Source of the DNA: Nonlabens ponticola
GTDB taxonomy: Bacteria > Bacteroidota > Bacteroidia > Flavobacteriales > Flavobacteriaceae
DNA: 32,000 bases
Assembly (NCBI RefSeq): GCF_003966335.1
Contig: NZ_CP034549.1
Location: 2,730,001 to 2,762,000 of the forward strand
Direction of reading: 5' to 3'
Below the pieces are notes generated by a model. The model did not search any database. It was not told the DNA's origin and worked only from the letters and a program-made list of their open reading frames with translations. This document shows, in pieces, positions 1 to 32,000 of the stretch. Numbering within the stretch: position 1 is the first letter of the stretch; the number at the start of each line of letters is the position of its first letter. The position numbers and the translations under genes were made by a program.

Positions 1-253
1 GCTTAAAATTCAAAATGATTTCGGTGACATCTTCTACAACACCTTCAATTGTTGAGAATTCGTGATCGACACCTTCTATACGAATAGAAGTAATCGCAAA
101 ACCTTCAAGAGAAGAAAGTAGTACACGACGCAATGCGTTACCAACTGTCAATCCATATCCAGGTTCCAAAGGTCTAAATTCAAACTTACCTTCAAAATCG
201 GTTGAATCGATCATGATTACTTTATCCGGCTTTTGGAAATTTAAAATTGCCAT
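1..253 (-). CDS. rpoA: DNA-directed RNA polymerase alpha subunit, N-terminal fragment (runs off the window)
   Basis: Hand translation of the reverse complement from ATG at 251-253 gives [62 protein letters not shown]..., the RpoA N-terminal domain. It sits directly after rpsD as in the alpha operon. Confidence 0.95.
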
Positions 254-274
254 AAAAATTTTGTGGTTTAGTTA

Positions 275-880
275 TTATTTAGAATACAATTCAACTATCA
301 ACTGCTCCTTGATATTTTCAGGGATTTGAAGACGCTCAGGTACTGCTACAAAAGTACCAGACATTGTAGCCTTATTGAAAGTTATAAAGTCGTATACATG
401 CTCGTTGCTAGAAAGAGCATCGTCAATTGCAGTTAAAGATTTTGATTTCTCACGTACTGCAACTACATCACCAGCCTGTAGCTGATAAGAAGGAATATTA
501 ACCAACTGTCCATTAACAGTAATGTGTCTGTGTGACACCAGTTGTCTAGCACCACGACGAGAACGAGAAATACCCATGCGGTACACCACATTATCTAATC
601 TAGATTCTGCTAATTGAAGTAGGACTTCACCTGTGATTCCTGTGCTACGAACAGCTTTTTCAAACATCAAGCGGAATTGCTTCTCTAAAATACCATAAGT
701 GTATTTTGCTTTTTGCTTCTCTTTAAGCTGAACCGCGTATTCAGATTCTTTTCCACGGCGTCTTGCGTTACCGTGCATTCCTGGAGGATAATTTTTCTTC
801 TCCAATGCCTTACTAGGGCCAAAAATTGGTTCTCTAAATCGACGAGCAATTTTTGCCTTAGGACCTCTATATCTTGCCAT
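275..880 (-). CDS. rpsD: 30S ribosomal protein S4
   Basis: 201-aa ORF starting [15 protein letters not shown] with an S4 domain. Position is between rpsK and rpoA. Confidence 0.98.
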
Positions 881-964
881 TTTCTTGTTGTTTAGTTGTT
901 GATGTACTGTGAATTCAGGTCAATATCCTTCAGCAGCCAATAATCAACAGATATTTATAATTAA

Positions 965-1354
965 TTATACTCTACGACGCTTAGGTGCTCTACAACCATT
1001 GTGAGGCAGTGGAGTCACATCTATAATTTCAGTCACCTCGATACCTGCATTGTGAATTGTGCGAATAGCACTTTCACGACCGTTACCTGGACCTTTAACA
1101 TAGGCTTTCACCTTACGTAAACCTGCCTCATGAGCTACTTTAGATGCATCTTCTGCAGCTAATTGTGCTGCATAAGGAGTATTCTTCTTAGAACCTCTGA
1201 AACCCATTTTACCAGCAGAAGACCATGAGATAACCTCACCTTTCTTATTGGTTAAAGAAATAAGGATATTGTTGAATGATGAAGAAATGTGCGCCTCACC
1301 AATTGAATCAACAACGACTTTACGTTTTTTAGATACTGTTTTAGACTTTGCCAT
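965..1354 (-). CDS. rpsK: 30S ribosomal protein S11
   Basis: 129-aa ORF with [14 protein letters not shown] and a C-terminal RAPKRRRV. Operon position fits. Confidence 0.98.
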
Positions 1355-1362
1355 ATCAAATA

Positions 1363-1737
1363 TTATTTAGTTGCTTTCTTCTTGTTAGCAACTGTCTTAC
1401 GCTTACCTTTTCTTGTACGCGAATTGTTCTTAGTTCTTTGACCTCTTAACGGAAGACCAGATCTGTGACGGATACCACGATAACAGCCGATGTCCATCAA
1501 ACGTTTGATATTCATTTGCGTTTCTGATCTCAGCTCACCTTCAATAGTAAACTCGCCTATCGCGTTACGTATCTTACCGATCTCATCATCATCCCAATCA
1601 CTTACTTTTTTATCTAAACCGACACCAGTTGACTGAAGTACTTCTTGAGCACGACTTCTACCTACACCGTAGATATAAGTTAGGGCGATCTCGCCTCTTT
1701 TATTTTTTGGTATGTCTACACCTGCAATTCTTGCCAT
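1363..1737 (-). CDS. rpsM: 30S ribosomal protein S13
   Basis: 124-aa ORF starting [14 protein letters not shown]. Operon position fits. Confidence 0.98.
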
Positions 1738-1740
1738 AAC

Positions 1741-1857
1741 TTAACCTTGTCTTTGTTTAAATTTTGGGTTCTTTTTGTTGATCACATAAAGGCGACCCTT
1801 GCGACGCACGATCTTACAATCGGCGCTTCTCTTTTTAATTGATGCTCTTACTTTCAT
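1741..1857 (-). CDS. rpmJ: 50S ribosomal protein L36
   Basis: Not in the ORF track because it is under 60 aa. Hand translation gives [38 protein letters not shown] plus stop (117 nt), lying between infA and rpsM. Confidence 0.93.
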
Positions 1858-1859
1858 AA

Positions 1860-2075
1860 TTAGTATCTATAAGTGATCCTTGCTTTCGTCAAATCGTAAG
1901 GACTCATTTCTAATTTTACTTTATCTCCTGGTAATAGTTTGATATAATGCATACGCATTTTACCAGATATGTGTGCTGTGACAACATGTCCATTTTCAAG
2001 CTCCACTCTAAACATTGCGTTTGAGAGTGCTTCAATAATGGATCCATCTTGCTCTATAGCGGATTGTTTAGCCAT
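1860..2075 (-). CDS. infA: Translation initiation factor IF-1
   Basis: 71-aa ORF with an S1-like fold sequence, [20 protein letters not shown]...ITYRY. Confidence 0.98.
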
Positions 2076-2076
2076 A

Positions 2077-3411
2077 TTATGCTACTGCTTTTCTGTTTTT
2101 ACCTGTTTTAATCAAACCATCGTAATGACGATTCAACAGGTATGAATTAATTTGTTGCATAGTGTCAATAGCCACACCTACCATAATCAACATTGATGTA
2201 CCTCCATAAAACAAAGCCCAAGCCTGCGTAACACCCATTAGGCTAACGAAAGCAGGAACAATAGCAACGAGTGCTAGAAATATGGAACCCGGTAATGTAA
2301 TCTGTGACATTATACGATCAAGATAGTCTGCAGTTTCCGTGCCAGGTCTTATACCTGGAATAAAACCGCCATTTCTCTTGAGATCATCTGCCATTTTGTT
2401 AGTTGGTACCGTGATCGCAGTATAGAAATAAGTAAAGACAATAATTAACAAGGCAAAAACTAGATTGTACCAAAATCCGAAAATATCTGAAAAAGCAGTT
2501 GCTACACTCTTCGCCCAATCAGACTCAAGTGTTCCCAATGCTTGAGGTACAAACATGATAGCCTGTGCGAAAATGATAGGCATAACACCAGATGCATTCA
2601 AGCGCAGTGGAATGTATTGACGTGAACCAAATACATTCTTTTCGTAGCCACCGGTAGCGGTTCTACGCGCGTATTGGACAGGTATTTTTCTAACAGCCAT
2701 TACTAACATGATACATGCAAGAATGACAACTAGCCAAATAACGATTTCAATGATTATTACGAACGGTCCACCAACACCATTAAGTCGTGAAGCCACCTCT
2801 TGAGCAAAAGCTTGAGGCAACGTGGCGATGATACCGACCATTATAAGCAATGATATACCATTACCGATACCGCGATCTGTAATCTTCTCACCCAACCACA
2901 TAGCAAATACACATCCTGTTACAAGAATAATGGTACCTATTACCAAAATCAATGTTTGATTGTCCAATAAGTAAGCTGATTCAGGAACACCAAGGGTTCC
3001 TAGACTTAACAGATAACTAGGAGCTTGAATTAAACAAATCCCGATGGTCAACCATCTAGTGATTTGATTAATCTTACGGCGACCAGACTCTCCTTCTTTT
3101 TGAAGTTTTTGTAGATACGGTACGGCAATACCCATGAGCTGAACAACGATACTAGCGGAAATGTAAGGCATAATACCAAGAGCGAAAACTGATGCATTAG
3201 CAAATGCACCACCGGTAAAAGCGTTGAGTATAGTACCGATACCACCACCTTCAAAGTTGCCTTTAAAACCAGCTAATTGCGTAGAATCTATAAAAGGAAG
3301 TACAACTTGCGCACCAAATCTATAAACCAGCAATAAGCTAAAGGTCATAATAATACGATCCTTTAGCTCTTCTATCTTCCAAATATTTTTTAAGGTGTCT
3401 AGTGCCTTCAT
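2077..3411 (-). CDS. secY: Preprotein translocase subunit SecY
   Basis: 444-aa polytopic membrane protein located between rplO and infA, with SecY-typical sequence. Confidence 0.97.
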
Positions 3412-3420
3412 GTAGTTCTT

Positions 3421-3873
3421 TTATGCAGTTTGTGCTTTGCCACCTGCTTTTTCTATTGCAGCTTTCGCGGAAGCGGTAAACTTATGAGCTGTAATGGTAA
3501 GTGAACTAGTTACTTCACCACGACCCAAAATCTTAACAAGATCATTTTTACCTACTAATCTCTCACTAATAAGGTCTTCAATAGTAATCGTTTCATTCAA
3601 CCTTCCTTCAGCATGATATGCCTGTAAAGTATCTAGGTTGATACCTTGATAATCCTTACGATTGATATTGGTAAAACCGAATTTAGGTACTCGACGTTGC
3701 AAAGGCATTTGACCACCTTCAAAACCTAGTTTTTTAGAATAACCAGATCTTGACTTGGCACCTTTATGTCCACGTGTTGCAGTACCACCTTTACCTGATC
3801 CTTGACCACGGCCAATGATTTTGGCAGATTTTTTTACTGACCCTTCTGCAGGTTTTAAATTTTCTAAACTCAT
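3421..3873 (-). CDS. rplO: 50S ribosomal protein L15
   Basis: 150-aa ORF with GRGQGSGKGGTATRGHKGAKSRSG. Confidence 0.98.
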   Translation of the reverse strand: MSLENLKPAEGSVKKSAKIIGRGQGSGKGGTATRGHKGAKSRSGYSKKLGFEGGQMPLQRRVPKFGFTNINRKDYQGINLDTLQAYHAEGRLNETITIEDLISERLVGKNDLVKILGRGEVTSSLTITAHKFTASAKAAIEKAGGKAQTA

Positions 3874-3882
3874 GATGTGATA

Positions 3883-4062
3883 TTATGCTTTCTCCACAGA
3901 GATTAAGTGAGACACCTTAGCAATCATTCCCATAACAGCAGGAGAATCATCATGCTCTACAACTTGGTTCATCTTACGCAAACCTAGCGCCTCTAATGTT
4001 TTCTTTTGTCTTGCTGTGCGATTAATCGCACTGCGAACTTTCTTTACGTGTAATTTTGCCAT
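3883..4062 (-). CDS. rpmD: 50S ribosomal protein L30
   Basis: Not in the ORF track (59 aa). Hand translation gives MAKLHVKKVRSAINRTARQKKTLEALGLRKMNQVVEHDDSPAVMGMIAKVSHLISVEKA plus stop, between rpsE and rplO. Confidence 0.93.
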   Translation of the reverse strand: MAKLHVKKVRSAINRTARQKKTLEALGLRKMNQVVEHDDSPAVMGMIAKVSHLISVEKA

Positions 4063-4067
4063 CTTGA

Positions 4068-4592
4068 TTATCCGTTAAATACTTTGTCAATAGAAACTCC
4101 ACGTTGTTTTGCTACGGTAGCTGCATTTCTCAATTGCAATAACGCATCAAATGTAGCCTTTACCACATTATGTGGATTTGAAGAACCTTGGTTTTTTGAC
4201 AGTACGTCATGCACTCCTACAGCTTCAAGCACCGCGCGAATTGGTCCACCAGCAATAACTCCTGTACCAGCAGATGCAGGCAGCAATAGTACTCTGGCAC
4301 CACCAAATTTACCTTTTTGCTCGTGTGGTATACTTCCTTTTTGTAGCGGTATGCGTACTAGATTCTTCTTAGCATCTTCCACGGCCTTAGAAATTGCCTC
4401 AGAGACTTCTTTGGACTTACCTAAACCATGACCTACTACACCATTCTCATCACCTACAACTACTATTGCAGAGAATCCAAATGCACGACCACCTTTAGTA
4501 ACCTTAGTAACACGTTGTACACCTACAAGACGATCTTTAAGATCAAGTCCACCTGGCTTAACAGTTTCTACGTTTTTATACTTTTGATACAT
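4068..4592 (-). CDS. rpsE: 30S ribosomal protein S5
   Basis: 174-aa ORF with [22 protein letters not shown]. Operon position fits. Confidence 0.98.
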
Positions 4593-4610
4593 TGTCTGTA
4601 TTATTTCTTA

Positions 4611-4958
4611 TTAAAATTTCAAGCCTCCTTCACGAGCTCCTTCAGCTAAAGAAGATACTCTACCATGATACAAATAACCACCACGATCAAAAGATACCTC
4701 AGTAACGCCAGCAGCGATAGCTTTTTCAGCCACCTTTTGACCTACTAGTTTTGAGACTTCCTTCTTAGGAGCATCTGACTTCAACTCTCTTGAACTAGCT
4801 GAAGCGATAGTAACACCATCAATATCATTAATTACCTGAACGTAAATCTCTTTATTACTTCTATAAACCGAAAGTCTTGGTCTTGCAGATGTACCAGAAA
4901 CGACTTTTCTGATTCTACGACGTACTTTATTTCTTCTTGCGGACTTTGAAAATGCCAT
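4611..4958 (-). CDS. rplR: 50S ribosomal protein L18
   Basis: 115-aa ORF with RLSVYRSNKEIYVQV and a C-terminal REGGLKF. Confidence 0.98.
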   Translation of the reverse strand: MAFSKSARRNKVRRRIRKVVSGTSARPRLSVYRSNKEIYVQVINDIDGVTIASASSRELKSDAPKKEVSKLVGQKVAEKAIAAGVTEVSFDRGGYLYHGRVSSLAEGAREGGLKF

Positions 4959-4967
4959 AACTTATAA

Positions 4968-5510
4968 TTATGCTGATTTACCAGCTTTTCTTCTTAATAT
5001 CTCACCGACAAACTTCACACCTTTTCCTTTGTAAGGTTCTGGCTTGCGGAAGCCTCTAATCTTTGCAGCGACTTGTCCAACAAGCTGCTTGTCAAATGAA
5101 GTTAACTTAACAACTGGGTTTTTTCCTTTTTCGCTTATCGTTTCCACCTTTACTTCAGGCGCAATATCTAAAACGATGTTATGAGAAAACCCTAATGCCA
5201 AATCTAATTTTTGACCTTGGTTTGAGGCACGGTATCCTACCCCAACAAGCTCTAACTGCTTAGTCCATCCTTCTGACACTCCTAGAACCATGTTCTGAAG
5301 CAATGATCTATAAAGACCATGCTTGGCTCTGTGATCTTTAGAATCAGATGGACGAGTAACAACTAATTGATCTTCCTCTACCTCGATAGAAACATCTGAG
5401 TAAGATTGTGTAAGTGTTCCCAACTTACCTTCTACCTTGATTTCTGAATCGGTAACATTTACCTTAACTCCTGAAGGAATTGATACCGGATTATTTCCTA
5501 TTCTAGACAT
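4968..5510 (-). CDS. rplF: 50S ribosomal protein L6
   Basis: 180-aa ORF starting MSRIGNNPVSIPSGV. Confidence 0.98.
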   Translation of the reverse strand: MSRIGNNPVSIPSGVKVNVTDSEIKVEGKLGTLTQSYSDVSIEVEEDQLVVTRPSDSKDHRAKHGLYRSLLQNMVLGVSEGWTKQLELVGVGYRASNQGQKLDLALGFSHNIVLDIAPEVKVETISEKGKNPVVKLTSFDKQLVGQVAAKIRGFRKPEPYKGKGVKFVGEILRRKAGKSA

Positions 5511-5520
5511 TTCTTAATTT

Positions 5521-5919
5521 TTAATATACGTAACATAAGACCTCACCACCTACATTCTCAGAACGAGCTTGCTTGTCAGTCATAACACCACGAGATGTAG
5601 ATATTATAGCTATACCCAAACCGTTCAAAATACGTGGTAGCTCCTTTGATCCAGCGTACTTTCTCAAACCTGGCTTTGATAGTCTTTGAATATCTTTTAT
5701 TACTGACTCCTTAGTATCGCGGTCATATTTCAAAGCAATCTTGATGATGTCCTGTGCAGAACTATCAACAAATTTATAGCTAAGAATGTAACCTTGATCA
5801 AAAAGAATCTTTGTGATTTCTTTCTTAACCTTACTTGCAGGAATCTCAACGACGCGGTGATTAGCACGCACAGCGTTGCGTATTCTTGTTAAATAATCTG
5901 CTATTGGATCTGTATTCAT
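5521..5919 (-). CDS. rpsH: 30S ribosomal protein S8
   Basis: 132-aa ORF with [13 protein letters not shown] and a C-terminal GGEVLCYVY. Confidence 0.98.
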
Positions 5920-5944
5920 AATCTATTCTTTGTCGCCGTTAGGA

Positions 5945-6214
5945 TTACCAACTAGCTTTTTTAACACCTGGTATTAAACCTTGATTAGCCATTTGTCTGA
6001 ACATCACACGTGATATTCCAAACTGACGCATGTAACCTTTAGGACGGCCAGTAAGTTTACATCTATTATGTCTTCTAACTGGACTAGCATTCTTAGGAAG
6101 CTTCTGAAGTGCTTCATAGTCACCAGCTTCTTTCAAAGCTTTGCGCTTTTCAGCATACTTTTCTACAAGTGCCTCTCTTTTGCGCTCACGCGCTTTCATT
6201 GATTCTTTTGCCAT
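5945..6214 (-). CDS. rpsN: 30S ribosomal protein S14 (long form without a zinc ribbon)
   Basis: 89-aa ORF ending [11 protein letters not shown]. Confidence 0.97.
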
Positions 6215-6216
6215 TC

Positions 6217-6768
6217 CTAATTCTTTTTAAATGGTAAACCAAGTTCCGTTAACAAGGACTTAGCCTCTTTATCTGTTTCAGCATTGGTTACGAACGTAAT
6301 ATCCATTCCCGATATCTTATTGACCTTATCGATGTTTATCTCAGGAAAAATAATTTGCTCTACAATACCTAAGTTGTAATTTCCTCTACCATCAAAACCA
6401 GTAGCCTTAATACCTTGAAAATCACGTACGCGAGGTAAGGCGACAGTTACTAGACGATCAAGAAATTCATACATTCTTTCACCTCTCAATGTAACCTTAG
6501 CGCCGATAGGCATACCCTTACGTAGCTTAAATGAAGCAACGTCCTTTTTGGACATCGTTGCCACGGCTTTTTGACCAGTGATTGCTGTAAGCTCTTCGAT
6601 TGCATAATCAATCAACTTCTTATCAGCAACAGCAGCACCAACACCTCGACTCAAGACTATTTTCTCAAGCTTTGGTATTTCCATTACATTAGAATAACCG
6701 AATTCATCCTTTAATGAATCCATTACTCGTTCTTTATATTCCGTCTTTAGTCTTGGTATATACGACAT
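6217..6768 (-). CDS. rplE: 50S ribosomal protein L5
   Basis: 183-aa ORF with typical L5 sequence. Operon position fits. Confidence 0.98.
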
Positions 6769-6770
6769 GA

Positions 6771-7082
6771 CTATATTGTTTCTTTAGTAGATCTTGCGAC
6801 ACGCACTTTCTTGCCATCGTTGATGTCATAACCTACACGAGTAGATTTACCATTGCCATCAATTAGAGCAAGATTTGAGATATGCAATGCAGCCTCTTTC
6901 TCTTTAATTCCTCCTTGTGGATTAGTTGCACTAGGCTTCTCATGTTTAGAAACAAGATTAACACCTTCAACTATCGCTTTAGATTTATCTGTGATAATTT
7001 TCTGAACCTTACCCTCAGCACCTTTATTGGCACCAGCAATAACTCTCACAGTATCTCCAGATTTGATTTTATACTTTCCCAT
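6771..7082 (-). CDS. rplX: 50S ribosomal protein L24
   Basis: 103-aa ORF with a KOW motif, [20 protein letters not shown]. Confidence 0.98.
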
Positions 7083-7090
7083 AACTTTTT

Positions 7091-7459
7091 CTACAGCACC
7101 TCAGGTGCTAATGAAACTATTTTCATGAATTGCTTATCACGCAGCTCACGAGCTACTGGCCCAAAAACACGGGTACCTCTCATATCAGATGTAGGATTCA
7201 ATAAAACACAAGCATTATCATCAAATCTAATATAAGAACCATCAGCACGACGTACTTCTTTACGAGTACGAACAACTACAGCGGTTGACACAGCTCCTTT
7301 TTTAATGTTTCCGTTAGGAGTTACCTCCTTAACAGAAACAACAATCTTATCTCCAACTGAAGCATAACGACGTTTAGTACCACCTAACACACGGATGCAA
7401 AGAACTTCTTTGGCACCAGTATTATCAGCAACTTTTAATCTTGATTCCTGTTGTACCAT
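7091..7459 (-). CDS. rplN: 50S ribosomal protein L14
   Basis: 122-aa ORF starting [17 protein letters not shown]. Its ATG overlaps the rpsQ stop (TAATG). Confidence 0.98.
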
Positions 7460-7716
7460 TACTTAGCTCTTTCTAAAATTTCTACTAATCTCCAATTCTT
7501 AGTTTTACTCAACGGACGAGTCTCCATGATGCGTACGGTATCACCCTCATTGCAGTCATTTTTCTCATCATGAGCTACGTACTTTTTAGTGTTCAAAACG
7601 AACTTACCGTACATAGGGTGCTTTTGACGCTTAACTTCAGCAACAACGATGCTTTTATCCATCTTGTTACTTCTTACCACGCCGATACGCTCTTTTCTTA
7701 AATTTCTTTCCTCCAT
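7459..7716 (-). CDS. rpsQ: 30S ribosomal protein S17
   Basis: 85-aa ORF at the S17 position with S17 sequence. Confidence 0.98.
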
Positions 7717-7727
7717 GATAATACCTA

Positions 7728-7910
7728 TTATGAATTATTGATCGCTGTTTTCAAACGAGCAATAGTCTTTCTCAACTTTGTTATTTGTGAAGGATTCTCA
7801 AGTGGCGACACAACGTGTGTTCTTTTAAGATCTGTATAAGCTCTTTGAGACTCTGCCAACTTATCTGACAGTTCTGCTTGAGAGTAACCCTTTACTTCTG
7901 ATTGTTTCAT
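7728..7910 (-). CDS. rpmC: 50S ribosomal protein L29
   Basis: 60-aa ORF between rplP and rpsQ. Confidence 0.96.
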
Positions 7911-7916
7911 AGCTTC

Positions 7917-8336
7917 TTACTCTTGATAGTCGCGTGCGACAATGAATTTTGTTTTAACTGGTAGTTTTTGAGCTGCTAGACGCAAAGCTTCTTGAGCGGT
8001 CGCCAAAGGCACACCAGAAACTTCAAACAATATTCTACCCGGCTTAACTACAGCTGCCCAATATTCCACAGCACCTTTACCTTTACCCATACGTACTTCA
8101 AGTGGCTTCTTAGTAATAGGTTTGTCTGGAAATATTTTGATCCACAATGAGCCTTCACGCTTCATGAAACGAGTAGCAGCAATACGAGCCGCCTCGATCT
8201 GACGTGAATTAATAAACTCAGAATCCAATGATTTGATTCCAAAAGTTCCGTAAGCTAGCTGATTACCTCTACCAGAATCACCTTTCATGCGACCCTTTTG
8301 CTGCTTTCTAAATTTAGTTTTTCTAGGTTGTAACAT
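7917..8336 (-). CDS. rplP: 50S ribosomal protein L16
   Basis: 139-aa ORF starting [16 protein letters not shown]. Confidence 0.98.
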
Positions 8337-8345
8337 TACTAGCTA

Positions 8346-9065
8346 TTATTTTCTACGACGTCTATTACCACCTCTTGATGGAGCGCCACTTTGTTTACCT
8401 TTACTCTTTGCAAGTCCAGCTAAAGGAGACAATTCTCTTTTACCATAAACCTCACCTTTCATTATCCAAACTTTCACGCCAATTCTACCATAGGTAGTAT
8501 GAGCCTCTACCAATGCATAATCAATATCTGCTCTAAAAGTTGAAAGAGGAATTCTTCCATCTTTGTAAGATTCAGATCTTGCCATCTCAGCACCATTCAA
8601 TCTACCAGAAATTTGGATTTTGATTCCTTCTGCATTCATTCGCATCGCAGCGGCGATGGCCATCTTGATCGCACGTCTGTAAGATATACGATTCTCAATC
8701 TGACGCGCAACACTAGCACCAACTAGGTGAGCATCAAGTTCCGGACGTTTGATCTCATGAATATTGATCTGAACATCTTTACTCGTAATTTTTTTGAGCT
8801 CTTCTTTAAGTCTATCTACTTCTTGACCACCTTTACCAATAATAATACCTGGTCTTGCGGTAGTAATAGTAATAGTTACGAGTTTAAGAGTACGTTCAAT
8901 GATGACTCTGGAAACACTAGCCTTGGAAAGACGTGCATGAATATATCTGCGTATCTTATCATCCTCGGCAAGTTTATCACCATAGTCGTTACCACCGTAC
9001 CAGTTAGATTCCCAACCTCTGATAATACCTAATCGATTTCCTATTGGATTTGTCTTTTGTCCCAT
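8346..9065 (-). CDS. rpsC: 30S ribosomal protein S3
   Basis: 239-aa ORF starting [13 protein letters not shown], with a KH domain. Confidence 0.98.
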
Positions 9066-9072
9066 ATTCTAA

Positions 9073-9480
9073 TTAGCTATTCTGTTGGTTAGACTCTCCT
9101 AAAACAAGAGTAACGTGATTTGATCTTTTTCTAATACGGTGCGCACGTCCTTGAGGTGCTGGACGCAACCTCTTCAACATTGTACCACCGTCTACTCTAA
9201 TTTCTTTAATAAATAAACCAGCATCTGCAACATCTCCTTCTTCATTTTTTGCCTGCCAGTTAGCTACTGCACTAAGTACAAGTTTATCTAATCTTCTCGC
9301 TGCTTCCTTAGAAGAGAATTTAAGGATGTTCAAAGCATCTTCTACTTTTTTACCGCGAATAACATCGGCAACTAATCTCATCTTGCGAGGAGATGTAGGA
9401 CAATTATTCAACTTAGCAAAAGCTATGTTTCTTCTCTCTTCCTTCAAGCGTTCTGCTGATTGTTTCTTACGAACTCCCAT
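9073..9480 (-). CDS. rplV: 50S ribosomal protein L22
   Basis: 135-aa ORF at the L22 position with L22 sequence. Confidence 0.97.
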
Positions 9481-9483
9481 AGC

Positions 9484-9762
9484 TTATTTCTTTCCTTTAT
9501 TTTTAGCGGCTGCATGTCCACGATAAGATCTAGTTGGTGAAAATTCACCAAGTTTATGACCTACCATGTTTTCAGTTACATATACAGGAACGAATTGTCG
9601 TCCATTATGAACTGCAATCGTCTGACCAACAAAATCTGGCGTAATCATAGATGCACGAGACCATGTTTTTATTACCGTTTTCTTACCTGACTCAACATTT
9701 TGAGCCACCTTAGATTCCAACTTATGAAATACATAAGGTCCTTTTTTTAATGAACGAGCCAT
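9484..9762 (-). CDS. rpsS: 30S ribosomal protein S19
   Basis: 92-aa ORF starting [11 protein letters not shown]. Confidence 0.98.
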
Positions 9763-9765
9763 AAT

Positions 9766-10590
9766 TTATTTCTTTCTACGTTCTAAAATATATTGAGTAC
9801 TAGCCTTGTTAAGATCTCTCGTTCTGAAACCTTTTGCAGGTATACCATTACGTGATCTTGGGTGTCCACCTGATGCACGACCTTCACCACCACCCATTGG
9901 GTGATCAACAGGATTCATCGCTACAGGTCTTGTACGTGGACGACGACCTAACCATCTACTGCGACCAGCTTTACCACCAACAACAAGTTGATGATCACTA
10001 TTACTAATTGCACCGATCGTTGCTAAACATTCTTGTAAAATCAACCTAGTTTCTCCAGATGGCATCTTTATAGTTGCATACTTACCATCCCTCGCCATCA
10101 GTTGAGCAAAAGAACCAGCACTGCGCGCAATAACGGCACCTTGACCCGGACGTAACTCAATACAACTAATAATAGACCCTAAAGGAATATTAGCAAGTTT
10201 CATAGCATTACCTACTTCAGGAGCTGTGCTATCGTTCGAAACGATATTCTGTCCTACCTGCAGACCGTTCTGTGCGATAACATAACGCTTCTCACCATCC
10301 TGGTAATTGACCAATGCGATGAAAGCGGTACGATTAGGATCGTACTCAATGGTAGATACCGTTGCCGGCACACCTTGCTTATCACGCTTAAAGTCTATGA
10401 TGCGGTAGCGACGTTTGTGTCCACCACCTTTGTAACGCATAGTCATACGACCCGTCGCGTTACGACCTCCAGAGCGTTTCTTAGGAGCCAAAAGGCTCTT
10501 CTCAGGCTTATCAGTAGTAATGGCATCATAGCCATTTACTACTCTAAAACGCTGCCCGGGAGTTACTGGTTTTAATTTTCTTACTGACAT
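9766..10590 (-). CDS. rplB: 50S ribosomal protein L2
   Basis: 274-aa ORF with [13 protein letters not shown]. Confidence 0.98.
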
Positions 10591-10601
10591 TATTGTCTTA
10601 A

Positions 10602-10892
10602 TTATAGATTGCTATAAAGGTCGATACTATCACCGTCCTTAAGTTGTACAAACGCTTTTTTACGAGCCGCTGTTTTACCAACTTGCATTCCTGATTTAGT
10701 GTACTTTGATTTACGATTAATGCGAGTATTCATGGTTCTAACTTTAAGAACCGTCACGCCGTAAACCTCTTCTACTTCTTTTTTGATCTGTACTTTGTTT
10801 GCCTTAGGAGACACTTCAAAACCATATCTATTCAACAACTCACTATCGCTCGTTGCTTTCTCGGTAATTATTGGTTTAATTAAAATGCTCAT
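10602..10892 (-). CDS. rplW: 50S ribosomal protein L23
   Basis: 96-aa ORF at the L23 position. Confidence 0.97.
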
Positions 10893-10895
10893 GAC

Positions 10896-11525
10896 TTATT
10901 TACTTAGATTTTGCTGAATTCCGTCGAGTGAACCTTCTAGCATCACAACATTATTAGCATGTAATATCTTGTAAGTGCTTAATTCTGAGTGAGTTACAAC
11001 ATCAGTACCCTTCAAATTTCGCGAAGACAAATATACATTATTATTTGATCCACCCAACACAAACAATGTTTTTTTATCATTAAGTCCTAAATCGCTTAAA
11101 ACCTGAATGAAATTCTTTGTTTTAGGAGCCTCAAAATTGAAGTCCTCCACTACGTGCAAAGCTCCTTCAGAAGCCTTTTGACTTAAAGCACTTTTACGCG
11201 CCAATCTTTTCTGAGCCTTGTTGAGTTTAAAACGATAATCACGTGGTACTGGACCAAAGATTCTACCACCACCTCTAAATACTGGAGACTTTATAGAACC
11301 AGCACGAGCTGTACCCGTACCTTTTTGTTTCTTGATCTTTCTTGTACTACCAACAATCTCTGCACGCTGCTTTGCTTTGTGCGTTCCTTGTCGTTGATTT
11401 GCTAGGTATTGCTTTACATCCAGATAGATGGCATGCTCACTAGGCTCTATTCCAAAAACATCGTCAGACAATTCTACCTGACGTCCTGTTTCTTTTCCTT
11501 TGATGTCTAATACTGCTACCTTCAT
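10896..11525 (-). CDS. rplD: 50S ribosomal protein L4
   Basis: 209-aa ORF. Its ATG overlaps the rplC stop (TAATG). Confidence 0.97.
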
Positions 11526-12142
11526 TATTTCTGAACGATTACATAAGAGTTCTTGTGTCCTGGAATTGCTCCCTTAACTACAAGTATATTTTGCTCAGGT
11601 ACAACCTTGAGCACTCTTAAATTTTGAACTTTTACTTTTTCATTACCCATCTGGCCCGCCATGCGCATTCCTTTGAATACTCTCGCAGGATATGACGCAG
11701 CACCGATAGAACCAGGAGCTCTCAAACGATTATGTTGACCGTGGGTCGCTTGACCTACACCACCAAAACCGTGACGCTTAACAACACCTTGAAATCCTTT
11801 ACCTTTTGATGTACCAGACACATCGACAAATTCACCTTCAGCAAACATATCAACAGTGATGGTATCACCTAATTTGTACTCCTCATCAAAACTCTTGAAC
11901 TCAGCAACTTTTCTCTTGACAGCAGTACCAGCTTTTTTAAAGTGCCCTTGAGCAGCTTTTGAAGCATTCTTGTCTGATTTGTCATCGAAACCTAGTTGCA
12001 GCGCGGCATAACCGTCTGTATCTTCAGTTCTGACTTGGGTAACGACACATGGTCCAGCTTGAATGACAGTACATGGAAGATTTTTTCCATTCTCGTCATA
12101 AATGCTAGTCATGCCAATCTTTTTTCCTATTAACCCAGACAT
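11525..12142 (-). CDS. rplC: 50S ribosomal protein L3
   Basis: 205-aa ORF starting [12 protein letters not shown]. Confidence 0.98.
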
Positions 12143-12170
12143 AATTTATTATTTGATTTAATTCTATTTG

Positions 12171-12190
12171 TTACGCTTTCGCGAAAGCGT
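12171..12190. repeat. Copy A of a short palindromic repeat. The perfect 18-bp palindrome ACGCTTTCGCGAAAGCGT lies at 12173-12190. Read on the minus strand the copy is CACGCTTTCGCGAAAGCGTAA.
   Basis: Read directly from the sequence. It sits in the 75-nt rpsJ-rplC spacer. The 18-nt string GCTTTCGCGAAAGCGTAA is shared exactly with 16093-16110 and 30039-30056. Confidence 0.9.
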
Positions 12191-12217
12191 GATATACATT
12201 ATCCGTAATAAAGGTAA

Positions 12218-12523
12218 TTACACCTTAATCTCTACTTCAACACCACTAGGTAGTTCTAATTTCATCAACGCATCTATCGTTTTTGAAGAAGAACTGTAAA
12301 TATCCAATAGTCTCTTGTACGAGCTCAATTCAAATTGCTCACGAGATTTCTTGTTAACGTGTGGTGATCTCAGTACAGTAAAGATCTTCTTGTGTGTTGG
12401 TAAAGGAATAGGTCCCGTAACAACAGCTCCTGTACTCTTAACGGTCTTAACAATCTTTTCAGCAGATTTATCTACCAGCATGTAATCGTAAGACTTTAAC
12501 TTGATTCTGATTTTTTGACTCAT
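12218..12523 (-). CDS. rpsJ: 30S ribosomal protein S10
   Basis: The ORF track extends to 12559. The conserved S10 N-terminus [13 protein letters not shown] starts at the ATG at 12521-12523, which removes the overlap with fusA (stop at 12534). Confidence 0.96.
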
Positions 12524-12533
12524 CTCTTGAAAA

Positions 12534-14675
12534 TTAGTTGTTACCTTTTGTTGCAGCAATTACTTCTTCACTGATATTAGAAGGTGTTTCTGCATAGTGT
12601 GAAAACTCCATAGTTGACGTTGCACGACCTGAGGACAATGTCCTAAGCGTTGTAACATATCCGAACATTTCAGAAAGAGGAACTTCAGCTTTAACCACCT
12701 TGGCTCCAGCTCTATCACCCATATCATTAACTTGACCACGACGTCTGTTCAAATCACCCACGATATCACCCATATTCTCTTCTGGAGTGATAACCTCTAC
12801 TTTCATAATAGGTTCAAGGATGACGGCACCAGCAGCTTTAGATGCAGCCTTGTATCCCATTTTTGCAGCAAGCTCAAATGATAATGCGTCAGAATCTACT
12901 GGGTGAAAAGAACCATCATTAAGTGTGATTCTCATACTATCCATCTCAAATCCAGCTAGTGGACCATTGGTCATTGCTTCTCTAAAACCTTTCTCGATTG
13001 CAGGGATAAATTCCTTAGGAATGTTACCACCTTTAATCTTGTTTTCAAATTGAAGACCTTCTTCTACTTTTCCTTCTTCATTTTCATGAGCAGGCTCCAT
13101 AGTAAAGACGATATCTCCAAATTTACCACGTCCACCCGATTGCTTTTTGTAAGTTTCACGGTGATCAGCGGCTCTTGTAATAGCTTCTTTGTATTCAACT
13201 TGTGGAGCACCTTGGTTCAACTCTACCTTGAACTCACGACGCATACGGTCAACAATAATATCAAGGTGTAGTTCGCCCATTCCCGAAATGATCGTCTGGC
13301 CAGAAGCCTCATCAGTTCTTACTTGGAACGTTGGATCCTCTTCTGCAAGTTTTGCAAGAGCCATACCCATTTTGTCAACATCTGCCTTTGTCTTAGGCTC
13401 TACTGCGATACCAATTACTGGATCAGGGAAATCCATGCTCTCAAGAACAATTGGATTCTTTTCATCAGTCATTGTATCACCAGTCTTAATATCCTTAAAA
13501 CCTACCGCAGCTCCAATATCTCCAGCCTCGATAAAATCGATAGCATTTTGCTTATTTGAGTGCATCTGATAAATACGAGAGATACGCTCTTTCTTACCTG
13601 AACGATTGTTCAAAATATAAGAACCTGCGTCCAATCGACCAGAATAAGCACGGAAGAATGCTAGACGACCCACAAAAGGATCAGTAGCAATCTTAAATGC
13701 TAGCGCTGCAAAAGGAGCACTCACATCTGGCTTGCGCAATTCTTGCTCTCCAGTATCTGGATTAGTACCCACAATACCTTCTTTATCTGTAGGAGCTGGC
13801 AAATAGCGACATACTGCATCTAGTAGGAACTGAACACCTTTATTTTTAAATGCAGATCCACAAATCATAGGAATGATGGACATGTCCATAACCGCAGCAC
13901 GCAGTGCAGCATGCACTTCGTCCTCGGTAATTGAGTCCTCATCCTCCATGAATTTCTCAAGAAGATTCTCATCATATCCAGCTACTTCCTCGATAAGCAG
14001 TGCGCGATATTTTCTCGCTTCTGCCTTCATATCTTCAGGAATGTCAATCACATCAAAAGTGGATCCTTGAGTCTCATCATGCCATACAATTGCACGGTTC
14101 TTAACAAGGTCAATAATTCCTTTGAAATCAGCCTCGTCACCTATATTAAGTACAATAGGCACAGCATTTGACTTCAACATATCTTTCACCTGCTGACAAA
14201 CAGCAAGAAAGTTTGAACCTTGACGGTCCATTTTATTCACAAAACCTATACGTGGGACCTTGTAATTGTCTGCAAGTCTCCAGTTAGTCTCAGACTGTGG
14301 CTCTACACCATCAACTGCACTAAATAGGAATACAAGACCATCAAGTACACGTAATGATCTGTTTACCTCTACGGTAAAGTCTACGTGACCAGGTGTGTCA
14401 ATAATATTAAAGTGGTAGTCCTTAGTCTCAGGTAATGGCTTTGCATTCTCCATCGGGAACTTCCAAGTACATGTTGTAGCTGCAGATGTAATGGTGATAC
14501 CACGTTCCTGCTCTTGCTCCATCCAGTCCATAGTCGCAGCACCATCGTGCACCTCACCAATCTTGTGACTTACACCAGTATAGTAAAGAATACGCTCTGT
14601 AGTAGTGGTTTTACCAGCATCAATGTGCGCAGCAATACCAATATTTCTAGTATATTTTAAATCTCTTTGTGCCAT
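12534..14675 (-). CDS. fusA: Elongation factor G
   Basis: 713-aa ORF with the GTPase G1 motif AHIDAGKTT and all EF-G domains. It lies between rpsG and rpsJ. Confidence 0.98.
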
Positions 14676-14678
14676 TTT

Positions 14679-15155
14679 TTAGAATCTAAAGTGTGAGAAT
14701 GCCTTGTTCGCCTCTGCCATCTTGTGGGTATCTGTCTTTTTCTTTACCGCAGCACCTTCTTCCTTAGCCGCGGCAAGAACTTCTGCAGCAAGCTTTTGTG
14801 AGAATGACTTCTCATTACGCTTTCTAGAATAGCTTATCAACCACTTCATAGCAGTAGAAATCTTTCTATCTGGACGTATTTGCATTGGGATTTGAAAAGT
14901 AGCACCACCAACACGGCGACTGCGTACTTCTACGTGAGGCATCACGTTAGAAAGAGCTTCCTTCCATATCTCTAGGGAATTTTTCTCCTCATCTTGATTT
15001 TTCTCTTCTACGATATCCATTGCATCATAAAAGATTTTAAAAGCTACTGACTTCTTACCGTGCAACATCATCATGTTGACAAAGCGAGTCACTAATTGAT
15101 CATTAAAACGCGGATCTGGAAGGATCGGGCGTTTTTTTGCCTGTCTTTTTCTCAT
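14679..15155 (-). CDS. rpsG: 30S ribosomal protein S7
   Basis: 158-aa ORF starting [17 protein letters not shown]. Confidence 0.98.
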
Positions 15156-15218
15156 TTCTTCTCTTTGAGTTTGTTATTAAAGCTTACTCACCGTAAAAAG
15201 TGAGCACTCTTAAAAATT

Positions 15219-15593
15219 TTACTTCTTAGGGCGTTTTGCACCATACTTAGACCTACGTTGTGTACGATCTGCAACACCAGCGGTGTCCAGCGCGCCACGC
15301 ACGATGTGATATCTAACTCCTGGTAAATCTTTAACCCTACCACCTCTAACCAATACTATCGAGTGTTCTTGTAGATTGTGTCCTTCTCCTGGGATGTATG
15401 CATTTACCTCCTTACCATTGGTAAGTCTCACACGCGCGACCTTTCTCATTGCTGAGTTAGGCTTCTTAGGCGTTGTAGTGTAAACACGAGTACATACTCC
15501 ACGACGTTGAGGACAAGAATCTAGAGCAGCCGATTTACTCTTCTTGGTTATTTTGGATCTTCCTTTACGTACTAATTGTGAAATCGTTGGCAT
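15219..15593 (-). CDS. rpsL: 30S ribosomal protein S12
   Basis: 124-aa ORF starting [12 protein letters not shown], with [12 protein letters not shown] and [15 protein letters not shown]. Confidence 0.98.
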
Positions 15594-15635
15594 ATTGTTT
15601 TACGCTAATAAATTAATCCCCTATTTTAGGGTCGG

Positions 15636-15665
15636 CAAAGGTATAAAACTTATTTGCTTATTCAA
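15636..15665 (-). promoter_or_regulatory. Candidate Bacteroidota sigma-A promoter for the ribosomal superoperon
   Basis: On the minus strand: TTG (15663-15665), a 19-nt spacer, then TACCTTTG (15636-15643). This matches the -33 TTG / -7 TAnnTTTG consensus. The box ends 42 nt upstream of the rpsL ATG. Confidence 0.45.
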
Positions 15666-15757
15666 ATCTCATTCTCAAGTTTTTACGAGATATTTTTCCT
15701 GATGCAAGATTTCCTTCATTTTGAGCGTTGCCATCTCAACAGTTTTCACAACGTACC

Positions 15758-17422
15758 ATGAGGCATTCCTTAACCTTCATAATGCTATCTATATTACTAT
15801 TGAGTGTCAATGGTCAAACCAGCATCTTAAAACTGGAGATTTTGAAATCAGCAAGTTCACCAGAGGCGAATACTTCTATCGTCATCAAGAAAAATTCCTA
15901 TGAAGAAATCCTTGAATCTTCTGACTCTATATATAAGGACTACCTAGAGAAAGGGTTTTTCTCTTCGAATAGAAGCAATATTAGAGTTGTTGACAGTAAC
16001 GTTTTTGCTCAGAGAATCTATTTAGAAAAAAGATTCTACTCTATCTATCTAGAAGAATCAAACAAAGATGCAGATGAGATGGTGGTGAGTCAGCTTTCGC
16101 GAAAGCGTAAACATTTTAATTCTCTGGAACAATTCAAACAGTATTTGAACCTTGAACAAAAATTATTGCAAGATGAAGGTTACCCATTTGCCAAGGTAAG
16201 TCTTGAAAAACTCGATCTGCTATCCAAAACAGATACTGCGGTTGCCTTTATTAATGTGAACAAAAATGAAGCTAGAACTTTAAATAGAATTATAGTCAAG
16301 GGCTACCCAGGATATCCAAAGGGTCTAACGAAAAAAATGCTGCGCAAAACAACGGCGTACAACCCTAAGTCAATTAATAGAATATTGAATGTAGTAGAAA
16401 ACACTCCTTATATAAAGACTACTAGACAGCCCGAGGCGTTATTTAAAAAAGACAGCACACTGCTTTATTTATACCTTGAACGCGTGAAAAGCAATCAAGC
16501 AGATGGGCTGATAGCATTTAACAACAACGATGAGGATAGACTGGAACTTACAGGATACCTGCAGGCCAATCTTCTCAACAACTTTAATCTGGGTGAATCT
16601 ATCGCCTTTGAATATCGCAATGCAGATGGTGATCAGTCAATTCTTGATCTTGCTGCCACAGTACCCTATGTTCTACTTTCTTCTATAGGAATAGATGGAC
16701 GTCTTAACATTACCAGACGTGATTCAACCTATCAGAATAGCACCATCTCTATAGGAGCCAAGTATCCTATTGCACCACAAATTAACATAGGATTGAGCTA
16801 TTTAAATAAGACATCAAATGCTACCACACCAATTGCCGGCGAGAATCGTAATGAAGATTTCAATGTGAACGGCGTGAGCCTATCAAGTAACTATGTAAGA
16901 CCTCGTAATAACTTGTTGCAACCTATAAATCTCAATGCAACCATCACCGCCACAATACAGACAAGGGATGGTGAATTGGTTAAGGATGACCAACTAATGA
17001 TACATGGGGAAATCAATAAAGTATCTAAGCTAAGTCCCAGGCTCTTTATTATGAATAGACTGAATGGTTTCTACCTTGAAACAGATAATCTGCAATTCAA
17101 CGAGCTCACCCAAATAGGTGGTCAACAATCTATCAGAGGTTTTAATGTGAATAGCATAGATACGTCTGCTTTCTTGAGCACTCAAAGTGAGCTTAGATAT
17201 GTATTGAATGATCAAATTTACCTGCACACCATTGCCGACGCAGGTGTATTTAATGAATTCACCTCAAGAAATTCGCAATATTTATACTCAATTGGTGCAG
17301 GATTAGCAATTTTAACAAAAGCTGGTGTTTTGAGAATATCAGCTAGCAACGGCAGGTTTGTTGACGCTAAAGACGCGGTTTCCAGCACAATAGCTGACAT
17401 AAATCTTCTCGTTAGATTTTGA
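15758..17422 (+). CDS. Outer-membrane beta-barrel protein, Omp85 superfamily (BamA/TpsB(ShlB)-like)
   Basis: The ORF track starts at TTG 15728. I prefer ATG 15758, which gives MRHSLTFIMLSILLLSVNGQ, a signal peptide. The protein has an (I/V)RGF loop-6-type motif (SIRGF, 17132-17143 = IRGF) and a C-terminal beta-signal ending VRF. Family assignment is by motif only. Confidence 0.6.
   Translation: MRHSLTFIMLSILLLSVNGQTSILKLEILKSASSPEANTSIVIKKNSYEEILESSDSIYKDYLEKGFFSSNRSNIRVVDSNVFAQRIYLEKRFYSIYLEESNKDADEMVVSQLSRKRKHFNSLEQFKQYLNLEQKLLQDEGYPFAKVSLEKLDLLSKTDTAVAFINVNKNEARTLNRIIVKGYPGYPKGLTKKMLRKTTAYNPKSINRILNVVENTPYIKTTRQPEALFKKDSTLLYLYLERVKSNQADGLIAFNNNDEDRLELTGYLQANLLNNFNLGESIAFEYRNADGDQSILDLAATVPYVLLSSIGIDGRLNITRRDSTYQNSTISIGAKYPIAPQINIGLSYLNKTSNATTPIAGENRNEDFNVNGVSLSSNYVRPRNNLLQPINLNATITATIQTRDGELVKDDQLMIHGEINKVSKLSPRLFIMNRLNGFYLETDNLQFNELTQIGGQQSIRGFNVNSIDTSAFLSTQSELRYVLNDQIYLHTIADAGVFNEFTSRNSQYLYSIGAGLAILTKAGVLRISASNGRFVDAKDAVSSTIADINLLVRF
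16093..16110. repeat. Copy B of the short palindromic repeat (GCTTTCGCGAAAGCGTAA; perfect palindrome 16093-16106)
   Basis: Lies inside the Omp85-like CDS. Codons CTT TCG CGA AAG CGT encode LSRKR. Confidence 0.9.
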
Positions 17423-17479
17423 AATGTTACCAGATTGTTAAGTATTCTTAAAATAAACTTGAAAAACATTTTTTAAAAG

Positions 17480-17510
17480 TTGTTTTATTAACTGTTTTTT
17501 GGCACTTTTG
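17480..17510 (+). promoter_or_regulatory. Weak candidate promoter upstream of the SusC-like gene
   Basis: TTG (17480-17482), a 20-nt spacer, then CACTTTTG (17503-17510), which deviates from TAnnTTTG at position 1. The box ends 28 nt before the ATG and overlaps three TTGGC direct repeats. Confidence 0.25.
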
Positions 17511-17538
17511 GCGTTGGCTAATTCAAATAAATCTAAAC

Positions 17539-20500
17539 ATGAAAACAAAATTAAATGGAATCTTAACACTATTTCTAGTGTTAGTTGTGCAAGTAGCTTT
17601 TGCACAGCAAACAGTTACCGGTAAGGTAATTGACGCGAGCGGCGAACCCATACTGGGCGCAACTGTTCTCGTACGTGGTAGCTCAAACGCTACTACTACT
17701 GATTTTGATGGTAACTATTCTATCCAGGCTAACGCTACAGATGTGCTATCATTCTCATTCTCAGGATACGATTCTAAGAATGTAACAGTTGGCAATCAAA
17801 CAACTATAAATGTTACCCTATCTGCTTCTCTTGAAGCTGTAGTAGTAACAGGATATCGTACTACTACAGCGCCTCGTAGTAATGTAGCTAGTACAACAAT
17901 ATCAGCTGAAAAGATTGAAAATAGGCCTAACGCTTCTTTCGTTCAAACCTTAAGTGGTCAAGTAGCTGGTTTGAACATTACCACTGGTAGTGGTCAACCT
18001 GGCGCTAACAGTTTGGTTCAAATACGTGGTGTCAACTCTATTAATGGTAATACAGAGCCATTATTTATTATAGATGGTGCTCCTGTTGATGAAGATAACT
18101 TTAGATCTCTTAACCCACAGGATATTGCTTCGATATCTGTACTTAAAGATGCTGGTGCTACTGCAATCTACGGTAACCGTGGTGCAAATGGTGTAATCAT
18201 CATAAAAACTAAAGCTGGTGGATTTGAGCAACCATTGTCTATAAGAACTAGTAGTATTTTATCATACACGACTCTTCCTGACAATGACTACAATCTTTAT
18301 GACGCTGCTGGATATTTGAGACTTGAGAGAGAATTTGGCGTAGGTCGTGGTGCTGGTAGAGCAACAGGTGGTGTACCATTAACGGATGCTGAGATTGATG
18401 CAGCAGAAAGTACGGACTGGCTAGATGTATTCTTTAGAACTGGTGTTACTAAAAATAATACGGTAAGCTTAAGTAGTGGTGGTAAGAAAACTACTCAATA
18501 CACAAGTTTAGGTTACTTTGAGCAGGATGGTATTCTTGTGCAGTCAAGTCTACAGCGTTTCAACTTTAGAAACAATATGACTGGAAGAAGTGAAAATGAT
18601 AAGTTTAACTACGCTTCTAATTTCACTGCTAACTACTCAACTAATGATGAGCCTAACTCTATTGGTAGTGGTGCGGTTAACAGAAACTACTTACTAGGAG
18701 CAAACTCTAGTTTGCCTTACTTACTTGTTTCTGACTATACACCAGGTGAAGGTGGTAGCCTAGCGCCTCTTTTGAGAAACGCGCCATTGTTCCTTCTAGA
18801 CCGTCTAGAAACTTATACTCGTAAAGAGGAAGAAATCAAGCTTATTGGTTCATTCACTGCTTCATGGGAATTTGCAAAAAACTTGACAGCTAGATCTGTC
18901 TCTGGTGCAGATTATCAAAATGTTATATTGACTAGAAGCGAAGGACCTACATCTTTTAACTCTGTTTTCTTTGCCGAAACCGGTGAAGATTTGCCTGGTA
19001 CACAAGACCAGCAGACTACTAGACAATTTACATTTAATCAAACTACATCGTTGAATTACAACAATACGTGGGGTAAACACTCTCTAGATGTTGGACTATT
19101 TACTGAATATTTTAAGGCGCACCTTAGAACATTTGGTTTCCGTCAGCAAGGATTGGATCCTAGAACCTTCTCTCCTGGTGATGGGTCTGGTTTCGTAGGA
19201 TTTGATAGAGGACTTGGTTTATACGATGATATTGCAAATGCTAACATATTGAATGCAGGTTTATTTTCATACTTTGGATCAGCTGACTACGATTATGACA
19301 GCAAATACGGTTTAGGTCTCGCCTATCGTAGAGATGCCTCTTACCGTTTTGCACAGAGTAATCGTTACGCTACCTTCTACTCCATTTCTGGTAGATGGAA
19401 CATTGGTAAAGAAGACTTTATGGATGACTCCGTATTTGATGCATTGAAATTAAGAGCATCTTACGGTACGTCTGGTAATCAACGTATAACAGGCCCTGGG
19501 TATTTTTCAGGAAATAATCTTACACGTGACCTTTATGCAACTGCACCAACTTACGGTGGACAACAAGCGCTTACTCTATTCACCCCAGGTGGTATAGCCG
19601 GTGTTATAGCGAATCCATTCCTAGAATGGGAAACTGTAGCTCAAGCAAACGTTGGTATCGATTTTGAAATATTTGATAGTAGATTGAGAGGTTCTATCGA
19701 TGGTTACATCAAGAAAACTGAATCCCTGTTCCAAAACACGCCAACGTCTGCGTTAGTAGGAACTTTTGGTTTGAGTGCGAACACGGGTAGTCTGTATAAT
19801 AGAGGTTTTGATTTTGAATTATACTATGATGTGATTAGAGGTCAAGAAAATGGAGACTTTGAACTTGATGTGTTTGTAAACGGTAACTTCAACAAAACCG
19901 AATTGGAGGACATTCCTTCTGAAGCTGGATTCATTCCTGGTATTGGACAGAACGGTGGTAGATTGTTTGAGTACTATGCAGTAAGACAAGTAGGTGTAAA
20001 TCCAGCGAATGGTGAGCTTCTTTTCTTAGACGCAGATGGAAATCTAACGGAGTCACCTAATGTTGAATCTGACCGTGTATTCCTAGACAAGAACATCATT
20101 CCAGAATTTCAAGGTGGATTTGGTCTTAACGCAAGTTTCAAAGGATTTTATGTTCAATCTCAATTCAACTATGTAGTAGGTGTTGATAGATTTGACGGTG
20201 ACCTTGCTGGATTCCAGGATGAGGATGACATAGGTCAATTCAATTTATCTAGAGACCTTGAGCGTGCATGGACACCTGATAACAGAATTACTGACATTCC
20301 TTCATTAAATGCTACAAATCTTAACCTGGATAATACAGACAGATACTTGAGAGAAGCAGATTACCTAAGAATGAGATTCTTATCATTAGGATATAACTTC
20401 CAACCTCAGATGCTTGAAAAAGCAGGTTTGAATAGTCTAAATATCTTTGTTAATGCTGAAAACCTTGTGACTTTCACTAAGTGGAGAGGATTTGATGTAG

Positions 20501-20574
20501 AAGCAAGAGATAACGGATCGAGAGGTTACCCTACCCCAAAGATCATCTCACTAGGTGTTGAAATAGGAATCTAA
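17539..20574 (+). CDS. SusC/RagA family TonB-linked outer membrane protein
   Basis: 1011 aa. It has a signal peptide, then a carboxypeptidase-regulatory-like domain (VTGKVIDASGEPILGATVLVRGSSNATTTDFDGNYSI), a TonB-box-like AVVVTGY, and a plug (FIIDGAPVD...ISVLKDAGATAIYGNRGANGVIIIKTK). A SusD-like gene follows directly. There is no N-terminal STN domain. Confidence 0.93.
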   Translation: MKTKLNGILTLFLVLVVQVAFAQQTVTGKVIDASGEPILGATVLVRGSSNATTTDFDGNYSIQANATDVLSFSFSGYDSKNVTVGNQTTINVTLSASLEAVVVTGYRTTTAPRSNVASTTISAEKIENRPNASFVQTLSGQVAGLNITTGSGQPGANSLVQIRGVNSINGNTEPLFIIDGAPVDEDNFRSLNPQDIASISVLKDAGATAIYGNRGANGVIIIKTKAGGFEQPLSIRTSSILSYTTLPDNDYNLYDAAGYLRLEREFGVGRGAGRATGGVPLTDAEIDAAESTDWLDVFFRTGVTKNNTVSLSSGGKKTTQYTSLGYFEQDGILVQSSLQRFNFRNNMTGRSENDKFNYASNFTANYSTNDEPNSIGSGAVNRNYLLGANSSLPYLLVSDYTPGEGGSLAPLLRNAPLFLLDRLETYTRKEEEIKLIGSFTASWEFAKNLTARSVSGADYQNVILTRSEGPTSFNSVFFAETGEDLPGTQDQQTTRQFTFNQTTSLNYNNTWGKHSLDVGLFTEYFKAHLRTFGFRQQGLDPRTFSPGDGSGFVGFDRGLGLYDDIANANILNAGLFSYFGSADYDYDSKYGLGLAYRRDASYRFAQSNRYATFYSISGRWNIGKEDFMDDSVFDALKLRASYGTSGNQRITGPGYFSGNNLTRDLYATAPTYGGQQALTLFTPGGIAGVIANPFLEWETVAQANVGIDFEIFDSRLRGSIDGYIKKTESLFQNTPTSALVGTFGLSANTGSLYNRGFDFELYYDVIRGQENGDFELDVFVNGNFNKTELEDIPSEAGFIPGIGQNGGRLFEYYAVRQVGVNPANGELLFLDADGNLTESPNVESDRVFLDKNIIPEFQGGFGLNASFKGFYVQSQFNYVVGVDRFDGDLAGFQDEDDIGQFNLSRDLERAWTPDNRITDIPSLNATNLNLDNTDRYLREADYLRMRFLSLGYNFQPQMLEKAGLNSLNIFVNAENLVTFTKWRGFDVEARDNGSRGYPTPKIISLGVEIGI

Positions 20575-20589
20575 AAATTATAAAACAAA

Positions 20590-22194
20590 ATGAAAAACTA
20601 TAAATTATTAATATTAGGTTTCCTAGGCCTTGCCGTACTTACTGCAAGTTGTGAGGATGCCATTGACATTATACAGCCAGGAGAACTACCTGCTGAGAAC
20701 GCTGTATTGAATCTTGACGATTTAGAGAGTGTAACTATCGCAACTTATGCCTTGCTAGATCTCTCAGGAGAGATAGGTTGGACATCAGCCTTTACCGATG
20801 AGATTACAAGAGCACTCTCATGGGGTGGACAGTGGAATCAAGAACTGGATTTTCAACTTGATGCTGCAAGTGCAGCCTCAAGTGAATTCTGGCTCACTAA
20901 CTATAGAACGATCAATCAGGTGAACAGATCCCTCGTACAGGCAGAGACCTTGAGAGAAACTGTATTAGGTGGTTCTGATGACGATGATGATTCTGACGAT
21001 GATGATGATGACGATGACGTAGATTTTGATGATGACAGGTATAATGACCTAGTCGCTCAACTGAGAGTTTTAAGAGCTTACTCTTACTTCCAGTTGCTAA
21101 ACTTCTACTCTACTGACTTGATGGACGACAGCGCCTTGGGTGTGCCGCTCATTGACTTTGTTCCTGAACTTGACGTACAACTATTGAGAAGTACTAACGG
21201 CGAAGTATTTGGTCTTATAGAGTCTGACCTTGATTATGCCGATGAGAATCTTCAAACTGAATTTAGTACGACCTTTATCAGTACAGATATGGTACAAGCC
21301 CTAAGAGCTCGTATCGCTAATGAAAGAGGTGACTATGAAGAAGCTGAAGATCTAGCTACTGAACTTCTTGACATCTACGGTCTTGCTGATTCAGATGACT
21401 ATCCTAGCATCTTTACCGACGCAAGCAATGAAGAAATCATCTTTAAGCTGGAAAGAGCTAACGGTGGTGGCGCTCCTTATGATCAACAAGGTGCTACTGG
21501 TAGCGCTTTTGCTGGTGGATGGGTTGGAGCCAACTATGCTTTTGGTGGACCTGGTCGTGGTGGATCTCCTTACATGGAGGTGGATCGTAACCTTTTCAAC
21601 CTAGTCAACAATGAAGATGATACTAGTGAGGATGTACGTCGTGGATTGATCATCGATGAGGCAACTTCTCTCATTGATGAAGATTTCCCTGATGTAGGAT
21701 TTGATTACCGTGAATCTGACCAATTGATCGTTAACAAGTATAGAGGATCAGAAGGACAGCCACTCATGAATGACATCAAAGTATTCAGATCTTCTGAGAT
21801 GTTGTTTATCGCTGCTGAGGCACACGTAGCTCAAGGTGAGCTTGACGATGCTGAAGAGTTGATAGAAGATCTTCTTGATGCAAGGATTGATGACTTTGAC
21901 GATGACGGAGCTGACCTATTTGAGGCTGATGTAGAATTTGACGATGCAGAAGAAGCTTATCAAGTGATCCTTGAGCAAAGACGTATCGAACTGGCTTTTG
22001 AAGGACACAGATGGAAAGACATCAAAAGATTGGGACAAAGAGCAAACAGAGGTGTTGATAGAAACCCTCTAGACTGCGAATTCAATGGTGCATGTACTTT
22101 ATCGCCTGACAGCTTTAAATTCACTTTGCCTCTACCAATCGCAGAATTTAATGCTAACCCAGGTATCAGAGAACAACAAAACCCTGGTTACTAA
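20590..22194 (+). CDS. SusD/RagB family nutrient-binding outer membrane lipoprotein, copy 1
   Basis: 534 aa. It has a lipoprotein signal (LTASC) and the SusD-family C-terminal signature EQRRIELAFEGHRWKDIKRLG. It lies immediately downstream of the SusC-like gene. Confidence 0.92.
   Translation: MKNYKLLILGFLGLAVLTASCEDAIDIIQPGELPAENAVLNLDDLESVTIATYALLDLSGEIGWTSAFTDEITRALSWGGQWNQELDFQLDAASAASSEFWLTNYRTINQVNRSLVQAETLRETVLGGSDDDDDSDDDDDDDDVDFDDDRYNDLVAQLRVLRAYSYFQLLNFYSTDLMDDSALGVPLIDFVPELDVQLLRSTNGEVFGLIESDLDYADENLQTEFSTTFISTDMVQALRARIANERGDYEEAEDLATELLDIYGLADSDDYPSIFTDASNEEIIFKLERANGGGAPYDQQGATGSAFAGGWVGANYAFGGPGRGGSPYMEVDRNLFNLVNNEDDTSEDVRRGLIIDEATSLIDEDFPDVGFDYRESDQLIVNKYRGSEGQPLMNDIKVFRSSEMLFIAAEAHVAQGELDDAEELIEDLLDARIDDFDDDGADLFEADVEFDDAEEAYQVILEQRRIELAFEGHRWKDIKRLGQRANRGVDRNPLDCEFNGACTLSPDSFKFTLPLPIAEFNANPGIREQQNPGY
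20977..21036 (+). repeat. (GAY)n low-complexity tract encoding DDDDDSDDDDDDDDVDFDDD. An identical tract lies at 23562-23621.
   Basis: Read directly. 17 of 20 codons are GAT or GAC, at aa 130-149 of the SusD-like protein. Confidence 0.95.
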
Positions 22195-22215
22195 TCCTAA
22201 AATAAAATTAATACA

Positions 22216-23058
22216 ATGAAAAAATATCTAATACTTGGCGCACTAGCCATCACAAGCCTAATAGGCTGTGACAAGGATGACGAGCTAAGGGTCTTTGACG
22301 CTGAGGGCGGACAGACACTTATAGGCTTTGTCAACGAATCAGAAGATCTAAGAATCGTTGAAAACGGAACTGGAACTCTAAGAATTCCAGTAAATGTTAG
22401 CACCGTTTCTGATCAGGATAGAACTTTCAACATCTCACTCAACGATGATTCTGATGCTCTTGAAGACTCTTATGACCTGCCGGATACCTTTACCGTACCA
22501 GCTGGTGAGTACACAGGCTTTATTGAGATCAATGGAGTGGATGAGGATGTAGAGGTAGATCCTAGAGGTATCATCATTGACCTTGTTGGAAATGGTGACG
22601 ATGTAGTTGTAGAAGATGATAACAGCCAGGTGGTCGTTAGAGTATTCCAAGTGTGTCCGGTACCTGAAGACTACCTTGTGGGTAGTTACTCATTTGAAAA
22701 TGGTGTTACCGTGACTGGACCAACCTTTGGAGATCAAAACTTCAATGAAGGTGATGTTGAGATAACTATAGGCCCTGCTGAGACCCAGCGTACCTTCACT
22801 AGACAACTGCTTCCTGCAAATGGTGGCAACATGCAAAGTGTGGTTATCGATCTAGGTTGTGAAAGCGCTCTTAGGTTTGGTACAACACTAGCCACTGGTT
22901 TTACTAACCTAATCTACGTACCAAATCCAAATAGCACCGCTACTTACGATCTGGATGACGATGAGGAGTTCACCGTTGACTACATAGAGAACCCTAACAA
23001 TGCTTTTGCTCCTACTTCTGGAGTAGCAACGTTTGAAATTGAAAAAAATGATGACTAG
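22216..23058 (+). CDS. Acidic surface lipoprotein of unknown function (SusE/F-position accessory protein), copy 1
   Basis: 280 aa with lipobox SLIGC. It sits directly after the susD-like gene and no family could be recognised by eye. Confidence 0.8.
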   Translation: MKKYLILGALAITSLIGCDKDDELRVFDAEGGQTLIGFVNESEDLRIVENGTGTLRIPVNVSTVSDQDRTFNISLNDDSDALEDSYDLPDTFTVPAGEYTGFIEINGVDEDVEVDPRGIIIDLVGNGDDVVVEDDNSQVVVRVFQVCPVPEDYLVGSYSFENGVTVTGPTFGDQNFNEGDVEITIGPAETQRTFTRQLLPANGGNMQSVVIDLGCESALRFGTTLATGFTNLIYVPNPNSTATYDLDDDEEFTVDYIENPNNAFAPTSGVATFEIEKNDD

Positions 23059-23085
23059 GTAACAACCTCAAATCATTACACAATC

Positions 23086-23117
23086 AAGCCCTTGATATCA
23101 TCAAGGGCTTTTTTATT
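23086..23117 (+). terminator. Rho-independent terminator after lipoprotein copy 1
   Basis: AAGCCCTTGAT-ATC-ATCAAGGGCTT (11-bp arms) followed by a T-run (TTTTTTATT). Confidence 0.75.
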
Positions 23118-23174
23118 GATTCAAACGCAACCTTTATGACAATCACGCATCTATAAGGAAATAAACCTTTAAAA

Positions 23175-24779
23175 ATGAAAAACTATAAATTATTAATATT
23201 AGGTTTCCTAGGCCTTGCCGTACTTACTGCAAGTTGTGAGGATGCCATTGACATTATACAGCCAGGAGAACTACCTGCTGAGAACGCTGTATTGAATCTT
23301 GACGATTTAGAGAGTGTAACTATCGCAACTTATGCCTTGCTAGATCTCTCAGGAGAGATAGGTTGGACATCAGCCTTTACCGATGAGATTACAAGAGCAC
23401 TCTCATGGGGTGGACAGTGGAATCAAGAACTGGATTTTCAACTTGATGCTGCAAGTGCAGCCTCAAGTGAATTCTGGCTCACTAACTATAGAACGATCAA
23501 TCAGGTGAACAGATCCCTCGTACAGGCAGAGACCTTGAGAGAAACTGTATTAGGTGGTTCTGATGACGATGATGATTCTGACGATGATGATGATGACGAT
23601 GACGTAGATTTTGATGATGACAGGTATAATGACCTAGTCGCTCAACTGAGAGTTTTAAGAGCTTACTCTTACTTCCAGTTGCTAAACTTCTACTCTACTG
23701 ACTTGATGGACGACAGCGCCTTGGGTGTGCCGCTCATTGACTTTGTTCCTGAACTTGACGTACAACTATTGAGAAGTACTAACGGCGAAGTATTTGGTCT
23801 TATAGAGTCTGACCTTGATTATGCCGATGAGAATCTTCAAACTGAATTTAGTACGACCTTTATCAGTACAGATATGGTACAAGCCCTAAGAGCTCGTATC
23901 GCTAATGAAAGAGGTGACTATGAAGAAGCTGAAGATCTAGCTACTGAACTTCTTGACATCTACGGTCTTGCTGATTCAGATGACTATCCTAGCATCTTTA
24001 CCGACGCAAGCAATGAAGAAATCATCTTTAAGCTGGAAAGAGCTAACGGTGGTGGCGCTCCTTATGATCAACAAGGTGCTACTGGTAGCGCTTTTGCTGG
24101 TGGATGGGTTGGAGCCAACTATGCTTTTGGTGGACCTGGTCGTGGTGGATCTCCTTACATGGAGGTGGATCGTAACCTTTTCAACCTAGTCAACAATGAA
24201 GATGATACTAGTGAGGATGTACGTCGTGGATTGATCATCGATGAGGCAACTTCTCTCATTGATGAAGATTTCCCTGATGTAGGATTTGATTACCGTGAAT
24301 CTGACCAATTGATCGTTAACAAGTATAGAGGATCAGAAGGACAGCCACTCATGAATGACATCAAAGTATTCAGATCTTCTGAGATGTTGTTTATCGCTGC
24401 TGAGGCACACGTAGCTCAAGGTGAGCTTGACGATGCTGAAGAGTTGATAGAAGATCTTCTTGATGCAAGGATTGATGACTTTGACGATGACGGAGCTGAC
24501 CTATTTGAGGCTGATGTAGAATTTGACGATGCAGAAGAAGCTTATCAAGTGATCCTTGAGCAAAGACGTATCGAACTGGCTTTTGAAGGACACAGATGGA
24601 AAGACATCAAAAGATTGGGACAAAGAGCAAACAGAGGTGTTGATAGAAACCCTCTAGACTGCGAATTCAATGGTGCATGTACTTTATCGCCTGACAGCTT
24701 TAAATTCACTTTGCCTCTACCAATCGCAGAATTTAATGCTAACCCAGGTATCAGAGAACAACAAAACCCTGGTTACTAA
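23175..24779 (+). CDS. SusD/RagB family lipoprotein, copy 2 (nucleotide-identical to copy 1)
   Basis: The 534-aa ORF is identical to 20590-22194 at every line I compared. Confidence 0.9.
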   Translation: MKNYKLLILGFLGLAVLTASCEDAIDIIQPGELPAENAVLNLDDLESVTIATYALLDLSGEIGWTSAFTDEITRALSWGGQWNQELDFQLDAASAASSEFWLTNYRTINQVNRSLVQAETLRETVLGGSDDDDDSDDDDDDDDVDFDDDRYNDLVAQLRVLRAYSYFQLLNFYSTDLMDDSALGVPLIDFVPELDVQLLRSTNGEVFGLIESDLDYADENLQTEFSTTFISTDMVQALRARIANERGDYEEAEDLATELLDIYGLADSDDYPSIFTDASNEEIIFKLERANGGGAPYDQQGATGSAFAGGWVGANYAFGGPGRGGSPYMEVDRNLFNLVNNEDDTSEDVRRGLIIDEATSLIDEDFPDVGFDYRESDQLIVNKYRGSEGQPLMNDIKVFRSSEMLFIAAEAHVAQGELDDAEELIEDLLDARIDDFDDDGADLFEADVEFDDAEEAYQVILEQRRIELAFEGHRWKDIKRLGQRANRGVDRNPLDCEFNGACTLSPDSFKFTLPLPIAEFNANPGIREQQNPGY

Positions 24780-24800
24780 TCCTAAAATAAAATTAATACA

Positions 24801-25643
24801 ATGAAAAAATATCTAATACTTGGCGCACTAGCCATCACAAGCCTAATAGGCTGTGACAAGGATGACGAGCTAAGGGTCTTTGACGCTGAGGGCGGACAGA
24901 CACTTATAGGCTTTGTCAACGAATCAGAAGATCTAAGAATCGTTGAAAACGGAACTGGAACTCTAAGAATTCCAGTAAATGTTAGCACCGTTTCTGATCA
25001 GGATAGAACTTTCAACATCTCACTCAACGACGATTCTGATGCTCTTGAAGACTCGTATGACCTGCCGGATACCTTTACCGTACCAGCTGGTGAGTACACA
25101 GGCTTTATTGAGATCAATGGAGTGGATGAGGATGTAGAGGTAGATCCTAGAGGTATCATCATTGACCTTGTTGGAAATGGTGACGATGTAATTGTAGAAG
25201 ACGATAACAGCCAGGTGGTCGTTAGAGTATTCCAAGTGTGTCCGGTACCTGAAGATTACCTTGTAGGTAGCTACTCATTTGAAAATGGGATCACCGTGAC
25301 TGGACCAACCTTTGGAGATCAAAACTTCGATGAAGGTGATGTTGAGATAACTATAGGCCCTGCTGAGACCCAGCGTACCTTCACTAGACAACTGCTTCCT
25401 GCAAATGGTGGTAACGTGCAAAGTGTGGTTATCGATCTAGGTTGTGAGAGCGCTCTTAGGTTTGGTACAACACTAGCCACTGGTTTTACTAACCTAATCT
25501 ACGTACCAAATCCGAATAGCACAGCTACTTATGATCTGGATGACGATGAGGAGTTCACCGTGGACTACATCGAGAACCCAAACAATGCTTTTGCTCCTAC
25601 TTCTGGTGTGGCAACGTTTGAAATTGAAAAAAATGATGACTAG
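24801..25643 (+). CDS. Acidic surface lipoprotein, copy 2 (4 aa differences from copy 1)
   Basis: 280-aa ORF. It differs from copy 1 by V131I, V164I, N177D and M206V plus 18 synonymous changes. Confidence 0.8.
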   Translation: MKKYLILGALAITSLIGCDKDDELRVFDAEGGQTLIGFVNESEDLRIVENGTGTLRIPVNVSTVSDQDRTFNISLNDDSDALEDSYDLPDTFTVPAGEYTGFIEINGVDEDVEVDPRGIIIDLVGNGDDVIVEDDNSQVVVRVFQVCPVPEDYLVGSYSFENGITVTGPTFGDQNFDEGDVEITIGPAETQRTFTRQLLPANGGNVQSVVIDLGCESALRFGTTLATGFTNLIYVPNPNSTATYDLDDDEEFTVDYIENPNNAFAPTSGVATFEIEKNDD

Positions 25644-25670
25644 GTAACAACCTCAAATCATTACACAATC

Positions 25671-25702
25671 AAGCCCTTGATATCATCAAGGGCTTTTTTA
25701 TT
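25671..25702 (+). terminator. Rho-independent terminator after lipoprotein copy 2
   Basis: Same hairpin and T-run as 23086-23117. Confidence 0.75.
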
Positions 25703-25742
25703 GATTCAAACGCAACCTTAGTATCACGATAGATACTATTCA

Positions 25743-25750
25743 TATCTTTG
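25743..25750 (+). promoter_or_regulatory. Candidate -7 box (TATCTTTG) for rlmB
   Basis: A perfect TAnnTTTG that ends 4 nt before the rlmB ATG. No clear -33 TTG lies at the expected spacing. Confidence 0.3.
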
Positions 25751-25754
25751 CATC

Positions 25755-26489
25755 ATGAGCAAGGAACAACAAATTCACGGACTAAGACCGATTATAGAAG
25801 CTATTGAAAATGGCGAAGAAATTTCCAAAATATACTTCCTGAAAGAAGGAAACGGTGTGCTTTTCAATGAACTCAAGCATAAAGCAAAACAAGCAAACAT
25901 AGCTACTTCTTATGTTCCTGAAGAAAAGCTCTACAAACTCACAAAAGAAAACCATCAAGGCGCAGTAGCTAAATTATCACCAGTAAAGTTTGCTGACCTA
26001 GAAATCATTCTAGAAACAACTGATATGACAGCTAATCCAATATTCTTGTTACTCGATGGAATAACAGATGTTGGCAACTACGGTGCTATCATTAGAACGG
26101 CAGAATGCACCGGTGTGACAGCGATTGTGGTATCAGAAAAAGGCTCTGCTCCCATCAACGCTACGACTGTTAAGACAAGCGCTGGCGCTGTATTTAATAT
26201 ACCTATCTGTAAAGTAAATCACCTCAAGGATGCGATCTACCTAATGCAAGCATATGATATAGCTCTAGTTGGTGCTAATGAAAAAGCCAGTGAAAGCGTT
26301 TTTGAATCTGAACTAAATAAACCTATAGGTATTATCATGGGTAGCGAGGATCGAGGTATCAATCCATCGACCCTAAAAATTTTGGATCAGCAAATAAAAC
26401 TTCCCTTAAAGGGTACCATAGGGTCACTTAATGTATCGGTTGCTTGTGGAGCGATTTTATTTGAAGCAATACGACAAAGAATGTTTTGA
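25755..26489 (+). CDS. rlmB: 23S rRNA (guanosine-2'-O)-methyltransferase, SpoU/TrmH family (RlmB-like)
   Basis: 244 aa with an N-terminal substrate-binding domain and SpoU methylase motifs (DGITDVGNYGAIIRTAE, IIMGSEDRGI, SLNVSVACGAILFE). Confidence 0.85.
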   Translation: MSKEQQIHGLRPIIEAIENGEEISKIYFLKEGNGVLFNELKHKAKQANIATSYVPEEKLYKLTKENHQGAVAKLSPVKFADLEIILETTDMTANPIFLLLDGITDVGNYGAIIRTAECTGVTAIVVSEKGSAPINATTVKTSAGAVFNIPICKVNHLKDAIYLMQAYDIALVGANEKASESVFESELNKPIGIIMGSEDRGINPSTLKILDQQIKLPLKGTIGSLNVSVACGAILFEAIRQRMF

Positions 26490-26492
26490 TTA

Positions 26493-27167
26493 CTATTCTT
26501 CTTCATCTATTAGGAATGGAGCAAAATCTCCATTCTCATCAAATTGCTGTAAAAACCAATCTTCTTGTTCTGTTCCACGTATAGTTTTTGGGATTTTAGC
26601 TTTCACTTCCAAATCGGTTGTATTTATAACCATGGCTAGTATTATGCCTGCAATCGCTCCGGCCAGATGGCCTTCCCAAGAAATAGCATTATCTATAGGG
26701 AACACATACCACACCAGCGACCCATAAAAGAAAACGACTGCAAAACTCAAAGCGACTAATTCCTTTGATTTTTTGATCACTCCTTTACTGATAAGAAAAC
26801 TTGCTAAAAAATAGATCAGTCCACTCGCTCCTATATGATAAGACTCTCTACCTATAAGCCATGTCATAAATCCTGAGAGTAAAACTGCCAACATAAAAAT
26901 TCTACCAGCCTCGTACCTGAAGAAATAGAACAACGCTATTCCCAAAAGTAAAATAGGTGGCGTGTTACTCCATAAGTGGTTCAAATCAGCATGTAAAAAA
27001 GGGCTGCATACGATTCCTATGAGCCCAGAAAACGCTCTAGGCATGATGCCATACTCATTGAGGTTTAAGCGGGTATGAGTATTTAGCCAGAAGCTAATCC
27101 ACATCGACAATACCAATAAAACGGGTACACCATATGTGTAAATATCAAATTTATAACTTCGGGACAT
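26493..27167 (-). CDS. Rhomboid family intramembrane serine protease
   Basis: 224-aa polytopic protein with HADLNHLWSN, a catalytic GxSG (GASGLIY) and a catalytic His (HLAGAIAG). Confidence 0.85.
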   Translation of the reverse strand: MSRSYKFDIYTYGVPVLLVLSMWISFWLNTHTRLNLNEYGIMPRAFSGLIGIVCSPFLHADLNHLWSNTPPILLLGIALFYFFRYEAGRIFMLAVLLSGFMTWLIGRESYHIGASGLIYFLASFLISKGVIKKSKELVALSFAVVFFYGSLVWYVFPIDNAISWEGHLAGAIAGIILAMVINTTDLEVKAKIPKTIRGTEQEDWFLQQFDENGDFAPFLIDEEE

Positions 27168-27258
27168 GAAGGTTCATTTTCAATTACCAAGCCTAGTTAG
27201 TCAATAGCAACAAATTGTCATGAAAGCGTTTTTGAGCCAAAGCACATGAAATACTATG

Positions 27259-27266
27259 TAAATTTG
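27259..27266 (+). promoter_or_regulatory. Candidate -7 box (TAAATTTG) for rarA
   Basis: A perfect TAnnTTTG that ends 4 nt before the rarA ATG. The nearest upstream TTG is 24 nt away, which is longer than typical. Confidence 0.3.
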
Positions 27267-27270
27267 TTAC

Positions 27271-28566
27271 ATGGAAAACACGACTCCACTTGCTGAACGT
27301 ATAAGGCCTCATACACTAGATCAATATTTGAGTCAAAGCCATCTTGTAGGTGAGAAAGGCTCGCTGCGCAACCATATTGTCAATGGTACCGTACCATCTC
27401 TCATACTTTGGGGTCCACCAGGTACGGGCAAGACCACGCTAGCTAATATTATTGCTCAAGAAAGTGGAAGACCCTTTTACACTCTTAGTGCTATCAATAG
27501 CGGCGTTAAAGATATACGCGAGGTGATTGAAAAGGCAAAAACCTCAGGTGGTATGTTTACTGCCAAAAACCCTATTCTTTTCATTGATGAGATTCACCGA
27601 TTTAGCAAGAGTCAACAAGACTCGCTGTTAGGCGCTGTTGAAAAAGGATGGGTGACCTTGATAGGAGCTACCACAGAGAATCCCAGTTTTGAAGTTATTC
27701 CTGCCCTACTCTCTCGATGCCAAGTTTACGTACTTGACGCATTCTCAAAAGATGATCTTATCAATCTACTCAAGAGAGCAATGACAACAGACAAAATGCT
27801 TCATAGCAAAAGCATTGACCTAAAGGAAACTAATGCGCTACTGCGCATAAGCGGTGGTGATGCCAGAAAGCTTCTTAATGTGTTTGAATTAGTTGTCAAC
27901 TCACAGATCGATAATCATATAACGATCACTAATGAATTAGTCCTCGCTCAAGTGCAAAGCAATACTGCGAGATACGATAAGACTGGTGAACAGCATTACG
28001 ATATCATAAGTGCGTTTATCAAGTCACTAAGAGGTAGTGATCCCAATGCTGCAGTTTATTGGCTCGCTAGAATGATAGAAGGTGGCGAGGATTTGAAATT
28101 TATTGCTCGTCGCATGATCATACTAGCTAGCGAGGATATAGGTAATGCAAATCCTACTGCATTGATTATGGCAAATAACTGTTTCCAGGCAGTTTCAACG
28201 ATAGGTTATCCTGAATCTCGTATCATTTTAAGTCAATGCGCTATTTATCTGGCGACATCTATTAAAAGTAATGCGAGTTATAAAGCGATAGGAGCAGCTC
28301 AACAATTGGTGAAAACTACCGGTGACCTATCGGTGCCTTTAGGGCTGCGCAACGCGCCTACTAAGCTTATGAAAGAATTGGGCTATGGTGATGAATATAA
28401 ATATGCACATGATTATCCGGGTAATTTTGCGGTATATGATTTCCTACCTGAAGAAATAAGTAAAACCACTATCTACAAACCAGGTAATAATCCGCGTGAA
28501 AATTCACAGAAAGACTTTTTAAAAAAACGATGGAAAGATCACTACGATTACGATAACAACTCTTGA
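27271..28566 (+). CDS. rarA: Replication-associated recombination protein A (AAA+ ATPase)
   Basis: 431 aa with [14 protein letters not shown], Walker [10 protein letters not shown], Walker B FIDEIHRF, and a MgsA C-terminal domain. Confidence 0.93.
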
Positions 28567-29246
28567 ATTTGAGATAATCGTTCTACGCGATAACCATTGT
28601 AATTAGCATCAATTTTATCTGGATCAAACCATACAGCTTGCATACCAGCCGCAAGGGCTCCTTCAACATCAGCTTCCAAACTATCGCCTACCATTAGGCT
28701 ATTGAATGGCGTTGCACCAGTATCTTTCATTGCTTGCTCAAATATTTTGAGGTCTGGCTTCTTCACACCTGCAGTTTCTGCTGTCAGCATGTAGGCAAAA
28801 TATTTTTTGAGTCCCGCATTAGTAATTTTATATTCCTGTACCTCATCAAAACCATTAGTAATTAAATGAATTTGATAACGATCTTTCAAACCATCTAATA
28901 ACTCAAGACATCCTTCAAAAAGATGATTATGTTCAGGTAGTTTGAGAATATATTGATCTGCAATGTGGTCAATCTGAACCTTGTCGACTTCAATTCCATA
29001 AGAATCAAAAGCTGTTTTCAATCGCTGAAATCTCAATTCTTCCTTTGATATCTCATTATGGCGATACATTTTCCAGAACTTAAGATTGAGAGGTATATAG
29101 ATCTGGACAAACTTTTCAATATCTATATCAAGATTTTCCTCCTTAAAAATCCCTGCATAGGTCAATTTACTGTTCCTGTCAAAATCCCATAATGTATGAT
29201 CCAGGTCAAAAAATATATGTTCTATGTTCTTAAAGTCACTCATCAA
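28548..29246 (-). CDS. HAD-superfamily hydrolase, YjjG-like noncanonical pyrimidine nucleotidase
   Basis: 232 aa with HAD motif I FFDLDHTLWDF and motif IV VGDSLEADVEGA. The start may be either of the two adjacent Met codons. Confidence 0.8.
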   Translation of the reverse strand: MMSDFKNIEHIFFDLDHTLWDFDRNSKLTYAGIFKEENLDIDIEKFVQIYIPLNLKFWKMYRHNEISKEELRFQRLKTAFDSYGIEVDKVQIDHIADQYILKLPEHNHLFEGCLELLDGLKDRYQIHLITNGFDEVQEYKITNAGLKKYFAYMLTAETAGVKKPDLKIFEQAMKDTGATPFNSLMVGDSLEADVEGALAAGMQAVWFDPDKIDANYNGYRVERLSQIQELLS

Positions 29247-30528
29247 TGAGGTATTTCAATATTTTCATAGCGTGACTATTGATCTCGCTATCAAAATGTT
29301 CTAAGTAAAATTGTACTGTCAAGTTGCCACCAGAATGTTTGAGACTATTTTTTACGGAACGTACACTAGCCATCTGCCCATCAAGTGTTTGCATCATGAT
29401 CGCATTATAATGCAAGGCATACGGCTTTATTACTAGCGGTGTTTGCACTTCATAGTCAAGGTCATAAAAGTAAAACGGCTGGCTGGTGCTTGCACGATAA
29501 CCAGGCATATTGACATAACCCATGCTGTAATCCTCTACTGATTTTGTATCGACCAGCAGCTTATAATGACCAGGCATACTAATTTTTGACATAGCCGCCA
29601 TAGTAGCGCCTAGCGGTCTTTTGAGCAATTCCTCAAATCTTTTTTCTTCTTGCAACACCTGTCGTTGATCAGCATTACTAGAAAACCTCAACCCTAGATT
29701 TGTATAATCACCCACATGCTTTATTTGTTCAATGTAGGTCTTGCTTTTATAGGTAGTGCCGGTATCGGTGCCGGTAAAGTTTCCTAGATGATAAAAGAAG
29801 ATAACCTGTTCTCGCAAGGATCTGCCAGAGATAGTTGCACGCAAAACGTCTAGAATACTCTGGATGTTATCATATGGATCTATGGCTAGATTAAGTAAGA
29901 CGCGCAGTTGATTGACTGCTCTACTCAAATTCAATTGTCTCACAGACTTAGAAAAGGACCTCAAGTTTACCAAGATGCCACGATGACGGTATTTGTAGAA
30001 ACTGCCTATTTCAAAGGTTATTTTTTTGTGGGTATTCCGCTTTCGCGAAAGCGTAATCTCTCCAACACTTAACTCACTCGATAACTTGTTCATCCACAAG
30101 TCAACCAGCGGCAATGCAAGAAAGTTGTTCTTATATGCCACACTTTCCTGTGGACTGTAACGGCCATACTCATCTTTAACCTGCGGCAAGTACTCTTCAT
30201 AGCGCGTAATCAAATAAAATGCGGCGCTAAAAATATCAAATGGCAGGCTACTCGTTTCTGGCGCCGCAAAAAATGCAGGTAAATCATCCCAAAATGTCAT
30301 CTCAATCGCGTGATCGTCGATGCCGTGCTCATCTAGCAATCCCATGGACCAGATGAACATCTCGTCGCCCAGCGGCTTATTACCGTATGAAAATTTGATA
30401 CCGTCATGACTAACGAATGCACTAAGATCTGATGTGACGTCGTAGTCGGTCTGCATCATCCTTTTAAAGATGTGCTTGAAGATATATTGCTTTCTAGCAG
30501 TTAGATCTGGACAGTAGATTAAAATCAT
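29236..30528 (-). CDS. Conserved Bacteroidota protein of unknown function (possibly a polysaccharide-deacetylase-family protein)
   Basis: 430-aa ORF translationally coupled to radC (ATGA overlap) and overlapping the HAD gene start. The N-terminus MILIYCPDLTARKQYIFKHIFKRM resembles proteins I recall being annotated as polysaccharide deacetylase family. The CDS call is solid and the function is uncertain. Confidence 0.6.
   Translation of the reverse strand: MILIYCPDLTARKQYIFKHIFKRMMQTDYDVTSDLSAFVSHDGIKFSYGNKPLGDEMFIWSMGLLDEHGIDDHAIEMTFWDDLPAFFAAPETSSLPFDIFSAAFYLITRYEEYLPQVKDEYGRYSPQESVAYKNNFLALPLVDLWMNKLSSELSVGEITLSRKRNTHKKITFEIGSFYKYRHRGILVNLRSFSKSVRQLNLSRAVNQLRVLLNLAIDPYDNIQSILDVLRATISGRSLREQVIFFYHLGNFTGTDTGTTYKSKTYIEQIKHVGDYTNLGLRFSSNADQRQVLQEEKRFEELLKRPLGATMAAMSKISMPGHYKLLVDTKSVEDYSMGYVNMPGYRASTSQPFYFYDLDYEVQTPLVIKPYALHYNAIMMQTLDGQMASVRSVKNSLKHSGGNLTVQFYLEHFDSEINSHAMKILKYLIDE
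30039..30056. repeat. Copy C of the short palindromic repeat (GCTTTCGCGAAAGCGTAA; perfect 16-bp palindrome 30038-30053)
   Basis: Lies inside the 430-aa CDS. On the coding (minus) strand, ACG CTT TCG CGA AAG CGG encodes TLSRKR. Confidence 0.9.
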
Positions 30529-31226
30529 GGCATGATCCCATTATCTGCAAAACTGTAGAAATCTCTTGCGGTGACTATAACATGATCCAGCACTTTGATA
30601 TCCAGCATTTTTCCAGCTTCCTGAATTTTTTGGGTGATATGCTTATCAGGTGCACTGGGCTTAAGGCTGCCGCTAGGATGGTTGTGTGCTAGTATTAATG
30701 CGACGGCTCCCATTTCAATTGCTTTGCGGTAAATCAATCGTGTATCGACATGTGTTGCCGTAATACCACCTTTACTCAATTGATGGGTATCCAGAACCTT
30801 GTGTGAGTTATCAAGTAATAAAATCCAAAACTCCTCATGTTTGAGCTCACCTAATGACGGTTGCAAAAGTTTGAATGCGTCATCGCTACAACTTATTCTT
30901 GTAATCTTCTCTGGCAATTCCATCGCGCGCCTACGACCCAATTCCATTGCGGCTGCTATGGTAATGGCTTTAGCCTCACCTATTCCCTTATGCTTTTGCA
31001 GTTCTTTAAGGCTTTTGAGTCCCAATTGCTGCAAGGAATTGTCTGCATTATTGAGTATTTGTCGGCTTAAATCCACAGCGCTTATAGACACCGTACCAGA
31101 TCCTAATAAAATGGCCAACAACTCTACCTCGCTTAATGCGCTGGCGCCTTTTTTCAAAAGCTTTTCTCGTGGTCGATCCTCTTGTGACCAGTCCTTGATA
31201 GATATGTAGCTAGGTAGATCAGGCAT
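30525..31226 (-). CDS. radC: RadC-family JAB/MPN domain protein
   Basis: 233 aa with a helix-hairpin-helix region (LQKHKGIGEAKA) and the JAB motif LAHNHPSG. Confidence 0.9.
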   Translation of the reverse strand: MPDLPSYISIKDWSQEDRPREKLLKKGASALSEVELLAILLGSGTVSISAVDLSRQILNNADNSLQQLGLKSLKELQKHKGIGEAKAITIAAAMELGRRRAMELPEKITRISCSDDAFKLLQPSLGELKHEEFWILLLDNSHKVLDTHQLSKGGITATHVDTRLIYRKAIEMGAVALILAHNHPSGSLKPSAPDKHITQKIQEAGKMLDIKVLDHVIVTARDFYSFADNGIMP

Positions 31227-31231
31227 TCTCT

Positions 31232-31993
31232 CTATCTGATAAATGTAGGTTCCAGCTCATCTTCTGTATGAGACTCACTGTATCTATAACCATTAACATC
31301 AAAGTCATGGATACCTGCTAGGGATGAAACATCATTTTCAACTAGAAATCTAGCCATGCTACCTCTTGCCTTTTTAGCATAAAAAGAAATAATCTTGAGC
31401 TTATCGTTTTTATAGTCTTTGAATACCGGCGATATCAACTTTCCCTTTTGGCTATCAAGATTTATCGCTTTGAAGTATTCATTGCTGGCAAGATTGACAA
31501 GTAATTCATCATCTTTCATCTCGCTATTTAGCTGCGCAGTAATGCGATCATTCCAGAATTCATATAAATTCTTGTCATGACCTAACGACAGGTCTGTTCC
31601 CATTTCTAACCTGTAAGGTTGTATTAAATCCAATGGTCTGAGCACGCCATACATACCTGATAAAATTCTAATACTATCCTGAGCTTTATCTAGGTGATCA
31701 GTGTCAAGTGAATAGGCGTCAAATCCGCTGTACACATCACCAGCGAAGGCATAGATCGCTGGTCTTGAATTGTCCTTATCAAAATGTTCCTGGAAATCTT
31801 GATATCTTGAGTGGTTGAGATCAGCAAGTTTTGCAGAGATGCTCATAAGATCCTGTAAGTCTGCCTTAGTTTGACGTTCCAGTTTTCTATTAATGGTGAT
31901 TGCCTCTTCTTTAAATAAAGGTTGAGTACCTCGAGAAGTTGGCAGTTTGCTTTTATAATCCAGCGTCTTTGCTGGCGACAACAAGATTTTCAT
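31232..31993 (-). CDS. yaaA: Peroxide stress protein YaaA (UPF0246/DUF328)
   Basis: 253 aa starting [12 protein letters not shown], with typical YaaA sequence throughout. Confidence 0.9.
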
Positions 31994-32000
31994 TTTCTTT

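Follow-up and report, generated by a model that had tools for sequence, protein, structure and literature searches.

A cassette encoding a SusD-like protein and an accessory surface lipoprotein occurs twice, head to tail, in Nonlabens ponticola, and the two units are identical except for a 580-bp patch within the lipoprotein gene. For the origin of this array we favour, with confidence close to evenly balanced, a real tandem duplication of the 2.55-kb cassette followed by the import of an allelic patch of ~0.6 kb. The analysis covered one window, the 32,000-nt stretch of the genome from which the array was originally described, and comparisons of its genes with those of related bacteria.

The two units (Table 1) are direct repeats with a period of 2,585 bp. 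When the window was compared with itself base by base at this offset, identity began at 20587/23172 and stopped at 23134/25719, and similarity was absent beyond these limits; a repeat search reported just the first 300 nt of the repeat, with the same period. The first 1,859 bp (20587–22445), comprising the SusD ORF, the 21 nt that separate it from the lipoprotein ORF and the first 230 nt of the latter, contained no differences, nor did the last 109 bp (23026–23134), which include the terminator, giving 0 differences in the 1,968 bp outside the patch. All 22 differences between the units were therefore substitutions within the patch (3.8% of 580 bp, no indels), and the copies were 99.1% identical. 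The original prediction, made by reading the sequence, had given the repeat coordinates and period, the identical 5′ part and 109-bp tail, and the 22 single-base differences (~3.8%) at 22446–23025, all of which proved exact.

Table 1. Features of the duplicated SusD–lipoprotein array and its flanks (positions within the window).
Feature	Position	Strand	Basis or remark
Omp85/BamA-TamA family outer membrane protein gene, first of the conserved surface module	15728..17422	+	PF01103; NCBI name BamA/TamA family protein
SusC/RagA TonB-dependent transporter gene, single copy, outside the repeat	17539..20574	+	TIGR04056, 692 bits, full length; AZQ45009
Repeat unit 1: SusD-1, lipoprotein-1, terminator	20587..23134	+	2548 bp, base-by-base comparison
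SusD-like lipoprotein gene copy 1, 534 aa	20590..22194	+	PF07980, PF14322; identical to copy 2
Surface lipoprotein (SLP) gene copy 1, 280 aa, SusE-like accessory position	22216..23058	+	deposited as AZQ45011
Divergent patch, copy 1	22446..23025	+	22 substitutions relative to 25031-25610
Intrinsic terminator after lipoprotein-1	23086..23117	+	11-bp stem, 3-nt loop, T run
Unique junction filler between the units	23135..23171	.	37 bp, similarity searches
Repeat unit 2: SusD-2, lipoprotein-2, terminator	23172..25719	+	2548 bp, base-by-base comparison
SusD-like lipoprotein gene copy 2	23175..24779	+	identical to copy 1
Surface lipoprotein gene copy 2 (I131, I164, D177, V206)	24801..25643	+	identical to AZQ45013 of Nonlabens ponticola
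Divergent patch, copy 2	25031..25610	+	base-by-base comparison with copy 1
Intrinsic terminator after lipoprotein-2	25671..25702	+	sequence
rlmB, conserved right flank	25755..26489	+	TIGR00186; same position in all relatives

The locus is predicted to encode a SusC/SusD-type TonB-dependent uptake complex together with an accessory surface lipoprotein. The SusC protein contains Plug and CarboxypepD_reg domains and the TIGR04057 signature, and its best sequence matches in the PDB were SusC homologs and RagA. Both gene labels of the original prediction were right: the SusD protein carries PF07980 and PF14322, and the 280-aa protein has a lipoprotein signal peptide, which ends at Cys18 and is followed by an acidic DKDDE stretch. 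A Pfam search of the 280-aa lipoprotein returned no match. Its AlphaFold model (pLDDT 72.8) comprises two beta-sandwich domains. When searched against the PDB with Foldseek, this model best matched Bacteroides PUL lipoproteins (BACOVA_03322 [DUF1735], BACOVA_00267 and BT3507; E 2e-9 to 7e-7), suggesting that the downstream lipoprotein has the fold of known PUL surface lipoproteins; TM scores were low (~0.3) owing to differing angles between the domains. The module adjoins the ribosomal protein operon, and its neighbours include ribosomal protein genes, fusA, the Omp85-like gene, rlmB, rhomboid, rarA, HAD, DUF7033, radC and yaaA. It is not a strict polysaccharide utilisation locus, as no carbohydrate-active enzymes or dedicated regulator were found beside susC/susD in the window.

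Four syntenic relatives share the order rpsL, Omp85-like gene, SusC, SusD, lipoprotein and rlmB, and the Omp85-like gene has the same position in Nonlabens sp. BBFL7 (L001), N. xylanidelens (L062), a JGI contig (L081), Kordia and Mesoflavibacter. A comparison of related loci for one versus two copies, proposed with the original prediction, showed a single SusD–lipoprotein unit and no direct repeats in each of the first three. Kordia and Mesoflavibacter were counted with the single-unit syntenic relatives but have other layouts at the locus: Kordia carries two old, diverged SusC–SusD–lipoprotein modules in tandem (71–80% identity, over short stretches only), and Mesoflavibacter has extra lipoprotein genes. 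Because syntenic relatives carry one unit, the duplication appears to be derived in the N. ponticola lineage. Since the nearest relative is distant (SusC 76% identical in the JGI contig, lipoprotein 39%), finding one copy in relatives does not place the duplication later than dS 0.15. The best matches in a contig scan were congeners, with 47% SusC identity. Across relatives, identity was 32–39% for the lipoprotein and 33–64% for SusD, versus 94–95% for fusA. As judged from these comparisons, the surface module evolves much faster than its housekeeping flanks, and among relatives the locus is a hotspot for rearrangement and fast divergence.

The array could, in principle, be an assembly or culture artefact, in which strain polymorphism or chimeric reads from one real unit were resolved as two copies, and this was among the three explanations offered in the original prediction. 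While the species record consists of one assembly, and assemblers can mishandle exact repeats such as this one of 1,859 bp, the array lies inside a single 2,872,100-bp contig between unique flanks in conserved order (SusC upstream, rlmB downstream) rather than at a contig-end overlap, and both lipoprotein copies were deposited as separate proteins. We take the genome to be a long-read assembly on the basis of its single contig, a literature search on how the species was described and sequenced having turned up just one unrelated mention, and 22 mostly synonymous substitutions with no indels are unlike long-read error. Nor would a build from one unit contain the 37-bp junction, which matches nothing else, and it is implausible that two strains would differ in just 580 bp of a single gene. 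Given the flanks, the junction, the selection-filtered substitutions and the single contig, the artefact explanation is unsupported and we consider it very improbable.

Eighteen of the 22 substitutions were synonymous and four gave conservative replacements (V131I, V164I, N177D and M206V, copy 1 to copy 2), so that the codon comparison agreed fully with the original prediction. Eighteen also fell at third codon positions, codon 164 carried two changes, and transitions and transversions stood at 15:7. Nei-Gojobori estimates over lipoprotein codons 77–270 were dS 0.147 and dN 0.009, and the resulting dN/dS of 0.061 bears out an earlier hand estimate of well below 0.2, for which a codon-based check had been suggested. 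Drift of one copy as a redundant duplicate would be expected to give ~32 replacements, versus the 4 observed (P = 9e-10). The substitution pattern fits that typical of diverged orthologous alleles. Polarising the four replacements by outgroups was rejected, as the nearest lipoprotein is only 39% identical.

Chance does not account for the clustering of the differences. The probability of 22 randomly placed sites falling within 580 bp or less of the 2,548 bp is 5.5e-13, and in the identical coding part, where ~53 synonymous differences are expected at the patch dS, none was observed (P = 1.5e-25 for no synonymous difference in its 400 synonymous sites at the patch pS). Uniform decay after one duplication is excluded by this step pattern, and the argument made against it in the original prediction therefore holds. 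Differences confined to a single stretch of a gene for a surface protein might also be expected if the lipoprotein 3′ region were subject to programmed diversification, whether through a diversity-generating retroelement or through an invertase cassette system. However, 18 of the 22 changes are synonymous and the changes are not adenine-specific, a 580-bp patch is unlike the 100–150-bp variable repeat usual in diversity-generating systems, and no reverse transcriptase or recombinase gene was found in the window. Diversification of this kind was rejected on the synonymous bias, and we regard its probability as negligible.

Under the explanation we favour, the cassette of SusD, accessory lipoprotein and terminator would have been duplicated recently in the N. 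ponticola lineage, the duplication being young because there are no differences in the 1,968 bp outside the patch. The units would have been joined via 37 bp of unrelated filler, pointing to an illegitimate rather than homologous join. Homologous recombination with diverged conspecific or sister-lineage DNA may then have replaced ~0.6 kb in one lipoprotein gene, as the patch bears the signature of orthologous alleles under purifying selection while its flanks are identical. We infer the import itself, the order of events and the external donor from the sequence pattern.

The donor was sought in several ways. The protein collection contained no third N. ponticola paralog, which means that no annotated gene of this genome served as the donor. 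Protein searches, two metagenome scans and exact look-ups found neither a donor allele nor a second N. ponticola genome: exact contig-index look-ups of both lipoproteins and SusD gave no match, and a metagenome scan with the lipoprotein returned no relative, leaving the array and the donor allele without an independent sighting. GC3 and the direction of changes in the two lipoprotein copies (13 AT-to-GC vs 7 GC-to-AT) marked neither copy as foreign.

Long identical tracts beside a divergent tract are also the classic signature of conversion between paralogs. The duplication of the cassette may instead date back to dS 0.15 or earlier, both copies having been kept under purifying selection, with conversion or unequal exchange recently homogenising the 5′ 1,859 bp and, separately, the 3′ 109 bp; the 580-bp island would then be unconverted, possibly shielded by its own density of mismatches or because two lipoprotein variants are selected for. 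We rate this history as rather unlikely. The dN/dS of 0.061 indicates that both alleles are constrained, the two old tandem modules of Kordia show that module duplications at this locus can persist, and a tandem repeat survives only under selection. However, two independent tracts are required, both very recent relative to the age of the island (the 95% upper bound on pS is 0.0075 on the 1,859-bp side, vs 0.133 in the patch), and the 109-bp tail is not chance identity, as zero differences would occur there with a probability of 0.015 if divergence were 3.8%, and of 6e-4 to 6e-6 at the synonymous rate. By our rough estimate, one internal replacement would account for identity on both sides of the patch, whereas conversion needs two separate recent tracts. 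The patch borders match no gene or domain boundary, and the replacements are conservative (V/I, V/I, N/D, M/V), such that selection for two variants is not evident. The single unit in all four syntenic relatives likewise counts against an old duplication.

Expression of the second copy bears on the same question. Copy 2 lies 57 nt behind a strong terminator (stem-loop 23086–23110, hairpin −15.8 kcal/mol) and has no recognisable promoter. The Bacteroidota −7 box (TAnnTTTG), which occurs at 25743–25750 before rlmB, was not found in the junction, although the window-wide count of this motif is at chance level and the motif scan is weak. With the terminator ahead of copy 2 and a junction without TAnnTTTG, long-term selection on both copies is not obviously available. 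The identical tracts are significantly longer than the divergence of the remaining sequence would predict, a pattern expected equally under import and gene conversion. Both had been proposed in the original prediction, and the sequence favours allelic import over gene conversion only moderately.

RecA makes a perfect tandem repeat of 1.9 kb unstable, and this is a point against a young duplication that later received a patch. The array had to persist until import, which implies selection for two copies, and this requirement suits the conversion history too.

The filler at the junction leaves some room for a more complex or hybrid history, for example a population-polymorphic array reshuffled by unequal recombination, or duplication, patch and filler arriving in one foreign-DNA event. 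Alignments of the filler with the rest of the window, the SusC–SusD spacer, the region upstream of rlmB and relatives were at chance (p 0.15–0.89), and metagenome contigs scanned with a 26-mer of the junction gave no match; the filler is thus without a matching source in any of these, and the 6-mer AACCTT occurs at 23129–23134 and again at 23164–23169, bracketing the filler core. Such histories would suit a locus prone to rearrangement and rapid divergence among relatives. However, a foreign fragment carrying a whole second unit should differ in SusD, which is identical over ~346 synonymous sites, and nothing requires the extra steps. We consider a hybrid history improbable.

Duplication and recombination are known kinds of event, and the N. 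ponticola array is an ordinary product of them rather than a new system. Homologous recombination between strains is known to form mosaic genes, such as pbp in Streptococcus and Neisseria, and to leave imported patches in core genes generally. The N. ponticola patch resembles these in being one uninterrupted block of less than a kilobase that differs by a few percent, mainly at synonymous sites, and is sharply bounded within otherwise identical sequence. In N. ponticola, however, the patch is compared with a tandem paralog of the same genome rather than with another strain, and the searches found no donor allele. Concerted evolution of bacterial paralogs by gene conversion is exemplified by tufA/tufB in Salmonella and E. 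coli and by rRNA operons, with which the array shares long identical paralog tracts and constraint on each of the copies. The paralogs in those cases have been shown to be old and are common to related species, in contrast to N. ponticola, whose relatives are single-copy and for which two recent tracts are needed. A young tandem duplicate can gain a recombination patch, which is a warning when duplicates are dated by average identity.

The locus also recalls one in F. johnsoniae, where Fjoh_0402 is a TamA-like Omp85 protein and Fjoh_0403/0404/0405 are SusC/SusD/'SusE', the most abundant SUS complex of the outer membrane, with unknown function (PMC12611786; PMC12045153). The order is the same in both species (a non-lipoprotein Omp85-family gene, SusC, SusD and a structurally unrelated surface lipoprotein), and carbohydrate-active enzymes are absent nearby. 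Duplication of SusD or SusE, present in N. ponticola, is not described for Fjoh_0402–0405 (PMC12611786; PMC12045153). By gene order alone, the N. ponticola locus probably corresponds to Fjoh_0402–0405; no F. johnsoniae protein was among the homologs recovered with the Omp85-like protein as query, and none of the 80 loci retrieved was a Flavobacterium locus with the same synteny. If the link holds, turnover of copy number and alleles may reflect selection on a dominant surface structure, for instance by phages or grazers, although this is speculative.

Tandem expansions of susC/susD or accessory lipoprotein genes, known from polysaccharide utilisation loci, are represented at this locus by Kordia and Mesoflavibacter. 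They are similar to the N. ponticola array in being modular expansions of surface-exposed SusCD parts, but their copies are old and strongly diverged, whereas those of N. ponticola are nearly identical and exclude SusC. The array might represent an early stage of Kordia-type module expansion, in which the cassette of a major outer-membrane complex is selected and continually converted while the 580-bp island, part of the surface protein that evolves fastest, is protected, placing two lipoprotein variants on one SusC. We consider this improbable; if true, it would offer a live example of how surface-lipoprotein diversity at these loci arises. The module of Omp85-like protein, SusC, SusD and lipoprotein occupies a fixed housekeeping neighbourhood and has undergone repeated expansion in different genera.

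When the window was compared against itself with a 2585-bp shift, the two copies of the 2548-bp SusD-lipoprotein unit differed by 22 substitutions in total and by no indel, with every substitution confined to one patch. Unit identity starts 3 bases ahead of the SusD start codon, sequences outside the unit limits are unrelated, and the patch is flanked without differences by 1859 bp on its 5' side and 109 bp on its 3' side. The repeat and difference figures of the original prediction, including the lipoprotein replacements V131I, V164I, N177D and M206V, were correct in every number, and its hand estimate of dN/dS (well below 0.2) agreed with a codon-based value of 0.061 for the patch (dS 0.147, dN 0.009; Nei-Gojobori, codons 77-270), where transitions and transversions numbered 15:7. 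Were the 22 sites placed at random, they would all fall in a 580-bp stretch of the 2548-bp unit with a probability of 5.5e-13, and the identical coding part held no synonymous differences against ~53 expected at the synonymous divergence of the patch (P = 1.5e-25). Nor is the 3' identity over 109 bp due to chance (P = 0.015 at 3.8% divergence, and 6e-4 to 6e-6 at the synonymous rate). The mosaic is confirmed and statistically solid.

Coordinates of the module genes and of the repeat array
Feature	Coordinates	Strand	Remarks
Omp85/BamA-TamA family gene	15728-17422	+	first of module
SusC/RagA transporter, full-length	17539-20574	+	TIGR04056, 692 bits
SusD copy 1	20590-22194	+	PF07980, PF14322
Lipoprotein copy 1, 280 aa	22216-23058	+	followed by second SusD and lipoprotein genes
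rlmB	3' of second SusD and lipoprotein genes	+	last of the gene order listed
Unit 1	20587-23134		
Unit 2	23172-25719		
Patch, copy 1	22446-23025		all 22 substitutions
Junction	23135-23171		37 bp

An assembly artefact is unlikely. A false array, with polymorphism mis-resolved by the assembler, has a minimal probability: the two units lie within a long contig, between unique genes whose order is conserved, and such an assembler would have no source for the junction, which is unlike any other part of the window (SusC-SusD spacer and rlmB upstream region included) and unlike the relatives. The differences are selection-filtered substitutions without indels, unlike long-read error, and a contaminating strain with its only differences in a 580-bp stretch of a single gene is hardly plausible. 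The original interpretation is supported in part: of the three readings first proposed, the artefact was set aside on the unique junction, conserved flanks and lack of indels, while an old duplication with gene conversion and allelic import both stay. The 6-mer AACCTT ends unit 1 (23129-23134) and recurs 35 nt on (23164-23169), near the end of the filler, so that the two copies bracket a 29-nt core; the pair may have been left behind when the units were joined, or may be coincidental.

Loci with the same synteny were obtained from Nonlabens sp. BBFL7 (L001), N. xylanidelens (L062), a JGI metagenome contig (L081), Kordia (L002-L004), Mesoflavibacter (L005, L035) and one MAG. Copy number at orthologous loci had been proposed as a check, and the SusC-to-rlmB interval of L001, L062 and L081 holds exactly one SusD-lipoprotein unit and no direct repeats, which indicates, from comparative sequence, that the duplication is a derived state of the N. 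ponticola lineage. Kordia has, at this locus, a tandem pair of complete SusC-SusD-lipoprotein modules, old and diverged (L002 3444-16287; L003), and Mesoflavibacter has additional lipoprotein genes there (L005 13071-18243); the locus thus expands repeatedly in different genera. Amino acid identities show that the surface module diverges far faster than its flanks.

Amino acid identity of window proteins to those of the metagenome contig (L081) and the two Nonlabens loci (L001, L062)
Protein	L081	L001 and L062
SusC	76%	47%
SusD	64%	33-36%
Lipoprotein	39%	32-33%
rpsG	97%	92-94%
rarA	85%	84%
fusA	left out	94-95%

Divergence from L081 within the module ranks SusC < SusD < lipoprotein, and the Omp85-family protein is very variable (37-49% identity among relatives). 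The Omp85-like/SusC/SusD/lipoprotein module (15728-25643) occupies a fixed housekeeping setting, with rpsL on one side and rlmB/rhomboid/rarA on the other. The rhomboid-family gene adjoining rlmB (26493-27167, - strand) has an unusually low identity to congeners (47-48%); its neighbours are better conserved (rlmB 60-78%, rarA 84-85%).

The phenomenon belongs to well-known classes, namely tandem duplication, recombination mosaics and concerted evolution. The evidence leans moderately to import over conversion, and a recent duplication followed by allelic import into one lipoprotein gene has about an even chance of being correct: a young tandem duplication would have come first, and a single homologous recombination with diverged-strain DNA would have swapped ~0.6 kb in one lipoprotein gene. 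Import is favoured because one event accounts for the identical sequence flanking the patch at either end, whereas conversion needs two separate very recent tracts (5' 1859 bp and 3' 109 bp), with a 95% upper bound on pS of 0.0075 in the 5' tract versus 0.133 in the patch. Low dN/dS, typical of orthologous alleles, also favours import, since constraint would be expected to loosen on a redundant duplicate; one-copy drift would predict ~32 replacements, and 4 were seen (P = 9e-10). Furthermore, a strong terminator (-15.8 kcal/mol) precedes copy 2, and the 57 nt ahead of the copy 2 start codon show no recognisable promoter, so long-term selection on both copies is not assured, and the deposited proteins of the N. 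ponticola genome include no third paralog that could be an internal donor. Gene conversion, which would imply a duplication at least dS 0.15 old, both copies under purifying selection and two tracts homogenised very recently, appears somewhat unlikely. A firm choice of import is held back because a perfect 1.9-kb tandem repeat survives only under selection, which suits conversion too, because even the nearest relative has diverged too far for the duplication to be dated from it, and because no donor allele or second N. ponticola genome was found among the proteins, contigs and metagenomes searched. More complex histories of the array carry a low probability.

Upstream of the module, on the opposite strand, lie rpsL, rpsG, fusA and the ribosomal protein operon, and downstream lie rhomboid, rarA, HAD, DUF7033, radC and yaaA. 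As the genes around the module in the window include no carbohydrate-active enzyme or regulator, the locus falls outside the strict definition of a PUL. The deposited proteins, on one 2,872,100-bp contig, are AZQ45009 (SusC), AZQ45011 (lipoprotein copy 1) and AZQ45013 (copy 2, an exact match). Neither Pfam nor NCBIfam gave a match for the lipoprotein; its AlphaFold model (pLDDT 72.8) has two beta-sandwich domains, and the PDB structures it matches best are surface lipoproteins encoded in Bacteroides PULs: BACOVA_03322 (DUF1735), BACOVA_00267 and BT3507. In both SusD and the 280-aa lipoprotein the lipoprotein cysteine is followed by acidic residues, an arrangement similar to the Bacteroidota surface-export signal. 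The gene order, with an Omp85 gene 5' of SusC, is the same as in Flavobacterium johnsoniae Fjoh_0402-0405, and as a lead, compared by gene order alone, the window locus may be its counterpart. Fjoh_0402 is reported to be a TamA-like Omp85 protein adjoining Fjoh_0403-0405 (PMC12045153), which comprise SusC, SusD and a lipoprotein of unrelated structure named SusE and are described as forming the most abundant SUS complex in the F. johnsoniae outer membrane, of unknown function (PMC12611786). Perfect TAnnTTTG boxes at 25743-25750 and 27259-27266 each lie 4 nt 5' of an ATG (rlmB and rarA, respectively), a placement that suggests leaderless or near-leaderless transcripts, with the window-wide motif count at chance level.
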